DNA from: Clostridiales bacterium UBA1770
GTDB lineage: Bacteria; Bacillota; Clostridia; Oscillospirales; CAG-272
Direction of reading: 5' to 3'
NCBI GenBank assembly: GCA_002315325.1
Contig: DCGU01000054.1
Coordinates: 24,078 to 88,077, forward strand
DNA: 64,000 nt
Part shown: piece by piece, positions 1 through 64,000 of the stretch
How the letters are laid out: each line of letters opens with the position of its first letter
How positions within the stretch are numbered: position 1 is the first letter of the stretch
Translations under genes and position numbers: made by a program
The notes under the pieces: generated by a model
The model's database searches: none
Told to the model about the DNA's origin: nothing
What the model saw: the letters and a program-made list of their open reading frames with translations, nothing else

Positions 1-85
1 GCATATCCATCGACGCTGCAAACGCATCGTATTCATCGCCGAGCAGTGCCTTCATACGAACGCTGAAAGAATCGGGAAGAAACAT
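1..85 (-). CDS. N-terminal fragment of a putative NOL1/NOP2/Sun (RsmF-like) rRNA methyltransferase; continues past the left edge
   Basis: Minus-strand ATG at 85 translates MFLPDSFSVRMKALLGDEYDAFAASMDM, which resembles RsmF/YebU-type N-termini. Only 28 codons are visible. Confidence 0.45.
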   Translation of the reverse strand, partial: MFLPDSFSVRMKALLGDEYDAFAASMDM

Positions 86-96
86 CACGTCGTCCT

Positions 97-558
97 TTAT
101 TTAAGCAGCGTATCGGGAATACGCGTTATTTCCGTTTTCATATGCTGCAAAATGAAATAGGTCTTGGTCGTGCTGACGCCTTCCATATTCTTGATTTCCA
201 TATACAGCCGCTCCAAGCTTTCGGTGGAGTCGGTCACGATGCGCAGCATAAAGTCGACGTCGCCCGTCAGGCTGTAACAGGAAATGATGGAGGGCTCGGA
301 CGCCACCTTGGCAGCAAAACTGTCGTAAAAGCGCAGGTGCTCCAGGTCAACCTCGATCATGGTTTCAATCCCGTAGCCGAGGCGGCGCTCATCCAACTGC
401 ACCGTATAGTTTTGGATAACACCGCTTTTTTCCATACGGCGGATCCGTTCCGTCACGGCGGAAACAGACAGATTCACCTGTTTACTGATGACGCAGGCGC
501 GCTCCCGCGCGTTTTTCTTCAAGCACCGTAATATGGCAAGATCGACGTCGTCAAGCAT
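97..558 (-). CDS. Lrp/AsnC family transcriptional regulator
   Basis: MLDDVDLAILRCLKKNARE... shows an HTH plus a RAM/AsnC_trans_reg-like C-terminus. I moved the start to the ATG at 558, which follows AGGAGG; the longer track ORF (to 768) is an upstream extension. Confidence 0.85.
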   Translation of the reverse strand: MLDDVDLAILRCLKKNARERACVISKQVNLSVSAVTERIRRMEKSGVIQNYTVQLDERRLGYGIETMIEVDLEHLRFYDSFAAKVASEPSIISCYSLTGDVDFMLRIVTDSTESLERLYMEIKNMEGVSTTKTYFILQHMKTEITRIPDTLLK

Positions 559-652
559 GGTATAAAACCTCCTGATGATTGTTTTTGTTTTGGGGCATTT
601 ATTCATTGCACCGCCGGCGGCACAATGATAACTTATATATAACTTATATGGT

Positions 653-681
653 ATTATAGTCCCCCCTGCGGGCAGTGTCAA
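653..681 (-). promoter_or_regulatory. sigma-70-type promoter for the Lrp gene
   Basis: Minus strand reads TTGACA, 17 nt, TATAAT. Confidence 0.6.
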
Positions 682-732
682 TAAAAAATACGGAGAAAAC
701 CGAATTTTTTTCGGTTTCTCCGTATTATTTTT
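681..732 (-). terminator. Intrinsic terminator after the Cys-rich repeat protein gene (bidirectional shape)
   Basis: Hairpin ATACGGAGAAAACCGA/TCGGTTTCTCCGTAT with A/T runs on both sides. Confidence 0.7.
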
Positions 733-745
733 GGTTTGTCTTTGT

Positions 746-2761
746 TTACGGCTTGTTTGCCGGTGCACGGCGATTGGTCAAGGCGGACAGCAAAATGCCG
801 GCAGCTAACAACAAGACAAGAATGCCGCCGAAAATCAGCGTCCATTTTTTGGAGGCATTCAGCGGTTCCCTGCCCGTTTTTTGGTCGGTTTTCGTGGGAA
901 CATCCGCCGTGTCGGGCACGTCTGTCGGCGTCACTGCGTCGGTGTCGGTGGCGGTAACGTCGTCGGGCAACGACGGGATATCGGTCCCCGTTACTGTTTC
1001 GTCAAATTCGGTCGGGCCGTCCGGTTGCGTCGGCACGTCCGGCGGCGTCTCATCTTCCGGGAGTGCGGGAATTTCGTATTCTTCCGTATACCCACAAATC
1101 AAACATTCGTTCCACGCCACCCCCGCAATCCCGGGCAACGGTTCACACAATACGGTCGGCGTCCCAAAGACGTGTCCCGCCGGGGGGATGACCGTCGGTG
1201 CAAGAATGACCGCACCGCAAACGGCGCAATGGGATCCTGATGACAATCCTGTTTCTTCACAGGTTGCGGGAACAGCTGCGTCTTTCACTGCCGAATGCCC
1301 GGCTGCAGGCACCGTTTTTTGTGCCGTCAACACCTTTCCGCAATAACCGCAGTGCGTTCCCTCGCCAAGACCCGTATCCACACACGAGGGGGAAACAGCC
1401 GTATCCGTCACCGGCACGTGGCTCAGCGCCGGCACCGATTTTTGTGCGGACAACGTGTTGCCGCAAACCGTACAGCGCGTTCCTTCGGTTAATCCCGCCC
1501 CCAGGCACGTCGGCGAAACTGCCGGCAATATCACGTAGGTATGGGGTATTTTATCCAAAACAACCTGTTTTTTGATGATGGTGCCGCAAACCGAACAGTG
1601 TACACCCTCCGAGAGCCCCGTACCGAAGCAGGTCGGTGTGACCGACGTATCGGTAACAAGCGTATGCCCGGCCATCGGCACGACAACCTGCGACACTGTA
1701 ATTTGTTTACAAACGGCGCAATGGTACCCCTCGGTAAGCCCCGTTTTCAGGCAGGTCGGTTGGAGTGCGGTATCCGTCACGAGTGAATGAACCCCCGTGG
1801 CTTCGACTGTTTGTTGAACAATGAGAATGGCTTTACATACGCTGCAGTGGGCGCCTTCCGTTGCCCCCGCTTCAACACAGGTGGGTTCGACGGCGGAATC
1901 GGTCACTGTCGCGTGTGCCGCCATAGCAACGGTTTGCTGCACGACCAGTACTGCTTTACAAACGCCGCAATGCGAGCCTTCGGTCAGTCCGGTTTTCTTA
2001 CACGTCGGTGCCACGGCGGCGTCAACCACAGGCGTATGCGCCGTCACGTCCACGGTTTGTTGCACGACCAGCACCGCATTGCAAACGCCGCAATGGGAGC
2101 CTTCGGTCAGCCCCGTTTTTTTACACGTCGGTTGAACGGCGGCGTCTGTCACCGTCGTATGAATGCCGGTGGCGGGGAGCACTTCCTGCGGGACGGTCAC
2201 CAACGTACAGGAAGAACAGTGCTGCCCTGCCGTTTTGCCGGATTTGACACAGGTGGGTGCCGCGGCGGCATCGTTTACCATATGATGAACGCCGGTGGCA
2301 AGAATTTCCTGCTGTGCGACAAGGATTGCCCCGCAAACGCGGCAATGACTGCCGGCGGTCAAACCGGGGCTGACACACGTCGGGGAGACAGCGGGGTCGT
2401 CCACGGGGACGTGAATGGTTTTTTTATCGGAACACGGACAATCTGCGCATTTATAGATTACGTAACCGTCCGAGTCCTCCGTTGCGGCAACGGAAGACTG
2501 CACGCCCCAATGATGTTCTTCCCTTTGCGTTGCATTACAGTCCGGGATTTCACAGGCGCGTTCGTGGAGCACGTAAACGTTTTGCTCGTCATTACTTATT
2601 TTATACCAGTCGCTCCATTGATGCGTACCGTCCGGGCAATCTGCCGAAACGGACAACGGCAAACAGACCGCAAAGAACAGCACGGCACAGAAAAAAGAGA
2701 TAAACCACAGTACTTTGCGCAATTGAGTGGCATTTTGATTGTTTTTTCTTATGGGAAGCAC
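746..2761 (-). CDS. Cysteine-rich tandem-repeat surface protein (signal peptide, ~11 x 41-aa H/C3 repeats, acidic P/T/D-rich stalk, C-terminal TM anchor)
   Basis: GTG start after an AAGGGGGA RBS and a signal-like N-terminus. The repeat is (A)GH-x8-PTC-x2-TGLTEG-x-HC-x-VC-x9-V. The C-terminus is WTLIFGGILVLLLAAGILLSAL followed by basic residues. No enzymatic motif recognised. Confidence 0.8.
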   Translation of the reverse strand: MLPIRKNNQNATQLRKVLWFISFFCAVLFFAVCLPLSVSADCPDGTHQWSDWYKISNDEQNVYVLHERACEIPDCNATQREEHHWGVQSSVAATEDSDGYVIYKCADCPCSDKKTIHVPVDDPAVSPTCVSPGLTAGSHCRVCGAILVAQQEILATGVHHMVNDAAAAPTCVKSGKTAGQHCSSCTLVTVPQEVLPATGIHTTVTDAAVQPTCKKTGLTEGSHCGVCNAVLVVQQTVDVTAHTPVVDAAVAPTCKKTGLTEGSHCGVCKAVLVVQQTVAMAAHATVTDSAVEPTCVEAGATEGAHCSVCKAILIVQQTVEATGVHSLVTDTALQPTCLKTGLTEGYHCAVCKQITVSQVVVPMAGHTLVTDTSVTPTCFGTGLSEGVHCSVCGTIIKKQVVLDKIPHTYVILPAVSPTCLGAGLTEGTRCTVCGNTLSAQKSVPALSHVPVTDTAVSPSCVDTGLGEGTHCGYCGKVLTAQKTVPAAGHSAVKDAAVPATCEETGLSSGSHCAVCGAVILAPTVIPPAGHVFGTPTVLCEPLPGIAGVAWNECLICGYTEEYEIPALPEDETPPDVPTQPDGPTEFDETVTGTDIPSLPDDVTATDTDAVTPTDVPDTADVPTKTDQKTGREPLNASKKWTLIFGGILVLLLAAGILLSALTNRRAPANKP
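1058..2413 (-). repeat. Coding tandem repeat, period 123 bp (41 codons), ~11 units
   Basis: Adjacent units reach near identity, e.g. 1932-2007 versus 2055-2130. Boundaries are approximate. Confidence 0.75.
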
Positions 2762-2867
2762 CGTTTTTATCCCCCTTTCCGTTATTTTTGTTAATTATAG
2801 CATTGCCGTGACAATAAGTCAAACACATTTCCCCGTGTGAAGATTTGGTGAAACCGCCCCCGATATG

Positions 2868-2896
2868 TTGACAAAAACCCCGTTTCGTTGTACAAT
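2868..2896 (+). promoter_or_regulatory. sigma-70-type promoter for rny
   Basis: TTGACA, 17 nt, TACAAT, about 60 nt upstream of the rny start. Confidence 0.6.
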
Positions 2897-2957
2897 TACA
2901 ATGTGTTTATATCGCCATATAAACATACTATTATATTTATATAAAAGGAGGTGTAAT

Positions 2958-4499
2958 ATGGATATCATCATCCCGATTATTGTCGGGGTCGTCGCATTGA
3001 TCGGCGGTGCTGCCGGTATGTGGTACTATTGTGCCAAGGCAGCGAACGGTAAGCTCAAGACGGCGGAAACACAGGCAAATCAGATTGTGCAGGACGGTCA
3101 GAAAAAGGCCGAAACCGCCAAGAAAGAAGCCCTGCTGGAAGCCAAGGAAGACATTATCCGTCAGCGGAACGAAGCTGAACGCGAAATGAAAGAACGCCGT
3201 GCCGAAATCACGCGCCAGGAACGTTGGATTACCCAGAAAGAAGAAAATCTGGATAAGAAGACCGAAGCGCTGGAGCACAAGAACGACACCCTGGACAAAA
3301 AAATCAAAGAAAACGAAGAACTGCAGGAAAAGATCCAAGAGGAACTGCAGAAACAGACAGACAAACTGGAAGAAATTTCCGGTTATACTGCCGAAGAAGC
3401 CAAGAACGAACTGATTGCGGAAATGGAATCGCAGTGCCGTCACGAAATGGCGCAGCGGTTGGATGAATTGGAACAGGAATTCAAGGATGAAGCCGACACG
3501 AAGGCCAAAAACATTCTGTCGCTTGCCATCCAAAGATGCGCTGCCGACCAGGTATCCGAAACGGCTGTTTCCGTCGTTACGATCCCCAGCGATGAAATGA
3601 AGGGACGCATTATCGGTCGTGAAGGCCGTAACATCCAGAAGTTGGAACAGCTGACCGGTGTGGAACTCATTATTGACGACACGCCCGAGGCCATCACCAT
3701 TTCCGGATTTGATCCCGTCCGCCGCGAAGTTGCGAGAATGGCATTGGAAAAGTTAATTTCCGACGGCCGTATCCACCCTGCCCGCATTGAGGAAATGGTG
3801 GAAAAAGCACAGCGTGAGGTTGACGCCGAGGTCAAACAGGCCGGCGAACGCGCCACCTTTGAAACCGGTGTACACGGCATCCATCCCGATCTGATTAAGA
3901 TGCTGGGTCGGTTGCGTTACCGCACCAGTTACGGACAGAACGTCCTGCAGCACTCCATTGAGGTTGCTTTCCTTGCCGGCATGATGGCCGACGAACTCGG
4001 CGTTGATACCGCCACTGCAAAACGTGCAGGTCTTTTGCACGATATCGGTAAATCCGCTCCCCACGACGTGGAAGGTTCCCACGTGGAAATCGGTGTGACC
4101 GCTGCCAAGAAGTACAAGGAAAGACCCGAAGTTATTCACGCGATTGAGGCGCACCACAACGACGTGGAACCCCAGACCATTATCGCCATCTTGGTACAGG
4201 CCGCCGATGCGATTTCCGCAGCGAGACCCGGTGCCAGACGCGCAGACCTGGAAAACTACATCAAGCGTCTTGAAAAATTGGAAGAAATTGCAACCGGATT
4301 CGAGGGCGTTGAAAAAGCGTTCGCCATTCAGGCCGGTCGTGAAATCCGCGTTATGGTCAAGCCGGAAGACGTCAACGATGACGGCATGAAGCTGATCGCA
4401 CGCGAGATGGCACAAAAAATCCAGGATGAAGTCAAATATCCCGGACAGATTAAGATTAACGTCATTCGGGAAAGCAGAGCCGTTGACTACGCGAAATAA
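2958..4499 (+). CDS. rny: Ribonuclease Y
   Basis: N-terminal TM helix, coiled-coil, KH motif [11 protein letters not shown] and HD motif LLHDIGK. ATG at 2958 follows AAAGGAGG. Confidence 0.95.
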
Positions 4500-4636
4500 T
4501 CGAATTGATTCGCCTGCAGCATAACGCTCATCATCCGAACACTCATTTCCCATTACGGGTTTATATAGTATAACATACAACCCCGCAGGATATTGGTCGG
4601 CACAGCCCGTGCCGCTTCATTATACATATGAGTAAA

Positions 4637-4675
4637 GGCCCCACGGAATTTTCATTCCGCGGGGCCTGTTTTATT
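4637..4675 (+). terminator. Intrinsic terminator after rny
   Basis: GGCCCCACGGAAT/ATTCCGCGGGGCC hairpin followed by TGTTTTATT. Confidence 0.75.
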
Positions 4676-4689
4676 GGTTTTCAGAAGAA

Positions 4690-5574
4690 TCAGTCCACGT
4701 CGTAGTTACCGCCGAAGAGACTGTCTGCGGGGGCTTCGGTCGGGTGGTAGGTGCTGTAGCCGACGGGGGGCATGGTGCGGATGGCGAGCATATCGGCGTC
4801 GGACAGTTCAAAGTCGAAGACGTCGGCGTTCTGGGCGATACGCTCGGCGTGGGTGGACTTGGGCATGGGCAGCACGTCGGACTGCAGGGCGAAGCGCACG
4901 CAAACCTGTGCAACGCTCTTGTTGTACTTGGCGGCAATCTTACCCAGCGTTACGTCCTGTAAAACGGCACCGCAGCCGAGAGGCGACCAGCCCTCGACCA
5001 GCATACCGTGGTTTTGGCACCATTCTACGAGTGCCGGCTGATAGTAACCGGGGTGGAACTCGATCTGGTTGACCATGGGCTTTACGGTTGCGGTTTCTTC
5101 CAGGGCCAAAATCTGTTCGGGCAGGTAGTTTGACACGCCGATGGCGCGAATCTTGCCCTCTTTGTACATCTTTTCAAAGCCGGCCCAGGTGGCGGCGTTG
5201 ATTTCCTTCCAGTTGGGGTTGGACTTTTCCACGCAGGGCCAGTGCACCAGGTACAGGTCCAGGTAGTCGGTGCCGAGGTTCTTGAGCGATGCCTCTACGG
5301 CGGCCACAGTCTTTGTATAACCGCGTTCCATAATCCAATGCTTGGTTGTTAAGAAAATATCGCTGCGGGCAACACCGGACAAACGAATGCCCTCTCCGAC
5401 GCTCGCTTCGTTGCCGTAGGCGGCGGCTGTATCGATATGACGGTAGCCGGCCTTGAGTGCAGCCACAACGCTGTCGCGCGCCACGTCACCGTTGGGAGTC
5501 TGCCACGTGCCGTACCCAACACAGGGAATCTGCACACCGTTCGACAGTGTAAAAACGTCCGTTAATGATTTCAT
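4690..5574 (-). CDS. Aldo/keto reductase (2,5-diketo-D-gluconate reductase-like)
   Basis: GYGTWQ and GYRHIDTA motifs. The second ATG (5574) has better spacing to GGAGGA than the track start at 5580. Confidence 0.85.
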   Translation of the reverse strand: MKSLTDVFTLSNGVQIPCVGYGTWQTPNGDVARDSVVAALKAGYRHIDTAAAYGNEASVGEGIRLSGVARSDIFLTTKHWIMERGYTKTVAAVEASLKNLGTDYLDLYLVHWPCVEKSNPNWKEINAATWAGFEKMYKEGKIRAIGVSNYLPEQILALEETATVKPMVNQIEFHPGYYQPALVEWCQNHGMLVEGWSPLGCGAVLQDVTLGKIAAKYNKSVAQVCVRFALQSDVLPMPKSTHAERIAQNADVFDFELSDADMLAIRTMPPVGYSTYHPTEAPADSLFGGNYDVD

Positions 5575-5614
5575 GTTCATTTCCTCCGTTTATATGATAA
5601 AAATAAGTGCAGGA

Positions 5615-6784
5615 TTATTGGCCGTCCGGCACGCGCTGTGCCAGAATCACGCGGTACTTTTGATAGAAGCTTTCAAAATAACCGCCGTCAAGTGCCTCGC
5701 GGATTTTCGCCATGAGTTCGTTATAGAAGAACAAATTATGGGCGACAGCCAAACGCATACCGAGCGCCTCCTGCGAATGCACCAGATGGCGCAGGTAGGA
5801 GCGGCTGTAATGGCGGCAGGCGGGGCAATTGCAGACGTCGCTGATGGGGCGGTCGTCGGCAATATATTTTTCATTTTGCAGGTTCATTTTGCCGTTCCAG
5901 GTAAAGAGGTTACCGTGGCGGGCATTGCGGCTGGGCATCACGCAGTCGAAGAAATCGACACCGCGGTGCACGGCCTCCAGAATATTGACGGGCGTACCGA
6001 CACCCATTAAATAACGGGGCTTTTCCACCGGCATATGGGGTTCCACGACGTCGATGATATGGTACATCGTCTCGGCGTCCTCACCCACGGCCAAACCGCC
6101 GATGGCGTAACCGTCGCAGTCCAGTTTGGCAATTTCATCCATGTGCCACACGCGCAAATCGTCGTAGGTACCGCCCTGGTTGATACCGAAGAGCAGCTGG
6201 TTGGGGTTGAGCGTATCGGGCAGGCTGTTCAGCCGTTCCATTTCGGCCTTGCAGCGCACCAGCCAGCGCGCCGTGCGTTCGCAGGACTGTTTGACGTAGG
6301 GGTACGGGCTGGGGTTTTCCACGCATTCGTCGAAGGCCATGGCAATGGTGGATGCCAGGTTGGACTGAATCTGCATACTTTCCTCGGGGCCCATAAAAAT
6401 ACGGCGGCCGTCAATGTGGGAGGCGAAATACACGCCTTCTTCCTTAATTTTACGCAGCGATGCCAGGGAGAACACCTGGAATCCGCCGCTGTCGGTGAGC
6501 ACGGGGCCCTTCCACGACATAAACTTGCGGATACCGCCCATTTGTTTAATCAAACCGTCACCGGGGCGCAGATGCAGGTGATAGGTGTTGGACAGCTCGA
6601 CCTGGCAGCCGATGTCCACCAGTTCTGTCGGGGAGACACCGCCCTTAATGGCGGCGCAGGTGCCGACGTTCATAAAAACGGGCGTCTGGATATCGCCGTG
6701 CACGGTATGCAGAATACCGCGGCGTGCCTTGCCGTCCTGTGTCAGCAAGGTAAACTTGCCCATCTTTTCGTCTTTTTCACACAT
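5615..6784 (-). CDS. tgt: Queuine tRNA-ribosyltransferase (tRNA-guanine transglycosylase)
   Basis: LTDSGGFQV motif and zinc site CNCPACRHYSRSYLRHL. Confidence 0.95.
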   Translation of the reverse strand: MCEKDEKMGKFTLLTQDGKARRGILHTVHGDIQTPVFMNVGTCAAIKGGVSPTELVDIGCQVELSNTYHLHLRPGDGLIKQMGGIRKFMSWKGPVLTDSGGFQVFSLASLRKIKEEGVYFASHIDGRRIFMGPEESMQIQSNLASTIAMAFDECVENPSPYPYVKQSCERTARWLVRCKAEMERLNSLPDTLNPNQLLFGINQGGTYDDLRVWHMDEIAKLDCDGYAIGGLAVGEDAETMYHIIDVVEPHMPVEKPRYLMGVGTPVNILEAVHRGVDFFDCVMPSRNARHGNLFTWNGKMNLQNEKYIADDRPISDVCNCPACRHYSRSYLRHLVHSQEALGMRLAVAHNLFFYNELMAKIREALDGGYFESFYQKYRVILAQRVPDGQ

Positions 6785-6789
6785 GAAGA

Positions 6790-8898
6790 TTACGTCCTTT
6801 CAAACTGTTTGTCAAGTTCCTTTTTGGAAAGCGTCATGGCCACCGGTCTGCCGTGCGGGCAGAAGGTGATATCCGGCAGTTCCATTAATTTGCCGACCAC
6901 CCATTCCAGGTGCCCCGCAACGTATTCCCTGCCGGCCTTGATGGCCGCTTTGCAGGAGGCCTGATACAAGGCCTTTTCAAATAAAATGTCACGCGTCAGT
7001 TCGGGGTGCCCCGTACCGTCTGTGATTTGTGCGGCCATCGCCTGCAGCATGGCGGGCACGGCGGCGGCTTCAATACCGCACGGAATGGCCGTGACGTACA
7101 GTACGTGGCGTCCGGCATCCATTTCAAATCCGATTTTTTCCAGTTCATCGCGGTATTCGGTCAACGCCTGAATTTCGGCGTCGTCGGCCGGTGCCTCGAT
7201 GGGCAGCATCAGCATTTGCGACGAGGGCACCGTTGCGTGCAGCCGTTCCTTCAGCGTCTCGAACAAAATGCGTTCGTGGGCGGCGTGCTGGTCGATGAGC
7301 AGCATTTCGCTGCCGCGCTCCACGATAATATATGCGTTAAATACCCAGCCGACAATACGCCAGGGCAGCAGTTCTTTTTCCTGTGCTGCGTCGGCCTGTG
7401 ACGGTGCAGACACAGGCATACGAATGGCTGCGTCGTTGTCGGGCGTCGGCTTTTGTGATACGGTCGGCACGGCGGGATTGACGCCCTCGTACGGGACGTC
7501 GCAAACACTGTGTGCTGTCGGCGCTGCCGGTGCGGGAGCTGTTTGTACTGTTTGAGCGGTTTGTGCCGTCTGCTCTGTCTGCTTGCATCCATTATCGGCT
7601 GCCGACGGTACGTGCGGCAGCGGCACGGATGAAGATGAAGGTAAAGGTGCATCGGCATAGGATTGCGGGGCCTGCGGTGCCGGCCGCACCGCTGTGGGAA
7701 CGGCGGGCGTAACCGACGGCCGGTCAAATGCGGGTGCGGATGACGTCGTGTTGCCCGCGGGGGTACTCATGGCAATCTGCCGTGCCTTGACGGAGTCACC
7801 GCGTTCGGGGATGGGGGCAAAAGCCTGCGCACCCGTGCGGCGCCATTCGTCGGCCGTCATATGGCCGAACGAACCCTGATTGCCATTGACTTTGACGTCG
7901 GGACGGCTCTTATCGTCCTCCAGCGCCTGTTTTACGGCGTAATAAATGGCCTCAAAAACCACCTTTTCGTTGGAGAAATGCACCTCCAGCTTGGCGGGAT
8001 GCACGTTGACGTCAACGAGCCCCGGGTGGATGCCGATATTCAAAATACAGCACGGAAACTTTTCCGGCGGCAGATAAGAAACGAATGCCTGTTCCAGTGC
8101 GGCCATGGCCGTCTTGCTTTTGACGGTACGATTGTTGATGAAGAAATCCTGGCGGTTACGGCTGCCGCAAACGTTATCGGATCGGCCGATGAAACCGGTG
8201 ACCGTAATGCCCTCCAGTTCCCCCTTGACCTCAATCAAACGACTCGTGAAGTCGCGGCCGTACACGGCGTACACGGTGCTCTTGAGGCTGCCGTCGCCGG
8301 CGGTTTCCAGCCGTCGGGCGCCGTCCACGATTAAATTGAAGGCGATTTCGGGATGGGAGAGGGCCACGTGCGTGACGTTGACGGTCACTGCCATGGACTC
8401 GGTCACGTCCTTTTTTAGGAACTTGCGGCGGGCGGGCACGTTGGCAAACAAATCCTCCACGATGACGGACGTCCCGGCGGGACAACCCGTCTCCGTCAGT
8501 TCGTACTCTTCCCCGCCGACGGTTTCCAGCACGGTGCCCACGGGGCAATCGGCCGGGCGGGAGATGATACGCAGGTGCGAAACCGAGGCGGTCGCTGCCA
8601 GTGCTTCCCCGCGGAAGCCCAGCGTCATAATGGTTTCCAAGTCGGTTGCGTCCTTGATTTTACTGGTGGCATGGCGGCGAATGGTCAGGGGCAAATCCTC
8701 GGCACTGATGCCGCAGCCGTTGTCGGTCACGCGCATATACGTGACGCCGCCGTTCTGAATTTCAACGGTGATACGGGTGGCGCCGGCATCAATGGCGTTC
8801 TCCAGCAGTTCCTTGATGACAGAGGCAGGGCGGTCCACCACCTCACCTGCTGCGATTAAGTTCGCCACCGAAAACGGTAATACGTTAATCACGCCCAT
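6790..8898 (-). CDS. mutL: DNA mismatch repair protein MutL
   Basis: IAAGEVVDRPASVIKELLENAIDAG and GFRGEAL motifs, with a long P/A/Q/T-rich linker. AGGAGG RBS. Confidence 0.95.
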   Translation of the reverse strand: MGVINVLPFSVANLIAAGEVVDRPASVIKELLENAIDAGATRITVEIQNGGVTYMRVTDNGCGISAEDLPLTIRRHATSKIKDATDLETIMTLGFRGEALAATASVSHLRIISRPADCPVGTVLETVGGEEYELTETGCPAGTSVIVEDLFANVPARRKFLKKDVTESMAVTVNVTHVALSHPEIAFNLIVDGARRLETAGDGSLKSTVYAVYGRDFTSRLIEVKGELEGITVTGFIGRSDNVCGSRNRQDFFINNRTVKSKTAMAALEQAFVSYLPPEKFPCCILNIGIHPGLVDVNVHPAKLEVHFSNEKVVFEAIYYAVKQALEDDKSRPDVKVNGNQGSFGHMTADEWRRTGAQAFAPIPERGDSVKARQIAMSTPAGNTTSSAPAFDRPSVTPAVPTAVRPAPQAPQSYADAPLPSSSSVPLPHVPSAADNGCKQTEQTAQTAQTVQTAPAPAAPTAHSVCDVPYEGVNPAVPTVSQKPTPDNDAAIRMPVSAPSQADAAQEKELLPWRIVGWVFNAYIIVERGSEMLLIDQHAAHERILFETLKERLHATVPSSQMLMLPIEAPADDAEIQALTEYRDELEKIGFEMDAGRHVLYVTAIPCGIEAAAVPAMLQAMAAQITDGTGHPELTRDILFEKALYQASCKAAIKAGREYVAGHLEWVVGKLMELPDITFCPHGRPVAMTLSKKELDKQFERT

Positions 8899-8932
8899 AT
8901 TGTCAGCACCTCCTTCTCATTCATTGATACGT

Positions 8933-11527
8933 TTATCCAAGGTCTTTTTTTATTTCAAACAATAACGTCATCGCCTCGTACGGAGACAAGGTGTTAACGT
9001 CGGTGGACCGAAGTTTTTCAATGACGCGGTCCTGCATCATATCGTCCATACTGATAACGGATTCATCCAATAGCGGCTTATCGTTGCCGGTATCTGCCGC
9101 AGCGATGGCCATGGCCGTGGTTTCCACGGACTTGAGCACCTCTTTGGCGCGCTTGATGACCTCGTTCGGCAGACCCGCCAGTTTGGCGACCTCGATACCG
9201 TAGCTGTCGTCGGTGGAACCGCGCACAATCTTACGTAGGAAGATGATATCGTCACCGCGCTTTTTGGCGGCAATGTTATAGTTCACAATGCCCTCGAACT
9301 CGTCCTCCATGGACGTCAGCTCGTGGTAATGCGTGGCAAACAGCGTCTTGGCACCGATTTTTTTGCTGTGCGTGTATTCGACGATGGCGCGGGCAATGCT
9401 CATGCCGTCGAACGTGGACGTGCCGCGGCCGACCTCGTCGTAAACGATAAGACTGCGTTTGGTCGCATTTTTCAGGATATAGGCGACCTCGTTCATTTCC
9501 AACATAAACGTGGACTGTCCCGACGCTAAATCGTCGGAGGCACCGACACGTGTAAAAATGAAATCCACGACACCGATGCGGGCGTCGGCAGCAGGGACGA
9601 AGGAGCCGATTTGCGCCATCAGCACAATCAGCGCCACCTGCCGCATATAGGTGGATTTACCCGCCATATTGGGGCCGGTAATCAGGGCCAGGCGGTTACG
9701 GTCGGTATCCAAATAGGTGTCGTTGGGCACAAAATAGGATTCCTTAACAAACTGCTCGACAACGGGATGACGGCCGTCCTTGATATCGATGACGGGGCAT
9801 TCGTCCACTTCGGGGCAGACGTATTTATTGCGTGCGGCCACCGACGCCAAGCTTTCGTACACGTCGAGTTGGGCCAACAGGAACGCAGCCTTTTGAATGC
9901 GTTCCGAAGCGGCGGAAACACGGCCGAGGATTTCCACGAAAAGCTCGTATTCCAGGCCGCGGATTTTTTCCTCGGCGCCGAGAATCGTCGCCTCCATATC
10001 TTTGAGTTCCTGCGTGATAAAGCGCTCGGCACCCGTCAGCGTCTGTTTGCGGACGTAACGGTCGGGCACCTGATCGAGCAGGGAGCGGGTCACTTCAATG
10101 TAATAGCCGAAAACCTTATTGTAACCGATTTTCAGCGTTTTGATGCCGGTTTTTTCGCGTTCTTCCTCGGTCATGCGGTCAATCCAGCCCTTACCGTCGT
10201 TCATAACGGAACGCAGATAATCGACCTGTTCGTCGTAGCCGTCAGCGATAAAACCGCCCTCACGCAGTGAAAACGGCGGCTCGATTTTAATGGCGCTGTT
10301 GATATCGGCGCAAACGTCCTCGAGCAAATCCATGTCTTCGCGAATGCGGCAAAGTTCCGCCGAGGTGCAGCCCTCCAACTGTTTTTTGACGTCGGGCAGT
10401 ATGGCGAGCGTGGCGGAAATGGCGCGCAAATCCTTGGCGTTGGCGGAGCCGTATACGACACGGGTAACCAAGCGTTCCATATCCAGTACGTTTGCAAGCA
10501 GCGTGCCGAGTTCGTGCCGCAGGATATAATTGCCGAACAGCTCGTTCACGGCGCCCTGGCGTGCGGTGATGGCCTTGACGTTCAACAGGGGCCGGTCAAT
10601 CCAGCGGCGCAAAAGGCGCGCGCCGGCGGCCGTATGGGTCTTATCCAACACCCACAAAAGCGTCCCCTTCTTTTCCTTGGTCCGCAGCGTTTCGGTGAGT
10701 TCCAGGTTGCGGCGCGTGTTGATATCCATATTCAGATACTGCCCGCCGGTATACAGCTGCAGTTCGCGGATATAGGACACGTCGCCCTTTTCCATTTCAC
10801 GGATGTATTGCAGCAGCGCACCGACGGCGGGACACAGCAGCGTATCCTCCAAAACCGATTCGCGGACGTTGCCGCCGAACTGTTCGGTGACGAGTTCGCG
10901 CGCATGCTTGGTATCGTAGCGGGTCCTCTGGTTATCGGCGAGCATGGCGCCGAGGCGTTCACGCACCAGCGTCGTGACGTTCGGGAAAGCAGAGGCCTCC
11001 AGGTTCATGAGCACTTCGCTCGGCGCGTAGGTGCCGAGTTCGTTGCACAAACTGCCCTGCCAATCGCCGCCCTCAAAGGACGTGGCGTAGACGACCGGTG
11101 TGGACACGTCGGCAAACGCAATGCCGCAGCCGTTTTCGGTCAGATACAGGGCACACAGATAGTTGTTCTTTTGGTCGGTTAACAGATTCGATTCCAAAAT
11201 GGTGCCGGGGGTCACGACGCGAATCACTTCACGTTTGACCAGGCCCACTGCCTTGGCAGGGTCCTCGGTTTGCTCGCAAATGGCAACCTTGAAACCTTTT
11301 TCTATCAGTTTTCCGATATAGACCTCGCAGGCATGGAACGGCACGCCGCACATGGGGGCGCGTTCCTCTTCCCCGCAGTCTTTGCCGGTCAACGTCAGGT
11401 CGATGGCCTTCGACGCAATTTTGGCGTCCTCATAAAACATCTCGTAAAAGTCGCCGACACGGTAAAACAACAGATAATCTTTATATTGATTTTTGATTTC
11501 AAAATACTGCTCCATCATCGGAGTCAT
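8933..11527 (-). CDS. mutS: DNA mismatch repair protein MutS
   Basis: MTPMMEQYFEIK N-terminus, Walker A GPNMAGKST and FATHYHEL. Confidence 0.97.
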   Translation of the reverse strand: MTPMMEQYFEIKNQYKDYLLFYRVGDFYEMFYEDAKIASKAIDLTLTGKDCGEEERAPMCGVPFHACEVYIGKLIEKGFKVAICEQTEDPAKAVGLVKREVIRVVTPGTILESNLLTDQKNNYLCALYLTENGCGIAFADVSTPVVYATSFEGGDWQGSLCNELGTYAPSEVLMNLEASAFPNVTTLVRERLGAMLADNQRTRYDTKHARELVTEQFGGNVRESVLEDTLLCPAVGALLQYIREMEKGDVSYIRELQLYTGGQYLNMDINTRRNLELTETLRTKEKKGTLLWVLDKTHTAAGARLLRRWIDRPLLNVKAITARQGAVNELFGNYILRHELGTLLANVLDMERLVTRVVYGSANAKDLRAISATLAILPDVKKQLEGCTSAELCRIREDMDLLEDVCADINSAIKIEPPFSLREGGFIADGYDEQVDYLRSVMNDGKGWIDRMTEEEREKTGIKTLKIGYNKVFGYYIEVTRSLLDQVPDRYVRKQTLTGAERFITQELKDMEATILGAEEKIRGLEYELFVEILGRVSAASERIQKAAFLLAQLDVYESLASVAARNKYVCPEVDECPVIDIKDGRHPVVEQFVKESYFVPNDTYLDTDRNRLALITGPNMAGKSTYMRQVALIVLMAQIGSFVPAADARIGVVDFIFTRVGASDDLASGQSTFMLEMNEVAYILKNATKRSLIVYDEVGRGTSTFDGMSIARAIVEYTHSKKIGAKTLFATHYHELTSMEDEFEGIVNYNIAAKKRGDDIIFLRKIVRGSTDDSYGIEVAKLAGLPNEVIKRAKEVLKSVETTAMAIAAADTGNDKPLLDESVISMDDMMQDRVIEKLRSTDVNTLSPYEAMTLLFEIKKDLG

Positions 11528-11579
11528 AGCCGTGTTCCCTCCTTTTCCGTGCAGGCGTTACGCCCGGACGTATTCCCGA

Positions 11580-11990
11580 TTAACCGTGGCAGTGACCGCC
11601 GCAGGTAGAACAATCGTGGGTGCAATTGGGATCTTCCCCCGTTACGTTGAACATAATCGTAGAGTTCACGCGGTTCATGAGCTCGTTGACCTCGTTCTGT
11701 GCCTCGTTGAGTGCGACGAACGCGGGGTGCTCGGCAATCTCGCGATACAAAACGTTGATGCGGTTTTGAATCATACCGATGATATCGGAATTGCGGTCGG
11801 CCTTGGATGCCTCGGCCTGCATCGCCTTTTCCTGTACCTCGTACTCGATCATTTTGCGTTTGAGATCGGCGTCGGCCTCGTAAGCGGCCTTGGCCTGTTC
11901 CAGTTTGACCAGACTCGGTTCAGCCTTCAGCGCCTGACCGAGGGCCGTGGCCAGTTCAAATATTTTATCCTGATTCGGTGTGGTAGACAT
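11580..11990 (-). CDS. YlbF/YmcA (RicF/RicA-like) family regulator with Cys/His-rich C-terminal tail
   Basis: Helical YlbF-like body. C-terminus is NCTHDCSTCGGHCHG. Sits between miaB and mutS. Confidence 0.6.
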   Translation of the reverse strand: MSTTPNQDKIFELATALGQALKAEPSLVKLEQAKAAYEADADLKRKMIEYEVQEKAMQAEASKADRNSDIIGMIQNRINVLYREIAEHPAFVALNEAQNEVNELMNRVNSTIMFNVTGEDPNCTHDCSTCGGHCHG

Positions 11991-12016
11991 ATCTTTACAA
12001 TCCTTTCAAACAATGG

Positions 12017-13441
12017 TTATCGAATCACGTCGCCGTACAGGGCGAACGTGTCCGCACGGGTGACGTGAACATTTAAAAATTGACCGATATCCGCGGGACC
12101 GGCGTCAAAAAAGACGATTTTGTTGGTGGCGGTACGGCCCGACCATACGCCGGGGTCGTTTTTACTGGGACCGTCGCACAGCACGCGAACCGTTGTGTCG
12201 TTCAGCGGTGCATTGACTTCAAGCGAGATGGCGTTTTGCGTCTGCAGCAGACGATTGAAGCGCTCGCTCTGTACGGCAGGCGGGATTTGGTCTGGCATCT
12301 CGGCGGCAGGGGTGCCGCGGCGGGGCGAATAGATAAACGAGAAGATCATATCGAAGCGGGCGCTCTTGAGCACGTTCAGCGTTGCTTCGAAGTCCTCCTC
12401 GGTTTCCCCCGGGAACCCGACGATGATATCCGTCGTCACGGCCATATCCGGCACGGTTTGGCGGATATACGAGAGAATATCCTGATACCGCGCCAGGTCG
12501 TAGTGGCGGTTCATCAGTTTCAAAATACGGTCGCTGCCCGATTGAATCGGCAGATGGAAATGATGGGCAATATGACGGCCGTTTGCCATCACGTCCACCA
12601 ATTTCCGCGTCGCATCCTTCGGATGGCTGGTCATAAACCGCAGCCACCAATCGCCCTCGATGGCGTCGAGCATAGCGAGCAGGTCGGCAAAGTCAATGCC
12701 GTCGTCGTTATCCTTGCCGTAGGAGTTGACGTTTTGTCCCAGCAGCGTGATATCGCGGTACCCGTTTTGCACCAGCTCACGCACCTCACGCACGATATCC
12801 TCGGCACGGCGGCTGCGTTCACGGCCGCGAACGTAGGGCACGATACAGTACGAGCAAAAATTGTTGCAGCCGTACATAATGGAAACCCAGGCGTGGCGGT
12901 TGTCGCCGCGGCGGATGGGCAGGCCCTCCGCCACCATATATTTTTCCTCATCGGGGAGGAACATACGCTTATCCTTTTCCCGGCGTTCCCACAACAGCTG
13001 CGGGAAACGATGAATGGACGACGTACCGAAAACGATATCCACGTAGGGCAAGCTGCGCTTGATTTCTTCGCGCCGGTGCGCCTGCGTGACCATACAGCCG
13101 CAAACGGCGACGGTCAAATCCGGATTTTGCGCCTTTAAATGCTTGTATTGGCCGACGATGGAGAGTGCCTTTTGTTCGGCGTGCTCACGGATGGCACAGG
13201 TGTTGACCACGATGAGCTCGGCCTCTTGCGGGTTCGATACGGTTTTATACCCCATGGCCTCGGCCATACCGGCCAGCTTTTCACTGTCCGCCTCATTTTG
13301 TTGGCACCCGAACGTCAGGACAAAGACACCCGGCACGGCGGCCTTTGCCGCATTTTGCGCCTTGATTTTTTCTATATATTGTTTTTGAAGTTCGACTTCT
13401 TCGGCAGGCAGGAAATGATCCGCCCGGCTGCAGCTATCCAT
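12017..13441 (-). CDS. miaB: tRNA-2-methylthio-N6-dimethylallyladenosine synthase MiaB
   Basis: UPF0004 domain, radical-SAM CNNFCSYCIVP and a TRAM C-terminus. Start moved to ATG 13441 (MDSCS...) after GGAGGGG. Confidence 0.92.
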   Translation of the reverse strand: MDSCSRADHFLPAEEVELQKQYIEKIKAQNAAKAAVPGVFVLTFGCQQNEADSEKLAGMAEAMGYKTVSNPQEAELIVVNTCAIREHAEQKALSIVGQYKHLKAQNPDLTVAVCGCMVTQAHRREEIKRSLPYVDIVFGTSSIHRFPQLLWERREKDKRMFLPDEEKYMVAEGLPIRRGDNRHAWVSIMYGCNNFCSYCIVPYVRGRERSRRAEDIVREVRELVQNGYRDITLLGQNVNSYGKDNDDGIDFADLLAMLDAIEGDWWLRFMTSHPKDATRKLVDVMANGRHIAHHFHLPIQSGSDRILKLMNRHYDLARYQDILSYIRQTVPDMAVTTDIIVGFPGETEEDFEATLNVLKSARFDMIFSFIYSPRRGTPAAEMPDQIPPAVQSERFNRLLQTQNAISLEVNAPLNDTTVRVLCDGPSKNDPGVWSGRTATNKIVFFDAGPADIGQFLNVHVTRADTFALYGDVIR

Positions 13442-13502
13442 GGAAACTACCCCTCCGCTTTTGTGAGATAAGACATAATATGACATTATAATACAGTATA
13501 TT

Positions 13503-13532
13503 ATTATACTCTATAATGGTTATGACTGTCAA
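13503..13532 (-). promoter_or_regulatory. sigma-70-type promoter for miaB
   Basis: Minus strand reads TTGACA, 18 nt, TATAAT. Confidence 0.5.
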
Positions 13533-13583
13533 GGAAAAACGGGGAGTGATTGTCCGACTGCATCTGTGTCGGACAATCACTCC
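13531..13583 (-). terminator. Intrinsic terminator after the first fucosidase gene
   Basis: 18-bp stem GGGGAGTGATTGTCCGAC/GTCGGACAATCACTCCCC followed by GTTTTT on the minus strand. Confidence 0.75.
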
Positions 13584-13597
13584 CCGCATCGGGATCG

Positions 13598-14773
13598 TTA
13601 TTGCACGTAATAAAGTTTAATATCGGTCAATTCAAAATCTGCATCCGCATCGGTGATTTCCAAAATCAGACTTCCGAACCAATACGGCGGGATCGTAACA
13701 ATCTGCTTGTGACCGACGGTTTTGCCGTCATACAGATGCATCGTGTCGTCGCCGGCACCGATGGTGAAGGCGTGAATCTTCTCCCCCTGCAAAAGATTTT
13801 CGGACAGCACAACGGTGTTGAGCAGCTGCGGCTGCGCAAGGTGCAGAATAAAGCGGTTGCCCTTTCGTTCCAAGGTATACGGCACGGGGTTGGCAAAGCG
13901 GCGGTCCAGTTCGCGTTTCATACCCACGAGCGCGTCGCAGTCTGCCTGCGGCAGAACACCCTCCCGGTTGGGTCCGATATTCAGCAGCAGGTTATTCCCG
14001 CGGCCGACGCTGTAGTACCACAGGCCGCACAAATCCGCGACAGGGCGCACGAGGTGCTCGTCGCGATCGCTGAAAAACCAGTTGCCGCGGCGCATCTTGC
14101 AGTCGCATTCAAAAGGACGGAACACGCCGCCCGACACGTAGGACGTGCCAAAAGGCGTGATGCCCTCCTCGTTGCCGATCCAATCGGTACCCTGCCCAAA
14201 GCCGAAAATCAAAATGTCGGGCTGCAGACGATGAATTTCCCCCAAGATCCGCGGCCAATCGTATTCGTGGCCGCCGCTGCCGCAGCCGTCAAACCACAAA
14301 TAATCGATTTTGCCGTAATTCGACAACAGCTCCGTCATTTGATTGACAAAATAGTCGTCGTAGGCTTTCGCGTCGACAAAGGCAAAGCCGAACTGCGCCG
14401 GGCTGTAGTATAACCCGATACCGAGACCGTATTTACGGCAGGCGTCGGTAAACTGACGCACGACGTCGCCTTTACCGTTTTGGTACGGCGTGTTTTTGAC
14501 GCTGTAATCGGAATAGGCGGACGGCCAGTTGGCAAATCCGTCGTGGTGTTTGGCCGTCATGACGGCGTATTTTGCACCGGCCTCTTTGATGGTGCGGATC
14601 CACTGTTCACAGTCGATTTTCTCCGGGTTGAATCCGGCCGGTATCATTTCCGCCTCGTGCCCGTCCCAGTCGGTATGCCCCTCGTAAAACGTGCGAATCC
14701 CGAAATGGAAAAAGACACCGAATTCCCAATCCAGGAATTTCAGTTGGTTTTGTGTCGGTTTCGGTTGTGCCAT
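13598..14773 (-). CDS. Alpha-L-fucosidase, GH29 family
   Basis: FGVFFHFG and TAKHHDGFANWPS motifs. ATG 14773 follows GGGGAGGG. Confidence 0.85.
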   Translation of the reverse strand: MAQPKPTQNQLKFLDWEFGVFFHFGIRTFYEGHTDWDGHEAEMIPAGFNPEKIDCEQWIRTIKEAGAKYAVMTAKHHDGFANWPSAYSDYSVKNTPYQNGKGDVVRQFTDACRKYGLGIGLYYSPAQFGFAFVDAKAYDDYFVNQMTELLSNYGKIDYLWFDGCGSGGHEYDWPRILGEIHRLQPDILIFGFGQGTDWIGNEEGITPFGTSYVSGGVFRPFECDCKMRRGNWFFSDRDEHLVRPVADLCGLWYYSVGRGNNLLLNIGPNREGVLPQADCDALVGMKRELDRRFANPVPYTLERKGNRFILHLAQPQLLNTVVLSENLLQGEKIHAFTIGAGDDTMHLYDGKTVGHKQIVTIPPYWFGSLILEITDADADFELTDIKLYYVQ

Positions 14774-14859
14774 AATGCCCTCCCCTATTTGAAATATCAT
14801 TTCTATTATAAAAAAATATCATGGCGGTGTCAACCCCGCATTTTGTTTCCAATCGGATA

Positions 14860-14888
14860 TTGACAGATGACGCGCCGCGTTTTATACT
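14860..14888 (+). promoter_or_regulatory. sigma-70-type promoter for the GyrI-like/CDP-alcohol-PT pair
   Basis: TTGACA, 17 nt, TATACT. A CCCGCC/GGCGGG hairpin lies in the leader. Confidence 0.55.
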
Positions 14889-14951
14889 ATATAGGATATA
14901 ATACGCCCGCCGTGCAGGCGGGAACCACTGCCAAGAACGGAGGAATCAAAT

Positions 14952-15458
14952 ATGAATGTCAATTACGAAACCAAACCCGCGCTTACTTTTATCGGTTTCC
15001 ATACGGAAATGAAACCGGATGAAGGATACGTCAAATGCCCGGAATTTTGGGATAAAGAATACAATCAAAAATATGCGCACCTGTGGCAGACAATGACGCC
15101 GCAGACCCCCGTGGAAAAGGCACTGCTGGATAACGTCATCGGGACGTATGCCCTGTGTGTTGACCGTGAAGACGGCTTTTCCTATTGGATTGCCGGCCTG
15201 TATCAGGGCGGCGACGTACCCGCAGGCCTGGAACTGTTCACCTGCCCTGCCGGTGACTGGGCTGTTTTTCAGGCACAGGGGCCGCTGCCGGAATCTATGC
15301 AGACGTTGAACAAGGCCATATGGCAGGAATGGTTCCCGCAGGAGGGCAAAGCGCACGGCGCCGACGGCAAGATGATGGTAGAGGTCTACTCCGCCAACAA
15401 TCCGCAATCGCCCGACTATACCTGCGGCATTTGGATGCCTGTTTGCGGGCAGTCATAA
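14952..15458 (+). CDS. GyrI-like (AraC effector-binding / SOUL-like) small-molecule-binding protein
   Basis: Size and sequence are typical of the GyrI-like family (KPALTFIGFHTEM...EVYSANNPQSPDY). GGAGG RBS. Confidence 0.65.
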   Translation: MNVNYETKPALTFIGFHTEMKPDEGYVKCPEFWDKEYNQKYAHLWQTMTPQTPVEKALLDNVIGTYALCVDREDGFSYWIAGLYQGGDVPAGLELFTCPAGDWAVFQAQGPLPESMQTLNKAIWQEWFPQEGKAHGADGKMMVEVYSANNPQSPDYTCGIWMPVCGQS

Positions 15459-15979
15459 TGCCGATTTATCAAGAAACAGCGTGGCGCCGGCGCATTGCCG
15501 GCGCCATTACGTTATGCCGCATCCCCTGCGCACTGTTGTTGCTGCTGTGGGAGCCGACCGCGGTCCCGTTTCTGATTTTTTATCTTTTATGCGGCCTGTC
15601 CGACGTACTGGACGGGTTCACGGCACGGGCGCTCCGGGCGACGAGCGAACAGGGGGCCAAGCTGGACAGTATCGCCGATTTTGTCTTTGCGGTTGTCTGG
15701 GTTGTTCGAGTCGTACCGACAATGCAAATACCGCGGTGGATTTGGGCGTGGGCAGCAGCCATCGCTGCCGTGAAAGTGACGGGAGCGATTGCGTCCTACG
15801 TCAAAGAAAAGCGTCTCATTCCGCACTCCGTCGCCAATAAAGTGACGGGCGTGCTGTTGTTTCTTTTGCCGTTGACGGTACGATTTATTGACGTACGATA
15901 CGGGTCCATCGCCGTTTGTGCGGCTGCAACAGTCGCCGCCGCGGACGACGTAATACGTATGGGGAGGAACAAACGGTGA
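15458..15979 (+). CDS. CDP-alcohol phosphatidyltransferase family protein (PgsA-like, short)
   Basis: Signature D-x2-DG-x2-AR-x8-G-x3-D-x3-D (SDVLDGFTARALRATSEQGAKLDSIADF). Multi-TM. Start overlaps the upstream stop as TAATG. Confidence 0.8.
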   Translation: MPIYQETAWRRRIAGAITLCRIPCALLLLLWEPTAVPFLIFYLLCGLSDVLDGFTARALRATSEQGAKLDSIADFVFAVVWVVRVVPTMQIPRWIWAWAAAIAAVKVTGAIASYVKEKRLIPHSVANKVTGVLLFLLPLTVRFIDVRYGSIAVCAAATVAAADDVIRMGRNKR

Positions 15980-16034
15980 CGTTTGAGAAAATAAGTCAAT
16001 CATAAAAGCAACCGAAAACGTTTCATTGCAAAGA

Positions 16035-16090
16035 AAAGGGCTGTTGTTCATACGCTTTTGTATATGCGTATTGACAACAGCCCTTTATAT
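16035..16090. terminator. Convergent-gene terminator hairpin
   Basis: AAAGGGCTGTTGT/ACAACAGCCCTTT stem enclosing a second small hairpin. Confidence 0.6.
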
Positions 16091-16095
16091 TCGTA

Positions 16096-17385
16096 TCAAT
16101 AAACGGCGATATCCCGCAACGTTGCACCGTCAACCGTTTTCGTCAGTTCAATCGTGACCGCGGTAACGTTTTTGCCGACAAGCGGCAGGATGCGCTTATG
16201 CCCGATACAATGACCGGTTGCGGCTTCGACACCGTCGAACAGAACGCGGAAACCACGGATGCGGTGCCCCTGTGTCATATCCTCACGCAGCACCACGTAG
16301 GAAATATCGGCGGGGGCCGGCAGCGTGACCGTCTGCGTTAAGCAAGCCGAACCGACGGCATAGCCCCGTCGCGCACCATCGCCAAAGGTATCCTGTAAAA
16401 GTTTACCGAAAGAACGGAACTGCTCTTCGTCCTCAAAACGGCCGTCTTTTCCGATGGCCATACCGAGCAGAAGGTTGGAGTTGCGCCCGACGGAATGCAG
16501 ATAACAATCCAGCAGATGCTTTGCAGAAAAGACGTGGTCGGTCTGTCCCGGTTTCCATGCCCATCCGCCGCCGAATGCCAGATGGTCCCGGTTCGGCATA
16601 TCGGTTTCGGCCGGCGCGTAATAGATGCCGTCCGGGTCACCGCATCCCGCCTCTTCATTCGGCTTTGTTCCGTCAAACCGATTTTCCCCTGCAAAAGTCG
16701 CCGCCCAACAGTCTGCCGGTGCCAGTCCGTCCTCGTTTCCTACCCAGCGGAGATTATGCGGGTACCCCTTCGGTCCCTGGAAGCAAAGTGCATTCGGCTG
16801 ATACTTTTTCAAAATCGGCACGAGATTGGGGCCGCCTTTTTCGAGCGGGACAATGCCGCCGTCAAACCAGATTTCAAACAGGTCGCCGTATTGTGACCAA
16901 AGCTCCGTCACCTGCGCCTCTACGTGCTTCACGTAATCGTGGTACCACGCCGTTGCGAAGGTTTCATCGTTCATCTTCTCATCATTAATACCGTAATACC
17001 CGTTACACCCGGTTGAGTAGTAAAGCCCCGGTTTGAGGCCGTATTTACGGCACGAGGCAATAAAATCCCGAACGATATCGCCCTTGCCGTCCCCATAGGC
17101 ACATCCGGCCACGGAATACGGGTTATCCTTCGTCTGCCACAGTGAAAAACCGGTGCAATGGTTGGCCACCAAGACGGCATACTTGGCGCCCATCTCGTGC
17201 GCGGAACGAATCCACTGGTCGGTGTCCCATCCTTGTGGTGCAAAGCACGACGGCGGCAGCTCGTCCCGAACAGTCGATAATTTGGGGTTGGCCGTCGGGT
17301 TATAAATATCCATCAGGTAATGGATAATGACACCGAGCTCCATATCCTGCCAGATTAATTGTTCTTTGGTTGGTATCGCCGGCAT
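16096..17385 (-). CDS. Alpha-L-fucosidase, GH29 family (second copy, divergent)
   Basis: LGVIIHY and VANHCTGFSLWQT motifs, C-terminal beta-domain. CGGAGGA RBS. Confidence 0.8.
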   Translation of the reverse strand: MPAIPTKEQLIWQDMELGVIIHYLMDIYNPTANPKLSTVRDELPPSCFAPQGWDTDQWIRSAHEMGAKYAVLVANHCTGFSLWQTKDNPYSVAGCAYGDGKGDIVRDFIASCRKYGLKPGLYYSTGCNGYYGINDEKMNDETFATAWYHDYVKHVEAQVTELWSQYGDLFEIWFDGGIVPLEKGGPNLVPILKKYQPNALCFQGPKGYPHNLRWVGNEDGLAPADCWAATFAGENRFDGTKPNEEAGCGDPDGIYYAPAETDMPNRDHLAFGGGWAWKPGQTDHVFSAKHLLDCYLHSVGRNSNLLLGMAIGKDGRFEDEEQFRSFGKLLQDTFGDGARRGYAVGSACLTQTVTLPAPADISYVVLREDMTQGHRIRGFRVLFDGVEAATGHCIGHKRILPLVGKNVTAVTIELTKTVDGATLRDIAVY

Positions 17386-17420
17386 AACGTGTGTCCTCCG
17401 AATTATTCATTATTGGGATT

Positions 17421-17777
17421 TTAATTCGTTAAATTACTTTTTGACGTGTTAATGGAAGAGACGAGCATGACTCTGATGCTTGCGCAGGCAAAATCAAGTG
17501 ATTTATACTCTTCCTCGGAAATATAATTCGTTTTATGTAATAATTCAAGCCAATAACCTGTTTCGTTTGCTTCTTTCAAGGCAATTTGAAGCTTTGCAAC
17601 AAAATCTGCTTTTCCGTGGGCATATTGTGCTTCACGGATGTTCGCACCGATGGAGGTACCGCTTCTGCCGATTTGATTGGAGATGACCGATTCGTGTTTT
17701 CCTTTCAAGTATTTTACCAAATTGATAATGGAAACCGCAAAATCCATAGATTGAACAGATAGCTGATCATTACGCAT
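17421..17777 (-). CDS. Four-helix-bundle protein (23S rRNA intervening-sequence protein / Avd-like family, PF05635-type)
   Basis: QIGRSGTSIGANIREAQ...AKLQIALKEANETGYWLELL is the family signature. ATG 17777 follows AAGGTGAG. The gene is visibly AT-rich relative to its neighbours. Confidence 0.85.
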   Translation of the reverse strand: MRNDQLSVQSMDFAVSIINLVKYLKGKHESVISNQIGRSGTSIGANIREAQYAHGKADFVAKLQIALKEANETGYWLELLHKTNYISEEEYKSLDFACASIRVMLVSSINTSKSNLTN

Positions 17778-17802
17778 ACTATGCTCACCTTCTTTCATCT
17801 TA

Positions 17803-17831
17803 ATCATAGCAAAATATAACGCTATTGTCAA
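17803..17831 (-). promoter_or_regulatory. sigma-70-type promoter for the four-helix-bundle gene
   Basis: Minus strand reads TTGACA, 17 nt, TATGAT. The -35 overlaps the outermost CTTCATT repeat. Confidence 0.5.
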
Positions 17832-18075
17832 TGAAGACACTCGCTTCGCTCGTTATTCTTTCATTAGCCTATGAAAACAATATTCGAAAGTAATTGCTTC
17901 ATTAATGAAGACACTCGCTTCGCTCGTTAATGAAGACGGTGCTGCGCACCTAATGAAGACGTGCTGCGCACTAATGAAGCGAAGTCGCCCTCGTTTCTCC
18001 CGTTCTCCCATTATCATTAGCGAAGCGTCTTCATTTCTTCATTCCTTCATTAGCCCGTAAGGGCGACTTCATTCA
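17829..18075 (-). repeat. tRNA-linked cluster of AATGAAG/CTTCATT heptamers alternating with GC mini-hairpins (cluster 1)
   Basis: 5 forward and about 6 reverse heptamers. Mini-hairpins include GGTGC-TGC-GCACC, GTGC-TGC-GCAC and GCCC-GTAA-GGGC. Exact 26-bp direct repeat at 17830-17855 and 17904-17929. Confidence 0.8.
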
Positions 18076-18116
18076 CCAAAAAAGCAGGGCAGACCTTTTG
18101 GTCTGCCCTGCTTTTT
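18074..18116 (-). terminator. Intrinsic terminator after tRNA-Leu
   Basis: Perfect stem AAAAAAGCAGGGCAGACC/GGTCTGCCCTGCTTTTTT. Confidence 0.85.
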
Positions 18117-18201
18117 TGGTGCGGGAGAGGGGACTTGAACCCCTATGGTGTTACCCACATGCACCTCAAACATGCGCGTCTGCCGGTTCCGCCACTCCCG
18201 C
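18117..18201 (-). tRNA. tRNA-Leu (anticodon GAG), CCA encoded
   Basis: Manual fold: acceptor GCGGGAG/CTCCCGC, anticodon arm CATGT-TTGAGGT-GCATG, long variable arm, T-loop GGTTCAAGTCC. Confidence 0.9.
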
Positions 18202-18211
18202 AACAAGGAAT

Positions 18212-18239
18212 ATTATACACAATTTTTCGTTTTTGTCAA
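18212..18239 (-). promoter_or_regulatory. sigma-70-type promoter for tRNA-Leu
   Basis: Minus strand reads TTGACA, 16 nt, TATAAT, about 10 nt upstream of the tRNA 5' end. Confidence 0.65.
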
Positions 18240-18248
18240 GCCGTTTTC

Positions 18249-18989
18249 TTAAAAAAGCAAGGATGCGACCGCTGCGGGAAAGGTACGGAAATCATCCACG
18301 CGAATAAAGGGGATATCCGACGTGAATACTGCCTCGTCGTTGCCGCCCTGCCCGTAATCGTCACCGACGAAAACGACCTCGTCATGGGCATAACCGTGCT
18401 CACGGCAATAACGGTCCAGTGCGTAATATTTATCATAAGGAGCGGGTGCCATATCGAAGGAAGACGAGCCGCCGACGAACACCGTATACTCGGCAAACGT
18501 GTTTTTGACGTCGTCGTAGATGGCGCGGCGGCGGGAACGGTCGGGATCAAAGGCCAGTTTATCGGCAAGGACTGCCTTCGTACCGATGATGGGGAAGGTC
18601 ACGCAGCCGGACGCGTGGAACTCCACGCTGTCGCCGGCATAGGTCAAAAAACCGTATTTTTCACGCAAAACCGTGATACGGGCGGCAACGCTGTCGCGGT
18701 CCACGGGGGCACTTTCGTCCCGTACGGGCACAAGCGTGTCGGTCACGGCATCCCAACGGCCCTCCTGCATACCGTAATTACCGATGATATCCAGGGGGAA
18801 ACGTTCCATCTGCTCGTGGATGCGGGCGACGGACCCGGCACCGACCATCAACAGACGATAACGCTGCGCCAAACGGCGCAGCGTTTCTTTGTTTTCGTCC
18901 GGCAGGTGCTGCTTATGGTTGGACAGCGTACCGTCCAGGTCAAAGGCCATCAGGCGGATTTTGCCGGCATTCTGTTCGCTAAAAATCAT
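18249..18989 (-). CDS. HAD-superfamily hydrolase (Cof/HAD-IIB-like phosphatase)
   Basis: FDLDGTL motif I and C-terminal GDDYGQGGND motif. Confidence 0.8.
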   Translation of the reverse strand: MIFSEQNAGKIRLMAFDLDGTLSNHKQHLPDENKETLRRLAQRYRLLMVGAGSVARIHEQMERFPLDIIGNYGMQEGRWDAVTDTLVPVRDESAPVDRDSVAARITVLREKYGFLTYAGDSVEFHASGCVTFPIIGTKAVLADKLAFDPDRSRRRAIYDDVKNTFAEYTVFVGGSSSFDMAPAPYDKYYALDRYCREHGYAHDEVVFVGDDYGQGGNDEAVFTSDIPFIRVDDFRTFPAAVASLLF

Positions 18990-18997
18990 TTATCCAA

Positions 18998-19579
18998 TCA
19001 GTCCTTGTGACGATAGAGCATCTTATAGGGCGTGGCGTCGTCGTTGAGCATCTGCAAAGAGTCGATGCCGAGTTCATCGATGAGCGCCTGCCAGCGTTCC
19101 TCCATACCCGTATCGTATTCCACAGGGAGGAAACCGCCGTTGACGTATCCCTTAACGGCCGGTTTACGCCAGTCGTCCGTCGTCAGTTCGATGACTTTCA
19201 CTTTGCCGGCCAAATGGGTCAGCATAATTTCCGTTAAGTACTTGGACAAACCCTTACCGCGGAAATCGGTGCGGATACCCACCATATGCATATCGCCCAT
19301 ACCGTCCTCGGCATGAACAAAGGCCGTGACCGTGCCGACGTGCTCGCCGTTATAATCAATGAAGAAAACGTCGTTGTACACGTCCAGGCCGCGGCGGCCA
19401 AACATACAGCCGTCAAAAGCACCGACGCCGGCGTCGTCACCGACCAAGCCGTTGCGGCAGCAGTCGAGCCAGCCGATTTTATCCTCTTCGCTTTTATAGT
19501 TTACAATGGAATACCCCTCGGGCAAATCGTAATGCTTAATCGGGGTACCGTCCAGCCAGTACATTTTCAATTGTGCCAT
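18998..19579 (-). CDS. GNAT family N-acetyltransferase
   Basis: FRGKGLSKYL acetyl-CoA motif. Start moved to ATG 19579 (MAQLKMY) after GGAGG. Confidence 0.75.
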   Translation of the reverse strand: MAQLKMYWLDGTPIKHYDLPEGYSIVNYKSEEDKIGWLDCCRNGLVGDDAGVGAFDGCMFGRRGLDVYNDVFFIDYNGEHVGTVTAFVHAEDGMGDMHMVGIRTDFRGKGLSKYLTEIMLTHLAGKVKVIELTTDDWRKPAVKGYVNGGFLPVEYDTGMEERWQALIDELGIDSLQMLNDDATPYKMLYRHKD

Positions 19580-19683
19580 AATAACCTCCATGCCGCCAAT
19601 GCGGCAGTTATACAATAGTATCGTTTCCCGGTTCAACGGGAACCGTCAACCGTTAATCGTCAATCATTCCATTTTAAAAAAAC

Positions 19684-20514
19684 TTATTCGGCCAAACGGC
19701 TCTCGCCCGTGGCGTAATCCAACACGATACCGGGCTGCACGTTGTAGCAGAAAACGTTGAAGCAGATGCCCTCGCCGTTGTCCTCAATGGACCAGCCCTC
19801 CATCTGCACGCCGCTTGCCAGCAGGTTATCCCCCTCGAAAATGGGCGTCACACGGTAGGCGACGTGGTTGCCGGTTTCCTTGACGTAGTCGGCTACCATA
19901 TTTTCAAAGGTCAGCATACCGCCCTCGATTTTGCCGTCGTCCGGGTCGGAATCCCCTGTGACGTTGAGATAGCGGGTACCGGTAATCAAATTCAGTTCAT
20001 TATCCGCCTCGGCCGTGAGCTGCCAGCCAATGAGATGACAGCGGTTATACAACCAGCCGCCGTCGACAAGGGACGTGTCATACTTCACGTTAATCCAGCC
20101 GGACGGTTTTGTTTTCAAGGTAAAATCGCGCTTTTCCGTCGGCATGGTTTCACGGCAAACGGCAGCGTAGGCGGCCGTACAGCGGCCGAGACTGTCCAGT
20201 TCCCCGTAATGCTCCAGGTCAAACGCTTCGTAATACGCGACGGTTTTTTCCTCGTCGGTAAATGCGGGTATATTATCATTCAGGACGACACAGGCATAGC
20301 CGCTGAAGGCGGGAATATTGCCGATATCGACCGATTGCTGTTCCGTACCCTGTTCCTGTCCCTGTTCGTTGGCGCCGAAATCGAACGGCAGTTCCACCAA
20401 ACCCATTTGGTTCAGGACAAATAATACTACCAAAATGAGGACAGCGGCAAGTATCGAACCGACGGAACCCTTTTTAGACGATTTTCTGCGATAAGACGAT
20501 TTTCCTCTGCTCAT
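19684..20514 (-). CDS. Membrane-anchored DNA/RNA non-specific endonuclease (EndA/DNA-entry-nuclease-like)
   Basis: Basic N-terminus plus a TM helix. NRCHLIGWQL and ITGTRYLN core resembles Endonuclease_NS_2. ATG 20514 lies 10 nt after GGGAGG. Confidence 0.75.
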   Translation of the reverse strand: MSRGKSSYRRKSSKKGSVGSILAAVLILVVLFVLNQMGLVELPFDFGANEQGQEQGTEQQSVDIGNIPAFSGYACVVLNDNIPAFTDEEKTVAYYEAFDLEHYGELDSLGRCTAAYAAVCRETMPTEKRDFTLKTKPSGWINVKYDTSLVDGGWLYNRCHLIGWQLTAEADNELNLITGTRYLNVTGDSDPDDGKIEGGMLTFENMVADYVKETGNHVAYRVTPIFEGDNLLASGVQMEGWSIEDNGEGICFNVFCYNVQPGIVLDYATGESRLAE

Positions 20515-20927
20515 AACGCATAAACCTCCCACGTAATTTTATCGTGCGACGTGCCGGGAAAGTTTTCCTTTGACACGGGCTTTTTCCCCTGCAGTTCGTC
20601 ATCCGGGAATCGCGTATCGGACGGATAGGCGCGGTTCCACAAAACGACGTGCAATTGTTCGACGTTTTCCCACGGAATCAGGGACGGGTGCCCTTCAAAG
20701 AAGCACCACTCTCCCCTGCCCGCTTTTGTCACGGGCGCTTCATCCGTGCGAACGTCCGCAGGATTATGTTGTACGGCGGCAAACAGTGCCGCCGCAGACG
20801 CCGTCATCCACACGGGTGCCCCCTGTGCCAGCGTCAGCAGTTTTTCATACACGGCGCTGTCGCGGCTTTGCCGCCGCTTGTTGAACAGCATACCGCCGTT
20901 TTTATCGAGACATACGACAAGATTCAT
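20511..20927 (-). CDS. Hypothetical protein; N-terminus resembles the DHFR/RibD-C-like fold (uncertain)
   Basis: MNLVVCLDKNGGMLFNKRRQSRD. Both ends overlap the neighbouring genes. No firm family assignment is possible from sequence alone. Confidence 0.35.
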   Translation of the reverse strand: MNLVVCLDKNGGMLFNKRRQSRDSAVYEKLLTLAQGAPVWMTASAAALFAAVQHNPADVRTDEAPVTKAGRGEWCFFEGHPSLIPWENVEQLHVVLWNRAYPSDTRFPDDELQGKKPVSKENFPGTSHDKITWEVYAL

Positions 20928-21913
20928 TACGCATTTGCCTCCTGTGTCAGAATTTGCAGAATGCGCTGCATATTATCCGGCATCGGCGCCGTAAAATGCA
21001 TTTGTTCCCCCGTGCGCGGGTGGGTAAACGTCAGTTCCCCGGCGTGCAGGCATTGTCCGACAAATAATGATTTGTGGGCAGCCTGGAAGGGTGTCCCGTC
21101 GCCGCCATACAAAGGATCGCCCAGCAGCGGGTGGCCCAGATGCGCCATATGCACGCGAATTTGGTGCGTACGGCCCGTTTCCAATTGGCAGCGCAAATAC
21201 GTATACCGCCCCAAGTGGGCCAACACCGTATAATGTGTGACAGCCTCGCGCGCCGTTTTGTCCGATGCGGGCAATACGGCCATTTGCTGCCGTTTGACGG
21301 GATGGCGTCCGATGGGCGCGTTGACCGTGCCGGCCTCGTCGCGAAAATTGCCGACGGCAACGGCCGCATAGATGCGGTCGATATGATGCCCCTTGAGCTG
21401 CGCCGAAAGACCTGCGTGTGCGTCGTCATTCTTGGCGACGACCAAAAGGCCGCTCGTATCCTTATCGATACGGTGCACGATGCCGGGACGAATGACGCCG
21501 CCGACGCAAAGCGACGCAGAACCGGACAGTTCCCCGCGGCAATGATACAACAGGGCGTTGACCAGCGTGCCGGTTTCGTTGCCGGGCGCGGGGTGCACCA
21601 CCATGCCGACGGGTTTGTTGACGACGAGCAGGTCGCCGTCCTCATAAACGACGTCAAGCGGGATATTCTCCGGCAATGCCGCACAGGAAACGGGTTCCGG
21701 TAAAACGACGGTCACCTCGTCGCCGATATTCATTTTCAGGCTTTTGGCGGCTGCTTTTCGGTTACACAGTACACGACCGCTCTCCACCAGCTTGACGGCT
21801 GCAGAACGGCTCATATCGGTCTCGGCCGCCAAAAAGGCGTCCAGCCGCATACCGACGAGCGTCACCCCGTCAGCGTTCTGTTCCTCCACCGTCAGGTGCA
21901 GCGTTTTCTCCAT
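20927..21913 (-). CDS. rluD: RluA-family 23S rRNA pseudouridine synthase (RluD-like)
   Basis: S4 domain plus the catalytic HRIDKDTSGLL motif. Confidence 0.9.
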   Translation of the reverse strand: MEKTLHLTVEEQNADGVTLVGMRLDAFLAAETDMSRSAAVKLVESGRVLCNRKAAAKSLKMNIGDEVTVVLPEPVSCAALPENIPLDVVYEDGDLLVVNKPVGMVVHPAPGNETGTLVNALLYHCRGELSGSASLCVGGVIRPGIVHRIDKDTSGLLVVAKNDDAHAGLSAQLKGHHIDRIYAAVAVGNFRDEAGTVNAPIGRHPVKRQQMAVLPASDKTAREAVTHYTVLAHLGRYTYLRCQLETGRTHQIRVHMAHLGHPLLGDPLYGGDGTPFQAAHKSLFVGQCLHAGELTFTHPRTGEQMHFTAPMPDNMQRILQILTQEANA

Positions 21914-21991
21914 GTGAATCCCCCATGCCGCCTCGGCGGCACATAAAAATTAAGCTTCATTCAGCACGTGAACGAGCAGATACGTTGTCCG

Positions 21992-22510
21992 TTACTTCAC
22001 GCGTGATTCTTTTACGATATCCAAAATCAAATACAAAAACAAAATACCGGTTCCCACGACGACGGCGGCGTCGGCCACGTTAAAAATCCAGCGCCACAGG
22101 TTGGGAAAGGCGCAAAAATCCAAAAAGTCCACAACGGTACCGTCCCCGAACTTGTCGCCGTAAAACAAACGGTCCACCATATTGGAAATACCGCCGCCCG
22201 TAATCAGGGGGAGCGACACACCCAGCAGTATGGATTTCCCGCGCAGGCGCCACATAGCGACAAACGCGATGACAATCACCACGGTGGAAACGACAAGGAA
22301 GACCCAGCGTGCATTTTTCAACATACCAAAAGCGGCGCCCGGATTACGAATGTAAGTCAGGCGCAGCACTCCGGGAATCAGGTCAACGGATTCATCAATC
22401 GCCATGCGCGCCATTACGGCGCGCTTGGCGATCTGATCCAAAGCAATCACGGCGGCGATGATGGCCGCGCAGAGAATGCCCCAACGAGTTTCTTTTTTCA
22501 ATTGTTTCAT
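21992..22510 (-). CDS. lspA: Lipoprotein signal peptidase (signal peptidase II)
   Basis: IRNPGAAFG motif and a multi-TM profile. Start moved to ATG 22510 (MKQLKKE), just downstream of the ileS stop. Confidence 0.9.
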   Translation of the reverse strand: MKQLKKETRWGILCAAIIAAVIALDQIAKRAVMARMAIDESVDLIPGVLRLTYIRNPGAAFGMLKNARWVFLVVSTVVIVIAFVAMWRLRGKSILLGVSLPLITGGGISNMVDRLFYGDKFGDGTVVDFLDFCAFPNLWRWIFNVADAAVVVGTGILFLYLILDIVKESRVK

Positions 22511-22514
22511 TTTA

Positions 22515-25313
22515 TCACAGCGAAGCGATGACGGCAGCGCAGCGGTCGCAAAGGAAACCATCCTCTGCCTTTTGTCCTTTTTCCGCATACATCCAGCAGC
22601 GGTCGCACTTGCAGCCGTCGGCGGCTTCTACGACAACGGCCATACCGGACTCGGTCTCGGTGTAGGCACCCTCGGGCGCCTTGCCCTTTTCCAGTTTCAC
22701 ACCGGATACGATGTAAACGGTGGTCAATTCCTTGGCAAAACCGTTCAAGAGGTCATACTGGGCGTCGTCGGCAGCGTAAATCGTCACCTTGGCGTCCAGA
22801 GACTTACCGATTTTCTTATCGGCGCGCGCCTGCTCCAGCGCCTTCATCACGTCGTCACGCAGGGCAAGCTGTTTGTCCCAATGTGCCGTCAATTCGGGTG
22901 CTGCCGTTTTTTCGTCGTAGGCGGGCAGGTCGTTTAAGAAGACGCTTTCCGTCACGTCGGTGGAAACGTGCGGCATTGCCTGCCAAATTTCCTCGGCCGT
23001 GAAGGACAGCAGCGGTGCAATCAAACGGGTCAGCGAAGACAGCACGTCGTACATGGCGGTCTGTGCGCTGCGGCGGGCAAAGCTGTCGGCCTTTTCGGTG
23101 TAAAGACGGTCCTTGGTAATATCCACGTACAGTTTGGACAAATCGGTCACGCAGAAGTTGCTGACAGCGTGATAAACGGTGTGGAATTCAAAGGCGTCGT
23201 ACCCCTCGCGGGCAGTCTTTACCAGGTTATTCATACCGGCCTCAATCCAACGGTCGATTTCAATCATATCGGACAGCGGCACACGGTCGGTCTCGGGATT
23301 GAAGTCGTACAGGTCGGCCAACAGGATGCGGGCGGTGTTACGAATCTTACGGTAAGCATCGGATAACTGGGCAAAAATCGGGTCGGAAACGCGGACGTCG
23401 ACGTGGTAATCGCAGGAAGCAACCCACAGACGAACGATATCGGCGCCGTATTTGTTAATCATATCGGCGGGAGCGATAACGTTACCGAGGGACTTATGCA
23501 TGGCCTTGCCTTCCCCGTCAACCGTCCAACCGTGGGTCAGAACAGCGCGGAAAGGTGCGCGGCCGCCGTTGGCACCGATGGCGGTCAGGAGAGAAGACTG
23601 GAACCAGCCGCGGTACTGATCGGCACCCTCCAGATACATATCGGCGGGCCAGGTCAGTTCGTCGCGCTGTTCGCAAACGGCGAAGTGGCTGGAACCGGAG
23701 TCAAACCAACCGTCCAGAGTATCGTTTTCTTTGGTGAACTTTTTGCCGCCGCAGTGCGGGCAAACGGTACCGGCGGGCACCATATCGTTGGCGTCCATTT
23801 CATACCAGCAGTTGGAGCCGTGTGCGGCAAACAAATCGGATACGGCGTTAATGGTGGCGTCATTGCAAACGGGCTTACCGCAATCTGCGCAATAGAATAC
23901 GGGAATGGGCAGACCCCAGTGACGCTGACGGGAAATACACCAGTCGTTGCGTTCGCGCACCATCTGGCAGATACGCTCTTCACCCCAGTCGGGCAGCCAG
24001 GTTACGTCCTCGCAGGCGCGGCAGGCATCGTCCTTGAACGCCTCGACGGAGCAGAACCACTGCGGCGTAGCACGGAAGATAATCGGGTTCTTGCAGCGCC
24101 AGCAGTGCGGATACTCGTGCTCGATTTTCTCGGAAGCGTACAAAGCGCCGGATTCGCGGAGATCGGCCAAAATCGGCTCGTTGGAGTCGGCATAGAACAT
24201 ACCGGCAAACTTACCGGCGTCGGCCGTCTGGTAACCGCGGTCATCCACGGGAACGATAATCTCAATGTTGTAATTTTGGCAGGTACGGAAGTCGTCGGCG
24301 CCGAAACCGGGAGCGGTATGTACGCAGCCGGTACCGCTGTCCATGGTGACGTAGTCGGCATTGACCAGAATGGACTCACGGTCCAGGAAAGGATGCTGTG
24401 CCTTCATAAACTCGAAGGACTTACCGGGCATCGTCTTGATGACCTCATACTCTTCGACACCGCCGGCACGCATGGTCTTTTCCAAGAGAGCGGCAGCAAC
24501 GATATAGGTTTCGCCGGATGCGGTGCGAACGGCAACGTAGTCCTCCACGGGGTTGAGGGCGATGGCAAGGTTGCCGGGCAGCGTCCAGGTCGTAGTGGTC
24601 CAAATGATAAAATAGGTCTTATTCAGGTCGCAGACGTCGGACAAAAGGCCCTTATCGTCGGTGACACGGAATTTGACGTAGATAGAGGTGCAGGCGTCGG
24701 TCTGGTACTCGATCTCGGCCTCGGCCAGGGCGGTTTCGTCCTTGGGGCACCAATATACGGGCTTCATACCTTTGTAGATATAGCCCTTTTTGTAGATTTC
24801 ACCGAAGACCTTAACCTCACGTGCCTCGAACTTGGGGTCCATGGTCAGGTAAGGATGTTCCCAGTCGCCGTTTACACCCAAACGGATGAACTGGTCGCGC
24901 TGACGGTCAACGTAGCTCTGCGCATACTCGTGGCAGCGCGTACGGAATTCGGGGATGGACATTTTTTTGCGGTCCAGCTTATTTTCCTTAATGATGGCGG
25001 ACTCAATCGGCATACCGTGGTTATCCCAACCGGGAACGTAGGGGGCACGGAAACCCGTCATGGACTTATACTTCACGATAAAGTCCTTCAGGATTTTGTT
25101 GAGCGCGTGGCCCATATGGATGTTACCGTTGGAGAAAGGAGGGCCGTCGTGCAGCACGTAGGTGGGTTTGCCGGCAGCGTGCTCCTGCATTTTGTCGTAC
25201 AGGGAGATCTTCTTCCAGTAATCGACAGTGAGCGGTTCACGGGTAGGCAGGCCTGCCCGCATGGGGAACTCTGTCTTAGGCAGGTTCAGCGTATTCGAGT
25301 AATCTTTGGACAT
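22515..25313 (-). CDS. ileS: Isoleucine--tRNA ligase
   Basis: HIGH variant NIHMGHALNK, KMSKS variant KAMHKSLGN, C-terminal zinc CxxC pairs. GGAGG RBS. Confidence 0.97.
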   Translation of the reverse strand: MSKDYSNTLNLPKTEFPMRAGLPTREPLTVDYWKKISLYDKMQEHAAGKPTYVLHDGPPFSNGNIHMGHALNKILKDFIVKYKSMTGFRAPYVPGWDNHGMPIESAIIKENKLDRKKMSIPEFRTRCHEYAQSYVDRQRDQFIRLGVNGDWEHPYLTMDPKFEAREVKVFGEIYKKGYIYKGMKPVYWCPKDETALAEAEIEYQTDACTSIYVKFRVTDDKGLLSDVCDLNKTYFIIWTTTTWTLPGNLAIALNPVEDYVAVRTASGETYIVAAALLEKTMRAGGVEEYEVIKTMPGKSFEFMKAQHPFLDRESILVNADYVTMDSGTGCVHTAPGFGADDFRTCQNYNIEIIVPVDDRGYQTADAGKFAGMFYADSNEPILADLRESGALYASEKIEHEYPHCWRCKNPIIFRATPQWFCSVEAFKDDACRACEDVTWLPDWGEERICQMVRERNDWCISRQRHWGLPIPVFYCADCGKPVCNDATINAVSDLFAAHGSNCWYEMDANDMVPAGTVCPHCGGKKFTKENDTLDGWFDSGSSHFAVCEQRDELTWPADMYLEGADQYRGWFQSSLLTAIGANGGRAPFRAVLTHGWTVDGEGKAMHKSLGNVIAPADMINKYGADIVRLWVASCDYHVDVRVSDPIFAQLSDAYRKIRNTARILLADLYDFNPETDRVPLSDMIEIDRWIEAGMNNLVKTAREGYDAFEFHTVYHAVSNFCVTDLSKLYVDITKDRLYTEKADSFARRSAQTAMYDVLSSLTRLIAPLLSFTAEEIWQAMPHVSTDVTESVFLNDLPAYDEKTAAPELTAHWDKQLALRDDVMKALEQARADKKIGKSLDAKVTIYAADDAQYDLLNGFAKELTTVYIVSGVKLEKGKAPEGAYTETESGMAVVVEAADGCKCDRCWMYAEKGQKAEDGFLCDRCAAVIASL

Positions 25314-25374
25314 AATAACCTCCAGAATATATTACAAAACAATAAACAATGAAATGCGGTCGGCGCCATACGCG

Positions 25375-26256
25375 TTAATCGTACTTTTGCGCGCGCAGGC
25401 GCAGGCGGCCGCGGCGATTGGGATCGCCGATTTCCAGGACCTTATATTTACCGGGGCCGTGTGCCCCTTTTTCACGGGCCAGTACTCCGCCGCCGTGTAC
25501 CGTAATCGTACAGGGAACGGGGATGGTCAAATCGTTATCCGTCACGGTTTGGTAGTTGACCTCTACCCTGCCCGCCGAAACGGCCTTTTGCGCAACGTCG
25601 CGGCTGAAGCCGCAAAGCGCTGCCGTCACACAGTCAAGGCGCGGTGAAGCAACGGTATCCGCAATATCGATAAAATGCCGTATCGGCTGATAATTCGCGT
25701 CGTAGGGCAGCATAACCGTACGGACGGTATCACTGCCGGCCTGCGTCAAATTGTCGCAAATAAACCCGGCAATGCGGGCGGAACAAAACAGCACGGCCGT
25801 TTGCGTATCTTCCATCAACAGGTCACCCAGCGCATCACGCTCGAGTCCCAGGCCCAATACGGCGCCGAGCACGTCGCGGTGGGACAATTCCCTGTATCCG
25901 CTGCCGGTGATTTTCAGCATCGTAATACCGACGTCCTCGTCCTGTGCAAGCGCTGCACAAAGATCGGCGTCGCCGTCGGCAACACGCTCGAGATAATCGG
26001 GCAGGCAATACAGCCGCACCCGTTCTGCCTCGGCATACCCGCCGAACAGTATCCACGTCGATTCACCGGCACCCAGGCGATGCAGTTCCGCGGTGACAGC
26101 GGGCACCTCGCCCGGTGTCAAAAAAGAACCGGCCGCGATGCGGCCGCGGCCGGATGCTTTCAGCAAATCGGATACGCGTTCCGCCACCGAATGCCTGTCA
26201 CGGCTGACGTCGTTAACGGCAGCCACGGCATGCCTCCACGTGCGGAGCGTAATCAA
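25375..26256 (-). CDS. ylmH: YlmH-like RNA-binding S4-domain protein
   Basis: Position (after sepF, before ileS) and a C-terminal S4-like region. The true start may be GTG 26226, which follows GGAGG. Confidence 0.7.
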   Translation of the reverse strand: MITLRTWRHAVAAVNDVSRDRHSVAERVSDLLKASGRGRIAAGSFLTPGEVPAVTAELHRLGAGESTWILFGGYAEAERVRLYCLPDYLERVADGDADLCAALAQDEDVGITMLKITGSGYRELSHRDVLGAVLGLGLERDALGDLLMEDTQTAVLFCSARIAGFICDNLTQAGSDTVRTVMLPYDANYQPIRHFIDIADTVASPRLDCVTAALCGFSRDVAQKAVSAGRVEVNYQTVTDNDLTIPVPCTITVHGGGVLAREKGAHGPGKYKVLEIGDPNRRGRLRLRAQKYD

Positions 26257-26273
26257 TCCTGCTCATCGTTCAA

Positions 26274-26696
26274 TCAGTTCTTTTGTTTGTCACCGGCCAT
26301 CAGTTCGCCGATGTCAACACCGTTGGGGGCAACGATAAACGTGCCGTTATTCATGCGTTCCAACTTACCGCCCAATACGTGAACCACACCGGCCAGGAAA
26401 TCAATCAGGCGCATGGATGAATCGGAAGGCAGTTCACTGATATCCAGCACGACGATACATTTTTTCATCACCTCGTCGGCGATATCGATGGCTTCTTTAT
26501 GGCTCTTCGGGCTGAAGAGCTTCAGGTTAACGGAGGAACCTTTTCCCGTAGAATACGTGGGATACACTGTCGGTTGTGACGCCGGCACGTCGTCGGGATC
26601 GTTCAGCGCCGGCAATTCGTCACTGCCGTAGTCTATCGTTTCCTGGTCGTCCATCGGCTGGGGTTTCCCGAATTTTTTAAGTAAAGACATAGTCAT
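26274..26696 (-). CDS. sepF: Cell division protein SepF
   Basis: C-terminal SepF domain (IVVLDISELPSDSSMRLIDFLAGVVHVLGG). The start may be the ATG at 26690. Confidence 0.88.
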   Translation of the reverse strand: MTMSLLKKFGKPQPMDDQETIDYGSDELPALNDPDDVPASQPTVYPTYSTGKGSSVNLKLFSPKSHKEAIDIADEVMKKCIVVLDISELPSDSSMRLIDFLAGVVHVLGGKLERMNNGTFIVAPNGVDIGELMAGDKQKN

Positions 26697-26751
26697 TGTC
26701 CTCCGTCACGTCATTTCGTCCGTGCCGCCGTTCCGTTTCCCGCCAATACCG

Positions 26752-27456
26752 TCAGCTGACGGCATCGGGTTGCGGAGCAAACAGGCCTCTGCCGACGCGC
26801 ACCATCGTGGCGCCGCAGGCAATTGCCTCTTCAAAACTGTCTGACATTCCCATCGACAGCACAGGCTCTATATTATTATGCAGTTTTTTACACCAAATGT
26901 CAATACTTAAGTTATAAGTTTGCGTAAAATATGGGATATAATCGCGTTTTTCGGGGCATTTCGGCGCCATCGTCATAAAACCGCAAAGCCGCAAATGCGG
27001 ATATCGGGAAAGCCCCGCGCAAAAATCGGCGGCGTCCTCGGGGAGCAAACCGCCCTTATCCGCTTCCCTGCCGCAATTGATTTCCGCCAACACGTCCACG
27101 GTACGGCCGATGCGCGCCGCCTGCCGGTCGATTTCTGCGGCAAGCCGCTCCGAATCCAGGGAATGAATCATCGTGACTTTATCAATGACGTATTTCACTT
27201 TGTTGGTTTGCAAACTGCCGATAAAATGCAGGGGTTTGGCACGATAGGCAGGATCCGGCCAACGCGCCAGCAGCTGCTGGACGCGGTTTTCACCGAAGCC
27301 GTCGACGTCGGTGTTTTCCATTTCGCGCAGCGTTTCATCCGACGCGTATTTCACGGCGGCCAGCAGCGTAATATCCTGCGGATTGCGGCCCGCCGCGCGT
27401 GCCGCCGCTTCAATCCGCTGCCGTACCCCGGCAACGTTTTGCATAATTTGTGTCAT
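26752..27456 (-). CDS. yggS: YggS/YlmE family pyridoxal-phosphate homeostasis protein
   Basis: LAAVKY...GENRVQ, HFIGSLQTNKV and MGMSDSFEEAI motifs. Confidence 0.92.
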   Translation of the reverse strand: MTQIMQNVAGVRQRIEAAARAAGRNPQDITLLAAVKYASDETLREMENTDVDGFGENRVQQLLARWPDPAYRAKPLHFIGSLQTNKVKYVIDKVTMIHSLDSERLAAEIDRQAARIGRTVDVLAEINCGREADKGGLLPEDAADFCAGLSRYPHLRLCGFMTMAPKCPEKRDYIPYFTQTYNLSIDIWCKKLHNNIEPVLSMGMSDSFEEAIACGATMVRVGRGLFAPQPDAVS

Positions 27457-27500
27457 ATACGAGCCTCTTTTGCGTTTCCTTTTGCGTTTTTTTGCTATTC

Positions 27501-28760
27501 TTACGACAACACTTTACCGTTGTAGAGATTTTTACCGCACGTGATCAGCATATCCGTTGCGGCCAGATAAGAATAAACGGTTGCCTTTTCGGGTTCCGTA
27601 TCTTTGACGGAAACCAAGACGTAGTCGGGGCCATTGGCAAGCGATGCAATTCTGCGGAAGTACACCGTGCCGCCGCGCAAAATAAAGACGCCCCATTCGC
27701 CGTCATACCGAACGACGGCATCCGACGGGATGCGGTACCCCGTTTTCTCACCAACAGCCACCGAAACGGTTTGTTCCCTTTCGTAATCGAATCCGTCGGG
27801 CTGACGGCTGCAGGCAAAGACGAGCAGCGCGTCTTCTTCGGACAGGTTGATGCGCTCCAGCGTCATCGGCAGCGTGATGCCGTCCGCGGTCAGCGTCACG
27901 GCGTAAGACTTCCCGACCGTGAAAACGGATGCATCCTGCGGCGACGTCGGCAGTGCAAGATACCAAACCGTGCCGAATACCATTTTGCCGACGCAATCGG
28001 CGCCGATTGTCGTTTTTTCGTTTGTCAAAACGTCCTGCAGTGCCGCCGCCGTCATGGTTTCCAGGCGGGCGGGATACAGAACCGATTCGTAACCGTCACA
28101 GGCGGAAGCACTCCAGTAATAGCCGCTGCGTCCCTGCAGTGAAGTGCCCGTTACACAATAGCCGCAGGCAGACAGCAGTTCCCGCTTGGCGTCTTCCACC
28201 ATCTCAATTTGCTTTTCATACGTCGTGCCCGCCGTCAGTCGTTTCATACGGTTGAGCAGCGTCAGCCATTGTTTTTGCTGCGTTTGCAAAACGGCAACGT
28301 CCCCTGCCTGTTCGGCATCGACAAAGGAGGAATAGGCAAGATATACGCCCTCCCGCAAGGTCGGGAGCGTTGAAAGTGACGAGGAACCAACCGCACTGTA
28401 TAAGTCTGACAGGGCCGTGTCAAAAATGCGAAGTTGTTCGCGCACGCCGGCCGCATTGCCGACGTCGACGCTCGGATAAATGCAATAGATTTCACTGTCG
28501 GCGGCGACCTTTTCACCGTCCTCGACAAGTTCGTACAACAGCCCCGTGGCCGACGCCTGCAGAACCGTTTCCTGTCGAATGACCGTGCCGCGCCCCGTCA
28601 CGGTTGTGACAACCCTTGAGGTGACGAGCTCGTTGGTATCCACGTTGGCCGTATGGGGAATCACCATTTGAAATAAGACGGCCGCAAACACAAAAAGGAG
28701 CACGGCTGCAAAGACGTACGATGCGATATTTCGTTGTCGATTGACGGGATTATGCCGCAT
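27501..28760 (-). CDS. Membrane-anchored protein, HlyD/membrane-fusion-like (weak call)
   Basis: One N-terminal TM helix followed by a barrel-sandwich-like region. No diagnostic motif; the call is by resemblance only. Confidence 0.35.
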   Translation of the reverse strand: MRHNPVNRQRNIASYVFAAVLLFVFAAVLFQMVIPHTANVDTNELVTSRVVTTVTGRGTVIRQETVLQASATGLLYELVEDGEKVAADSEIYCIYPSVDVGNAAGVREQLRIFDTALSDLYSAVGSSSLSTLPTLREGVYLAYSSFVDAEQAGDVAVLQTQQKQWLTLLNRMKRLTAGTTYEKQIEMVEDAKRELLSACGYCVTGTSLQGRSGYYWSASACDGYESVLYPARLETMTAAALQDVLTNEKTTIGADCVGKMVFGTVWYLALPTSPQDASVFTVGKSYAVTLTADGITLPMTLERINLSEEDALLVFACSRQPDGFDYEREQTVSVAVGEKTGYRIPSDAVVRYDGEWGVFILRGGTVYFRRIASLANGPDYVLVSVKDTEPEKATVYSYLAATDMLITCGKNLYNGKVLS

Positions 28761-28806
28761 ACCGTTCTGCCCTCCCTTTTCGTTCTCGTTACCCTTATTT
28801 TTTCGT

Positions 28807-29781
28807 TTACCGTGCGGCGTTTACGATGGCAAGCGCCTGCTCCAAAAGCGCGTCGGTTGACGCCTGCGTGCCATTTTCATCCACGGTAATCCAATGCACG
28901 TAGTCCTTAGCCGAAAACCACGTCATTTGCCGCTTGGCATAACGGCGCGTGGCCTGTTTGAGTTCTTCGACAGCCTGTTCCTGCGTTTCCTGTCCGTGAA
29001 TATACCCCAGCAATTCTTTATAGCCGATGGCCTGTGCTGCCGTCGCATTGGCGGCAAAAACGCCCGCCTCGTCCAGCCGGCGCGTTTCGTCCGGCAAGCC
29101 CTGCGCCATCATGGCATCCACGCGGGCATTGATGCGCGCATACAGCAAATCCCGATTGTCATAGCGCAGCCCGATAACGGCCGTGCGGTAGGGCGACGGC
29201 ACTGTGCGTGACGCCGCATCCCATTCGGTTTTGGTTTTACCGGTCAGGCGGTATATTTCAATGGCGCGCAAAACGCGCTTGGTATTATTGGGATGAACGG
29301 CAGCAGCTGCGGCCGGATCGAGTGAAGCCAAAAGGGCGTGCAGGCCGTCCGGTCCGTGCGCCGCAAGATAGGCTTCCAATTCGTGACGCAGGGCGTCGTC
29401 CGTTTTGGTTTCTTCAAACGGGGCGCCGCGCAAAAAGGCGTCGAGATACAGCCCGGTGCCGCCGCAAAACAGCGGCAGTGCCCCGCGCGAAAGAACGTCC
29501 TGCACCGCCTTTTCCGCATCGGCAACGTAGGCCGCGCAGGAATAGGGTGCCGTCGGTTCGATACAGTCAAACAGATGGTGCGGTACGCTCCCCTGCTCCT
29601 CTTTGGTCGGTGCCGCCGTACCGATCGGCATACCGCGGTAAATCTGCATGGAATCGCAGCAGATGACCTCGGCGCCGAGCGCCCGTGCCAGGCGGACGGA
29701 CAGGGCAGTTTTGCCGCAGGCGGTAGGACCGACAACGGCAAGAATCAGCGGTTTATTGTTATCGTTTTGCAGCGTCGTCAT
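28807..29781 (-). CDS. miaA: tRNA dimethylallyltransferase
   Basis: P-loop GPTACGKT and DSMQIYRGM motif. Overlaps the queA stop by 4 nt. Confidence 0.93.
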
Positions 29782-30854
29782 ACCATCAGGGTCGCGTCGC
29801 CGAAGGAGAAGAAGCGGTACTTCATCTCAACGGCCGTCCGATAGGCGGCCAGCATGGCGTCGCGGTTATAAAAAGCGGATACCAGCATCAAAAGCGTGCT
29901 TTGCGGCAGGTGGAAGTTGGTAATGAGCGCATCGGTTGCCTTAAATTTATACCCGGGATAAATGAAGATGCCGGTATCGGCATCCATGGCGTGCACGATG
30001 CCGTTGTCATCCGAAACGGATTCCAGCGTACGGCAGGACGTCGTACCGACGCAGATGACTCTGCCGCCGGCAGCACGGCGCGCATTGATGAGGTCGGCCG
30101 TTTCCTGCGACACGGAGATATACTCGGTGTGCATCACGTGCTCGGCAATCTTATCCTCTTTGACGGGGCGGAACGTACCCAGTCCCACGTGCAGCATAAC
30201 GGGCGCCACGGCGATGCCCTTCTCCCGAATGCGGTCAAGCAGTTCGGGGGTAAAATGCAGGCCGGCCGTCGGTGCGGCAGCGGAGCCCTCGGTCTTGGCA
30301 TAGACCGTTTGGTAACGGTCCTTTTCTTTGAGCGTTTCTTTGATATACGGCGGGAGCGGCATGGTGCCGATTTCATTGAGCACCTCGAACACGTTTCTGT
30401 ATTTGCTCCTGTCATAGGAGAAATGAATGAGACGGTTGCCCTCTTCCACGATGGCAGTGACTTCCCCCTGCAGGATGCCGTTGCCGAACGTCATTTTGTT
30501 GCCGATGCGGGCGTGTTTGCCGGGTTTGACCAGCGTTTCCCACACGTCGGTTTCGTGCTGACGCAGCAGCAGCAGTTCGATTTTGGCTTCCGGCCGGTCG
30601 GTAAGGACGCCGTACAGGCGCGCCGGAATGACCTTGGAGTTATTGACGACCAACACGTCACCGGGATTGAGATAATCGATGACGTCATAAAAATGCTTAT
30701 GTTCAATCACGCCCGTGTCGCGGTGAATGACCATCAATCGCGATTCATCGCGCACCTCGGCCGGGTGCTGCGCAATCAGTTCCTCGGGCAGATTATAATC
30801 AAAATCCTGCGTCCGCAAATCGGTTTGCGGCGTTTCGTTGTGAATAACGTTCAT
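29778..30854 (-). CDS. queA: S-adenosylmethionine:tRNA ribosyltransferase-isomerase
   Basis: [15 protein letters not shown]-terminus, MPLPPYI and [17 protein letters not shown]. Confidence 0.95.
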
Positions 30855-30895
30855 ATTCGTGACCTCTGTTAAACAAAAATATCCATTATACTATA

Positions 30896-30924
30896 ATTAT
30901 ACTCTATTTATACGCAGAATTCAA
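30896..30924 (-). promoter_or_regulatory. sigma-70-type promoter for queA-miaA
   Basis: Minus strand reads TTGAAT, 17 nt, TATAAT. Confidence 0.55.
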
Positions 30925-30974
30925 CTGCGCAAAAGTGTCCCTGTGAAATTAACTGAAAAAGATTGCAAAATCAC

Positions 30975-31003
30975 TTGACAAGCGGAAACGATTGTGGTAT
31001 CAT
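30975..31003 (+). promoter_or_regulatory. sigma-70-type promoter for tRNA-Arg
   Basis: TTGACA, 17 nt, TATCAT, ending 18 nt before the tRNA. Confidence 0.65.
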
Positions 31004-31020
31004 ATTATGCGTTCGGAAAT

Positions 31021-31097
31021 GCGGCATTAGCTCAGCTGGATAGAGTGCCTGGCTACGAACCAGTAGGTCGGGGGTTCGAATCCCTTATGTCGCGCCA
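31021..31097 (+). tRNA. tRNA-Arg (anticodon ACG), CCA encoded
   Basis: Manual fold: acceptor GCGGCAT/ATGTCGC, D-arm GCTCAGCTGGATAGAGT, anticodon loop CTACGAA, T-loop GGTTCGAATCC. Collinear with E. coli tRNA-Arg(ACG). Confidence 0.9.
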
Positions 31098-31099
31098 AC

Positions 31100-31140
31100 A
31101 AAAAACACCTTTTGTCTTTTGACAAAAGGTGTTTTTTGTT
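31100..31140 (+). terminator. Intrinsic terminator after tRNA-Arg
   Basis: Perfect 17-bp stem AAAAAACACCTTTTGTC/GACAAAAGGTGTTTTTT. Confidence 0.85.
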
Positions 31141-31316
31141 GGCGAATGAAGCGCGCCTGCAGCGCATGAAAAATGAAGCAGGGCTTCGCCCCGTGAAGCG
31201 TGCCTGCGGCACACGGAGAAGTAACATTGCGCGCTTCGCTTCATAGCGGCTTTGCCGCTGCTTCATGAAAACCGTAAGGTTTTCGCTTCACGTTTGCGCA
31301 GCAAACGCTTCATTGC
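31141..31316 (+). repeat. tRNA-linked cluster of ATGAAGC/GCTTCAT motifs alternating with GC mini-hairpins (cluster 2)
   Basis: The left half carries forward AATGAAGC motifs and the right half carries GCTTCAT(T). Mini-hairpins include GTGCC-TGC-GGCAC, AGCGGC-TTT-GCCGCT, GAAAACC-GTAA-GGTTTTC and CGTTTGC-GCA-GCAAACG. Confidence 0.8.
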
Positions 31317-31390
31317 CGGTGTTGTCATGACGCAGAAAAGCATTTCGTGTATAGAATATCCCGCAACATCAAAAATAATATGCCAAACTA

Positions 31391-31419
31391 TTGACCGATT
31401 TTGTGAAAAAAGATATAAT
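31391..31419 (+). promoter_or_regulatory. sigma-70-type promoter for fba
   Basis: TTGACC, 17 nt, TATAAT. Confidence 0.65.
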
Positions 31420-31464
31420 ATATGGGATAGTTTTTATCAAATACAAAATTAGGAGATTTTTGAC

Positions 31465-32424
31465 ATGGCATTAGTTACTACCAAAGAGATGTTCAAAAAA
31501 GCCTACGACGGCCACTACGCCATCGGTGCTTTTAACATCAACAACATGGAAATCGTGCAGGCCATTACCGAGGCTGCCGGCGAACTGCGTTCCCCCGTTA
31601 TTCTGCAGGCTTCCGCAGGTGCCCGCAAGTATGCGAAACCCGCTTATCTGAAGGCATTGGCACAGGCTGCCGTTGAAGACAGCGGTATCGACCTGGCCCT
31701 CCACCTGGACCACGGCGCTGACTTCGAAGTATGCAAGGACTGCATCGACGGTGGTTTCACCTCCGTTATGATCGACGGTTCCCACCATTCCTTCGAGGAC
31801 AACATCGCCCTGACCAAGAAGGTTGTTGAATACGCTCACGCTCACGGCGTTGTCGTTGAGGGTGAACTCGGTGTGCTGGCCGGCATCGAAGACGCCGTTT
31901 CCTCCGCCACCTCCTCTTACACCAGACCCGAAGAAGTAGAAGAGTTCGTCACCAAGACCGGTGTTGACTCCCTGGCTATTTCCATCGGTACCAGCCACGG
32001 TGCATACAAGTTCACCGCTGCGCAGTGCACGAGAAACGAAAAAGGCATTTTGGTTCCTCCTCCTCTCCGCTTTGACATTCTGGAGGAAGTTTCCCGTCGT
32101 CTGCCCGGTTTCCCGATCGTTCTGCACGGTGCATCTTCCGTTCCCCAGGAATACGTTGCCGAAATCAACAAGCTCGGCGGTCAGCTGCCGGATGCCGTCG
32201 GTATTCCCGAAGAACAGCTGCGCAAGGCCGCTACTCTGGCTGTCTGCAAGATCAATATCGACTCCGATATTCGTCTGGCCATGACTGCCGGTATCCGCCG
32301 CGTATTCAGTGAGAGCCCCTCTATCTTCGACCCCCGCGAATACCTCAAGGTTGCCCGCGCAGAGGTTAAGAAGATGGTAGCACATAAGATCAGCGACGTG
32401 CTTGGCTCTACCAACACCCTGTAA
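31465..32424 (+). CDS. fba: Class II fructose-1,6-bisphosphate aldolase
   Basis: MALVTTKEMFKKAYDGHYAIGAFNINNME, LHLDHG and ISIGTSHGAYKF motifs. Confidence 0.95.
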   Translation: MALVTTKEMFKKAYDGHYAIGAFNINNMEIVQAITEAAGELRSPVILQASAGARKYAKPAYLKALAQAAVEDSGIDLALHLDHGADFEVCKDCIDGGFTSVMIDGSHHSFEDNIALTKKVVEYAHAHGVVVEGELGVLAGIEDAVSSATSSYTRPEEVEEFVTKTGVDSLAISIGTSHGAYKFTAAQCTRNEKGILVPPPLRFDILEEVSRRLPGFPIVLHGASSVPQEYVAEINKLGGQLPDAVGIPEEQLRKAATLAVCKINIDSDIRLAMTAGIRRVFSESPSIFDPREYLKVARAEVKKMVAHKISDVLGSTNTL

Positions 32425-32452
32425 TTAAAGGACTGTAAAACAGCCTTCAGCA

Positions 32453-32493
32453 AGCGCCGCTTCTATGCTAAATTGAAGCGGCGCTTTTTTTGC
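32453..32493 (+). terminator. Intrinsic terminator after fba
   Basis: AGCGCCGCTTC/GAAGCGGCGCT stem followed by TTTTTTT. Confidence 0.8.
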
Positions 32494-32551
32494 GGGAGGG
32501 GTGACCCCTTCCCTACGGTGTCCGGTGTCCGCTGTTCGTCAGCTTCATATG

Positions 32552-32590
32552 AAAAATCCGCTGTGCCGAAGCACAGCGGATTTCTTTTTG
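32552..32590 (-). terminator. Intrinsic terminator after the O-antigen-ligase-family gene (bidirectional shape)
   Basis: AAATCCGCTGTGC-CGAA-GCACAGCGGATTT with T/A runs on both sides. Confidence 0.7.
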
Positions 32591-32592
32591 TA

Positions 32593-34185
32593 TTATTGTT
32601 CTTCCTTTTGTACAGGAGGGATTTGACTGATGCATTTATCCAACAGACCTGCCATCACCCAATACAGGGGGGTTACCATTGCCAGGGAGAAGCTGAAGAA
32701 GGAGTGGCCCAGGTAGCCGACGACACCGGCGGCCAGGATAACGGCCATGGGGCAGCGCACAGCTGCCTTGAAGGCACGAATGGCCAGGGCAACGATGAAG
32801 GCCAAGTAAATCAGCAGACCCACGAAACCGACGCAAACGCCGATCTGCAGGAATTCGTTGTGGGCAAAGTCAACTTCACAATAGGAACCGACGGAGGTGC
32901 TGTAATACTCGTTGTAGGGACGGAAGAGCTCGCACAGGGAGCCGGGACCGCCGCCCAAAATGGGATGCTCGGCCATAATGTGCAATGCGCACTTCCAAAT
33001 GGCACCGCGCGCACTACCGGCACTGTCGGACAAATGCCCGTGCAGCACTTCACTGACCTGCTGCAAAAGGGTATTCGAGCCATGATAACCATACAGGAAA
33101 ATGAGTCCTGCAATCAGAATCACAACCTCGCAAAGCGCCACGATGATGCGCATCATGCGGCGGCAGGGGAACTTTTTGAAATTGAGTTTGGGCAATACGA
33201 ACCAAACGGCCAGCAAAAGCAGGCATACAACCCACAAGAAGGCCACTTTTTTACCAAAGCTTACGACCATGCCGTTCGCCGTGTTGTGGAACCAGTAGCT
33301 CAACGCAGCCGTACCGGTTAAAACGGCGCCGGACAGGGCGGTATTGCAAATTCTCTCTTTGGTTTCCAGCAGGAAGGGCATCGTCAGCGCAAAGGCCAGC
33401 AGGATACCGATCTTACTACTGTCGACGTCAGAGAAAATCTGAATGTAGAGCATCATGGCCATGCCGGGCAGGCAAATGACGCGATATTTGCTCTTCAGCA
33501 GTACGGAAGCACAGAACAACGTGGGCACCGTCATCGCAAGGATGGCGGCGATCATATCGATGTTGCCGACGGTTCCCAAGAACATGGTGTTCCAATAGTT
33601 ACTGCCGGACGGATACATCAAATTGACACCCCAGGACTGCAGGGCACAAATAAAGCCGAACAGCAGCGCCATAATACCGAAGGCGTAAATCAAGCTGTCG
33701 GAGGCCTCACCGTACCGTGCGACCAGTAAAAAGACGAAGCCGTACATCAAAATGGAAAAGAGCCCTTCAAAACGGCTGCCGGTCCCCATCCAAATCTGTC
33801 CCCCGAATTCCGAGAAGATACCCGAAATGCAGGCCCAGGCCATATAGCCGAACAGCAAATACTGCGGCCAGGTGGGTTTTTCCGGTTTTTCCAAAAAGCG
33901 GATGCGGCGCCATTCCTTATTGAACAGGAACAGAGCGCAAACGGCCATTACGAACATGAAGATGGCGGCGGTTGACCAGAACCAGTTGAACTTGGCCGCC
34001 GTGATTTTATAATACTTGTTGCTGTCGTAAAGGAAGGGGAAAATCACCAGTACGAAGAATGCGTACCAACACGTGATCTTTTCAAAAATCGGTTTCTTTT
34101 TACGGCGCAGCAAAAGGTCGGTCGTGACCACGGCATCCGCAGGGAGTGCGGTCACAACGCCCGGAGTCGTCACTTTTTGTTTCAT
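32593..34185 (-). CDS. O-antigen ligase / Wzy_C family polytopic membrane protein
   Basis: More than 10 TM segments and the Wzy_C-type motif FAHNEFLQIGVCVGFVGLLIY. Confidence 0.75.
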   Translation of the reverse strand: MKQKVTTPGVVTALPADAVVTTDLLLRRKKKPIFEKITCWYAFFVLVIFPFLYDSNKYYKITAAKFNWFWSTAAIFMFVMAVCALFLFNKEWRRIRFLEKPEKPTWPQYLLFGYMAWACISGIFSEFGGQIWMGTGSRFEGLFSILMYGFVFLLVARYGEASDSLIYAFGIMALLFGFICALQSWGVNLMYPSGSNYWNTMFLGTVGNIDMIAAILAMTVPTLFCASVLLKSKYRVICLPGMAMMLYIQIFSDVDSSKIGILLAFALTMPFLLETKERICNTALSGAVLTGTAALSYWFHNTANGMVVSFGKKVAFLWVVCLLLLAVWFVLPKLNFKKFPCRRMMRIIVALCEVVILIAGLIFLYGYHGSNTLLQQVSEVLHGHLSDSAGSARGAIWKCALHIMAEHPILGGGPGSLCELFRPYNEYYSTSVGSYCEVDFAHNEFLQIGVCVGFVGLLIYLAFIVALAIRAFKAAVRCPMAVILAAGVVGYLGHSFFSFSLAMVTPLYWVMAGLLDKCISQIPPVQKEEQ

Positions 34186-34232
34186 TTTATCTTGTTATCC
34201 TATCGTTCGTGATATCTGTTTGTGTCTGACAA

Positions 34233-34580
34233 TTACAGATCGAAATACTCGGTATTGCTCCTGTCGGTGTCGCTGTTTTCAGCAATCAGCACGCTGGCGT
34301 CCTCGGAGCAAATGATGTTGTGCCAAGTGCCGACCTGCACGTTATAAATCTTGTGCAGTTCCATTTCAACGGGCGTTCTGTCGCGGCCGATGAACAACGT
34401 AGCGGTTCCCTTGAGCAGTACGAAAACCTCATCGGTTTTCATGTGGCGTTCCATCATGGTATTTTTTGTGTACTCGGGGCAATTATTTAAATAGGCGACG
34501 CACCAAGTGCCGCAAATGTGGGTGCGGTCGTAACCGGGACCCGTATACTGTTTTACTTCCAAACCTTCAACCTGTGCCAT
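34233..34580 (-). CDS. Small cupin-fold protein (function unknown)
   Basis: 115 aa with a beta-barrel-like pattern (HMKTDEVFVLLKGTATLFIG...VGTWHNI). Confidence 0.5.
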   Translation of the reverse strand: MAQVEGLEVKQYTGPGYDRTHICGTWCVAYLNNCPEYTKNTMMERHMKTDEVFVLLKGTATLFIGRDRTPVEMELHKIYNVQVGTWHNIICSEDASVLIAENSDTDRSNTEYFDL

Positions 34581-34625
34581 AATATAATCCTATCCTTTCA
34601 AAAATCTTACGTATAAAAATCAAAA

Positions 34626-35480
34626 TCAGGAGCGGCCGAGTTCACCGGCAACGTCGCCGTCGCTGCAGTGAATGACGGGGGCACCGGTATTAAAGAGGGC
34701 ACCGTCGCAAATCTTATTCCACTGTTTCTGTGTGCCGGCGTAGTTGACGGCGGTCAGTGCGGAGCAACCGTGGAATGCCATCCAGCCGATGCTCTTCACC
34801 GAGTCGGGAATCGTAACCGAGGTCAGCGAAGTATCCTTACCAAAGGCACAGTCGCCGATTTCCTTGACACTGCCGGGAATCGTGACGGACGTCAGACTGA
34901 TGCAATCCTGGAAAGCACCGGGGCCAATATAGGTCACGGAATCGGGAATGACAATCGAGGTCAGGCAGCAGCAGTTCCAAAATGTGCTTGCTTCAATGCG
35001 TTCCACGCCCTGCGGAATGCTTACGGTCTGCAGGTAAACGCACAAATAGAACGCTTCTTTGCCGATGCTTTGCACGGCATCGGGAATATTGATATAGTAG
35101 AGATAACTGCTGCCGTAGAAGGCACGTGCCCCAATAAACGTAATCGTTTCGGGCAGCTGCATCGCGTACAGTTTCCCGCTGGAAACGTCACCGTTGGCAA
35201 AATGACCGTTGAACGCGTCGTCATCAATACCGATAACGGTTTTCCCGTCGGGCGCCGTTGAGGGAACGACAACCGTTTCAGGATCCTCCGACGTAACCAA
35301 GGACGCCACACGGCAGGTGTTGTCCGGGTCGGAACGGTAGGAACGGTAGAGAAGCGTGCCGTCGTTCGTCTCGGTGTACCCGCTGCAGGAAACCAATGAC
35401 AACGGAATCACCGACAGCAGCGTCAGCATCAAAAGGCAGGAGAGCGTCCGCCGCCAAATACTTGTTTTGTTTCTTTTCAT
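34626..35480 (-). CDS. Leucine-rich-repeat (BspA-type LRR_5) lipoprotein
   Basis: Lipobox LSLVSCSG. Repeats follow IPDSVxxIGxxAFxxCxSLTSVTIP. Start moved to ATG 35480 (MKRNKTS). Confidence 0.8.
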   Translation of the reverse strand: MKRNKTSIWRRTLSCLLMLTLLSVIPLSLVSCSGYTETNDGTLLYRSYRSDPDNTCRVASLVTSEDPETVVVPSTAPDGKTVIGIDDDAFNGHFANGDVSSGKLYAMQLPETITFIGARAFYGSSYLYYINIPDAVQSIGKEAFYLCVYLQTVSIPQGVERIEASTFWNCCCLTSIVIPDSVTYIGPGAFQDCISLTSVTIPGSVKEIGDCAFGKDTSLTSVTIPDSVKSIGWMAFHGCSALTAVNYAGTQKQWNKICDGALFNTGAPVIHCSDGDVAGELGRS

Positions 35481-35564
35481 TGTAACCAGTCTACTTTCTA
35501 TTATTATGAGAATAACGTTTTTCAATTATAACAAGAAGCGGATAAAAAGTCAAGGAAAAGCCGC

Positions 35565-37160
35565 TTATCCACGGCGTACGGGCAAAGACAAAACGCTGTT
35601 GCCGAACCAAACGGTATTATCGGCGACCACGGTTTCTACCGCCGTCAGCCACTCGGCACGGGTGTTGGTGTGGGGACGGTAGGAGTGCGCGTCGCTCGAC
35701 ATCACGTCCACGCGCAGGCGCTCCCCTTTGTGCAGCGTCCAGCAAAGCGGATCCGTTTCAAACGTAATCGTCGTTTTTTCACCGGCCGCAGCGGGATTGA
35801 GTTCAGTCGGACAGTCGCCCATGGGCGTTGCAACACCGTTTTCCTGCACGCAGCAAACGCGGATTAAGAACATCGTGGCCTGCGCCGTCGTGGAAACCTC
35901 GAAGGACGCCGCAATTTTACCGGCGAGCGTCAAATCTTGTGTCAGGGGCGCCGTCATAAAGGTTTTAACGTCGGGACGGAAATTCGGTTCGGGCTGGTCG
36001 GCAAAACCGTTGGGGGTATGGTCGAACGAGTTGGGACCGCCGGGGAAACGGGCGGGATCCAGGGGGTCGTAGCGGTAGGTGACACTGCCGTCGGCAGGCG
36101 CGCAATCCGTCAGTTTGCCGCCGTCTACCAAATACAGTTTTTTCGTCTGTGCTTCGTCCGGGAAGGCGTCGGCACATTCCCACGCGGCTTTCCCAACGTG
36201 GTAGTAGTTGACGGCACCGAGTCGGACGCCGTTGTCCATCGGTTTGCCGTCGCGCAGATATAGGAACCATTGCATTTCCAGGTCGCGCGGTTGATTGCCG
36301 TTTTCAAAGGGGTACGACCAGGTCGGGTCCACCGCGCAGCCGTGGCTCCAGGGACCGACGACGAAGGCGCAGGACGACTTAATCCCGGCGGGAATCTTAT
36401 CCCACATGCGCCAGGTGCCGCTGAAGAAAGGTTCCGACCATCCCGTCACCATCAGCATGGGCGTATGCAGTTTGGTCATACAGTTGAACGCCTGTGAAAA
36501 ATAGTCCGGCATGGCCATGGGGTCATTGCGCAAATACCAAATGTTATTGAATGCGGGCACGTCGTAGCCGTATATGCGGCGCATATACGTGCTCATGGGA
36601 TTTTTATCCCATTCGGCGTCGTAACTGCCGTGCGCGCTGCCGTAAATCAAATCCTGATAGTGGTAGACACCGGGGAACCAAATGGGCCCCAAGTCAGCCT
36701 TAAAAACGCCGTTGCGGAAGAACGTATATCTGCCGTCGTCCGCCATGACTGCCGTAAACGCGCCCTTGACGCTGGGGGGCAGCACCTCGTACATCGCCAG
36801 CTGCACAAATCCCAGGTAGCTGCCGCCGGTTAAGTAAATGCGGCCGTCGAACCAGGGCTGCTGCTCGATCCAGGCAATGGTATCCAACCCGTCGGCACGT
36901 TCGTCGTGGAAGGGCACGAAGTCCCCTTCACTGCCGCCCTTGCCGCGGCAGTTCTGATCGACGCGGGCAAATCCGTTTTGTGCTGCGTAACTTTCCGGCA
37001 GATTTTCCTGTACTTCCGGTACGTCGGCAGCGGGGGCCGGGGCATAGGGGTTACGGGAAAGAATGGCCGGGTATTTGCCCGTGCCGTCACCCGGCAGTTC
37101 CACCCAGGTCAGCAGTTTAACGCCGTCACGCATGGCCGGACGGCAAATCATTTTCTTCAT
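35565..37160 (-). CDS. CocE/NonD family hydrolase (S15 X-Pro dipeptidyl-peptidase-like)
   Basis: N-terminus MRDGVKLLTWVELPGDG...AILSRNPY, a GGSYLG nucleophile elbow and a C-terminal beta-sandwich. Confidence 0.8.
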   Translation of the reverse strand: MKKMICRPAMRDGVKLLTWVELPGDGTGKYPAILSRNPYAPAPAADVPEVQENLPESYAAQNGFARVDQNCRGKGGSEGDFVPFHDERADGLDTIAWIEQQPWFDGRIYLTGGSYLGFVQLAMYEVLPPSVKGAFTAVMADDGRYTFFRNGVFKADLGPIWFPGVYHYQDLIYGSAHGSYDAEWDKNPMSTYMRRIYGYDVPAFNNIWYLRNDPMAMPDYFSQAFNCMTKLHTPMLMVTGWSEPFFSGTWRMWDKIPAGIKSSCAFVVGPWSHGCAVDPTWSYPFENGNQPRDLEMQWFLYLRDGKPMDNGVRLGAVNYYHVGKAAWECADAFPDEAQTKKLYLVDGGKLTDCAPADGSVTYRYDPLDPARFPGGPNSFDHTPNGFADQPEPNFRPDVKTFMTAPLTQDLTLAGKIAASFEVSTTAQATMFLIRVCCVQENGVATPMGDCPTELNPAAAGEKTTITFETDPLCWTLHKGERLRVDVMSSDAHSYRPHTNTRAEWLTAVETVVADNTVWFGNSVLSLPVRRG

Positions 37161-37275
37161 AAAGGCGTCTCCTTACGTTTTTTACGATATTTCATTTCTC
37201 AATGGAGCGTTTTTGCTTTTTTCGGGCGATTGTTCGTCGGTTCTTGATTGGCCGGTCAAGCGTATCATAGCCTCT

Positions 37276-38256
37276 TTATTTCGCATCGGCAAATATGCCT
37301 TGGTACCAATCGCGTTCATATAAATAGGCGTCGATATCGTTGAGCACCGTAATTTTGTTGCGGCTCCATATCGGGGCCAGCAAATCTGCGGCCTGCCCGT
37401 CGCCCGTCAGCCGGCATATGACAACGTCGCCGGGCAGACGCGTGAGCGCCTGTGCGGTCAGGCGCACGTAGTCGGCCCGTTCCATCGGCCGATATTCCCC
37501 TGCCTCGTACGCGGTGCCCAACCGCGTGCCGCGCAGGACGTGCAAAAGGTGAATCTTGATTTGGTCGGGGTGCAGCCGCGCAACGTCGTCAATCGTTTGC
37601 ATCATTTCCCGCTCGGTTTCCCCCGGCAGACCGAAGATGACGTGGGTACAAATTTGAATACGGGGTGCGGCTTTGCGCAAGGCCGCAAATCCGGTGCAAA
37701 ACTGCGCCATGGTATGGCCGCGATTGATGCGTGCGGCCGTGGCGTCGTTCGACGACTGCAGGCCGAGTTCCAACGTCAAAACGGTTCTTTCCGACAGCTC
37801 TGCCAGATAGGCAAGAACGTCGGGCGCCAGACAGTCGGCGCGCGTGGCGATATTCAATCCCACGACGCCGGGATAGGTCAATGCTTCTTCAAAAACGGTT
37901 TTCAGCCGCTGCAGCGGCGCATAGGTGTTGGTGTGCGCCTGGAAATAGGCGATGCAGCGCTCCCGTGCCGCCGGCCATTTTATCGTCAGCTTTTCACGCT
38001 GCTCGATATACTGTATATCAAGCGGCACGTTTGCGGACAGGGCGTTATCGCCGGACCCGCGGGGGGAACAGTAGATGCAGCCGCCGCGGCCGCAGGTGCC
38101 GTCGATATTGGGACAGGTCATACCGGCGTCCAGCGGCACCTTAATACATTTGCCGCCGAACGTCCGCTTCAGATAAAAATCGTAGGTATAATACCGCTTG
38201 TTGCTGTCGGAGAGCGGAAACGGGTTATTCATACTTTGCGTTGGCCGTTTTTCCAC
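37276..38256 (-). CDS. TIGR01212-family radical SAM protein (YtqA-like)
   Basis: KVPLDAGMTCPNIDGTCGRGGCIYCS cluster motif. GTG start after AAGGGGAG. Confidence 0.85.
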   Translation of the reverse strand: MEKRPTQSMNNPFPLSDSNKRYYTYDFYLKRTFGGKCIKVPLDAGMTCPNIDGTCGRGGCIYCSPRGSGDNALSANVPLDIQYIEQREKLTIKWPAARERCIAYFQAHTNTYAPLQRLKTVFEEALTYPGVVGLNIATRADCLAPDVLAYLAELSERTVLTLELGLQSSNDATAARINRGHTMAQFCTGFAALRKAAPRIQICTHVIFGLPGETEREMMQTIDDVARLHPDQIKIHLLHVLRGTRLGTAYEAGEYRPMERADYVRLTAQALTRLPGDVVICRLTGDGQAADLLAPIWSRNKITVLNDIDAYLYERDWYQGIFADAK

Positions 38257-38286
38257 GTTTTTCTCCCCTTCCCCAAACGGTTACGT

Positions 38287-39798
38287 TTATTTCAAATCGT
38301 ACAGTTTTGTATACTTTTCTTCCAAATAATCCAGGAAATAGTTCGGATTGAGGTCCTCGCCGGTGATTTCACGAATCCAGGCGTCGGGGGTTTGCGAGGA
38401 GGCGCAACTGAAGACGTGTTCCGTCATCCAGTTTGTCACCTGTTTCAGATTGCCTGCCGCCACGGCGGCATCCACGTCGAACGCCTTCTTCATCGTGTGC
38501 AGAATCTGTGCGCCGTAGGCGTTGCCCAGTGCGTAGGACGGGAAATAGCCGTAGGAACCGGTCCAGTGCACGTCCTGCAAACATCCCTGTGCGTCATCCG
38601 GCACGTCAATGCCGAGATACTCTTTGTATTTGGCGTTCCACAGTGCCGGCACCTCGTCCACGGTGATATCCCCGTTGACAAACGCCCGCTCAATTTCGTA
38701 CCGAATCATAATATGCAGGCTGTAGGTCAGCTCGTCGGCCTCCATACGGATGAGCGAGGGCTCGGCAATATTGACGGCCTCGTAGAGTTCCTGCTCCGTC
38801 ACGTCGGCAAACGTCTCCCCGCCGATTTCACGGAACTTGGGGTAGAAGCTGTGGATAAACGCGGGGGAACGGCCGATGAGATTTTCGTAAAAACGGGAAA
38901 CGGTTTCGTGCATAGCGTTGGTCATTTCCCCATAGATATGGTTGTCGCAAAATGCCTGCGGCTCGTTCTGCATAAACAGGGCGTGACCGCCTTCGTGCAG
39001 GACGGAGAAAATATTGGAAACGAAAGCGTCCTCGTAGTAGTGTGTGGTCACACGTACGTCGTGCGGGCCGTAGTTGTCGGTAAAGGGGTGCTCCGTCGTC
39101 ATGAGCGTCAGCGCCTCTTCCCGCAGGCCCTCTTCCTGTAAAATAACGCGCGACATTTGTTCCTGTTTGGCAATGGGGCACGGCCGCGTTAAAAAGTCGC
39201 GGCGAATCGGCTTGCCTTCCGCCACAATGCGGCGCATCAGCGGCACAACGCGCGCCTTGACGGCACCGAAGAATGCGTCGAGTTTTGCCTCGGTCATGCC
39301 TTTTTCCAGCACGTCGAGGCAGGCGTTATAATACGTGTCCGGTTTTTCGTCCAACAAATCGACGTTTTGGCGTGCATAGGCAATCAATTCTGCCAAACTG
39401 TCGCGGAAAATGCCGAAATCGTTTTTCTTTTTGGCCTCCAGCCATTTGGCATACGCGTTGTTGCCGGCCAGGTCTTCTTTGTAGGCCAACTCGGCGGAAA
39501 TATTTTTCGTCTGTTTGTAGTTATCCCACAACAGATCGATCAAGCGATTTTGCAGGGGAGATAAATCCGTGCGGTCGTTGTGCAGCGCCGTAACCAAATT
39601 CACAAACCGTTCGGCGTGCATCAGGTCGTGCACATGCGCGCCCAGCAGTGCCATATCCTGCCCTGCCTGCTCCATACCCTCGACGGGGGCACAGCATTCC
39701 AGGTCGAAATTCATTTTGCCGATAATACGGCCGTAAGCCTCGATTTCATCGAGCAGTCCGTACAGTTCTTTGATTCGTTCCTGATTCGTCATCGTCAT
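38287..39798 (-). CDS. Carboxypeptidase, M32 family (Taq-type)
   Basis: HEGGHALF (HEXXH), HPF and IRMEADE motifs. Start uncertain; the track ORF begins at 39813. Confidence 0.88.
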   Translation of the reverse strand: MTMTNQERIKELYGLLDEIEAYGRIIGKMNFDLECCAPVEGMEQAGQDMALLGAHVHDLMHAERFVNLVTALHNDRTDLSPLQNRLIDLLWDNYKQTKNISAELAYKEDLAGNNAYAKWLEAKKKNDFGIFRDSLAELIAYARQNVDLLDEKPDTYYNACLDVLEKGMTEAKLDAFFGAVKARVVPLMRRIVAEGKPIRRDFLTRPCPIAKQEQMSRVILQEEGLREEALTLMTTEHPFTDNYGPHDVRVTTHYYEDAFVSNIFSVLHEGGHALFMQNEPQAFCDNHIYGEMTNAMHETVSRFYENLIGRSPAFIHSFYPKFREIGGETFADVTEQELYEAVNIAEPSLIRMEADELTYSLHIMIRYEIERAFVNGDITVDEVPALWNAKYKEYLGIDVPDDAQGCLQDVHWTGSYGYFPSYALGNAYGAQILHTMKKAFDVDAAVAAGNLKQVTNWMTEHVFSCASSQTPDAWIREITGEDLNPNYFLDYLEEKYTKLYDLK

Positions 39799-39883
39799 TT
39801 TTCTGCCTTTCATAAAACCATTATTGTTCTACATTATTATACAACATTATTTTATTCCTGCAACCCGTTTTTGCCTTCTTGTC

Positions 39884-39912
39884 TTGACAAGCGTACCGAA
39901 TTCATCTACAAT
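39884..39912 (+). promoter_or_regulatory. sigma-70-type promoter for the M18 aminopeptidase gene
   Basis: TTGACA, 17 nt, TACAAT. Confidence 0.6.
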
Positions 39913-39968
39913 GATGACGAAATGAAACGAAAATGCCGATTTGATCGGCAGGAGAAGAGGAATACACC

Positions 39969-41294
39969 ATGAGTGCAACCGCAAAAAACGGACAAGCGTT
40001 ATCCGTCGCCAAAGAATTACTGACTTTTATTCGCAACAGTCCCACGGCTTTTCAGGCAACGGACAGTATCGCCGCACTGCTTGAAAAGAACAATTTCACC
40101 CGTCTGCACGAAGGGGACAAATGGGATCTGACGCGCGGCGGCAAATACTACGTGACGCGCAATATGACCAGCATCATTGCGTTTACTCTGCCAAAGGATT
40201 TGCACGCCTTTATGATGGCGGCCGGTCACAGCGACTCGCCCACCTTTAAACTCAAGGAAAACTACGAGACGGTCACGCCGAACGGGTATATCCGTTTGGA
40301 CACCGAAAAATACGGCGGGATGATTATGTCCTCCTGGGTGGATATTCCCCTGTCGGTTGCCGGACGTGCCGTGGTACGGGACGGTGACAGACTCGTTGCC
40401 AAGTCCGTCGTCGTGGATAAAGATTTATGTCTGATCCCCAACGTTGCCATCCATTTTAACCGCACGATTAACGACGGTTATAAATACAACCCTGCCGTTG
40501 ACTTGGTACCGCTGTTTTCCGACGGCACCGGTGCGGGCGCCCTGCAAAAAGAAATCGCCGCTGCGGCAGGCGTGAAGCCCGGCGACGTGGCAGGTGCGGA
40601 TTTGTTCCTGTACAACCGCATGCCGGGCAGCATTTGGGGACCCAAGCACGAATTTTACTCGGCGCCGCGCATCGATAATCTCGGCTGTGCATTCGCAACG
40701 CTGACGGGGCTTTTGCAGGCAGACGCCAACGACAGTGCCGCACAGGTGTACGCCTGCTTTGATAACGAAGAGGTCGGTTCCTCCACCAAACAGGGTGCCG
40801 CTTCGACGTTTCTGCGCGACGTACTGACGCGCATTTGCGACTGTTACGGTGCCGACGTGCGCGCGCTCCTGTCCTCTTCCTTCCTGGTGTCCGCCGACAA
40901 CGGCCACGCCAAACACCCCAATCATCCCGAACTGTCCGACGGGCAGAACGCACCCATGATGAACGGAGGCGTCGTCATCAAGGCCAACGCCGCGCAAAAG
41001 TACGCCACGGACGCCGTGTCCGCTGCCGTCTTTACCGAAATCTGCCGCCGTGCCGGCGTGCCGGTACAGCCGTTTGCCAACCGTTCCGATATGGCGGGCG
41101 GTTCGACGCTGGGCAGCATTTCCGACACCGTCGTCCCCGTCAATACCGTGGATATCGGTATGGCGCAATTGGCCATGCACTCGGCCTACGAAACGGCCGG
41201 CACGCTGGACCCCGCGTATATGGCACAGGCCATGAAGGTCTATTACGAATCCCGTCTCGATACTGACGGGGAAACGTATTTCAACGTTCTTTGA
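39969..41294 (+). CDS. M18 family aminopeptidase (aspartyl-aminopeptidase-like)
   Basis: FIRNSPTAFQA N-terminus, GHSDSP, FDNEEVGS and MHSAYE motifs. Confidence 0.9.
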   Translation: MSATAKNGQALSVAKELLTFIRNSPTAFQATDSIAALLEKNNFTRLHEGDKWDLTRGGKYYVTRNMTSIIAFTLPKDLHAFMMAAGHSDSPTFKLKENYETVTPNGYIRLDTEKYGGMIMSSWVDIPLSVAGRAVVRDGDRLVAKSVVVDKDLCLIPNVAIHFNRTINDGYKYNPAVDLVPLFSDGTGAGALQKEIAAAAGVKPGDVAGADLFLYNRMPGSIWGPKHEFYSAPRIDNLGCAFATLTGLLQADANDSAAQVYACFDNEEVGSSTKQGAASTFLRDVLTRICDCYGADVRALLSSSFLVSADNGHAKHPNHPELSDGQNAPMMNGGVVIKANAAQKYATDAVSAAVFTEICRRAGVPVQPFANRSDMAGGSTLGSISDTVVPVNTVDIGMAQLAMHSAYETAGTLDPAYMAQAMKVYYESRLDTDGETYFNVL

Positions 41295-41309
41295 TTCCCG
41301 CTATGATAT

Positions 41310-41345
41310 AAAACAGCAGGTGCCGACCGGCACCTGCTGTTTTTG
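41310..41345. terminator. Bidirectional intrinsic terminator (M18 aminopeptidase / glmS)
   Basis: AAAACAGCAGGTGCC/GGCACCTGCTGTTTT stem. Confidence 0.8.
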
Positions 41346-41354
41346 TGCTGTATT

Positions 41355-43181
41355 TTATTCCACCGTCACGCTTTTGGCCAAATTTCGCGGTTTATCCACG
41401 TCGCACCCGCGCTGCACCGCAAGGCAATAGGCATAATACTGCAAAATAATGACCGCCAAAATCGGCAGCGTCATTTCGTTCGCCGCCGGCAATCGAATCA
41501 CCTCGTCGGCACAGTCCGCGGGAATCTCCATTCCCTGCCCGCACAAAAGAATCACGCGGGCACCGCGTGCCTTGACTTCCTTGGCATTGGACAGGGTCTT
41601 TTCCAAAAGTGCCGCCGACGTGGCAACGACGATACAGGGCACCCCGGGCGTAATCAGCGAAATCGTGCCGTGTTTGAGTTCCCCGGCAGCGTACGCTTCA
41701 CTGTGTACGTAAGAAATTTCCTTGATTTTTAACGCCCCCTCACAGCAAACGGCATAATCCTGTCCGCGGCCGATGAGAAACGCATCGGGAAGATTGCCGT
41801 GCTTTTCGGCAACCGCGGCCGCGCTGTCAAACAGGGCAAACGTTTTTTGCACGTCATCGGGCAGCGTTTCAAGCGCCCGGCAGAGTTCCTGCTCCCGTTG
41901 CGGGGACAACTGTCCGTTTTCATGCGCCAGGCGCAGCGCCAACAGCAGCAGCACGGCAACCTGCGCCGAATATGCCTTGGTGGTAGCCACGGCAATTTCG
42001 GGACCGGAATAGAGATAAATCACGTGATCCGCCTGTCTGGCAATGGACGAGCCAACCACGTTGACAACGGCATACGTCGGCACGCCTTTGGCCTTTGCCA
42101 GCCGCAGTGCCGCCAACGAATCGGCGGTTTCCCCCGATTGCGAAAGGATAAAAACGGCATCCCCCTGTGTAAAAATGGGATTGCCGTACCGGAATTCACT
42201 GGCAATCGCAACCGACACGGGAATGCGTGCCAACCCTTCGATGGCGTGTTTGCCCAAAAGCCCCGCATGCATGGCGCTGCCGCAGGCGACCAACGTCACG
42301 TGCTTGATCTTTTGCAGAGCGTCATTCGGTATTTCCCGCGACAAAATCTCACGAATACCGCCGGCAATACGCCCGCCGACGGCGCGACGGAGCGCTGCGG
42401 GCTGCTCCATAATCTCTTTTAACATAAAATGCGGATAACCGCCTTTTTCGGCACTTTCCTCGTCCCAATCGGCAACAATCACCTGTTTTTGCGCCGTAAT
42501 ATTCTTCCCGGTATCATCGTAAACCGTCACGCTGTCCCGCGTCACGCAGGCAATTTCGCCTGCTTCCGGCAGCAAATACCGCCGCGTGTGTGACAGGATG
42601 GCGGGGATATCGGAGGCAACAAGGTTTTCGCCCGTTCCCAAGCCCAAAATCAGCGGGCTGTCCCGCCGCACAGTCCATATTTCCCCCGGACGATCGGCAA
42701 ACAACACCGCCAGGGCATAGGAACCCTTTATCCGCTGCATGGCTGCCGTCAATGCGGCACGTGCGTCGCCCGTATACGCCTCATCCAGAACGTGCGCCGC
42801 AACCTCGGTATCGGTCTGCGACAAAAACGTACGTCCCTGTGCGAGCAGTTTTTCCTTCAGTTTTGCATAGTTTTCAATAATCCCGTTGTGCACCAGCGTC
42901 ACACGACCGCAGGCGTGCGGGTGTGCGTTCGCGTCAGACGGCTCGCCGTGCGTGGCCCAGCGCGTATGACCGATGCCGACGCACCCCCGTATGGGTTGCC
43001 CGCCGGCAATTTTATCCTTTAGGTTTGCCAGCCGCCCCTGCGCCTTTTCAACGCGTATTCCCTGCGCGGTTACAACGGCAATCCCGGCCGAATCGTACCC
43101 GCGATACTCCAATTTAGACAGTCCTTCCAATAAAATATCCGACGCTTCCTGTGCGCCGGTGTATCCAATGATTCCGCACAT
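41355..43181 (-). CDS. glmS: Glutamine--fructose-6-phosphate aminotransferase
   Basis: MCGIIGY N-terminus (start moved to 43181), two SIS domains and a C-terminal ...KSVTVE. Confidence 0.97.
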   Translation of the reverse strand: MCGIIGYTGAQEASDILLEGLSKLEYRGYDSAGIAVVTAQGIRVEKAQGRLANLKDKIAGGQPIRGCVGIGHTRWATHGEPSDANAHPHACGRVTLVHNGIIENYAKLKEKLLAQGRTFLSQTDTEVAAHVLDEAYTGDARAALTAAMQRIKGSYALAVLFADRPGEIWTVRRDSPLILGLGTGENLVASDIPAILSHTRRYLLPEAGEIACVTRDSVTVYDDTGKNITAQKQVIVADWDEESAEKGGYPHFMLKEIMEQPAALRRAVGGRIAGGIREILSREIPNDALQKIKHVTLVACGSAMHAGLLGKHAIEGLARIPVSVAIASEFRYGNPIFTQGDAVFILSQSGETADSLAALRLAKAKGVPTYAVVNVVGSSIARQADHVIYLYSGPEIAVATTKAYSAQVAVLLLLALRLAHENGQLSPQREQELCRALETLPDDVQKTFALFDSAAAVAEKHGNLPDAFLIGRGQDYAVCCEGALKIKEISYVHSEAYAAGELKHGTISLITPGVPCIVVATSAALLEKTLSNAKEVKARGARVILLCGQGMEIPADCADEVIRLPAANEMTLPILAVIILQYYAYCLAVQRGCDVDKPRNLAKSVTVE

Positions 43182-43279
43182 TATTTTCACCTTTGCCGTA
43201 TAAAAACGGCCCTTTGTCAAGTCAATAAAGCCTGCGGCATTTCGTCAGGGCGACGTTTGTCTGCAGACTTTTTCAATAT

Positions 43280-43426
43280 TCATCATTTCCGTTTGTGCCT
43301 TTGTTGGGCAATTACTTGCCGTTTTTCTCACAAACTCACGGTGAAATGATACCGAAGGGCACCCGCCGAATCTTTCGATAAACCCTTCCCTCGTCAACCG
43401 CGGTGAAATTACGGTCCCGGCGCTAT
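43280..43426 (-). ncRNA. glmS: glmS ribozyme (GlcN6P-responsive self-cleaving riboswitch) in the glmS leader
   Basis: Minus strand reads A/GCGCCGGGACC...GACGAGGGAAGGGUUUAUCGAAAGAUUCGGCGGGUGCCC...AUCAUUUC...GGAAAUGAU. This is collinear with the B. subtilis ribozyme core (AGCGCC, GACGAGG, UAUCGAA, UUCGGCGG, UGCC). The 3' boundary is approximate. Confidence 0.88.
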
Positions 43427-43539
43427 GCAATATCGTCCGCCTCACTTTTATTGTCCGGCAGTCCTGCATTCTTTTTTGCCGCGGCTTTCACTCCTTTCGA
43501 CCCGCGGTGAACGCAATCATTATACGAAATTTGTTCGTC

Positions 43540-43583
43540 CAAAACAAGAAAGCCGCCTTGACAATCTTTGCCAAGGCGGCTTT
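43540..43583 (-). terminator. Intrinsic terminator after the alpha/beta-hydrolase gene
   Basis: AAAGCCGCCTTG/CAAGGCGGCTTT stem followed by a T-rich tract on the minus strand. Confidence 0.65.
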
Positions 43584-43605
43584 ACATTCTTATCCAAAAG
43601 ACCGA

Positions 43606-44409
43606 TTATGCGGGCAGGAAACCGATGAGGCGGAACCATTCGGCTGCCATTTCCGACCAGCGCGCCACGTAGGGCATTTGTTTTGCCAAACCCATGCCGT
43701 GCCCGCCGTAGGGGAAGATATGCATCTCGACGGGGACGTTTTGGCGGCGCAGGCGCTCGGCGTAGCGGTAACTGTTGATGACGTTGACGCCGCCGTCCTC
43801 TGCCGTGTGCCAAATGAAGGCCTGCGGCGTTTTTTCATCGGCGATACGGTCGGGACAAAAACGGACGGCATCCCAGGGGATGTTTCTGCACCCCGTGAAG
43901 CTTTCGGCACTGCCCTCGTGCCAAATATCCGCCTCCACCAGGGAGATGACGGGATAGCACAGGATTTGCGCGTCCGGCAGATAGGACAGTTCGTCGACAG
44001 CGTCGATGCCCTCACCTTCCAGTTTTTCGCGGTAGGTGCAAAGGAATGCGGTTAAGTGACCGCCGGCAGACGAACCCATAACGCAGATTTTTTCAGGATT
44101 AATGCCGTACTCGGCGGCGTGGGCACGCAGGTACCGCACGGCGCGGCGGGCGTCCAGGGCCGGTGCTGGGAAGGCATAGGGATGAACGCGGTAATTGACA
44201 ACGAAGGCCGACATACCGAGCGCGTTGGCCCATTCGGCGTAACCCTTGCCCTCGTGATCGGAACGCCTGGTATAACCGCCGCCGGGAAAAATCACCAGGG
44301 CGGCATCGGTTTTTTTCTCTGCCGCCGGATAATAATCCATCGAGGGCACTTCCTGCCCCTCAAGCAATCCCGGTGCGTTGTCCCACAGCATAATATGATT
44401 TTGTTCCAT
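43606..44409 (-). CDS. Alpha/beta hydrolase (esterase/lipase, abhydrolase_3-like)
   Basis: FPGGGY oxyanion region and nucleophile elbow GSSAGGH. AGAGGA RBS. Confidence 0.8.
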   Translation of the reverse strand: MEQNHIMLWDNAPGLLEGQEVPSMDYYPAAEKKTDAALVIFPGGGYTRRSDHEGKGYAEWANALGMSAFVVNYRVHPYAFPAPALDARRAVRYLRAHAAEYGINPEKICVMGSSAGGHLTAFLCTYREKLEGEGIDAVDELSYLPDAQILCYPVISLVEADIWHEGSAESFTGCRNIPWDAVRFCPDRIADEKTPQAFIWHTAEDGGVNVINSYRYAERLRRQNVPVEMHIFPYGGHGMGLAKQMPYVARWSEMAAEWFRLIGFLPA

Positions 44410-44485
44410 TTTATTTCCTCTTCTCCCCTGCGTAAGCAGGCAGCATTCTGATTGACACGGTCATTGTAGCACTTTTGTGCCGCTA

Positions 44486-44521
44486 TGTCAATTGACATTT
44501 ACGCCTGTCCTATGCTACAAT
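44486..44521 (+). promoter_or_regulatory. TetR-gene promoter with an overlapping 12-bp perfect palindrome (candidate operator)
   Basis: TGTCAATTGACA (44486-44497) contains the -35 TTGACA, followed by 18 nt and TACAAT. Confidence 0.55.
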
Positions 44522-44547
44522 AAAAATAAAGAAAGGCGGTGGCACGT

Positions 44548-45135
44548 ATGCACAGAAAAGGCAATTCGGAAACAAAAATGAAAATCGTCAGTGCGGCGTG
44601 GCGCCTGTTCCACGAACAGGGATACGACGAGACGACCATCGACGATATCGTGTACGAGTCAAATACGTCCAAGGGCTCGTTCTATCATTATTTCGACAGT
44701 AAGGATGCACTGCTTTCTTCCCTTTCCGACCTGTTTGACAACAAATACGACGAATTGAAGGGGACGTTAACGGACGAAATGACCGCAACGGACAAGCTGC
44801 TGTATCTCAACCGCGAATTGTTCCGTTTGGTCGAGGACAGCGTACCGACGGAACTGCTGGCCCGTCTGCTCTCTTCCCAGTTGGTCACGCACAGTGAAAA
44901 GCATTTGCTTGACCGCAACCGTACCTATTATAAATTGTTGCGCACCATCATCAGCGAGGGCCAGGAAAAAGGACAGTTGGTGACCGCCGTTTCGGTGAGC
45001 GACATTATGAAAGCCTACGCCATGATGGAACGGGCACTGATGTACGACTGGTGTTTGTGCTCGGGCGAATACTCCCTGTCGGGCTACAGTGCCGGCATTT
45101 TATCGGCCTTTTTACAAAGTTACGTAAAAAAATAA
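44548..45135 (+). CDS. TetR/AcrR family transcriptional regulator
   Basis: HTH region TTIDDIVYESNTSKGSFYHYF. ATG at 44548; the track ORF begins at GTG 44539. Confidence 0.88.
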   Translation: MHRKGNSETKMKIVSAAWRLFHEQGYDETTIDDIVYESNTSKGSFYHYFDSKDALLSSLSDLFDNKYDELKGTLTDEMTATDKLLYLNRELFRLVEDSVPTELLARLLSSQLVTHSEKHLLDRNRTYYKLLRTIISEGQEKGQLVTAVSVSDIMKAYAMMERALMYDWCLCSGEYSLSGYSAGILSAFLQSYVKK

Positions 45136-45262
45136 GCGTATTGCCAACGGTATTGTCTGCGATTCGACCGAATACTATCCCCGCAACACGTCTTTTTTCG
45201 GCCGTGTTGCATAAAAAACCGTGTCTTTTGCTTTTTACGCGAAAATTTTATTTTTGGATTAT

Positions 45263-45394
45263 TTTTCAGTCTATAATCGATATCACAAATAATGCATTGA
45301 GTATCAACGAATATTTGATATTCAATGCATTTTTGTTTACTTTTCAGTCTATACTTCGTTCTGTATTGCAGTCTACTTTGTTTTGTGATAAAAT
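45263..45394 (+). promoter_or_regulatory. putP control region: direct repeats, a 17-bp inverted repeat and an extended -10 promoter
   Basis: TTTTCAGTCTATA occurs twice (45263-45275, 45341-45353) and GCAGTCTAC once (45368-45376). IR arms are AATGCATTGAGTATCAA / TTGATATTCAATGCATT (45291-45307, 45315-45331). Promoter is TTGCAG, 17 nt, TG-n-TAAAAT (45366-45394). Confidence 0.55.
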
Positions 45395-45437
45395 ACTGCC
45401 ATCGATTTTTTGAAAGGTACAGTACAGGTTTTTACAA

Positions 45438-46979
45438 ATGGGTTCACAAAGCATTTTAATTATGTGCGTCATCTTCGCCTACCTGGTCGGGATGATTTTA
45501 ATCGGTTTCTTCTACTCCAAGAAGAGCAAGGCCTCCGGTGACTATTTCCTGGGCGGCCGTAAGCTCGGCCCCTGGGTCACCGCCATGAGCGCCGAGGCAT
45601 CCGATATGTCCAGCTACCTTTTGATGGGTTTACCGGGCTTGGCTTACCTGTGCGGTCTGGCCGAGGTTTCCTGGACCGTCATCGGTCTGGCTGTCGGTAC
45701 GTATCTCAACTTCCTGCTGGTTTCCGGCCGTTTGCGCCGCTACACCGAGAAGTTGGGTGCCATCACGGTTCCGGATTACTTCTCCCGCCGCTTCGGTGAC
45801 GACAAGCACAGCCTGTCGCTGATTGCCGCGCTGGTGATTTTGATTTTCTTCATTCCCTACACCGCGTCCGGCTTTAAGGCCGTCGGCACGTTGTTCAACA
45901 GCCTGTTCGGTTGGAACTACCACGTCTCTATGATTGTCGGTGCCGTCGTCATCGTTTGCTACACCGTTCTGGGCGGCTTCCTGGCCGTTTCCACCACCGA
46001 CCTGATTCAAAGCATCTTCATGACCATTGCCCTGGCCGCCATCATTATCTTCGGTGTTACCAAGGTCGGCGGCATATCCGTCGTGATGGACAACGCCAAA
46101 AACGTTTCCGGTTATCTCAACGTATTCCAAGGCACAAAGAACGTCGTATCCAATGCAGCAGCCGGTTCCTTCGGCTTTTTGCCGATCGTATCCACGTTGG
46201 CATGGGGTCTGGGCTACTTCGGTATGCCCCACATTCTGCTGCGCTTTATGGCCATTCGTAAAGAAGAAGAGCTCAAGGCTTCCCGCCGTATCGCTTCCGT
46301 TTGGGTTGTCGTATCCATGGCTGTTGCCGTCTTCATCGGTATTATGGGTCTGTCCCTGTCCAAGACCGGTGCCATCGCCTGGCTGGGCACCTCCTCCGAT
46401 TCCGAAACCGTTATCATCAAGATTGCCAACCTGATGAGCCAAAACGGCATTCTGTTGACCATTTTCGCCGGCATCGTTCTGGCGGGCATCCTGGCCGCCA
46501 CCATGTCCACGGCAGACTCCCAGCTGCTGGCCGCCTCCTCCAGTGTGGCGCAGGACCTGGCGCAGACCGTTATGGGCCTAAAGCTCAAAGAAAAGACCTC
46601 CATGTGGCTGGCACGTGCGACCGTTGCCGTGATTGCCGTTATCGGTGTCGTACTGGCCTGGAACCCCAACAGTTCCGTCTTCCGTGTCGTTTCCTTTGCC
46701 TGGGCAGGCTTCGGTGCCGCCTTCGGTCCCGTCGTTCTGTTCTCCCTGTTCTGGCGCAGAATGAATAAAGCAGGGGCACTTGCCGGTATGGTATCCGGCG
46801 GTCTGATGGTCTTTTTGTGGAAGTTCGTCATCCGTCCTCTCGGTGGCGCCTGGGACATCTACGAACTGCTGCCGGCCTTCATCGTTTCCTGCATCGCCAT
46901 CGTCGTCGTCAGCCTGTTGACCAAGGCACCGGATGAAGAAATCACTTCCGTTTACGACGCCGTGAAAAACAAAGCTTAA
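45438..46979 (+). CDS. putP: Sodium:proline symporter (SSS family)
   Basis: GDYFLGGRKLGPWVTAMSAEASDMSSYLLMGLPG and 13 TM-like segments. Confidence 0.9.
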   Translation: MGSQSILIMCVIFAYLVGMILIGFFYSKKSKASGDYFLGGRKLGPWVTAMSAEASDMSSYLLMGLPGLAYLCGLAEVSWTVIGLAVGTYLNFLLVSGRLRRYTEKLGAITVPDYFSRRFGDDKHSLSLIAALVILIFFIPYTASGFKAVGTLFNSLFGWNYHVSMIVGAVVIVCYTVLGGFLAVSTTDLIQSIFMTIALAAIIIFGVTKVGGISVVMDNAKNVSGYLNVFQGTKNVVSNAAAGSFGFLPIVSTLAWGLGYFGMPHILLRFMAIRKEEELKASRRIASVWVVVSMAVAVFIGIMGLSLSKTGAIAWLGTSSDSETVIIKIANLMSQNGILLTIFAGIVLAGILAATMSTADSQLLAASSSVAQDLAQTVMGLKLKEKTSMWLARATVAVIAVIGVVLAWNPNSSVFRVVSFAWAGFGAAFGPVVLFSLFWRRMNKAGALAGMVSGGLMVFLWKFVIRPLGGAWDIYELLPAFIVSCIAIVVVSLLTKAPDEEITSVYDAVKNKA

Positions 46980-46994
46980 TCCCATCTTTATAAT

Positions 46995-47036
46995 AAAAGC
47001 CCGACAGCATCGGCAACCGTTGCTGTCGGGCTTTTC
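46995..47036. terminator. Bidirectional terminator (putP / GH63-like gene)
   Basis: AAAAGCCCGACAGC/GCTGTCGGGCTTTT stem. Confidence 0.8.
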
Positions 47037-47076
47037 ACGTAACGTTGCTTCTTACAACGAATGGGATGGATGGTTT

Positions 47077-48258
47077 TCAATCACTGCAAATGAACTCCAC
47101 GCAGAAAGCACAGGACCAGCCGAATTCCTTGGCACCCAGGCCTTCGCGCGTGATGGGATTGTAATACTCATAAATTGTCTTGGCATCGCCGTGCACGGTG
47201 GACAATACCCAGCGGCGCACGTCAGCGGCCAATTTGTCGTACCCGTAGGCACGCAGGCCCTGTGCGGCAAACCAGGCGTAATTGAGCCACACGGGACCGC
47301 GCCAATAGTCCCCTGCAGAAAAGGTCGGGTGATTCATGGCCACGCTGGGCATGGACGGGAAATATTCCTTCGGATCGGCGGCACGTTTCGCCATGGCGGC
47401 GGCGTGTTCCGGTGAAGCGGCGCCGGCAAACAGCGGCACGAAGAAGACACTTGACGTCACGTCACTGAATTGCCCCGTGAAGCGGTCGCGGTCCAGATAG
47501 GACTGCGCTTCGTCGCTCCACAGCGTCGTATCCAGTGCCTGTGCCAGCGCATCGCGTTTTTGCCGCCACGCATCGCTTTCATCCTTTTTACCCAGGCGGT
47601 CAGCCATATCGGCAAGCGCGTCGTAGAACGTCACCATAAAGCCGTTGAGATCGACGGCCAGCAGGTTATCCACGCCGTTGTCCCAGCGGGGCGAGGTATC
47701 CATACCGCTCTCCCATTTTTGATGCTTGCGCCATTCATCGCCCACGTGCAGCGCATCGTAATAAAACAAACCCGTTTTTTCGTCGCAGCGCTTATTTGCC
47801 CAGAAACCTTCGTTTTTTACAAAATGCGCGTAGGCATCCGGCAACAGGTCGGGACGAGGGGCGCGGCGGTACACCCGTGCAAATGCCCAGGCCATCACGG
47901 GCGGTTTGGAATAGGTATCCATACGGGAGCCGTCGGTACGGATGACGTCGGGGAAAATGCCGTCGTCACCTTGATTGGCAAAAAAGATGGCAAACTGCTC
48001 GTAGGCCAGGTCGGGATCGAACCGTGAAACGGCAAGGGCGTGGAAGGCAGAATCCCAGTTCCACACGCCTTTGTAGGTGCGGGGGGACGGCACGATGCCG
48101 CGATACGGGCCCCAGGCGTTGTCCGGGCTGTCGATCAAGTTGCCGATGAGCGTATTCGTGGCGCGGCGCAGCACGTCGATATCACGGTTGCCCAATTTTA
48201 ATTTTTCAATGGTTTCTTTCAGCCAGGCGTCGCGCTTGGCCGTCAAAGTCTCATTCAT
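47077..48258 (-). CDS. Trehalase-family / GH63-like (MGH1-like) six-hairpin glycoside hydrolase
   Basis: WNWDSAF, GDYWRGPVWLNYAWF and EYYNPITREGLGAKEFGWS motifs. Confidence 0.7.
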   Translation of the reverse strand: MNETLTAKRDAWLKETIEKLKLGNRDIDVLRRATNTLIGNLIDSPDNAWGPYRGIVPSPRTYKGVWNWDSAFHALAVSRFDPDLAYEQFAIFFANQGDDGIFPDVIRTDGSRMDTYSKPPVMAWAFARVYRRAPRPDLLPDAYAHFVKNEGFWANKRCDEKTGLFYYDALHVGDEWRKHQKWESGMDTSPRWDNGVDNLLAVDLNGFMVTFYDALADMADRLGKKDESDAWRQKRDALAQALDTTLWSDEAQSYLDRDRFTGQFSDVTSSVFFVPLFAGAASPEHAAAMAKRAADPKEYFPSMPSVAMNHPTFSAGDYWRGPVWLNYAWFAAQGLRAYGYDKLAADVRRWVLSTVHGDAKTIYEYYNPITREGLGAKEFGWSCAFCVEFICSD

Positions 48259-48282
48259 AGGATGGTTTCTCTCCTTTTCGGT

Positions 48283-49029
48283 TTATCCGGGGAATAACAT
48301 ATATTTGATGATTGCCAACGTTTCCCGCAGCATATTGTGCGGCAGGTACAGCGGGGATAGATCGGCGGCAATACCGCACACGTCGGTGTACCCCAGCGCC
48401 TTGGCCATTTGCAGGGCGCGGAAAACGTGGAAATTGTTGGTGACAATCCCGACGCTGACGTCCGACGGCAGCAAATCTTTGCTGTTGGTCAGATTTTGCA
48501 GCGTGGTGCGTGACGTATCTTCCAAAAGAATGCGCGACGCGTCGATGCCGTTTTGTATGAGATAGTCGGCCATACCACGCGCCTCGCTCCAGGGTTCGTT
48601 GGTTCCCTGCCCGCCCGACACGATGCAAATCGTTTCGGGATTGGCGTTCAAATAATCAATGGCAACGTTCAATCGGCGGCGCAGAATGGAGCCGGGACCG
48701 TCCGGTTTTACCTGGGCGCCCAGCACGATGACGTAATCGAGGTTTTCTTCTCCCTTGGCACCGAAGCCCGACAAAATGCAGCCCTGTACGGCCAAAAAGA
48801 ACAGTAAGCCGAGGCAGACAAATCCCAAGAGCACGCGGCGCAGTTCCTGCGGCATACGGGCAAACCAACGTTTACCGACGGCAACCGTCAAAAGTGCAAA
48901 TACGCCTGCAATGACGAACCAAATGACGTAAAACGCGCTGCCGGTATTCAGGCTTGCAATCGCAATGCCGTACAAAATGCAAAGAAGCGAAAACGCACCC
49001 AACAGGCAACAACCGATTTTTCGTTTCAC
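48283..49029 (-). CDS. YdcF/ElyC/SanA (DUF218) family membrane protein
   Basis: N-terminal TM helices plus YVIVLGAQVKPDG...CIVSGGQG. The GTG start overlaps the GH43 stop. Confidence 0.8.
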   Translation of the reverse strand: MKRKIGCCLLGAFSLLCILYGIAIASLNTGSAFYVIWFVIAGVFALLTVAVGKRWFARMPQELRRVLLGFVCLGLLFFLAVQGCILSGFGAKGEENLDYVIVLGAQVKPDGPGSILRRRLNVAIDYLNANPETICIVSGGQGTNEPWSEARGMADYLIQNGIDASRILLEDTSRTTLQNLTNSKDLLPSDVSVGIVTNNFHVFRALQMAKALGYTDVCGIAADLSPLYLPHNMLRETLAIIKYMLFPG

Positions 49030-50537
49030 GCGTCGTCCTCCATCCGCTTTGCCGACAGACCGAACACCGTGAAGTCAATCACACCGGTGCGGAGCCCACC
49101 GCGTTCGTTGATAAAGCGCAGGCGCACCTTTTCGCACGGCACTGCCGGGAACGTATCGTAGGCGATATTCATCTCCGCCGTATTATCCATCTTATCCAGT
49201 ATCGTAAACCACGCGCCATGCGCGTACCCCTGTAGTGCATAGTGAACGGGAGCGGGCAACACCCCCTTGGCATAATCCAAACCGACGTCGCGCCAAAAGA
49301 CGCGCAGGGCACCCACGGCAAAGGAACCCGACAGGTCGCATTCCAGCCACGGTTCGGCATCGTCATCGGCAGGCTGCCAGAAGGACAAATTGTTTTCATC
49401 CGTGGCATAAACGGGATCACGCCCCTCGCGGCTGCTTGACGCAGTCGGGCGGACCGCCGCGCACAGGGAAAGTGCGCCGGGCGTTGCATCCGGCGTCAGT
49501 TTTGCGGGGGAAACACCCGGCACGTATTGCGGCACGTCGCTGACGCCGATGGGACAGTACAACTCGCCGTTTTCGTCCACGTCCACACGGTCCATGCCGA
49601 TGCGGCGCTCGTAGCGATGCAGGTACGGGGCGGCAATCGTGAAAAACGCCCACAGCGTATTGCCCGACCCGTGCTCCACACAGCCGTGTCCGGCACCGGC
49701 CACAATCCCGCCGCGGTGGAAGGTCAAGGGATTGCGCTTTTGCGGTTTGAAGTCGTCCAACGGCGACACGTCGCTGACGTACACCGCCATACAGTAGGAG
49801 GCGTCACAGGTATCGGGTGCGGCGTAAATCAAATAATAGCGGCCGTTGTGCTTGAGCATATGCGGGCCCTCGCACCAACCGAAATCAATCTCTTGGCCAT
49901 ACAGCCCGTGCCGTTCCCAGGGTTTGTTGACCGGATCCATATCGATGAGCGTCACGGGGCCGCGTACAACCTGCCGCGGATTTTCCACGTCCAATTCATA
50001 CCCGATAATGCGCAGGCCGAACCCCTCGAAGGTATCGGGATTTGGGGGGCAGTCCACAGCGTACAGATACAACCGTCCGTCGTCATCGGCAAAAATACCG
50101 GGGTCGCCCGGCACGAATGGCGTGCCGTCCGGCATCATAAAATCGCCGAGTTCCGTGAAGGGGCCCAGCGGGTCGTCCGTCACGTAGAGCGGGCAGCACC
50201 AGGACGTCATCAAATATTTGTCACGCCAACGGCAAATCGTGGGGCTGTATTTGGGATTGTAGGGAGTCGTTCTTTTGTGCTCCCAGTGCTCAAAGTCCGA
50301 CGTCACCCACGCCATACCGTAACTGGGATAGAGATACCATTTGCCGTTTTCGTAAAAGACGGTGGGGTCACTGATGGAACGATAGTCGGGGCCCGTCACG
50401 TTTTCCGGCTTGCCGGTATCACCGAGTATACCGTGCGTTGCGTTCATCCAGTCATCCGTGCCGCGCGGGAGTTCCGGCAGCGACAGGGGGTTGCAATAGG
50501 TATGGAGACAAAAATCTTTTTTCTTTTTTTGATTCAT
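49026..50537 (-). CDS. GH43 family glycoside hydrolase with a C-terminal F5/8-type-C (discoidin/CBM32-like) domain
   Basis: SISDPTVFYENGKWYLYPS beta-propeller motifs and a C-terminal NLSFWQP...ALRVFW. Start moved to ATG 50537. Confidence 0.78.
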   Translation of the reverse strand: MNQKKKKDFCLHTYCNPLSLPELPRGTDDWMNATHGILGDTGKPENVTGPDYRSISDPTVFYENGKWYLYPSYGMAWVTSDFEHWEHKRTTPYNPKYSPTICRWRDKYLMTSWCCPLYVTDDPLGPFTELGDFMMPDGTPFVPGDPGIFADDDGRLYLYAVDCPPNPDTFEGFGLRIIGYELDVENPRQVVRGPVTLIDMDPVNKPWERHGLYGQEIDFGWCEGPHMLKHNGRYYLIYAAPDTCDASYCMAVYVSDVSPLDDFKPQKRNPLTFHRGGIVAGAGHGCVEHGSGNTLWAFFTIAAPYLHRYERRIGMDRVDVDENGELYCPIGVSDVPQYVPGVSPAKLTPDATPGALSLCAAVRPTASSSREGRDPVYATDENNLSFWQPADDDAEPWLECDLSGSFAVGALRVFWRDVGLDYAKGVLPAPVHYALQGYAHGAWFTILDKMDNTAEMNIAYDTFPAVPCEKVRLRFINERGGLRTGVIDFTVFGLSAKRMEDDA

Positions 50538-50675
50538 TGTGGACGTCACCGCCTTTTTGCTTGGTTGACGTCATTATACCACATTTTACGATGCGATACC
50601 ACACCCGCAACTCATTTCATTTTGTCGTCGTTATTCTGCACAAAACACACGCCCGATTTTTGTGCTTTTTATCCA

Positions 50676-50704
50676 TTGGCAGTATCACAAAAATATGATA
50701 AAAT
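50676..50704 (+). promoter_or_regulatory. Extended -10 promoter for the solute-binding protein gene
   Basis: TTGGCA, 17 nt ending in TGA, then TAAAAT. Confidence 0.55.
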
Positions 50705-50762
50705 AATATCGCTTGAAAAAGACACACAAAGCACATTTTACATCATAAACGAGGAGGAACAC

Positions 50763-52319
50763 ATGAAAACCATGCGCAAATTACTGGCTCTCATTCTGGC
50801 GCTCCTGATGGTTGCCGGGACGCTCTCACTCGTTGCCTGCGGCGGCGAAACAGATCCCGAACAAGGCAAAAAGGATGACCCCATCGATACCCCGGATACG
50901 CCGGACACACCGGATACACCGGATACCCCCGACACGCCCGACACGCCTGATACGCCGGATACGCCCGACGATCCCACCGAAACCAAAAAGTACCTGGACA
51001 ATATGCCCGAGACGATGGACTTCGGCGGTGAAACCGTTACGTTCCTCATCAGCAGCGATAACGGAGAAGCAACGTTCGTACTGATTAAAGACGAAAACAA
51101 CTATAACGACGGCGACGCGGTTGAACACGGTATTTATACCCGCCAGCAGAATCTGCAGGAACGTTTGAACGTCACCATGAGTATGGTGGAAGATGAATCC
51201 TCCGGCATCAAGGCTAAAATTCAGGCCGAAATCGACAGTGGTACCAACGATTACGATATCGTCATCGGTGACCTGAAGCAGCACGTCGGCTACTGCATCC
51301 AAAACGGCATTCTGAATATGAACAAGCTGTCGAACGTAGATCTGACGCAAAATTACTGGAACAAAACCTACTCCGATAAATGGGCCTACAAGACTTCCCA
51401 ATATTGGGCTACCGGCGACGCCTCCGGCACGCTGATTAAATTGACAATGGGTATGGTTGTCAACGACGCCCTGTTTGAAAAATACAACTCCGGCGTTGAC
51501 ATCTTTGAGGTTGTCAACAGCGGTGAATGGACCACGGAAAAATTGATTGAATATACGCAGACCTGCTTTGAAGACAAGACCGGTGACGGTGCAACCGAAG
51601 ATGACGTATACGGTCTTCGTTTTGCTAATGCATGGACCACCGGCGGTACGTTTATGCGCGGTGCCGGCTGGGCTTCCACCGTCGAAGGCAAATCCAAATG
51701 GAGCGTTGAACTGGCAGGCGAACACAACCTGGCTGTTTACGAAGCCGTTAACAAAATGCTGTTCCAAAACAACGGCGCTAAGATGGTCAACAGCACAGCC
51801 TTCGGCAATGAGCTGTGCATGATGTGTACTGAAATGCTTGGTGCATTGTCCTCCATGCGCGATTTTACGTTTGATTTCAGCTTCATTCCCTGCCCCAAGT
51901 ACAGTGCGGAAGACGATTACCGTGCCTACACCTTTGAGGGTTTGGGTATCGTCGGGTGTCTCGGCACTCTGCCTGCTGCTAAATACGAAATGGTCGGTGC
52001 AGCAATGGAATGCTATGCATCCATGGGTAAACAGTACGTGACCGAAGGTTACTACGAAATCGCTCTGCGTACCAAATACGCCCGCAACAGCGGTTCCTAC
52101 AAGGCCATCGAACTCGTCCACGACGGTATCTGGGCCGATATGGGCTTTGCATGGTGCGGTTCCCTTTCCGAAATTGACACTTGGATCACCGGTGTTATCT
52201 GTTCCCAGAGAAACTTGGCAAGCGCTGCTGCATCTGATCAAGCAGCCTACCAAAAACTGCTGGATCAGGTTTATACGAACCTGAAGAAACAGAACGACAA
52301 GGATAAAGAAGCAGGTTAA
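50763..52319 (+). CDS. ABC-transporter extracellular solute-binding lipoprotein (family 1, carbohydrate-type), orphan
   Basis: GAGGAGG RBS and lipobox LSLVACGG, then a (DTP)n linker and a large SBP body. The upstream part of the 930-aa track ORF is antisense to GH43 and I discarded it. Confidence 0.82.
   Translation: MKTMRKLLALILALLMVAGTLSLVACGGETDPEQGKKDDPIDTPDTPDTPDTPDTPDTPDTPDTPDTPDDPTETKKYLDNMPETMDFGGETVTFLISSDNGEATFVLIKDENNYNDGDAVEHGIYTRQQNLQERLNVTMSMVEDESSGIKAKIQAEIDSGTNDYDIVIGDLKQHVGYCIQNGILNMNKLSNVDLTQNYWNKTYSDKWAYKTSQYWATGDASGTLIKLTMGMVVNDALFEKYNSGVDIFEVVNSGEWTTEKLIEYTQTCFEDKTGDGATEDDVYGLRFANAWTTGGTFMRGAGWASTVEGKSKWSVELAGEHNLAVYEAVNKMLFQNNGAKMVNSTAFGNELCMMCTEMLGALSSMRDFTFDFSFIPCPKYSAEDDYRAYTFEGLGIVGCLGTLPAAKYEMVGAAMECYASMGKQYVTEGYYEIALRTKYARNSGSYKAIELVHDGIWADMGFAWCGSLSEIDTWITGVICSQRNLASAAASDQAAYQKLLDQVYTNLKKQNDKDKEAG
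50886..50966 (+). repeat. 9-bp coding tandem repeat GAYACNCCN (Asp-Thr-Pro), about 8-9 units
   Basis: Read directly. It encodes the post-lipobox linker of the SBP. Confidence 0.85.
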
Positions 52320-52471
52320 TCTACCGCTATCATTTGCAGCGGGAGACGATTTCGTCTCCCGCTGTTTTTCGTCACACGGTTGCAGTACTTATTCTTTTGG
52401 TATATAATATATCTAACGAAACGGCGTGCGTGAAGCGCACCGTATTACCATCGATAAAGAAGGGCAAAACG

Positions 52472-53110
52472 ATGAAAACAATTTTATTTATGGGCGACTC
52501 CATCACCGACGTCGGCCGCAATACCAATAACGGCAGCCAGATTTCCATAGGACAGGGATATCCCCTGCTCGTTACCGGCCGCTTGGGCGTCAAATACCCC
52601 GGGCAGTTCAACTTTGTCAACACCGGTGTCAGCGGCAACCGCGTGGTCAACATTTACGCCCGCATCAAGGCGGACGTGTGGAACTATGCCCCTGACGTAC
52701 ACAGCATCCTGATCGGTGTCAACGACGTATGGCACGAGCTCAACGGCAACGGCGTGGAAAACGACCGTTATGACGCCGTATACCGCATGTATATCAGCGA
52801 CACCTTAAAGCGCTTCCCCAATATGAAGATCATTATCATGGAGCCCTTCGTGCTGCACGGCAGCGCCACCGACGAGCATTGGGATATGTTCGAGCCGGAA
52901 GTGGCCCTGCGCGCCGCAACGGCCAAAAAGATTGCCGCCGACTTTGGCCTATCCTTCCTGCCGTTGCAGAAGATGTTTGACGATGCCTGCAAGATTTGCC
53001 CGGCAAGTTACTGGCTGGCGGACGGCGTGCATCCGACGCCGGCGGGGCATCAGTTGATTGCAGATGCGTGGCTAGATCTTTTTGAGAAAGAAATTGTGAA
53101 GGGGCTGTAA
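52472..53110 (+). CDS. SGNH/GDSL hydrolase (esterase/lipase)
   Basis: FMGDSITD (block I), GVSGN, GVND and DGVHPT blocks. Start moved to ATG 52472. Confidence 0.88.
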   Translation: MKTILFMGDSITDVGRNTNNGSQISIGQGYPLLVTGRLGVKYPGQFNFVNTGVSGNRVVNIYARIKADVWNYAPDVHSILIGVNDVWHELNGNGVENDRYDAVYRMYISDTLKRFPNMKIIIMEPFVLHGSATDEHWDMFEPEVALRAATAKKIAADFGLSFLPLQKMFDDACKICPASYWLADGVHPTPAGHQLIADAWLDLFEKEIVKGL

Positions 53111-53308
53111 AAAAAGCGCCGACCGGAAAAGCAGATTTATTATTTTGTTTTATTACGTGCAACGCTTGTTGTTTTCAAGATTTTTTCATCTCTTTAAGAG
53201 ATAGCGGTATAAGACTTGCTTTTCCTACCGCCGTTTCCCTCCCTCGCAGTACAGAGTACAGCTAACGGGAGGGAGAACGACGCTTCTGCATCTTTTTTTC
53301 CAAGCCCC
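53101..53308 (-). repeat. Structured inverted-repeat element, copy A (208 bp, inverted relative to B-D)
   Basis: Aligns end to end with copies B-D. One terminus (GGGGCTGTAAAAAAAG) overlaps the last 3 codons and stop of the GDSL gene. Confidence 0.85.
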
Positions 53309-53311
53309 TTC

Positions 53312-53341
53312 GGAGCTGTAAAAAAGCGCCGACCGAAAAAA
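53312..53341 (+). repeat. Solo copy of the element terminus (GGAGCTGTAAAAAAGCGCCGACCGAAAAAA)
   Basis: Near-duplicate of 53102-53131, located immediately after copy A. Confidence 0.7.
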
Positions 53342-53358
53342 CTCTTTTCTCAGATATT

Positions 53359-53402
53359 AAAAAGGTGTTGGTAAAACGATTGTTTTACCAACACCTTTTT
53401 TG
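53359..53402 (+). terminator. Intrinsic terminator (probably the original GDSL-gene terminator, now displaced)
   Basis: AAAAAGGTGTTGGTAAAAC/GTTTTACCAACACCTTTTT stem. Confidence 0.75.
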
Positions 53403-53415
53403 CTAACGCTTTTAT

Positions 53416-53619
53416 GGTGCTAGGGAAAAAAGTGGCAGAATCGTCGATCTTCCAACGCCAGACGTACCCAAGTACGTCAAGTGGGAAATCGGCGATAGGA
53501 AAAGCGCGTCTTTGAGCGTGATTTCTTATATTTTATAATCAAGTTGAAGACGCAACAAGCATTGAACAAGATATAAATAATCTTTTGGCTTTTCCGATCT
53601 GACCTTTTTTCACAGCACC
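53416..53619 (+). repeat. Structured inverted-repeat element, copy B (204 bp, most divergent)
   Basis: Termini are GGTGCT...AGCACC. It ends 2 nt from the stop codon of the S51 peptidase gene. Confidence 0.85.
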
Positions 53620-53621
53620 TA

Positions 53622-54371
53622 TCATTTTTTCTTGGGATAAATGTACGGCCCCTTCCCGTCAGGCATATGCAGCACCAGCGGTTCCTTCTGCAGGTCGTGG
53701 AGTGCGAAGCCCTCGTTGATGGGGAGATAGTAGGCCGTGTGGGCGGGGTTACGGTGGGAGTCGATGACTTCATAGGTACCGTCGACGAAGGCAACGGCAA
53801 TGTCGTTATCGACGCCGAGGCCGTCGTATTCCTGCATCCAAACGTCCTTGGGGAAGCCGGTCCAGTCCTCGTAGTGCGGGCACATGCAGTACGGCAGGAT
53901 ATCCAGGCCGCGCAGCAGGCAATACTGGCCGTTGTCGTAGGTGTTATCGTAGGCATACTTGAACCAGGAGTGTGCACCGGCACTCTGTCCTGCGCAAACG
54001 ACACCGTTTTCATACGCCTGTTTCAAATACACGTCGGCGTGCGTTTTGCGCCAGGTATCCAGCAGGAACTTGGTGTCTCCGCCGCCGCCGTAAATGACAG
54101 ACGCGGAGAGAATCGTTTCACGGATCTGCTCCTCGGTCAGGTTGGGATCGGTCAGGCAGAGATAGTCCACCTGCACGAAGCCGTGGCGCTTGAAATAATC
54201 CGTAACGATCGGTTCCTTATCGCGGTCGTCGCGGCCTGCCGTCGGCAGGTACACGGCACGCATGCCGTTTGCACGGCGGGTGTCGTCCACCAAGGAAATA
54301 ATATAATTTAAGATAGGATCTTCCTCATTTTCAAAAAAGATACCGCCGCTGCCGGCCACAAATTTACCCAT
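53622..54371 (-). CDS. Peptidase S51 (dipeptidase E / cyanophycinase-like) family protein
   Basis: IYGGGGDT and AGQSAGA nucleophile region. Confidence 0.75.
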   Translation of the reverse strand: MGKFVAGSGGIFFENEEDPILNYIISLVDDTRRANGMRAVYLPTAGRDDRDKEPIVTDYFKRHGFVQVDYLCLTDPNLTEEQIRETILSASVIYGGGGDTKFLLDTWRKTHADVYLKQAYENGVVCAGQSAGAHSWFKYAYDNTYDNGQYCLLRGLDILPYCMCPHYEDWTGFPKDVWMQEYDGLGVDNDIAVAFVDGTYEVIDSHRNPAHTAYYLPINEGFALHDLQKEPLVLHMPDGKGPYIYPKKK

Positions 54372-54422
54372 AGTTTTTCTCCTTTATTTTCTGCGGTTCA
54401 CGGAAATACACCGCATCCGCTT

Positions 54423-55178
54423 TTATTTCAAAATGATTTCCGCCCGAATCGGGAAATGGTCGGAGGCGATTTGCTTAACGACCTCGTAGGAGGCGACGTC
54501 AAAATCGTCCGAAACAAAAATATAATCCAAACGCAAATAGGGATTCCATGCACAGAAGGTACAGTCGGTATTGCCCGTCACCTGTGCAGCACTCGATAGG
54601 CGCGCAAACAACGGTGCAAGAATCGCGTCGTCCGGTTGTGCATTGAAATCACCGAACAGCACCGTCGGCATTTTTTCGCGGTCCAACAGGGCGACAAGGC
54701 GGTCCATCATGCGCTCCTTTTCCTGCAGGTTGAGGCCGAAGTGCGTAGCGATAAAGCGAACGGGTTTGCCCGCCACGTCAAGTTTGACACACAGAATCAC
54801 GCGGTCCTCGTACCATTCGTTCTCGTCGGGACGACGCTCGTCCCCCACGGGAGCCGGCACCGGTATGGCCTCCGCCGACAAAATCGGATAGCGTGACAAT
54901 ACGCTGTTGCCGATATCGGAACCCCACGGGAACATGGCACCGCGTGCAAACTGATAAAACGGATAGCCGCTCCGCTCCGCCAATTTCTCCGTTTGCTGTG
55001 TCCAGCTTTCCTCTCCGATAGAGTAGACCTCGTTGAGTCCCACAACGTCGGCACGCATATCGCGAATAACGCGCGCCGTTAAGTCAATATCCACTTTCTG
55101 CTCGTTTTCACGGTCGTTTGACGTCAAATAGTCAATACAATGGCTGATATTAAAAGTGGCAACCGTCATTTTGGTCAT
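54423..55178 (-). CDS. Endonuclease/exonuclease/phosphatase (EEP) family protein
   Basis: VATFNI, GLNEV, GDFN and C-terminal ASDHFPI motifs. ATG 55178 follows GGGAGG. Confidence 0.82.
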   Translation of the reverse strand: MTKMTVATFNISHCIDYLTSNDRENEQKVDIDLTARVIRDMRADVVGLNEVYSIGEESWTQQTEKLAERSGYPFYQFARGAMFPWGSDIGNSVLSRYPILSAEAIPVPAPVGDERRPDENEWYEDRVILCVKLDVAGKPVRFIATHFGLNLQEKERMMDRLVALLDREKMPTVLFGDFNAQPDDAILAPLFARLSSAAQVTGNTDCTFCAWNPYLRLDYIFVSDDFDVASYEVVKQIASDHFPIRAEIILK

Positions 55179-55209
55179 TGGCTGCACCTCCCATCATTGA
55201 ACTTAGGAT

Positions 55210-55238
55210 ATTATAATAAATATCGAGTATTATTTCAA
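55210..55238 (-). promoter_or_regulatory. sigma-70-type promoter for the EEP-S51 operon
   Basis: Minus strand reads TTGAAA, 17 nt, TATAAT. Confidence 0.6.
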
Positions 55239-55287
55239 CAAGTTTTTACAAAACTGCCTTTTTGCACGCATCATTTTTCTGCCAATA

Positions 55288-55540
55288 GGGGCTAGGAAAA
55301 AAAGATGCAGAATCGCCGTTCTCCCTCCCACTAGCTGTACTGAGTACTGCGTGGGAGGCCAGCGGAAGGGACCCCCGCAATGCACGAACGTGCGTTGTGG
55401 GGATACGCAGACGGCGGTAGGAAAAGCACGTCTTTTTACGTGATTTCGTTTGCTCAATATATTTATGAGATATGCGTATAGTGTTGCACAAGATATACTA
55501 TACTATCTATGCTTTTCCGGTCGGCGCTTTAATAAGCCCC
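55288..55540 (+). repeat. Structured inverted-repeat element, copy C (253 bp; carries a 53-nt nested hairpin insertion)
   Basis: Same architecture as A, B and D, with an extra segment at 55359-55411. Confidence 0.85.
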
Positions 55541-55541
55541 A

Positions 55542-55749
55542 GGGGCTAGGAAAAAAGGAGTCAGAATCGTCGTTCTTCACCCCGTTAGCTGTACATCCGT
55601 ACTGCGAGGGGTGAAAACGGCGATAAGGAAAGCACGTCTTTTACCTTGATTTCGTTTACTGATTTTGACATATATAATTACATTAAGTGTTGACCAAGAT
55701 AAAACAAATCATTCTTTGCTTTCCTGGTCTGGCCCTTTTTTACAGCCCC
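55542..55749 (+). repeat. Structured inverted-repeat element, copy D (208 bp)
   Basis: Abuts copy C with a 1-nt gap. Its terminus CTTTTTTACAGCCCC overlaps the last 3 codons and stop of udk. Confidence 0.85.
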
Positions 55750-56360
55750 GTTATTTTATCCTTTAGTAAAGCCCACAACATCCCAAACGCCGCCTCATTC
55801 TTCCCGCCCTGCCGGATGATGATATCCGCATACTCGCGTGAGGGTGCCACGAACAGGTCGTGCATGGGTTTGACGGTGGTTTCATATTGCAATAAAATGG
55901 ACTCCAGTGAACGCTGCCGCTCTACCATATCGCGGCGAATGCGGCGAATCAGGCGGATATCGTCGTCGGTATCCACGAATACCTTAACGTCCATATGGTC
56001 CCGCAGCCGCTCGTCGGCCAAAATCAAAATACCGTCGATAAGGATAACGGGCTTGGGCTCAATCCGCACGAATTTGTCGGAGCGGTTGTGTATTGTAAAA
56101 TCGTATACCGGGCAATCCACGGCCTCGCCCCGCTGCAGCGCCTCCAAATGCGTCAAAAGCAGTTCGGTTTCGTAAGCGTCGGGATGGTCATAATTGACCT
56201 TGGCGCGCTCGTCGTAGGTTTTACCTACCTGGTGTCGGTAATAATTGTCGTGATAAATCAGGGCAACGTCGTTGCCGAATGCGGCAACGAGACGGTCGGT
56301 CAGCGTTGATTTGCCGCTGCCGGTACCGCCGGCGACGCCGATAATCAGGGGTTTCTTCAT
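55740..56360 (-). CDS. udk: Uridine kinase
   Basis: P-loop GVAGGTGSGKST and a DHPDAYE region. Confidence 0.92.
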   Translation of the reverse strand: MKKPLIIGVAGGTGSGKSTLTDRLVAAFGNDVALIYHDNYYRHQVGKTYDERAKVNYDHPDAYETELLLTHLEALQRGEAVDCPVYDFTIHNRSDKFVRIEPKPVILIDGILILADERLRDHMDVKVFVDTDDDIRLIRRIRRDMVERQRSLESILLQYETTVKPMHDLFVAPSREYADIIIRQGGKNEAAFGMLWALLKDKITGL

Positions 56361-56418
56361 GGCAGAGTCTCTCCGATTCTTCCCTATATTTTGAATGCAA
56401 TCACGCGGCAGGCAGGAT

Positions 56419-57714
56419 TCAGAAAATCAACTGCGGTGCAGGAACGGGCCCATCCGACCACGTCAGGGCAGACGTGAAGCGTTTTGCTGCATCGGCAAAC
56501 AGGGCCTCATTTGATGCGTACAGCGTGGCAATCGGTTCGCCTGCCTGTACGGCGTCACCCGTTTTGCGCTGCAAAACGATACCGGCCGCGTAGTCAACGT
56601 CGTCTTCCTTCTTCATGCGTCCCGCGCCGAGCATAACGGAGGCAATCCCGACGGCCTCGGCGTCCATATGGGCGATATACCCGGAGCACGGTGCCGTCAC
56701 AACGTACGACAAAGGCGCCTGCGGCAATTTGGACAAATCCTCGATGGCGGATACGTCACCGCCCTGGGCGGCAATCCACTCTTTCATTTTGCCGTATGCG
56801 GTGCCGTTTGTAATGGTTTCCCGCACCAGTCCGTCGGCCTGTTCCACCGAGATGCCCTGCACCATGGCGACCATATTGGCAGCCAAAACGACGCATACCT
56901 CATATAAGTCACCCTGTTTTTCGCCGCGCAAAATACGCACGGCCTCATCAACTTCCAGGGCGTTGCCGATATTGTTGCCGAGCGGCACGTCCATATTGGT
57001 CACAATGGCGCGCACGTCACGGCCGGCAAGACGGCCGATAGACGTCATTTCGTCAGCCAGAGCCTTGGCGTCCTGCGGCGTTTTCATAAAGGCACCGCTG
57101 CCGCACTTGACGTCCAGCACAATAGAGTGGGCGCCGGCCGCCATCTTTTTACTCATAATACTGGAGGCAATCAACGGCAGACAATCCACGGTTGCCGTAA
57201 CGTCACGCAGGGCGTACAGTTTTTTGTCGGCAGGTGCCAGTTCGGCGGAGTGGCCCACGACACTCATCCCCACGCGGCGCACGACGTCCAAAAACGCCTG
57301 TTCCGACATATCGGTTCTGAACCCGGGAATGGCGCGGAGTTTGTCGATGGTCCCGCCGGTGTGGCCCAGTCCCTCACCGGACATTTTGGCCAGTTTACCG
57401 CCGAGTGCGGCAACGATGGGGGAAATAATCAGCGTCGTTTTATCGCCGACACCGCCCGTGGAATGTTTGTCCACGGAAAGGCGGCCAAATTCAGACAGGT
57501 CAATGACGTCACCGGAACGCATCATGGCATCGGTCAAATCCGCGGTTTCCTCATGGTTCATACCGCGGCAGCAAATAGCCATACACAGGGCGGATGCCTG
57601 GTAGTCCGGAATATCCCCGTGCGTGTACCCATTTACGAAGTAGGCAATTTCCTCTTTTGACAATGCCTGCCCCATTTTCTTTTTTTGAATGACGTCATAC
57701 ATTCTGTACTGCAT
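56419..57714 (-). CDS. pdp: Pyrimidine-nucleoside phosphorylase
   Basis: HSTGGVGDKT and GLGHTGGTIDKL motifs. Start moved to ATG 57714 after GGAGG. Confidence 0.92.
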   Translation of the reverse strand: MQYRMYDVIQKKKMGQALSKEEIAYFVNGYTHGDIPDYQASALCMAICCRGMNHEETADLTDAMMRSGDVIDLSEFGRLSVDKHSTGGVGDKTTLIISPIVAALGGKLAKMSGEGLGHTGGTIDKLRAIPGFRTDMSEQAFLDVVRRVGMSVVGHSAELAPADKKLYALRDVTATVDCLPLIASSIMSKKMAAGAHSIVLDVKCGSGAFMKTPQDAKALADEMTSIGRLAGRDVRAIVTNMDVPLGNNIGNALEVDEAVRILRGEKQGDLYEVCVVLAANMVAMVQGISVEQADGLVRETITNGTAYGKMKEWIAAQGGDVSAIEDLSKLPQAPLSYVVTAPCSGYIAHMDAEAVGIASVMLGAGRMKKEDDVDYAAGIVLQRKTGDAVQAGEPIATLYASNEALFADAAKRFTSALTWSDGPVPAPQLIF

Positions 57715-57799
57715 ACAGAAAACCTCCGTTATAAGTATCGGCAGGGACCGCACACGTCACGTGTCCGCTCCCTGCCCTATTTTATGTAATAATTTCGTC

Positions 57800-58960
57800 T
57801 TATTTGAGCAAACGGTAAAAACTGCGGCCGACCGTTTCAAACGGCACGTCCAGCATTTCGGCCACCGTGGCGCCGATATCGGCGAAGCAGGGCCGCGTTC
57901 CCAGGTTCGTCGGCTTGATTTTTTTGCCGAACACCATCAGGGGCACGTATTCACGGGTGTGGTCGGTGGAAACGTCACCTGGGTCGCAACCGTGATCGGC
58001 CGTCACCATAAAGACGTCGTCCTCCTGCATGCCTGCCAAAAAGGTCGGCAGCCAGGTATCAAACTCGGCAATGGCCTTTGCATAGCCGTCCACGTCGTTG
58101 CGGTGCCCGTACAGCATATCCGTGTCCACGAGATTGATAAAGCACAACCCGCGGAAGTCCTTTTTCTGCACCTGCAGCGACGTTTGCATACCCTCGGTAT
58201 TGCCGTGGGTAAACAAGGTCTCGGTAATGCCGCGGCCGGCGAAAATATCCGAAATTTTACCGACGGCAATCACGTCTTGTCCTGCCGCCTTGACGGCGTC
58301 CAGCACGGTCGTGCCGGTCGGTTCCAGGGAGAAATCGTGGCGGTTGGCCGTACGGGTAAAATTGCCGGGGGTACCGACAAACGGGCGTGCAATCACACGG
58401 CCGACGGCATATTTTCCCGTCAGGATTTTGCGTGCCATGCGGCAGTATTCGTAGAGTTGTTCGGGCGGCACGAGATCCTCGTGCGCGGCAATTTGGAACA
58501 CGCTGTCGGCACTGGTATAGACAATTAAATTACCGGTTTTGAGGTGTTCTTCCCCGTAATCGGCAATGACCTGCGTGCCGGAATAGGGTTTATTGCACAG
58601 CACGCCGCGACCGGTTGCCGCGCTGAACGCATCCAGCACTTCTTTGGGGAACCCGTCCGGGAAGGTCGGCAACGGCGAGGGAGAGACGATACCGGAAATC
58701 TCCCAGTGTCCGATGGTCGTATCCTTGCCCATGGATTTCTCCCGCAAGCGGGCAACGGCGGCCGTCGGCGTCAGCGTAATGGCGGGACAGGTCACACCAT
58801 CAATATTGCCGAAGCCTGCTTCTTTCATATTTCGCATATCGAAATAGGGGGACCTTGTGATGGAACGGAGCGTATTGGCACCAACGTCGCCGAATGCGGC
58901 GGCATCGGGCTCTTCTCCGATACCGAAACTGTCAAGTACCAATAAAAATACGCGTTTCAT
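57800..58960 (-). CDS. deoB: Phosphopentomutase
   Basis: MKRVFLLVLDSFGIG N-terminus and TADHGCDP motif. Confidence 0.95.
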   Translation of the reverse strand: MKRVFLLVLDSFGIGEEPDAAAFGDVGANTLRSITRSPYFDMRNMKEAGFGNIDGVTCPAITLTPTAAVARLREKSMGKDTTIGHWEISGIVSPSPLPTFPDGFPKEVLDAFSAATGRGVLCNKPYSGTQVIADYGEEHLKTGNLIVYTSADSVFQIAAHEDLVPPEQLYEYCRMARKILTGKYAVGRVIARPFVGTPGNFTRTANRHDFSLEPTGTTVLDAVKAAGQDVIAVGKISDIFAGRGITETLFTHGNTEGMQTSLQVQKKDFRGLCFINLVDTDMLYGHRNDVDGYAKAIAEFDTWLPTFLAGMQEDDVFMVTADHGCDPGDVSTDHTREYVPLMVFGKKIKPTNLGTRPCFADIGATVAEMLDVPFETVGRSFYRLLK

Positions 58961-58962
58961 CG

Positions 58963-59715
58963 TTATTTACCTTCTTTATCCAATTTGACTGCCGTATTCA
59001 ACGCCAATTCCATCATATCGGTGAAGGAATTCTGACGTTCCTCTGCCGTGGTGGCCTCGCCCGTGAGCAGATGGTCCGAAATGGTAAAGACACCGAGCGC
59101 GCGCTTGCCGGCACGCGCCGCGTTCATATAGAGAGCGGCGCTCTCCATCTCGACGCACAGCACGCCCATTTTAGCCCACTGCGGCGTTCCCTTCAGGGCA
59201 TCGGGCAAACCCGCCTCGTCCCCGTAAAACGTGTCACTGGACAATACGTTGCCCACGTGGTAGTGCAGATTCATCTCTTTGGCGGTTTCCACGCAGGTGG
59301 ACAGAATCGTAAAGTCGGAAATGGGGGCAAAGGTGCCCGGCAAATGATATTGGTTGACAAAATTGGAATTGGTGCAGGCCCCCTGCCCGATGACGATATC
59401 ACGCACGTGGACCTTTTCCACCATACCGCCGGCGGAGCCGACGCGGATGATATTGTCCACACCGAAGAAGTTATATAACTCGTAGGAGTAGATACCGATG
59501 GAAGGCATACCCATACCGCTGGCCATGACCGAAACGCGCGTGCCGTGATAGGTACCGGTGTACCCCTGTACACCGCGCACGTTATTCACGAGCTTGGCAT
59601 CCGTCAAAAAGTTTTCGGCAATGAATTTGGAACGTAGCGGGTCACCCGGCATCAGCACGGTTTTGGCAAAATCCGCGGGGGAAGCATTTATGTGGGGGGT
59701 AGGATAATTACTCAT
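58963..59715 (-). CDS. deoD: Purine-nucleoside phosphorylase, DeoD type
   Basis: TPHI, LMPGDPLR, GMGMPS and VEMESAALY motifs. Confidence 0.93.
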   Translation of the reverse strand: MSNYPTPHINASPADFAKTVLMPGDPLRSKFIAENFLTDAKLVNNVRGVQGYTGTYHGTRVSVMASGMGMPSIGIYSYELYNFFGVDNIIRVGSAGGMVEKVHVRDIVIGQGACTNSNFVNQYHLPGTFAPISDFTILSTCVETAKEMNLHYHVGNVLSSDTFYGDEAGLPDALKGTPQWAKMGVLCVEMESAALYMNAARAGKRALGVFTISDHLLTGEATTAEERQNSFTDMMELALNTAVKLDKEGK

Positions 59716-59764
59716 AATTTAACTTCCTTTCTTTAACCTTTGAAAAATGCTCAATCCGTTTTGT

Positions 59765-59817
59765 GCGGTCTGTGCATTTTTCATGCGGCTTGTTTTATTA
59801 AAAAATGCACAGACCGC
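59765..59817 (-). other. Perfect 17-bp-stem hairpin between deoC and deoD
   Basis: GCGGTCTGTGCATTTTT, a 19-nt loop, then AAAAATGCACAGACCGC. No U-run follows on the transcribed strand. Confidence 0.7.
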
Positions 59818-59829
59818 GCAAAAATGTCA

Positions 59830-60498
59830 TCAATATCCCGACTGTTCGGGCATATTTTTGACGATTTTGACGATGCGGCTGGTGCCCAGGCGCGAAGCGC
59901 CGAGGGAGACGAACTTTTCCGCATCCTCCAGGGAGGAGATGCCGCCCGCTGCTTTGATTTTAACGTGCGGGGCGACGTGTGCGGCAAACAGGGCCACGTC
60001 GTCAAACGTTGCGCCGGCCTTGGAAAAACCGGTGGAGGTTTTGATGAAATCGGCGCCGGAGGCAGAGACGATTTCACACATTTTGATTTTTTCCTCGTCG
60101 GTGAGCAGGCACGTCTCGATAATCACCTTGAGCACGTGCGTGCCGCAGGCGGCCTTGATTGCCTTGATTTCCCCCAGCACTTCGTCATAGCGGCCGTCCT
60201 TGAGTGCACCGATATTGATCACCATATCGATTTCATCGGCACCGTTCTGGAGGGCATCCTGCGTCTCGAATACTTTGACTGCGGTGGTGGAATACCCGTT
60301 GGGGAAGCCGATGACCGTACAGATGGTCAGTTTGTCGCCGACGTAGTCCTTGGCAAATTTAACGTAGGACGCCGGGATACAAACCGACGCCGTGTGATAT
60401 TTCATGCCGTCATCGCAAATGGCGCGGATTTCCGCCTGCGTCGCCGTCTGCGACAGCAGCGTGTGGTCGCACATACCGAGAATTTTCGTTACGTCCAT
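59830..60498 (-). CDS. deoC: Deoxyribose-phosphate aldolase
   Basis: CDHTLL, LKVIIET and FIKTSTGF (Schiff-base Lys) motifs. ATG 60498 follows AGAGGGA. Confidence 0.93.
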
Positions 60499-60527
60499 TT
60501 TAAATCCCTCTTTTGACAATCACTTTC

Positions 60528-61106
60528 TCAAACCTTTTGGTCTGCAATTTGTTTGCTCCAGCACTTGTGGCACATGGCAACGTATCTGTCGTTGCCGCCC
60601 AGCATAATTTGTGCGCCGTGGGTGATGATTTTCCCGTTGGCATCCAACCGGGCGTTGACGATCGCCTTGGACCCGCAGGCGCAAATGGTCTTGATTTCGG
60701 TGATGGAATCGGCGATTTCAAGCAGGCGCTGTGAGCCGGGGAACAGTTTGGTTCTGAAATCGGTGCGCAAACCGAAGCACAACACGGGGATATTGTCCTC
60801 GTCCACGATGGTGCGCAGGGCGTCGATCTGGGCGGGGGCCATAAACTGACACTCGTCCACAATGACAACGTCGATGCCGGGATGATCCACCAGGGCCGCG
60901 CGCACGTCGAAGTCTGCGGCGACCACCTCTGCCTCGGCAGAGAGCCCTATGCGGGAACGGATGGTACTGACACCGTCACGGGAGTCCGTGGCCGGTTTGA
61001 GAAGCCAGACCTTCATGCCCCGCTCCTCGTAATTAAACTTTGTAATCAGCGCCTGTGCCGTTTTGCTGGACCCCATTGCGCCGTATTTGAAATATAACTT
61101 TGCCAT
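60528..61106 (-). CDS. tdk: Thymidine kinase
   Basis: P-loop GAMGSSKT, VIVDECQF and zinc-ribbon cysteines (CACG...CHKC). Confidence 0.92.
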   Translation of the reverse strand: MAKLYFKYGAMGSSKTAQALITKFNYEERGMKVWLLKPATDSRDGVSTIRSRIGLSAEAEVVAADFDVRAALVDHPGIDVVIVDECQFMAPAQIDALRTIVDEDNIPVLCFGLRTDFRTKLFPGSQRLLEIADSITEIKTICACGSKAIVNARLDANGKIITHGAQIMLGGNDRYVAMCHKCWSKQIADQKV

Positions 61107-61132
61107 GATTGCCTTCTCTTACTGTGAATTCG

Positions 61133-61166
61133 TTGAAAACACGGCGGCGACGCATCGCCGCCGTGT
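61133..61166 (-). terminator. Intrinsic terminator after the ABC permease genes
   Basis: ACACGGCGGCGA/TCGCCGCCGTGT stem followed by TTTTC on the minus strand. Confidence 0.65.
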
Positions 61167-61189
61167 CATTATTTTTGCGTGGAAAATCG

Positions 61190-62143
61190 TTAACGTTGAC
61201 CCTTATCGTAAGGGATACCTTCCGCCTTCGGGCAGCCGGACTTCTTGGCAGTCAGTGCCAGAACGACCAGAACGACGAAATACGGAATAATGTTGTAGAA
61301 ATACATGGGCATACCCAGGTTTTTGAAGAAATCGATGGAGGAAGAAACGGCACCGATGCACTTTAAGAATCCGAACAGGAAGGCACCGAGTGCGATACCG
61401 AGCGGCTTCCAGTTACCGAAAATCATGATGGCCAGGGCCAGGAAGCCCATACCGGCAACGGTACTTTCAGCCGTACCGCCCGCCGTTGTGGCGACGTAGA
61501 CGTAACCGCCGACGCCGGCCAAAGCACCCGAAATGGTGGTGCCGAGATACCGCATGGCAGCGACGTTGATACCGACGCTGTCTGCTGCCTGGGGATGTTC
61601 ACCGCAGGCACGCATACGCATACCGGTTTTGGTTTTATATACCCAAATCGACATAATCACGAATACGGCGATAATGACGTAGGTAGAAATATACGCCTTG
61701 TCCGTCAGAACTGCGGCGATGCCCTTGGAACCCTCGTTGATTAAAACGAAGTTCGTGGCCTTCAGGGGCACGATCTTTTCCTGGTTGAACAACAGCAGTG
61801 CCAGCGTATTGACGATGGCGGGTGCCAGCATATTCAGTGCCGTACCGCCGATGGTCTGGTCGGCCTTGAGTTTGATGGCCGAGAAGGACAAGAGCAACGA
61901 ATAGAGGGCGCCGGCTGCGGCCGCAATCAGCATAATGATGATATACATCAGCTGCGGTTTATCCGTCAGAATATCGCCCTTTTGGAACAAATACACAACG
62001 ATGCCGCCGATAAAGGCACCGAAAATCATTTCACCTTCCAGGGCCAGGTTGATGATACCGCTGCGTTCGGCAAACATACCGGCGAGCGCCACAATCAAAA
62101 GCGGGATTGAATAAATCAGCGTTTTTTGCAGAATGAACGTCAT
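61190..62143 (-). CDS. ABC transporter permease (BMP/nucleoside-type, NupQ-like)
   Basis: BPD_transp_2-type polytopic protein. Overlaps the upstream permease stop by 4 nt. Confidence 0.82.
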   Translation of the reverse strand: MTFILQKTLIYSIPLLIVALAGMFAERSGIINLALEGEMIFGAFIGGIVVYLFQKGDILTDKPQLMYIIIMLIAAAAGALYSLLLSFSAIKLKADQTIGGTALNMLAPAIVNTLALLLFNQEKIVPLKATNFVLINEGSKGIAAVLTDKAYISTYVIIAVFVIMSIWVYKTKTGMRMRACGEHPQAADSVGINVAAMRYLGTTISGALAGVGGYVYVATTAGGTAESTVAGMGFLALAIMIFGNWKPLGIALGAFLFGFLKCIGAVSSSIDFFKNLGMPMYFYNIIPYFVVLVVLALTAKKSGCPKAEGIPYDKGQR

Positions 62144-63435
62144 GCCTGTTTACCTCCTTCCGCATTTTCGGCATCGGGTTTGGCCGCTTCGTCGTCTTTT
62201 ACCGGTTCTGCCGAGGCGGGAGCAACCGCAGGGGCGGCAGGTTTATCGGGGTTCTTTTCCGGCACGGCGTTTTTCAATTTACGTTTGATGATATCGCGAA
62301 TCAGTTTGGAGAAACCGGCGAAGTAAATAATCAGAGCAATGATGATATCCGAGATATAGCGGTTAAAACCGGCGGAAACGAGGTTGTTACCGCCCTCACC
62401 CAGGTAGCGCAGGAACAGACCCGAGAAGATAACGCCGACGGGATTGTTGGAGGCCAACAGGGCGGCGGGAATGCCGTTGAAACCGTAATCGGGGAGTTTG
62501 GAATAGGCGGACGAGAATTTGAACTCGATACCGGGGTTCAAATAGTACAAGGCACCTGCCAGGGCGGCGAGACCACCTGCAATAGCCATGGACAGGATAA
62601 TATTACGTTTTTCGTTCATACCGGCGTACTTGGAGGCGTTGCGGTTGTAACCGCAGGCCTTGAGTTCGTAGCCGAACGTCGTTTTGTTCATCATGATATA
62701 CATAGCGACGGCCACAAGTACTGCGATGAAAATACCGATATCCAAATAGGAACCGCCGAACAGTTTGCCCAGTCCCAGGGTCGGCGTACCGTTGCCGGTT
62801 TGCGCCGTCGTAATGAGATACCCGGATTTACCGTGCCCGTTGTTAATCAGAGATTCCTTACCGTTAAAGAACCAGCTGACCAGATTGGCGGCAATCCAGT
62901 TGGTCATAATGCAGACGATAACCTCGTTGACGCCGAACAGGGCCTTGAACATGCCGGGGATAGCGCCCCACAGCATACCGAGGGCAATACCGACAAGAAT
63001 CGCCAACAGCCAAACCAAAAGGCCCTTAAAACCGCCCTCGGTTTTGAACGTCAGTGCCACGTACAAGGAGCCTGCCGTACCCATAAGGTACTGGCCGGGG
63101 GCACCGATATTAAACAGACCCGTTTTGAAGGCGATGGCCACCGACAAACCGGTCAAAATCAGGGGGACGGCGTAGAAGATCATATTGCCGAGATTGGCAA
63201 TCACGTATTTGAAAATACCGCTGGAGAACGGGCCGGCCAGCAAAATGCCGATGCCCTGAAAAGCCTGACCGATGGAAATCGTGTCGGACGTTGCAGCAAT
63301 CACCAGCATCACGATAAAGCCGATGACAATACCGCCCAAAATACAAATCAAGGAAGACAGGACGGACTGCACGCTGTCTTTGCGCAGGAAATCGACAAAA
63401 CCGTTGTTGCCTGTATTATTCTGTTCACGCTTCAT
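62140..63435 (-). CDS. ABC transporter permease (BMP/nucleoside-type, NupP-like) with a ~50-aa P/A/E/K-rich C-terminal tail
   Basis: Polytopic permease. Start moved to ATG 63435 (MKREQNN), which overlaps the ATPase 3' end. Confidence 0.8.
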   Translation of the reverse strand: MKREQNNTGNNGFVDFLRKDSVQSVLSSLICILGGIVIGFIVMLVIAATSDTISIGQAFQGIGILLAGPFSSGIFKYVIANLGNMIFYAVPLILTGLSVAIAFKTGLFNIGAPGQYLMGTAGSLYVALTFKTEGGFKGLLVWLLAILVGIALGMLWGAIPGMFKALFGVNEVIVCIMTNWIAANLVSWFFNGKESLINNGHGKSGYLITTAQTGNGTPTLGLGKLFGGSYLDIGIFIAVLVAVAMYIMMNKTTFGYELKACGYNRNASKYAGMNEKRNIILSMAIAGGLAALAGALYYLNPGIEFKFSSAYSKLPDYGFNGIPAALLASNNPVGVIFSGLFLRYLGEGGNNLVSAGFNRYISDIIIALIIYFAGFSKLIRDIIKRKLKNAVPEKNPDKPAAPAVAPASAEPVKDDEAAKPDAENAEGGKQA

Positions 63436-64000
63436 GTGCGGTTCCCTCCTCTCCTTCGTTTTGGCGTTTGGCGCCGGCCATATACAGACCGAGCGTTTGC
63501 ACGTCGACTTCTTTGGGATTGAATTCGCCGACGATTTCACCGCCGTGCATCACCAGGATGCGGTCGGACAGGTTCATAACCTCGTCGAGTTCCAGGGAAA
63601 CGAGCAGGATGGCCTTACCGGCATCGCGCTCTTTGACAATTTCACGGTGAATAAATTCGATGGCGCCGACGTCAAGGCCGCGCGTGGGCTGGACGGCGAT
63701 GAGCAAATCGTGTGCACGGCACATTTCGCGGGCCACGATGGCCTTTTGCTGGTTACCGCCGGACATGGAACGCGATATCGTAATCGGTCCCTGGCCGCTG
63801 CGCACGTCAAACTTTTCAATCAGCTCGGTTGCATACTCGCGTACTTTGTCAAAACGGATAAAGCCGTTCTTTTGGAACTGCGGCTCGAAATACTGCTGCA
63901 GGACGATATTGTTTTCCAGGCTGTAATCCAGCACCAAACCGTGCTTATGACGGTCCTCCGGGATGTGGCTCATACCGGACAGGCTGCGCCGACGGATGGA
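63425..64000 (-). CDS. ABC transporter ATP-binding protein (C-terminal NBD of a two-NBD sugar/nucleoside ATPase); continues past the right edge
   Basis: HIPEDRHKHGL, signature SGGNQQK and Walker B LLIAVQPTRGLD. The frame stays open to position 64000. Confidence 0.88.
   Translation of the reverse strand, partial: SIRRRSLSGMSHIPEDRHKHGLVLDYSLENNIVLQQYFEPQFQKNGFIRFDKVREYATELIEKFDVRSGQGPITISRSMSGGNQQKAIVAREMCRAHDLLIAVQPTRGLDVGAIEFIHREIVKERDAGKAILLVSLELDEVMNLSDRILVMHGGEIVGEFNPKEVDVQTLGLYMAGAKRQNEGEEGTAHEA

Follow-up and report, generated by a model that had tools for sequence, protein, structure and literature searches.

The tract behind tRNA-Leu(gag) and its neighbourhood

A tRNA-Leu(gag) gene was located by ARAGORN at 18117-18201 on the minus strand of the window, i.e. 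the whole stretch of 64,000 nucleotides that was analysed, and was matched by the Rfam tRNA model with 50 bits. Its sigma-70 promoter was found at 18239-18212 (minus strand) with a score of 12/12. At the 3' end of the tRNA a module began, and a perfect palindrome (18074-18121) lay between the tRNA and an array of heptamers and hairpins. The arms of the palindrome (18074-18095 and 18100-18121) were 22 nt long and 100% complementary with a loop of 4 nt; the tRNA-side arm contained the last 5 nt of tRNA-Leu (CACCA) and the array-side arm their complement, TGGTG. Judged from its letters, the palindrome looks like a bidirectional intrinsic terminator; in an earlier note on this DNA the array was said to start right after the tRNA-Leu terminator.

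On the minus strand, the tRNA-proximal arm of the array (18019-18073) carried four AATGAAG words, a GCCC-TTAC-GGGC hairpin and a conserved ACGCTTCGCT unit, and this order of units recurred in the related loci L095, L065 and L125-L177. The arm was followed by a purine-rich centre (17992-18018), TAATGATAATGGGAGAACGGGAGAAACGAG, and by a distal arm (17904-17980) with four CTTCATT words, each of which stood after a GC hairpin or a conserved AACGAGCGAAGCGAGTGT unit. One unit, a hairpin plus GTCTTCATT, measured 25 nt. The last distal unit had been duplicated locally as a 74-bp segment (17830-17903, minus strand) composed of a 26-nt exact repeat, 17830-17855 being identical to 17904-17929, and a 48-nt AT-rich filler. 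This duplication was missing from about 30 related arrays, 22 of which were aligned. A long-range helix was recognized between the 5' strand GAAGTCGCCCT (18060-18070) and the 3' strand AGGGCGACTTC (17981-17991), both read on the minus strand, which matched at 11 of 11 nt; the arm of a local hairpin and the segment 17981-17991 were alternative partners of the 5' strand.

The AATGAAG word was present on the plus strand at 17830, 17904, 17929, 17952 and 17973, and CTTCATT at 17897, 18029, 18037, 18045 and 18067, with a degenerate TTTCATT at 17858. These 10 exact copies within 247 bp (17829-18075) belonged to a total of 22 in the 64-kb window, where dinucleotide shuffles gave 7.3 +/- 2.7 copies and none attained 22. 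The spacing between heptamers ranged from 1 to 18 nt without helical phasing. The hairpins were GGTGC-TGC-GCACC (17938-17950), GTGC-TGC-GCAC (17961-17971) and GCCC-GTAA-GGGC (18053-18064), and the RNA folding of the tract was better than that of shuffles (z = -2.5). The anatomy given in the earlier note was recovered, namely five AATGAAG and about six CTTCATT words (five exact copies plus the degenerate one), all three GC mini-hairpins, the exact 26-bp direct repeat, the long-range inverted match and a tract foldable as a branched palindrome. The tract was also rightly called non-coding there, the centre having no conserved reading frame across relatives. The centre was also considered as a conserved small ORF, which was rejected, as the ATG was not shared, the aligned centres differed and the unit spacing was not a multiple of three. 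The tRNA was the sole match to the Rfam covariance models, and what other hits there were fell on the terminator hairpin, far below threshold.

Two features were absent from the earlier note: a PF05635 gene, the promoter of which abuts the array, and a second array at the other tRNA. The gene (17421-17777, minus strand), named IVP here together with its protein, encoded a four-helix bundle of the Avd-like 23S rRNA intervening-sequence protein family (Pfam E = 6.8e-28, above the gathering threshold) and matched PDB 2RLD, a pentamer-type entry, with E = 2e-32. The family resembles Avd (PMC10053308). At least 8000 relatives of IVP, all with E <= 1e-5, were present in public data, and the best 120 of them were all at least 81% identical. 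The sigma-70 promoter of IVP (17803-17831, minus strand) was of the form TTGACA-17-TATGAT with a TG and scored 11/12; its -35 box overlapped the last heptamer.

The sole other tRNA in the window, tRNA-Arg(acg) at 31021-31097 on the plus strand, also bore a module. Its perfect palindrome (31093-31144) had 24-nt arms and the apex TTTGTC-tttt-GACAAA, and contained the 5 terminal nt of the tRNA together with the letters complementary to them. The array behind it (31145-31314, plus strand), of the ATGAAGC/GCTTCAT type, consisted of three forward units, a centre, four reverse units and a terminal 13-bp stem, and folded with a z of -3.65. Arrays linked to IVP at tRNA-Met, Cys, Tyr and Lys could be aligned with it. 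No IVP gene accompanied it, and an fba promoter was located downstream at 31391-31419. The tract, treated in the earlier note as an isolated array, belongs to a fixed module of palindrome, array and promoter, usually followed by an Avd-like gene, with a second copy behind tRNA-Arg. The linkage to tRNA, which had also been proposed, held: arrays were found behind both tRNAs of the window (2/2) and nowhere else in the 74 kb of the genome examined, which comprised the window and an extension to its left. Heptamer copies outside the arrays were at chance level (9 in the 64-kb window vs about 7 expected), and a lone hairpin with CTTCATT (4598-4621) was put down to chance.

A module family of rumen and gut Clostridia

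In total, 71 arrays were detected in the window and in contigs of rumen and gut Clostridia, the carriers being Oscillospiraceae/Ruminococcaceae-like MAGs. Every TGAAG word preceded every CTTCA word in 68 of the 71 arrays, and a tRNA was at most 120 nt away in 40. The hosts comprised 23 tRNA kinds and the tmRNA (L200), and the orientation of the array was always that of the tRNA or tmRNA. Among the 48 IVP loci long enough for the position of the tRNA to be judged, a same-strand tRNA or tmRNA was located within 600 nt upstream in 35 (median 268 nt), and one on the opposite strand in none. The order of the module was fixed: the 3' end of the tRNA or tmRNA, the perfect palindrome, the array, a sigma-70 promoter and usually a PF05635 gene. 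Within the array, three to four units of heptamer plus hairpin were followed by the purine-rich centre and by three to five mirrored units of hairpin plus heptamer. A unit was built of a GC stem, a purine-rich loop, the second GC stem, GT and a CWTCAY heptamer, with 7-9 RTGAWG/CWTCAY heptamers per array. This anatomy was conserved in more than 60 loci.

Some members departed from the common layout. Arrays without IVP were represented by the second array of the window, L040, L065 and L119, and arrays after protein genes by L179, L040 and L119. The genes downstream of arrays were varied, and small accessory genes, e.g. HTH, NUDIX and GNAT, were among the neighbours. In locus L127, tRNA-Leu(gag) and the module were arranged as in the window with unrelated flanks. 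A scan with a pattern of three AATGAAG words returned 120 mostly unrelated loci, of which only seven, all from Clostridia, were relatives; the others, from Bacteroidota and further groups, were rejected, being either coding repeats with a period of 21 (NEELQS-type) or tandems of the heptamer alone. No description of such arrays was found in the literature, and the family is apparently undescribed and widespread in rumen and gut Clostridia.

The promoter was a regular part of the module. In 33 of 57 relatives the stretch from the array to IVP contained a promoter scoring at least 9/12, vs 3 of 57 control segments. A specific recognition of the heptamer by IVP was sought in a co-variation test and was unsupported: the N-terminal residues of IVP sorted by heptamer type and the body of the protein did not, and such sorting is what physical linkage alone would produce.

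The layout of the palindrome seen in the window recurred in 36 modules, where the arms had a median length of 15 nt, and in 19 of these the palindrome occupied exactly the stretch from tRNA to array. At 10 or more loci the far arm of the palindrome included the complement of the last 3-8 nt of its own tRNA, and the palindromes were probably formed in situ at each tRNA. The small hairpins were perfect in 214 of 271 cases despite their differing sequences; their pairing has been kept through compensatory changes. The long-range helix was 92.6% paired in 22 relatives, one position being U-A in 17, C-G in 4 and A-U in 1, and equivalent helices covaried between array types. The heptamers of both arms changed jointly as well, giving the pairs AATGAAG/CTTCATT, GTGAAGT/ACTTCAC and GTGATGC/GCATCAC.

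The two arms were also mirrored in their loops. On one strand, purines made up 33% of the loop positions in the proximal arm vs 62% in the distal arm (Fisher p = 2e-13), and GNRA loops were confined to the antisense strand in the left arm and to the sense strand in the right arm. Since RNA pairing does not require mirroring, the pattern is more in keeping with oriented units of DNA than with one RNA. The tRNA-sense strand was the more stable one in 36 of 55 arrays by a mean of -1.8 kcal/mol (Wilcoxon p = 0.004, for sequences that are not independent), and hairpin mismatches were G:T in 21 cases vs A:C in 11. Such a weak bias would fit a role of the sense strand as RNA or as a single strand and is not decisive. 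When 22 arrays were folded with RNAalifold, heptamer-heptamer pairings were chosen and the covariation term was almost nil (-0.34 kcal/mol).

Mobility, rival explanations and proposed mechanism

Recombination joints were seen in L179 (tRNA-Val) and L203 (tRNA-Ser), which had only a 1.06-kb block in common. IVP was 99.7% and the array 82% identical, and the flanks were unrelated; on the left the joint fell within the array, and on the right where a further palindrome and array begin. An internal arm-to-arm deletion was observed in L147, and duplications in the window, L109, L129, L159 and L177. The arrays are recombination breakpoints that are duplicated, deleted or IVP-less depending on the locus. 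Near-identical modules were mostly located at the same tRNA kind, as vertical descent predicts. A filled and empty site pair was searched for through fba homologues and none was obtained, the relatives at 87% identity not being syntenic. Target-site duplications were absent at both window arrays, the flanks of which read TGGTG vs GACAA and TGGCG vs GCCGG. The case for mobility therefore rests on the one chimeric pair together with the duplications and deletions.

It was proposed, with a probability of about 0.4, that the tract is a non-autonomous foldback DNA module of a new, REP/BIME-like kind, equipped with a built-in terminator and promoter. The palindrome would terminate the tRNA transcript, and the units, in folded single strands or in cruciforms of the DNA, would serve as sites of recognition and exchange, like REP/BIME units, IS200/IS605 ends and attC sites. 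The factor acting on them would be encoded elsewhere. By exchange at the units, tRNA loci could gain copies of the module and its cargo, trade them or lose them, each insertion being rendered harmless by the terminator and promoter, and template switching during replication within the palindromes would hold the stems perfect. IVP would be either the binding partner of the units or merely their usual cargo. Several points speak against a DNA module: the acting enzyme was not found, neither a filled and empty site pair nor a target-site duplication was seen, near-identical modules mostly share the tRNA kind, the sense strand folds slightly better, and the model gives no reason for the likeness of all heptamers within one array. 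Among the approximately 50 ORFs of the window no HUH Y1 transposase, integrase or reverse transcriptase was encountered, and the 77 genes beside related modules likewise contained no HUH enzyme, integrase or reverse transcriptase, only one Mutator-type transposase.

A function of the tract as structured RNA was regarded as possible but less probable. A transcript reading through the tRNA terminator, or the processed 3' trailer beginning directly behind CCA, would fold into a branched rod, in which the left AAUGAAG pairs with the right CUUCAUU and the GC hairpins form side branches, and would act as a signal for processing, decay or insulation that separates the expression of the tRNA from that of the downstream gene. 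The rod might be cut, for example by RNase III, in the way of the stems of PF05635-containing 23S rRNA intervening sequences. The folding of both arrays (z of -2.5 and -3.65), the covarying long-range helix, the heptamers of the two arms changing together as paired helices would, the slightly stabler sense strand and the excess of G:U over A:C are consistent with such an RNA. So are the location of the array, immediately behind strongly transcribed genes of stable RNAs and in their orientation, and the family tie to IVP genes within rRNA intervening sequences (Pfam name; PMC10053308). However, little transcription of the array is expected, as it is preceded by a long perfect hairpin with a T run and has no promoter either inside or ahead of it. 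In addition, the mirrored loop composition is not needed by one RNA strand, four identical helices make the pairing register ambiguous, the RNAalifold covariation term is only -0.34 kcal/mol and Rfam gave no match.

Functionless palindromic DNA, accumulating where the DNA behind strongly transcribed tRNA genes is fragile or prone to recombination, was considered rather unlikely. The arrays would owe their form and their perfection to slippage and quasi-palindrome template switching, and their spread between loci to ordinary homologous recombination. Perfect stems and palindromes reaching into the tRNA end are what template switching produces, and the local duplications and deletions, with no dedicated enzyme found, agree with this, but the unit order, centre, long-range helix and promoter were kept across 23 tRNAs with IVP identity down to 58%, and for such conservation across loci drift alone would not suffice. 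It is doubtful that the array is instead a double-stranded DNA operator, in which the heptamers bind a regulator, possibly pentameric IVP, that controls the abutting promoter, and orphan arrays such as that upstream of fba recruit other genes into the regulon. Binding of nucleic acids is attributed to Avd-type proteins. The overlap of the IVP -35 box with the last heptamer, promoters placed regularly after arrays, the varied genes downstream, the Avd-like nature of PF05635 (PMC10053308) and the sorting of IVP N-terminal residues with heptamer type would all suit an operator. Against this, the heptamers are 1 to 18 nt apart without helical phasing, binding to double-stranded DNA gives no reason for compensatory palindromic spacers, the strict position at tRNA 3' ends is not explained, and the body of IVP is unsorted, the N-terminal link being expected from physical linkage.

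The tRNA 3' ends are classical integration targets, and attP-type regions carry several arm sites in both orientations. These properties, along with genuine integration scars at related loci, would favour the decayed att-site or arm-site region of an integrative element once inserted in the tRNA gene, a case named in the earlier note as one that would overturn its reading. The scars, in which 20-32 nt of the tRNA 3' end are repeated directly, were observed at L168 and L187. What they enclose is another insert, located upstream of the module, and since the scar lies between tRNA and module, the module is older than the scar and separate from it. The tRNA 3'-end repeat was absent beyond both window arrays (2/2), the module was conserved and complete, 23 tRNA kinds and the tmRNA exceed the targets of any single integrase, no integrase was linked, and searches of phage, plasmid and viral sequences gave no match to the module. 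An att remnant was consequently considered largely refuted and highly improbable.

A bolder version, which makes the module the cis component of a novel cassette class homing to the 3' ends of stable-RNA genes by a retro-homing or a recombinase route, is improbable. The processed tRNA trailer RNA would begin exactly after CCA, a reverse transcriptase together with the Avd-like IVP would copy it, with a template switch to the CCA end of a different tRNA or of the tmRNA, and recombination through the tRNA gene would plant the module behind the new tRNA. Alternatively, a structure-specific recombinase might swap cassettes at the hairpin-heptamer units, in an integron-like manner anchored at the tRNA end. 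If this were true, the presence of PF05635 genes within 23S rRNA intervening sequences would be accounted for and the orphan family would gain a function.

Should the foldback DNA module be confirmed, a compact and uncatalogued terminator-array-promoter module would stand behind many tRNA and tmRNA genes of rumen and gut Clostridia, and the very large, functionally orphan PF05635/Avd-like family would be linked to stable-RNA genes and to a nucleic-acid element of defined build. Binding assays on a single unit of 25 nt could then probe the function of the family. The module would also represent a new case of structure-specified DNA sites, with a constant 7-nt word and a hairpin of free sequence, and would account for metagenome assembly breaks at the tRNA loci of these organisms. 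In annotation, such tracts are easily taken for small ORFs or CRISPR-like repeats.

Comparison with known systems

Several known systems resemble the module in single properties. The tract was correctly described before as not CRISPR-like: CRISPR arrays have direct repeats of 23-47 nt with unique spacers of about equal length, whereas here the repeats are 7 nt long and in both orientations, with palindromic spacers of 1-18 nt. Type III toxin-antitoxin loci (ToxIN-like) are composed of tandem direct repeats, a terminator and then an endoribonuclease gene; in the module the arms are inverted, the hairpin with its T run comes before the array and the gene encodes a four-helix bundle. With diversity-generating retroelements the module shares an attached protein of the Avd-like family (PMC10053308; PDB 2RLD), but no reverse transcriptase, template and variable repeat pair or target gene was present in the window or beside the modules. 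The inverted first and last heptamers and the 13-bp terminal stem of the second array recall a MITE, but direct target-site duplications were lacking, and the only long direct repeat at the tract was the 26-nt local duplication.

BOX, RUP, Correia and ERIC are small, modular, MITE-like and non-autonomous repeats of Gram-positive and other bacteria; the subunit number of BOX varies, and Correia elements have promoter or terminator activity. The module is likewise a small, putatively non-autonomous palindromic intergenic element, with variable subunits as in BOX and, comparable to Correia, a promoter and a putative terminator, and differs in its location at tRNA ends, its grammar of a heptamer plus a variable hairpin, its regularly attached protein gene and the absence of a target-site duplication. 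PF05635 ORFs sit in 23S rRNA intervening sequences, e.g. in Leptospira and Coxiella, as the Pfam description also states. Common to these sequences and the module are the family, a stable-RNA transcription unit and inverted repeats at the bounds. In the intervening sequences the ORF lies between the repeats inside a 23S helix, whereas here the element follows a tRNA or tmRNA and the ORF is outside the palindromic body with its own promoter. The 64-kb window contained no rRNA.

Integron attC sites and cassette arrays, clusters without an integrase included, resemble the module in several respects. In both, the structure is conserved while the sequence varies, imperfect palindromes carry inverted 7-nt core words, small accessory genes (HTH, NUDIX, GNAT) are separated and exchange joints fall at the sites. 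An attC site has one RYYYAAC/GTTRRRY core pair 3' of a promoterless cassette, whereas an array has 7-9 copies of RTGAWG/CWTCAY and is placed 5' of the gene with its own terminator and promoter, and the anchor is a tRNA end rather than attI. Neither IntI nor another tyrosine recombinase was detected in the window or among the 77 neighbouring genes.

The analogy to REP/RAYT systems drawn in the earlier note stood in part. They are the nearest known kind, but the hairpins are unconserved and the heptamer is at chance level outside the arrays, and the RAYT/TnpA(REP)-like gene sought was found neither among the approximately 50 ORFs of the window nor among 77 genes beside related modules. Like REP/BIME, the module has short GC hairpins beside a conserved single-stranded word, in both orientations, clustered, intergenic and near terminators, with compensatory upkeep of the stems and an associated gene flanked by repeats. 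In REP/BIME a palindrome of about 20-40 nt is conserved within each family and its copies alternate, whereas here the stems vary by unit and locus, the heptamer alone is constant and the array is fixed and mirror-symmetric. The gene associated with REP encodes RAYT, a Y1 HUH enzyme, and the one associated with the module a four-helix bundle. Finally, REP copies are dispersed, whereas the arrays form two clusters in 74 kb, both of them at tRNA 3' ends.

Two tRNA-linked arrays in the window

The heptamer-hairpin tract at 17829-18075 (array 1) was found to be built as the earlier note had described it. Five AATGAAG words stood on the + strand (17830, 17904, 17929, 17952 and 17973), and five exact CTTCATT words (17897, 18029, 18037, 18045 and 18067) together with a degenerate TTTCATT at 17858 gave the opposite copies, which had been put at about six. 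The GC hairpins were recovered at 17938-17950, 17961-17971 and 18053-18064, as were the exact 26-nt repeat (17830-17855 = 17904-17929) and the long-range inverted match, which measured 11 nt (17981-17991 with 18060-18070). The proposed tRNA link also held, since tRNA-Leu(gag) (18117-18201, - strand) adjoined the array, with a perfect palindrome of 22-nt arms (18074-18121) between them. Array 1 was of the AATGAAG type and carried an additional 74-bp local duplication. In the whole 64-kb window, AATGAAG/CTTCATT copies numbered 22 versus 7.3 +/- 2.7 in shuffles. On the tRNA side, a 291-aa ORF (18135-19010, + strand) overlapped tRNA-Leu and a PMM/HAD-like gene (18249-18989, - strand); the ORF was most likely spurious, because the overlapping gene had Pfam support.

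A density scan of the window for TGAAG/CTTCA word clusters returned a single further cluster at 31145-31314 (array 2). It started right after the terminator-like palindrome of tRNA-Arg(acg) (31021-31097, + strand), the only other tRNA of the window, so both window tRNAs carry an array. Forward (A/G)TGAAGC + hairpin units were followed by a centre and by hairpin + GCTTCAT units, which is the layout of array 1, and this ATGAAGC-type array aligned with arrays at tRNA-Met, Cys, Tyr and Lys that are linked to genes of the PF05635 family (IVP). Array 2 itself had no IVP gene; the fba promoter and gene came next. No further arrays were detected by the density scan in the rest of the window or by extension 10 kb past its left end. 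The other window genes were housekeeping ones (rny, tgt, mutL, mutS, miaB, ileS, glmS and others), with no transposase, integrase, RAYT or reverse transcriptase among them. A glmS ribozyme (43281-43435, - strand; Rfam RF00234, 86.7 bits) lay upstream of glmS (41355-43220, - strand), in keeping with a window of Firmicutes/Clostridia origin.

Directly after array 1, a near-consensus sigma-70 promoter (TTGACA-17-TATGAT, 17831-17803, - strand), its -35 box overlapping the last heptamer, faced a 118-aa IVP gene (17421-17777, - strand; PF05635, E = 6.8e-28). The family is annotated as '23S rRNA intervening sequence protein' and forms a four-helix bundle; the closest solved relative of the window protein was 2RLD (E = 2e-32). 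In a published comparison (PMC10053308), this family was equated with the Avd protein known from diversity-generating retroelements. Premature stops were observed in the IVP frames of L134, L138, L141/L144, L175, L186 and L189/L195 (L-numbers denote comparison loci from MAGs and metagenomes), and these genes are apparent pseudogenes, judged by their reading frames; the upstream arrays were intact. In GTGAAGT-type modules, genes of small hydrolases, namely a PPase-like 109-aa protein and NUDIX proteins, often overlapped or directly followed the IVP stop codon (just downstream in L147, L179 and L203; also L163, L165, L168, L191 and L192), which suggests two-gene cargo units.

Anatomy and distribution of the module

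The recurring module consisted of a tRNA or tmRNA 3' end, a palindrome, the array and a promoter. The palindrome was perfect; its arms had a median length of 15 nt (maximum 24), its loop was 3-5 nt, and in 19 of 36 loci it filled the interval between tRNA and array exactly, from the first base after the one to the last base ahead of the other. The apex recurred among loci (TTTGTC-tacc-GACAAA in 15/50, CACTTGC-gaaa-GCAAGTG in 8/50) and the lower stem was unique to each. The far palindrome arm also complemented the last 3-8 nt of its own tRNA at both window arrays, L183, L199 and L200, and with one mismatch at L095, L134, L136, L146 and L186; since function fixes the end of the tRNA, this complementary stretch must be a copy made on site. 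The proximal arm, on the tRNA side, held three or four heptamers, one strong GC hairpin and a conserved ACGCTTCGCT unit; a purine-rich centre followed, and the distal arm held 3-5 [hairpin + GT + CTTCATT] units. A copy of the 3' arm of the first hairpin, GGGCGACTTC, can form a long-range helix with the first unit GAAGTCGCCC, about 90 nt apart. Promoters scoring at least 9/12 were present at 33/57 loci versus 3/57 control segments. Four heptamer types were distinguished (AATGAAG, ATGAAGC, GTGAAGT and GTGATGC), sharing the core RTGAWG/CWTCAY and uniform within any one array. The fourth type (GTGATGC/GCATCAC) was observed at L179 3745-3900, with a TTTGTC-tacca-GACAAA palindrome; the gene ahead of it was a small PPase-like one, not a tRNA.

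Same-species contigs were identical to the window across both array loci, and three short-read ones broke off inside arrays. Species-representative genomes were scanned for three spaced AATGAAG words. Coding repeats of no relation to the arrays and pure heptamer repeats made up most of the output, which also included seven related arrays, all in rumen/gut Clostridia MAGs (Oscillospiraceae SIG561, Ruminococcaceae RUG11941, Clostridia RGIG6112, RGIG8031 and RGIG2773, Lachnospiraceae HAN044). The order was tRNA-Asn, array and IVP (58% identical) in SIG561, and tRNA-His, tRNA-Gln and array in RGIG2773; in a related gut species, tRNA-His had an ordinary terminator and no array. A metagenome scan with two IVP proteins yielded 298 relatives, from which 80 loci were kept. 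Among the 48 IVP loci having at least 520 nt of upstream sequence, a same-strand tRNA/tmRNA lay within 600 nt upstream in 35 (median 268 nt), and an opposite-strand one in none. A simple detector run over the window and 96 loci (four contigs of the same species, the seven from MAGs, and the IVP, fba and window-extension loci) picked out 71 arrays; all TGAAG words preceded all CTTCA words in 68 of the 71, a statistic that, like the others, is only descriptive because the compared sequences are all metagenomic and mutually related. A tRNA stood within 120 nt of 40/71 arrays, most others lying at contig ends, and the hosts comprised 23 tRNA kinds plus tmRNA (L200).

Further loci gave side observations. 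Period-21 AATGAAGAA repeats (L005, L009, L016, L025, L037, L066 and ~30 others, from Cyanobacteria, Bacteroidota and others) were coding NEELQS/NEELET heptads in large proteins and were rejected as false positives. Pure tandem (AATGAAG)n ... centre ... (CTTCATT)n dyads occurred in Prevotellaceae, Phocaeicola, Bacteroides and Acidobacteriota MAGs (L017 770-942, L019 965-1125, L028 2448-2769, L080 2447-2589, L085 3335-3511), with variants AATGAGG, AACGAAG and AGTGAAG and sometimes a central GC hairpin; at these five loci there was no adjoining tRNA and no IVP homologue by tblastn with the window protein. Two long composite intergenic tracts of the RGIG6112 MAG (L040 4300-5400, L119 2700-3500) mixed AATGAAG units, (A/G)TGAAAT + hairpin units, a ccttcccc-ttga-ggggaagg hairpin and tandem ACTATTC heptamers; they were repeated within and between contigs and had no tRNA link within the 8-kb loci. 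A ~1.3-kb insert with a dynamin/GTPase-like gene (L208 7614-9075) was seen in one human-gut strain only, by comparison with L207 and L209-L214, between a barstar gene and the 3' side of a tRNA-Gly-Arg-His cluster.

Rearrangements and neighbouring genes

The loci L179 (tRNA-Val) and L203 (tRNA-Ser) shared a block of only 1.06 kb, in which the IVP genes were 99.7% identical and the arrays only 82%; the tRNAs and all flanks were unrelated. The left joint lay inside the array, and the right joint fell at the exact start of the second palindrome and GTGATGC-type array of L179. Otherwise, near-identical modules stood at the same tRNA kind. A few IVP genes had no array (L152, L153). The array middle of L147 had been lost through an arm-to-arm deletion, partial or whole duplications were present in the window, L109, L129, L159 and L177, and several loci resembled strings of cassettes, among them L129 (tRNA-Tyr, array, HTH gene, array, IVP) and L185 (tRNA-Val, array, IVP, array, phosphatase). 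The genes just downstream were varied small accessory genes (HTH, NUDIX, GNAT, HAD, deaminase, DUF4279) and housekeeping genes; only one of the 77 genes next to modules encoded a transposase, and HUH enzymes, integrases and RTs were absent from this set.

Interpretation of the module

Of the readings compared, a new REP/BIME-like DNA module of the foldback type, sited at the ends of stable-RNA genes, has the most support; it was given a probability of about 0.4. An enzyme acting on the units was found neither in the window nor among the 77 genes next to modules, and mobility is drawn from one chimeric pair, duplications and deletions. We propose that folded DNA would present the oriented hairpin + heptamer units for recognition and that exchange would take place at them, that the terminator-like palindrome and the promoter would render insertion neutral to neighbours, and that the PF05635 gene would be the usual passenger or partner.

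Evidence on structure bore on this reading and on its main rival, an RNA role for read-through or trailer transcripts, which was considered less probable. Small hairpins were perfect in 214/271 despite differing sequences, and the long-range helix was 92.6% paired across 22 arrays versus only 34-56% in slid controls, one position being U-A in 17, C-G in 4 and A-U in 1; the remaining array types carried their own complementary versions. Such pairing shows constraint or a mechanism preserving complementarity and is compatible with RNA or DNA as the acting form. Hairpin mismatches (G:T 21 versus A:C 11) and better folding of the sense strand in 36/55 arrays lean weakly towards a tRNA-sense single strand. 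Loops were mirrored between the arms, their purine content on one strand being 33% in the proximal and 62% in the distal arm, and GNRA loops were confined to the antisense strand in the left arm and to the sense strand in the right arm, so that every unit has a polarity of its own, read on its own strand. Oriented DNA sites would be expected to show this, but folding of a single RNA does not need it, and this more specific observation leans towards DNA. No promoter was found within or ahead of the array, which is preceded by the strong terminator-like palindrome.

A tract of palindromic DNA that has no function and owes its shape to template switching was considered rather unlikely. Slightly less credit was given to an operator array, possibly for IVP. 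An att remnant is very improbable. The earlier note had named it as one finding that would overturn its claim, and array 1 did not prove to be one; phage, plasmid and viral collections had no counterpart of the module. Direct repeats of the tRNA 3' end, 32 nt for tRNA-Asn (L168 285-600) and 20 nt for tRNA-Met (L187 2389-2760), bounded inserts some 190 bp and some 280 bp long. By their sequence, these look like classical integration scars younger than the module; they sit between tRNA and module, so the module was there first.

As the earlier note had held, array 1 was not CRISPR-like, judged by what defines that class, and was non-coding, with no conserved ORF in the centre among the compared arrays. 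On the same kind of comparison attC, a MITE with target duplication, a DGR and a type III antitoxin array were ruled out. No Rfam family matched the array, and the module was not described in the searchable literature. The general kind, interspersed palindromic repeats, is already known; as far as the searches show, the new features are the grammar of constant heptamer, free-sequence hairpin and mirrored arms, the strict placement at tRNA/tmRNA 3' ends, the palindrome made in place and the association with the Avd-like family.

Follow-up and report, generated by a model that had tools for sequence, protein, structure and literature searches.

A gene-less copy of a dispersed heptamer and hairpin repeat behind a tRNA-Arg terminator, and its link to genes of the four-helix-bundle 23S rRNA IVS protein family

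Results

Layout of the locus

The window, that is, the whole 64-kb stretch of DNA analysed, contains a tRNA-Arg gene that is followed by an intrinsic terminator, an array of heptamers and small hairpins, a promoter-like site and fba (Table 1). The distal arm of the terminator hairpin contains GTTGGCG, the complement of the 3' end CGCCAAC of the tRNA, and the array starts with the first base past the terminator. The original prediction had parsed the segment 31141-31316 into heptamers separated by mini-hairpins, and the sequence reads exactly in this way. There are four heptamers in the left arm and four to five in the right arm, and the arms are inverted with respect to each other, with (A)ATGAAG(C) in the former and (G)CTTCAT(T) in the latter. 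Each of the six spacers forms a perfect stem, 4-6 bp in length (7 bp when the sequence is read directly).

The gene that adjoins the array downstream is fba and not a gene for a four-helix-bundle (4HB) protein, and the tRNA-Arg copy is therefore a gene-less, solo copy. A promoter scan found no promoter-like site inside the array on either strand, and from this it follows that a self-standing sRNA gene is unsupported. A scan with a terminator consensus made two overlapping calls only, both at one and the same left-arm hairpin, for which ATGAAAAATGAAG provides a T-run on the minus strand; the units are otherwise devoid of T-runs, so that a hairpin followed by a T-run is not a property of each unit.

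Table 1. Features of the tRNA-Arg tract and of its sibling in window coordinates
Feature	Position	Strand	Basis or remark
tRNA-Arg (anticodon ACG)	31021-31097	+	ARAGORN; Rfam tRNA, 59 bits; element on its 3' flank
Symmetric (A-run/T-run) intrinsic terminator hairpin	31093-31144	+	Inverted repeat, 24-nt arms, 100% complementary
Solo element in full, 170 nt, made up of left arm, centre and right arm	31145-31314	+	Covariance model; inverted repeat; folds
Outer (terminal) inverted repeat GGCGAATGAAGCG / CGCTTCATTGCC	31141-31153 and 31306-31317		
Left arm	31145-31212	+	Sequence; direct-repeat families; stems of at least 4 bp
Left-arm heptamers	AATGAAG 31145-31151; ATGAAAA 31166-31172; AATGAAG 31172-31178; GTGAAG 31193-31198		
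Left-arm hairpins	GCGC/GCGC 31153-31165; GGGC-TTC-GCCC 31181-31191; GTGCC-TGC-GGCAC 31200-31212		
Long-range helix, 5' strand GAAGCGCGC	31148-31156	+	Pairs with GCGCGCTTC, 31229-31237; 9 nt, 100% complementary
Centre ACGGAGAAGTAACATT and 3' strand of long-range helix GCGCGCTTC (31229-31237)	31213-31237	+	Alignment; helix analysis
Right arm	31238-31314	+	Sequence; repeats; stem count
Right-arm heptamers	GCTTCAT 31238-31244; GCTTCAT 31260-31266; GCTTCAC 31285-31291; CTTCATT 31308-31314		
Right-arm hairpins	AGCGGC-TTT-GCCGCT 31245-31259; GAAAACC-GTAA-GGTTTTC 31267-31284; CGTTTGC-GCA-GCAAACG 31291-31307		
fba promoter-like site TTGACC-17-TATAAT	31391-31419	+	Outside the element; bounds its right flank
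fba CDS	31465-32424		Next gene after the tRNA-Arg array
Sibling full-length element after tRNA-Leu(GAG) terminator	17904-18073	-	Covariance model, 101 bits, E = 3e-24, end to end
Partial second array beyond the tRNA-Leu sibling	17830-17903	-	
4HB gene, 118 aa	17421-17777	-	Directly downstream of the tRNA-Leu array

A sibling array with a 4HB gene

The window holds a sibling array behind tRNA-Leu, to which the original prediction had related the tRNA-Arg array. Both were compared with a covariance model that is based on 16 copies from metagenomes and contains no sequence of the window. The tRNA-Arg copy matches this model over its whole length (model positions 1-183, 38.7 bits, E = 1.9e-8) and aligns collinearly with 18 metagenome copies. 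Since both arrays match, end to end, one model derived from unrelated metagenome copies, their likeness is true homology, in agreement with what had been proposed. A candidate third window copy at 37158-37280 was rejected, being a weak match to the model (E = 0.43) without heptamers.

The sibling array is followed by a 4HB gene, the -35 box of which (TTGACA) overlaps the last CTTCATT of the array. The protein belongs to PF05635 (precomputed assignment of an identical protein), matches TIGR02436 with 107.8 bits and resembles PDB entry 2RLD (E = 2e-32), and PADLOC reported nothing for it.

Repeats, folding and covariation

The heptamer AATGAAG occurs 22 times in the window, where 7.3 +/- 2.7 occurrences are expected, and it clusters only at the two tRNA flanks. 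The pattern CTTCAT-N10-24-CTTCAT-N10-24-CTTCA has four matches in the window and none in 100 shuffles, and the folding of the 180-nt tract is 4.0-4.5 sd better than that of dinucleotide shuffles, both as RNA of either strand and as DNA. The parsed pattern thus lies far beyond chance.

Of the spacers, 53% are perfect stems of at least 4 bp, compared with 7% after shuffling, and 37% are perfect stems of at least 5 bp, compared with 1%. There are 29 different stem sequences among the 89 distinct spacers, and what is conserved is a motif external to these palindromes. Between homologous units, the stems differ by changes that compensate each other. To exemplify, units 2 and 3 of the right arm of the tRNA-Arg copy are homologous to units at loci L269 and L332, and the stems differ in this compensatory manner.

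The long-range helix (RNAalifold columns 4-13 with 110-119) is paired in 98.5% of the cells. Four of its pairs vary on both sides, none of 500 shuffles matches it, and slid controls reach at most 48%. In the family the helix is mostly GAAGTCGCC:GGCGACTTC, and the tRNA-Arg copy retains the pairing by way of three double changes. The heptamers are invariant within the family and the covariation is confined to the flanking helix, which means that covariation, in this case, carries no information on pairing between the arms. The comparison of copies indicates that the hairpins and one long-range helix are maintained by compensatory changes.

Most units are spaced at 21-25 nt, and the spacing does not follow a consistent helical phase. 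A test of strand, in which G.T and A.C near-pairs are compared, gives nine of the former and three of the latter on the strand that reads CTTCATT, a weak and mirror-symmetric trend.

A dispersed family

A scan of genome contigs found look-alikes at ten loci in nine Oscillospirales genomes, and a pattern scan of metagenomes from gut and rumen found at least 120 loci. A loose threefold CTTCAT pattern gave many matches in viral contigs, presumably chance matches and coding repeats in view of its low specificity, and it was tightened for the genome scan. Of the 120 matches of the genome scan, about half were discarded as coding repeats with a 21-nt period (a coiled-coil ..NEELQS.. motif), and another group turned out to be plain tandem heptamers in Bacteroidota. 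Among the matches listed, 19 of 91 distinct copies have a tRNA on the same strand that ends at most 90 nt upstream, where the chance rate, by our own rough estimate from typical tRNA density, is about 0.1%. These numbers bear out the earlier claim of a real element class tied to tRNA and terminator flanks.

About half of the copies among the matches listed come directly after a hairpin with a T-run, as judged by eye from 24-nt flanks; a scripted terminator test, too strict or faulty, flagged only five, and the fraction is for this reason taken from the reading of flanks. The junctions are found at terminator 3' ends, and also 0-2 nt after the CCA of tRNAs. Many copies abut terminators of tRNA or tmRNA genes, just as the tRNA-Arg copy does, and the subfamily to which it belongs (left end AAGCGCNCC..GCATGAAAAATGAAG) is found behind tRNA-Arg(CCG), behind tRNA-Asn and at sites without a tRNA. 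Near-identical copies occur at unrelated loci.

The number of units is not constant. There is one right-arm unit at L253 and L340 and there are three at L269 and L364, and the unit numbers of L388 and L389 are likewise unequal; the expectation that array length would vary between strains therefore held. Assemblies break at copies of the element.

No Rfam 15 family matches the array, whether gathering or permissive thresholds are used, and the sub-threshold chance matches are centred on the terminator hairpin (the longest of them enters the left arm) or lie just past the array. Plasmid and phage collections, searched at 'distant' sensitivity, gave no match to the element.

It is well supported by these results that 31145-31314 represents, in full length and without a gene, a dispersed palindromic repeat of about 170-180 nt, which is common in gut and rumen Oscillospirales. 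Equally well supported is the grammar of its arms, which, when read outward, is CTTCATT - AG - (G+C-rich stem of 4-7 bp with a loop of 3-4 nt) - (C)GT - CTTCATT, repeated about four times. The arms are linked by a short centre, and the conserved long-range helix is formed by the left terminus and the bases that immediately precede the right arm. Directly after an intrinsic terminator, which in very many cases belongs to a tRNA or tmRNA gene, the element begins, and these last features have the same good support.

Target sites

Homologs of fba at 84-89% identity have a fucose isomerase or a GH38 mannosidase upstream and no tRNA-Arg, and the alignment of their upstream regions to the window does not extend beyond the fba promoter. 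Since these relatives differ upstream and lack the tRNA-Arg, fba does not offer a comparison between a filled and an empty site. A 411-aa fba match (P0001) with an oddly high score proved to be an unrelated locus. No flanking direct repeat, as expected of a target-site duplication, was found in 26 full-length copies, and no empty site was found, so that the mobility of the element is inferred from its dispersal only.

Association with 4HB genes

Genes of the 4HB family turn up here and there in the genomes of bacteria and phages, frequently in mid-operon positions, and the stand-alone PF05635/TIGR02436 genes make up one of the most abundant families of unknown function in these genomes. To our knowledge no function has been assigned to this '23S rRNA IVS protein' family since the early 1990s, with the exception of the Avd branch. 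In the 4HB lineage of the window, 14 out of 14 genes, including four homologs chosen solely by the length of available DNA, are arranged in the order tRNA/tmRNA, terminator, array, promoter, 4HB, and at L326 the gene sits between the arms. Gene-less arrays outnumber the gene-bearing ones: a 4HB gene adjoins only about 10 of 88 arrays among the matches listed.

More distant 4HB genes are flanked or preceded by heptamers of their own lineage in the same architecture. These are TCGATAT at L276, AGGAGTT at L229, (A/C)GTGAAG at L388, GTGAAAT at L390 and L392, CAATTGA at L393, AGTTAGG at L395, CGTAATT at L398 and GAAATAA at L399. The drift of the heptamer roughly tracks the distance between the proteins, with AGTGAAG at 74% identity, GTGAAAT at 51-57% and unrelated heptamers below about 50%. 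At L393, L395, L398 and L399 the 4HB reading frame lies between heptamer arms. There are also versions without hairpins, in which plain tandem heptamers flank the 4HB gene, and the arm architecture recurs around 4HB genes inside phage operons. At L394, a 4HB gene is preceded, in this order, by the C-terminus of an integrase, part of a tRNA end and an array.

In Coxiella, an S23p reading frame in the 23S rRNA intervening sequence (IVS) lies behind three to four tandem GACAGAT heptamers, the number of which varies between strains and the first of which is cut by RNase III (PMC4990558). In the full-text literature searched, heptamer arms around 4HB genes are described for the Coxiella IVS only. 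The array appears as the non-coding partner of 4HB genes, and this link is undescribed outside ribosomal RNA genes in that literature.

Discussion

Arrays precede 4HB genes, one such gene sits between the arms, and other 4HB lineages as well as the Coxiella IVS have this architecture with heptamers of their own. For these reasons we consider it probable, although by a moderate margin of belief, that the tRNA-Arg copy derives from an IVS-like selfish element, of which it would be a solo, MITE-like form, and that the arms and the 4HB protein act together in the following way.

The two arms would be equivalent ends of the element. When it is single-stranded, either as a read-through transcript or as DNA that replication or transcription has opened, its mini-hairpins are predicted to fold, and the complementary heptamers of the two arms could then pair, together with the long-range helix, to an interrupted stem. 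By analogy, this stem would be comparable to what RNase III cuts in the rRNA IVS. The heptamers are the most likely candidates for recognition sites of the pentameric 4HB protein, which would be supplied in trans and, in the case of the tRNA-Arg copy, come from the tRNA-Leu copy 13 kb away. Growth and shrinkage of the arrays may be due to slippage or to unequal recombination between the direct repeats. In the usual arrangement both arms precede the 4HB promoter and are therefore absent from the 4HB mRNA. Pairing of the arms at the RNA level would require read-through of a strong terminator. The co-variation of heptamer and 4HB lineage could reflect the common descent of one unit, and not recognition by the protein.

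Because only about one in nine of the arrays compared adjoins a 4HB gene, the arrays could have a host function that is independent of 4HB. In its explicit form, this alternative takes the array to be a bidirectional insulator or processing module, selected after strongly transcribed stable-RNA genes. Each hairpin with its pyrimidine-rich CUUCAUU would be a weak back-up terminator, a pause site or an RNase site for polymerases that run past the tRNA terminator, the left arm would serve antisense transcription likewise, and 4HB genes would merely prefer sheltered sites. In line with this are the placement of the array between the terminator and the next promoter, the hairpins, which resemble terminator stems and are conserved in structure but free in sequence, the polarity that is mirrored between the arms, and the occurrence of purine-rich loops and G.T wobbles on that strand on which, going outward, a hairpin is followed by CTTCATT; one minus-strand unit even scores as terminator-like. 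That single left-arm hairpin, however, accounts for both overlapping calls of the scan, the units being without T-runs. Furthermore, other 4HB lineages build the same architecture with heptamers that are not U-rich (ATATCGA, CAATTGA, CGTAATT), some 4HB genes are flanked by plain tandem heptamers with no hairpins at all, and near-identical copies at unrelated loci are what is seen for dispersed repeats. Taken together, this makes a host cis-element an unlikely explanation.

Somewhat less likely still is that terminator and array form an att-like site, into which a recombinase acting in trans, or homologous recombination among the dispersed copies, inserts single-gene cassettes, with solo arrays as empty or scarred sites. 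The 3' flanks of tRNA and tmRNA genes are classic sites of integration, modules composed of tRNA 3' fragment, terminator, array and promoter occur in tandem around single genes at L270, L307, L203 and L337, and the succession of integrase end, tRNA end, array and 4HB at L394 points in the same direction. The array starts, however, after the terminator and outside the tRNA gene, it has no conserved core like that of known attC or dif sites, and neither window copy has an integrase nearby, the neighbours being queA, miaA, fba and a Wzy_C protein. The arm architecture is also present around 4HB genes that lie within rRNA genes or phage operons, and there a tRNA att site plays no part.

That the array is a REP/BIME-type repeat mobilised by a RAYT (IS200/IS605-like Y1) transposase is highly improbable, since the mosaic of small palindromic units, extragenic, in both orientations and near gene ends, is built from palindromes that are free in sequence and have the conserved motif between them, where a REP has a conserved palindrome with a 5' GTAG, and since no Rfam or other library entry matches and the consistent genetic partner is 4HB and not a Y1 transposase.

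Thus the solo derivative of an IVS-like selfish element is the preferred reading of the tRNA-Arg copy, and it suggests a generalisation that we put forward tentatively, as a possibility that falls short of an even chance. Stand-alone PF05635/TIGR02436 genes would be the cargo of unrecognised small selfish elements with lineage-specific inverted arms of 7-nt repeats, and, through recognition of its own heptamers, the pentameric 4HB protein would help both the gene-bearing and the far commoner gene-less forms to spread or to be maintained. If this is true, then 23S rRNA IVSs, the arrays at Oscillospirales tRNA and tmRNA flanks, the tandem-heptamer arrays of Bacteroidota and the insertions in phage and cas operons are one phenomenon. 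As the junctions fall precisely on terminator 3' ends or just after the CCA, one may further speculate that an RNA or a single strand serves as the intermediate of mobility, in a manner reminiscent of the relation of Avd to reverse transcriptases.

Whatever the mechanism, 4HB genes come with a characteristic non-coding architecture, in which the heptamer shifts with the protein lineage, and what was a vague puzzle about 4HB is now open to concrete experiments. In gut Clostridia, the arrays account for the breaks of assemblies that are seen at tRNA flanks. They provide strain-variable markers, and they could be mis-called by annotation pipelines as CRISPR-like or terminator features.

Relation to known systems

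Avd is an accessory factor of nucleic acids and reverse transcriptases, and the targets of diversity-generating retroelements need a nearby G+C-rich hairpin. The Avd protein of these retroelements is homologous to the 4HB partner protein (PMC10053308). Unlike diversity-generating retroelements, neither window copy nor the related loci examined have a reverse transcriptase or a TR/VR pair nearby.

The ends of Tn7, Mu and Tn402 contain several subterminal binding sites, and some of these elements home downstream of glmS or tRNA genes. The array is similar in that each end has repeated short sites, inverted between the ends, and in the preference for positions downstream of conserved genes or terminators. 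The transposon sites are, however, about 20 nt long and not 7 nt, and the array has no TGT termini, 5-bp duplication or transposase genes.

The REPs and BIMEs of enterobacteria and pseudomonads are likewise extragenic mosaics of palindromic units in both orientations, often near gene 3' ends, and the part of the original prediction that called the array BIME-like holds to this extent. The defining REP features are absent: in REPs the palindrome with its GTAG head is conserved, whereas here the palindromes vary, the heptamer between them is conserved and there is no association with RAYT.

The MITEs (Correia/NEMIS, RUP, ERIC) share with the element a small size (about 175 nt), the lack of coding capacity, the terminal inverted repeats, the many dispersed copies with subfamilies, the longer, gene-bearing relatives and the breaking of assemblies at the copies. 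The element differs from them in that no target-site duplication was seen in 26 full-length copies, its partner gene is no recognisable transposase, its insertion is tied to the base after a terminator hairpin and its arms are internally repetitive.

The element is also like the 23S rRNA IVSs with an S23p/PF05635 reading frame, known from Coxiella burnetii (helix-45), Leptospira, Brucella, Xanthomonas and Haemophilus. The tRNA-Arg copy differs from these in lying after a tRNA terminator, and not in helix 25 or helix 45 of a 23S rRNA gene, and outside a mature transcript (Rfam finds no rRNA in the window), in having no reading frame and in having its heptamers split by G+C-rich mini-hairpins and not strictly in tandem. 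In the 4HB lineage of the window, both arms are upstream of the gene, which has its own promoter, and whereas the IVS is excised by RNase III, the tRNA-Arg copy is known from predicted folds. Insertions in rRNA without a reading frame have been reported (PMC11270868), and gene-less versions thus exist in both systems. Common to both are, in addition, the partner family, a four-helix bundle that forms a pentameric toroid, the inverted arms of 7-nt direct repeats, the strain-variable number of these repeats and the association with stable-RNA genes.

Layout of the array behind tRNA-Arg

The original prediction of a second array of heptamers and mini-hairpins immediately 3' of tRNA-Arg is confirmed: its parse agrees exactly with the sequence, and a chance origin of the heptamer pattern and of the fold is excluded. 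The array begins directly after a terminator hairpin whose distal arm, GTTGGCG, is the complement of the tRNA-Arg 3' end, and its own outermost 12-13 nt form the inverted repeat GGCGAATGAAGCG / CGCTTCATTGCC. Between these ends, heptamers of the types (A)ATGAAG(C) in the left arm and (G)CTTCAT(T) in the right arm alternate with hairpins. AATGAAG occurs 22 times in the window when 7.3 occurrences are expected, and its clusters there are confined to the flanks of tRNA-Arg and tRNA-Leu. The three-heptamer pattern has four matches in the window and none in 100 shuffles, and the fold of the tract is better than that of shuffles by 4.0-4.5 sd, whether it is folded as DNA or as RNA from either strand. 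No promoter-like site was found inside the array, and the promoter of the downstream gene, fba, lies 75 nt beyond its end. Elsewhere in the window, a glmS ribozyme fits a Firmicutes-type genome and is unrelated to the array.

Features of the window and composition of the tRNA-Arg array
Feature	Position	Strand	Description
tRNA-Arg(ACG)	31021-31097		
Symmetric terminator hairpin	31093-31144		arms 24 nt, perfectly complementary
tRNA-Arg array	31145-31314		first base directly after terminator
Left-arm heptamers, in order			AATGAAG, ATGAAAA, AATGAAG, GTGAAG
Left-arm hairpins between heptamers			GCGC/GCGC, GGGC-TTC-GCCC, GTGCC-TGC-GGCAC
Centre			16 nt, between the arms
Right-arm heptamers, in order			GCTTCAT, GCTTCAT, GCTTCAC, CTTCATT
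Right-arm hairpins between heptamers			AGCGGC-TTT-GCCGCT, GAAAACC-GTAA-GGTTTTC, CGTTTGC-GCA-GCAAACG
tRNA-Leu array	17904-18073	minus	
tRNA-complementary terminator, tRNA-Leu array	18074-18116		
4HB gene	17421-17777	minus	118 aa; after tRNA-Leu array; PF05635, TIGR02436
glmS ribozyme	43281-43435	minus	Rfam RF00234, 86.7 bits

A dispersed family at terminators and tRNA genes

Membership in a family is established for the array. A covariance model made from 16 metagenome copies, with both window arrays left out, matches the tRNA-Leu array with 101 bits and the tRNA-Arg array with 38.7 bits (E = 1.9e-8), in both cases end to end, and has no further match in the rest of the window. A metagenome scan with the conserved module AATGAAGNCGCTTCGCTAATGA gave at least 120 copies. 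Among the matches listed, the canonical element is about 170-176 nt long, with a left arm that reads AATGAAG, 18-nt hairpin, AATGAAG, 2 nt, AATGAAG, ACGCTTCGCT, AATGAAG, followed by a centre of about 40 nt and by CTTCATT units with spacers of 19, 19 and 17 nt, the last element being CTTCATT. A recognisable subfamily, marked by the left end AAGCGCNCC..GCATGAAAAATGAAG, includes the tRNA-Arg copy and is also found behind tRNA-Arg(CCG), behind tRNA-Asn and at sites that have no tRNA. From this follows that the family is a dispersed repeat, and not an oddity of one locus.

When one genome per species was scanned for three CTTCATT heptamers at 11-21 nt spacing, ten clear look-alikes emerged, all from Oscillospirales MAGs of gut or rumen origin; six of them adjoin a gene for a tRNA or tmRNA. 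Many other matches were rejected as false positives, being coding 21-nt repeats or plain tandem heptamers in Bacteroidota. The coding repeats, about half of the matches, lie in long ORFs of Bacteroidota, Cyanobacteria and Proteobacteria (e.g., L123, L127, L134 and L160, where L-numbers denote compared loci from other genomes, metagenomes or viral contigs) and are of the coiled-coil NEELQS type. Plain tandem (AATGAAG)n - centre - (CTTCATT)n arrays, with no interleaved hairpins, occur in Bacteroidota, an acidobacterial MAG and one Clostridia MAG (L136, L181, L215, L241 and, in Clostridia, L237). No gene for a four-helix-bundle (4HB) protein was detected within these 8-kb loci, which may represent this element class in its solo state in other phyla.

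The left edge of full-length copies is almost always preceded by a hairpin and a T-run. The junction reads either TTTTTTC/AATGAAG or TTTTTTG-(complement of the tRNA 3' end)/AATGAAG, so that the array starts at AATGAAG. Among the matches listed, a same-strand tRNA ends within 90 nt upstream of 19 of the 91 distinct copies with enough upstream sequence, and such a tRNA lies 54-111 nt upstream of the module in 26 of the 120 raw matches; by our own arithmetic from typical tRNA density, the chance expectation is about 0.1%. The neighbour genes comprise tmRNA and at least 12 tRNA species (more if isoacceptors are counted), and the terminator starts 0-2 nt past CCA. The earlier claim that such arrays form a genuine class tied to the flanks of tRNA genes and terminators is supported.

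Identical terminator stems are found at unrelated loci with differing loops, and the terminator may travel together with the array. Recurring stems are GCACGC/GCGTGC and CCTCGC/GCGAGG (L257, L295, L317, L350, L368; L259, L270, L315, L337), and two loops of such stems, AACA and TGTT, are mutual reverse complements. The distal arm complements the last 5-9 nt of its own tRNA, e.g., CGCCAAC/GTTGGCG, at both window arrays and at L271, L294, L313 and L380. Since it is complementary to the end of each particular tRNA, the palindrome is tailored per tRNA, which could indicate that the junctions arise by fold-back copying or by way of RNA or single-stranded DNA.

Structural constraint and unit-number variation

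The spacers that separate the heptamers vary freely in sequence, with 29 different stems among 89 distinct spacers, yet are constrained in structure: perfect stems of at least 4 bp occur in 53% of them and in 7% of shuffled ones, and the corresponding figures for stems of at least 5 bp are 37% and 1%. The loops are mostly triloops (AAA, GCA, TTC, GAA), and many spacers classed as non-hairpin contain GCGAAGC, which is a very stable DNA mini-hairpin. Compensatory differences separate paralogous units, as GCGC..GCGC and GTGCC..GGCAC inside the tRNA-Arg array, and homologous ones, as GAAAACC-GTAA-GGTTTTC in this array and GACAAC-GAA-GTTGTC in L269. The same kind of constraint acts on one long-range helix, recovered by RNAalifold from 20 copies, in which the left terminus (T)GAAG-N-CGCC pairs with GGCG-N-CTTC, which immediately precedes the right arm's first heptamer. 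Pairing holds in 98.5% of cells, with four pairs changed on both sides; none of 500 shuffles equals the real value, and in slid controls no more than 48% of cells are paired. In the tRNA-Arg copy the helix is preserved, built from another sequence: GAAGCGCGC:GCGCGCTTC. On the plus strand, purines make up 67% of the loop bases of the right arm and 28% of those of the left, and G.T near-pairs show the same mirror trend, though weakly. Read from the centre outward, the two arms therefore behave as equivalent ends.

The number of units varies between strains, and the guess of an expansion and contraction hotspot is thereby borne out. At orthologous tRNA-Arg(CCG) loci from human-gut metagenomes the right arm has one unit in L253 and L340 and three in L269 and L364, while L332 has two intact right-arm heptamers, a degenerate first one and sequence changes as well. 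Judged from the sequences, the short form seems to have arisen by deletion between direct repeats. L388 and L389 represent a single locus, the terminator and three units being present in one and missing from the other, and in L222 the entire array is duplicated in tandem.

Association with 4HB genes

The key to the whole finding is the gene after the tRNA-Leu array, which encodes a 4HB protein of the "23S rRNA IVS (intervening sequence) protein" type, with PDB 2RLD as closest solved relative. Its -35 box overlaps the last CTTCATT of the array. The order tRNA or tmRNA, terminator, array, promoter, 4HB gene is seen at 14 of 14 readable loci of this 4HB lineage, including four homologs chosen solely for their long contigs; in L326 the gene sits between the left and right arms. 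The converse fails: among the matches listed, 88 arrays come with sufficient downstream sequence and only about 10 of these are accompanied by a 4HB gene; solo arrays like the tRNA-Arg copy are therefore the majority. Close 4HB homologs are found in thousands (with 81-100% identity to the query among the 120 listed), mostly on contigs below 3 kb, and metagenome assemblies seem to break at the tRNA-flank repeats.

The link to the 4HB gene is tight, and the heptamers are specific to the lineage: more distant 4HB genes have the same design with different 7-mers. The likeness of the heptamers drops with protein identity, from AGTGAAG at 74% to GTGAAAT at 51-57% and unrelated heptamers below about 50%. 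The viral-contig loci, 12 in number (L388-L399), were found by 4HB alignment; no tRNA was found in L392.

Heptamers at loci of other 4HB lineages
Locus	Heptamers	Setting
L276	TCGATAT / ATATCGA, with hairpins	upstream of 4HB gene
L229 (Bacteroidaceae)	AGGAGTT / AACTCCT	insertion between kduI and kduD
L388, L389	(A/C)GTGAAG / CTTCACT	after tRNA-Leu
L390	GTGAAAT / ATTTCAC	after tRNA-Ser
L392	GTGAAAT / ATTTCAC	two tandem arrays
L393	CAATTGA / TCAATTG	gene between arms
L395	AGTTAGG / CCTAACT	gene between arms
L398	CGTAATT / AATTACG	gene between arms
L399	GAAATAA / TTATTTC	gene between arms
L397	ATCCTAC, five copies	downstream of gene only
L391, L394, L396	degenerate tandem heptamers	viral contigs

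In L276 the TCGATAT array has the same grammar and lies about 260 nt upstream of the gene (strand-oriented 3450-3710); the contig also carries an AATGAAG-type array, so that two element lineages are present in one genome. Repeated cassette-like modules, starting with a tRNA 3' fragment or GCCA, occur at L270 (3400-5800) and L307 (800-2600); in L307 a truncated 4HB pseudogene is joined to the second copy. In L394 the order is the C-terminus of a predicted tyrosine-integrase-like ORF (translation read by eye), a partial tRNA 3' end, terminator, heptamer array and 4HB gene, probably a prophage border.

Interpretation

The tRNA-Arg array is a gene-less copy of a heptamer-armed, 4HB-associated (IVS-like) element family. 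The best interpretation is that it derives, as a solo and MITE-like form, from an IVS-like selfish element, which in its gene-bearing form would encode the 4HB protein only. The family would spread by some process targeted at terminator hairpins, the heptamers would be recognition sites of a pentameric 4HB protein acting in trans, and, as in the rRNA IVS, the arms may pair with each other in a transcript or a single-stranded intermediate. Several points weaken the RNA-pairing step. In this lineage a strong terminator precedes both arms and the 4HB promoter follows them; because the heptamers do not vary, covariation cannot test arm-to-arm pairing; and neither target duplication nor empty site was found.

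That the arrays are instead a host insulator or back-up terminator module is unlikely: their position fits and the stem sequences are free, as in terminators, but the non-U-rich heptamers of other lineages and the hairpin-less versions are left unexplained. Somewhat less probable still is an att-like recombination site for single-gene cassettes, as suggested by tandem modules of tRNA 3' fragment, terminator, array and promoter that flank single genes (L270, L307, L203, L337) and by the integrase-adjacent L394, since the tRNA gene ends before the array starts, and arms of this kind are also present in phage operons and rRNA genes. Membership in a REP/BIME family is highly improbable, as the palindromes, its defining feature, are not conserved; Rfam, plasmid, phage and PADLOC searches gave no match.

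With the IVS-like element as the preferred reading, the long-standing question of what 4HB or IVS proteins do is now directly testable. Other papers describe 4HB genes scattered within cas operons and in rRNA insertions, with flanking repeats unmentioned, and in the full-text literature searched the heptamer arrangement is described solely for the rRNA IVS of Coxiella. In the 23S rRNA IVS of Coxiella burnetii, the S23p (4HB) ORF stands behind three or four tandem GACAGAT heptamers, the number of which varies among strains, and RNase III cuts at the first repeat (PMC4990558).

Follow-up and report, generated by a model that had tools for sequence, protein, structure and literature searches.

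A strand-asymmetric, branched repeat at gene 3' ends in a Clostridia genome, a candidate non-autonomous element that may be recognised in folded, single-stranded form

Four copies of a non-coding repeat of about 205 nt and one partial copy lie in the 64-kb stretch of DNA analysed here (the window), at a locus made up of convergent lipase and S51 genes, the EEP-S51 operon and udk. The copies share a branched fold that folds better from one strand than from the other, and two of them are absent from the corresponding site in a sister species. The reading that we favour, with about even confidence, is that they are copies of a lineage-specific, non-autonomous repeat recognised as a folded single strand. 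All of them are confined to one 2.65-kb locus, so that the 'family' is so far a single locus in a single organism, which limits the weight of the finding.

Copy A occupies positions 53101 to 53308 on the minus strand (208 nt; profile E = 8.5e-59; covariance model 214 bits). The other three are on the plus strand: B at 53416 to 53619 (204 nt; 1.2e-55; 205 bits), C at 55288 to 55540 (253 nt; 1.3e-57; 195 bits) and D at 55542 to 55749 (208 nt; 2.3e-61; 232 bits). These are the four copies that the earlier note had placed, and they align end to end with one shared architecture. Elsewhere in the window, a profile built from the copies detected only a 32-nt fragment at 53312 to 53343 (minus strand), which repeats the gene-proximal terminus (GGAGCTGTAAAAAAGCGCCGACCGAAAAA) and lies 3 nt past the far end of A, head-to-tail with it; C and D are also head-to-tail, 1 nt apart. 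The 17-nt 5' terminus occurs four times at up to three mismatches (0.18 expected), and a short internal sequence, box v, occurs three times (0.00 expected). Terminal inverted repeats of 17-25 bp (GGGGCTAGGAAAAAAAG ... CTTTTTTTACAGCCCC), a feature of MITE type, are present in every copy, as had been proposed. The further proposal that box v is the inverted complement of another internal sequence, box iii, holds perfectly over 9 bp only.

The fold, for which copy D serves as reference, is a three-way junction: P1 is the stem that closes it, P2 is a hairpin, and P3 is a second stem, around an unconstrained AT-rich core. In D, the 5' strand of P1 lies at 55542-55565, P2 at 55566-55624, the 5' strand of P3 at 55626-55634, the core at 55635-55716, the 3' strand of P3 at 55717-55725 and the 3' strand of P1 at 55728-55749. 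In the inverted copy A, the same parts run in the opposite order, from the 3' strands of P1 (53101-53122) and P3 (53125-53133) through the core (53134-53216) to the 5' strand of P3 (53217-53225), P2 (53227-53284) and the 5' strand of P1 (53285-53308). RNAalifold recovered the closing stem and both internal helices as they had first been drawn, with 51 pairs. Across the copies, 96.5% of the pair cells are paired, against 43-49% when the partners are slid, and 13 of the 51 pairs have changed on both sides, against 4.5 +/- 1.6 in shuffled alignments (none of 500 shuffles reached 13) and 0-1 in the slid-partner controls. This clear covariation disposes of the possibility, raised in the earlier note, that the copies have no structural support.

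Copy D folds at -79.5 kcal/mol (z = -7.8). The paired parts are 71-90% identical between copies and the AT-rich core 47-63%. It is the structure, and not the core sequence, that is conserved and under selection. B is the most diverged copy (65-69% identity to the others), and its changes are often compensatory, as in GGTGCT...AGCACC. The additional length of C is a single 49-nt insertion on the 3' side of P2 (55358 to 55406, plus strand) that folds separately as a 13-bp hairpin (CCCCGCAATGCACG..CGTGCGTTGTGGGG), and we count this clean hairpin in favour of the preferred reading. The 3' terminus of C is degenerate (TTTAATAAGCCCC).

Overall identity between copies is only 65-73%; they are old and diverged, so that none is a recent insertion, a point against the mobile reading. 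The closest pair is A and C (89% in the structured half), which are inverted and 2 kb apart, while the adjacent C and D are 79% identical; as similarity does not track adjacency, the history is not one of tandem duplication. For the same reason a functionless local segmental duplication is hardly credible, and such decay would not keep 96.5% pairing or yield 13 compensated pairs. Equally hard to credit is the related idea that EEP-S51 was imported by a composite mobile unit or cassette delimited by A and D. It draws on the inverted placement of these two copies at the outer edges of the locus, with 33-nt arms that are 82% complementary, but a sister species has the EEP-S51 operon beside the convergent lipase with a 70-nt spacer and no element, so the operon predates the copies and a composite transposon or gene cassette was rejected. 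The 'bracketing' of the two-gene operon to which attention had been drawn is thus incidental and carries no functional or composite-transposon meaning.

In that sister-species contig (L019), the 70 nt between the lipase and S51 stops hold a plain terminator, whereas the same interval in the source locus measures 511 nt and contains copies A and B together with the fragment. Apart from this, the genes keep their order (L020). Since the same convergent genes occur without A and B, these two copies are insertions or losses; the difference favours mobility, but with a single outgroup it may instead reflect loss in the sister lineage. More distant S51 loci (79%, 63% and 61% identity) have other contexts and no element. 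Another contig (P0171/L021) proved unrelated.

The two strands of the element are not equivalent. On one of them, all eight wobble cells read G.T and none reads A.C, a bias seen in five independent columns (one-sided p about 0.03). The G.T-bearing strand is the more stable in all four copies under both RNA and DNA parameters (RNA-parameter energies, better/worse strand: -72.6/-68.8, -74.6/-64.5, -96.5/-86.2 and -79.5/-67.4), and one U.G pair is conserved in three of the four copies. This better-folding strand is antisense to every adjacent gene, a constant orientation that amounts to three independent sites (p about 0.25). It has no conserved promoter: the promoter matches found are isolated, of non-equivalent quality and restricted to B and C, and only C has a weak 9/12 match just upstream on the better-folding strand. 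Because the better strand is antisense to its neighbours and has no conserved promoter, single-stranded DNA would fit the data better than RNA. Free-standing sRNA genes are also disfavoured, since the copies abut stop codons and have neither a promoter nor a terminator in common.

The chief alternative, which we regard as possible but clearly less probable than the favoured reading, is that the copies are paralogous structured RNAs that spread locally long ago, are no longer mobile and have been kept in place by selection. They might act in cis, as 3'-UTR or intercistronic structures in mRNA decay or processing, or as antisense RNAs to the flanking 3' ends. Compensatory changes, a U.G pair, a hairpin insertion and a free loop beside constrained helices form a classic functional-RNA signature; flanking transcripts must cross all copies, which lie in stop-terminator or udk-EEP promoter intervals; the low copy number and the clustering fit local paralogues; and bcr1 and ERIC-type repeats are transcribed and have compensatory changes (PMC3184786). 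However, the flanking mRNAs carry the worse-folding strand, on which the eight wobble cells become A.C mismatches; the better strand lacks a conserved promoter, and no Rfam family matches. Moreover, these genes occur in the sister species in the absence of A and B and so do not need these two copies.

Three of the copies lie at or beside a gene's 3' end. The terminus of A (GGGGCTGTAA) contains the stop codon of the lipase gene, TAA (53108-53110); without A, the lipase frame would read into the TAA of the 53312-53343 fragment. The udk stop (55740-55742, minus strand) lies within the terminus of D, and the C-terminus of udk is still normal in length. The S51 stop (53622-53624) is 2 nt past the 3' end of B. 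From the EEP start codon, the 5' end of C is 110 nt upstream, past the predicted operon promoter (55238-55210, minus strand). On the mRNA strand next to A and D, the terminus supplies an immediate stop in one frame only, which is the frame found at both sites.

These positions raise the question of whether the copies serve as insulators or as bidirectional intrinsic terminators of unusual size, G+C-rich and branched, that have multiplied locally between convergent and tandem genes. In every copy, a very stable structure is flanked by GAAAAAAAG (5') and CTTTTTTT (3'), and three copies begin at the stop codon of a gene. Nevertheless, we consider this explanation very unlikely. A canonical bidirectional terminator, a perfect hairpin with a 19-bp stem and flanking A and T runs (53359 to 53400), already lies between the fragment and B and serves the lipase and S51 genes, which converge on it; the sister species uses such a hairpin alone. 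A terminator scan was empty at the element ends. Furthermore, within P1 the T7 run that follows the inner closing helix is paired with the A7 run; as covariation is also seen in the outer GGGGCT/AGCCCC clamp, the molecule under selection reaches past the T run.

We place the element among the MITE-like or structured intergenic repeats, although no known family matches it. Standard features of MITEs (PMC3184786) are a small size, a non-coding AT-rich core between terminal inverted repeats, and gene-end sites that extend ORFs. Like Correia/NEMIS of Neisseria, pneumococcal RUP/BOX, bcr1 of Bacillus cereus and enterobacterial ERIC/IRU, the element falls within 100-400 bp, is non-coding with terminal repeats around a core, has a long stable fold, lies between genes near their ends, extends ORFs at the 3' end and occupies positions not conserved among relatives. 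It has no sequence relation to any of them. bcr1, a transcribed Firmicute repeat with compensatory changes (PMC3184786), has a 5 bp target-site duplication; none was seen here. Known MITE-like repeats form a simple long hairpin and occur as near-identical copies, whereas this element combines a three-way junction and a free loop with strand-specific covariation; it is represented by four copies of 65-73% identity and a fragment, with no known partner IS.

An ordinary double-stranded MITE, moved by a DDE transposase acting on the terminal repeats, with eroded duplications and a fold that is a by-product of palindromy, is improbable. In its favour are the 17-25-bp terminal repeats, the small size, the AT-rich non-coding core, the ORF-extending gene-end sites, the absence from the relative and the TAT...TAT that flanks B. 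Yet the covariation reaches P2 and P3, compensatory termini (GGTGCT/AGCACC in B) are unexpected for protein-bound ends, and strand asymmetry has no role in a double-stranded mechanism. No parent IS was found, and neither A, B nor the C-D pair has a consistent direct repeat of 2-9 bp (flanks GAA/TTC, TAT/TAT and ATA/GTT, respectively), although duplications of 3-5 bp could have eroded at such divergence.

Systems that recognise folded single strands offer further parallels. The folding strand of an integron attC site is the complement of the adjacent ORF, and the same relation is seen for A, B and D. attC sites are also like the repeat in conserving structure over sequence, lying at gene 3' ends, varying in length through a variable terminal structure and having two short terminal helices with an internal loop between them. 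The element is well above the attC size range, its termini lack the RYYYAAC / GTTRRRY core sites, no integrase occurs in the window, and its neighbours lie on both strands and persist in the sister species without elements, so that they are not cassette parts; integron attC was rejected. Ends of IS200/IS605 elements and their ORF-less derivatives (PATEs) resemble the repeat in several respects: target sites are not duplicated, the substrates are single-stranded DNA folded in a strand-specific way, and there are non-coding derivatives of about 200 bp. In IS200/IS605 elements, each end has a similar sub-terminal hairpin, terminal inverted repeats are absent, and the left end is preceded on its 5' side by a fixed target of 4-5 nt, whereas the termini here pair with each other, P2 is the single sub-terminal hairpin, and the 5' flanks (CCGAA, TTTAT, CAATA and CCCCA) share no motif or tetranucleotide; this origin was also rejected.

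REP sequences are high-copy palindromes of 20-40 bp that carry an unpaired tag, GTAG or CGTC (PMC3733652). The REP/BIME/REPIN group, mobilised by RAYT (Y1) transposases, is similar in being palindromic, downstream of coding regions with a preference for convergent or co-directional gene gaps, paired or clustered, plausibly transcribed and, it is believed, recognised in folded single-stranded form (PMC3733652; PMC3184786). The element is not one of them: it is 204-253 nt long, branched and, in the available sequence, low-copy, its GGGGCT/AGCCCC termini have no tag, and no RAYT gene is in view. Other candidates were also rejected. Tn3-family elements have a 38-bp inverted repeat, GGGG...ACGYTAAG, and a 5-bp duplication; the ends here start with GGGG, but positions 31-38 read CGTTCTCC (5') and GCAGATTT (3'), and the duplication is absent. 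A type I toxin-antitoxin repeat of the Sib/Ibs kind, which has a conserved small hydrophobic ORF preceded by a ribosome-binding site and an antisense RNA driven from its own promoter, does not fit copies that share no ORF and no conserved promoter; six-frame translations of the four copies contain no conserved ORF, the frames being shifted by indels. The acceptor-like GGGGCU end suggested a tRNA- or tmRNA-like molecule, but ARAGORN found no such gene in 52500-56200.

The impression that the copies match no Rfam family was borne out: at the gathering threshold, Rfam 15 found only glmS and two tRNAs in the whole window, and at E <= 10 the only match within the copies (52900-55900 searched) was a 15-bit chance match to a Na+ riboswitch model. 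The nhmmer profile detected no further copy in the window, in four same-strain contigs or in two extensions of about 10 kb, nor did the covariance model in 145 kb, in 23 kb with filters off or in 33 kb. No other copy is thus present in a further ~80 kb of this chromosome (the other ~60 kb of the window and ~20 kb of flanks). A MITE would be expected in several dispersed copies, alongside an autonomous IS with matching ends. A single-locus family is atypical for a mobile element, and this counts against the mobile reading. The box iii pattern gave one chance match in GTDB genomes and six in JGI metagenomes; two JGI contigs known to bear the locus were not returned, so that collection is incomplete or masked for the region. 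Three pattern scans of viral contigs gave nothing or chance matches, and blastn of C-D found no match among plasmids and phages. Protein collections queried with the spurious ORFs of A and C, which might be mis-called as genes elsewhere, returned nothing relevant, nor did a full-text literature search for the terminal sequences find a relevant paper. As had been noted, the 64-kb window contains no transposase, integrase or reverse transcriptase, and no transposase or recombinase gene was found within about 15 kb of the copies; this and the missing target-site duplication likewise speak against the mobile reading.

Under the favoured reading of a non-autonomous element, the folded single strand would be the substrate of a recombinase or transposase encoded elsewhere and acting in trans, by analogy with attC sites, IS200/IS605 ends and REP/REPIN; we infer such an enzyme, as we do mobility itself and the single-stranded DNA nature of the substrate. 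Insertion would take place at gene 3' ends, before the terminator and no more than 2 nt from the stop codon. New copies would tend to land beside an existing terminus, producing head-to-tail pairs and a local cluster; the junctions with 1-3 nt spacers (C|D and fragment|A) are counted as support. Inserted copies would be passively co-transcribed within 3' UTRs and tolerated because the terminus gives an immediate in-frame stop (..GGG CTG TAA).

A bolder proposal, which we hold to be rather unlikely, is that the repeat represents a new class of clostridial mobile DNA that is strand-specific and recognised by its structure, similar to attC and REPIN but with a new substrate architecture. Here a junction of ~205 nt formed by the strand opposite the ORF would be inserted at stop codons or beside the terminus of a copy, without target duplication, by a putative recombinase. 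The same fold may equally be that of an undescribed antisense non-coding RNA family. If the fold is an enzyme substrate, it would mark an uncharacterised single-strand recombination or transposition system in deep uncultured gut-type Clostridia and would offer a clean case of a mobile element that inherits structure rather than sequence; if it is an RNA, it would be a new structured RNA of about 200 nt with unusually good covariation from four copies. On the practical side, the copies alter the annotated C-termini of two genes, and they interrupt the assembly of metagenomes, with two Logan contigs stopping within C.

The interval 52800-56100 contains four diverged copies of a structured repeat, recovered by direct reading and by a repeat finder at the positions where the earlier note had placed them. 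Copy A (53101-53308) lies inverted on the minus strand, and copies B (53416-53619), C (55288-55540) and D (55542-55749) lie on the plus strand. The copies align end to end, and a four-copy profile matches each of them with E-values of 1e-55 to 2e-61. When up to three mismatches are allowed, the 17-nt 5' terminus has four occurrences (0.18 expected); box v, the inverted complement of box iii, has three (0.00 expected). Besides the four copies, a profile search of the 64-kb window detected only a short fragment (53312-53343, minus strand), a repeat of the element's last ~30 nt that lies 3 nt past A and head-to-tail with it. C and D are also head-to-tail, separated by a 1-nt spacer. Copy C is longer by a single 49-nt insertion (55358-55406) that forms its own hairpin, and its 3' terminus is degenerate. 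Two same-strain Logan assemblies (L002 and L003, positions 1-115) break inside this copy; the repeat family thus interrupts short-read assembly at the locus.

RNAalifold recovered the shape that the earlier note had predicted, a closing stem plus two internal hairpins. In the long closing stem, P1, GGGGCU / AGCCCC is followed by an internal loop and then by two helices, A7/U7 and an irregular G+C one; P2 is a hairpin with a conserved tip (GUAC..GUAC); and P3 is a 9-bp stem (GGAAAAGC / GCUUUUCC) that closes an AT-rich loop of ~80 nt. Standard pairs occupy 96.5% of cells over 51 pairs, a proportion that falls to 43-49% when the partners are displaced by 1-3 columns. Both sides have changed in 13 pairs, compared with 4.5 +/- 1.6 when columns are shuffled (none of 500 shuffles reaches 13) and 0-1 in the displaced controls. 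Identity between copies is 71-90% in the paired parts and only 47-63% in the AT-rich core, and copy D has a folding energy of -79.5 kcal/mol (z = -7.8). The pairing and covariation figures thus supply the structural support whose absence the earlier note had named as a reason to give up the family.

The fold differs between the two strands. All eight wobble cells, distributed over five different columns, are T.G on the forward strand (the strand written 5'-GGGGCTAGG...) and none is A.C; in each of the four copies this strand is also the stabler of the two, by 3.8 to 12.1 kcal/mol under RNA parameters and by 7 to 9 kcal/mol under DNA parameters. Thus, the fold is selected on one strand. Relative to each neighbouring gene, the better-folding strand is the antisense one: the plus-strand GDSL-lipase gene precedes A, the minus-strand S51-peptidase gene precedes B and the minus-strand udk precedes D, while C comes after D. 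This constant orientation involves three independent sites and is not significant alone (p about 0.25).

Six-frame translation identified no ORF common to the copies, whose frames are shifted by indels, and spurious ORFs read from the copies retrieved nothing in protein searches. A promoter scan of the copies revealed no conserved promoter, with isolated matches in B and C only; C does not include the operon promoter (TTGAAA-17-TATAAT, 55238-55210, minus strand). The main rival explanation is a structured RNA that is maintained at its site. In its favour are covariation of an RNA-like kind and copies that are few and clustered; such an RNA would nevertheless lie on the wrong strand and be without promoters, and we regard it as possible but on balance unlikely. 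ARAGORN found nothing at the locus, and a terminator scan reported no terminator-like sites at the element ends. A bidirectional terminator (53359-53400), a perfect 19-bp-stem hairpin with A5 and T5 flanks, lies where the lipase and S51 genes converge; under the covariance model, the fragment and this terminator align together, though weakly (53312-53410, 13 bits), as a 'mini' copy. Given this canonical terminator, a role of the whole element as a large terminator would be unnecessary and is very improbable.

The lipase gene and udk have their stop codons (53108-53110 and 55740-55742, respectively) within the element terminus, and both proteins end in ..G L stop, encoded by GGG CTG TAA; the S51 stop codon lies 2 nt outside B. 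The C-terminus of the udk product is of normal length compared with 11 homologues. On the gene-read strand, the terminus offers an immediate stop in only one of three frames, and in copy A the other two remain open for ~33 to 54 codons. Selection against long tails is thus enough to explain the in-frame pattern.

Two other-organism members of the S51 protein's 90%-identity cluster provided the comparison contigs L019 and L020. Their nucleotide identities to the window (78-80% for S51, 72% for the lipase gene) indicate that they belong to a sister species. In L019, lipase and S51 are convergent as in the window, but their stop codons are 70 nt apart and the gap holds a plain terminator (A-run / 14-bp stem / T-run), whereas in the window 511 nt separate them, filled by A, the fragment, the terminator and B. 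It follows that A and B are either insertions in the window's lineage or precise losses in the sister's. The sister species' lipase ends in ..HILR stop and the window's in ..EIVKGL stop, a difference that fits insertion at the stop codon. In L020, EEP is directly upstream of S51 in the sister species too; the operon was thus not brought by the elements, and its "bracketing", to which the earlier note had drawn attention, is incidental. The element is dispensable in the sister species, a further point against a structured RNA. A composite transposon or a functionless duplication is contradicted by this comparison and by the covariation analysis, and is scarcely credible. The more distant S51 loci examined have no such element. 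The next-closest S51 homologue after the sister species (79% identical; ENA contig L012) follows a beta-lactamase-like gene, with neither an EEP gene nor an element, so the EEP-S51-lipase arrangement is confined to a narrow clade.

The closest pair of copies is A and C, though they are inverted and 2 kb apart: identity between them is 89% over the structured 5' half and 90% over the 3' end, against 79% and 71% for the adjacent C and D. Simple tandem or segmental duplication does not give such a pattern, which fits copies from different sub-lineages of a family and is also compatible with gene conversion among old paralogues. No further copies were detected when the profile and the covariance model were run over the window, over four metagenome contigs of the same strain and over ~10-kb extensions on each side. 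The most conserved box (CGGCGRTARGRAAAGCNNGTCTT) had one chance match in 185,579 GTDB species genomes, and a slightly relaxed version had six in JGI metagenomes; the latter is a weak negative because the scan also missed two known locus-bearing JGI contigs, the collection being incomplete or masked for the region. Nothing was found in viral contigs, plasmids or phages.

In its behaviour, the element most resembles the MITEs and structured interspersed repeats of bacteria, among them Correia, RUP/BOX, bcr1 and ERIC, which are small, have terminal inverted repeats and stable folds, and lie at gene ends, sometimes extending ORFs; bcr1 shows compensatory changes (PMC3184786). REP/REPIN sequences are also close, with a preference for regions that lie downstream of genes and for those where two genes converge (PMC3733652). 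The element lacks the defining features of every named family that could be tested. It has no Rfam match at gathering thresholds or at E <= 10, shows no target-site duplication of a MITE, and carries neither the GTAG/CGTC tag of REP/REPIN nor attC core sites; an integrase, the end architecture of IS200/IS605, a repeat of Tn3 type and a small ORF are likewise missing. Thus, it is filed under the broad category "structured intergenic repeat / MITE-like element", in no named family. An ordinary double-strand MITE with eroded duplications would leave the covariation and the strand bias unexplained and is improbable. The earlier note's observation holds, and its interpretation does so in part; the structured repeat is genuine and apparently undescribed, with good covariation and one informative empty site.

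The facts to be explained jointly are the compensated fold on one strand, the free core, the lack of coding and promoter content, the stop-codon positions, the head-to-tail pairs, the absence in the sister species, the similarity that ignores adjacency and the single known locus. The best fit, to which we give about an even chance, is a non-autonomous element whose folded single strand is recognised, by a logic like that of attC sites, IS200/IS605 ends and REP/REPINs. Mobility would account for the presence/absence difference and the adjacency-blind similarity, selection for mobility in master copies for covariation alongside a free core, and a single-stranded DNA substrate for a bias towards the strand absent from flanking mRNAs. 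The element is so far known from one locus in one uncultured organism, and its mobility, a substrate made of DNA and the enzyme are all inferred. The furthest-reaching reading, in which the element stands for a mobile system recognised by structure, or for an antisense RNA family, not described before, is unlikely.

The surroundings are ordinary core chromosome (MutS, MutL, MiaB, IleRS, LspA, MiaA, QueA, Fba, GlmS with its ribozyme, RNase Y, TGT), with a nucleoside-salvage cluster on the right-hand side of the locus. As had been reported, the window has no transposase, integrase or reverse transcriptase. The sole recombinase seen near the locus is a serine recombinase at L014 1366-2358, ~8.8-9.8 kb past the window's right end and roughly 17 kb from D; this 330-aa protein has Resolvase and Recombinase domains, and its gene adjoins AAA-ATPase and Clp-protease genes. 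The host belongs to an uncultured Clostridia lineage, the best non-self udk matches being 60-63% identical and from Oscillospiraceae-type MAGs. The glmS ribozyme (43281-43435, minus strand, 86.7 bits), directly upstream of the glmS ORF (41355-43220, minus strand), is in keeping with a Firmicute/Clostridia chromosome. A 518-aa gene without a Pfam domain (~50760-52319, plus strand), situated immediately upstream of lipase, is overlapped by long ORFs on both strands (49527-52319 plus, 50826-52253 minus). A 671-aa ORF with no Pfam match (746-2761, minus strand) contains seven repeats at 1350-2278, with a ~123-nt (41-aa) period and 61-71% identity. Two alpha-L-fucosidase paralogues (13598-14800 and 16096-17385, both minus strand) lie 2.6 kb apart and retain DNA stretches that are still 70% identical.
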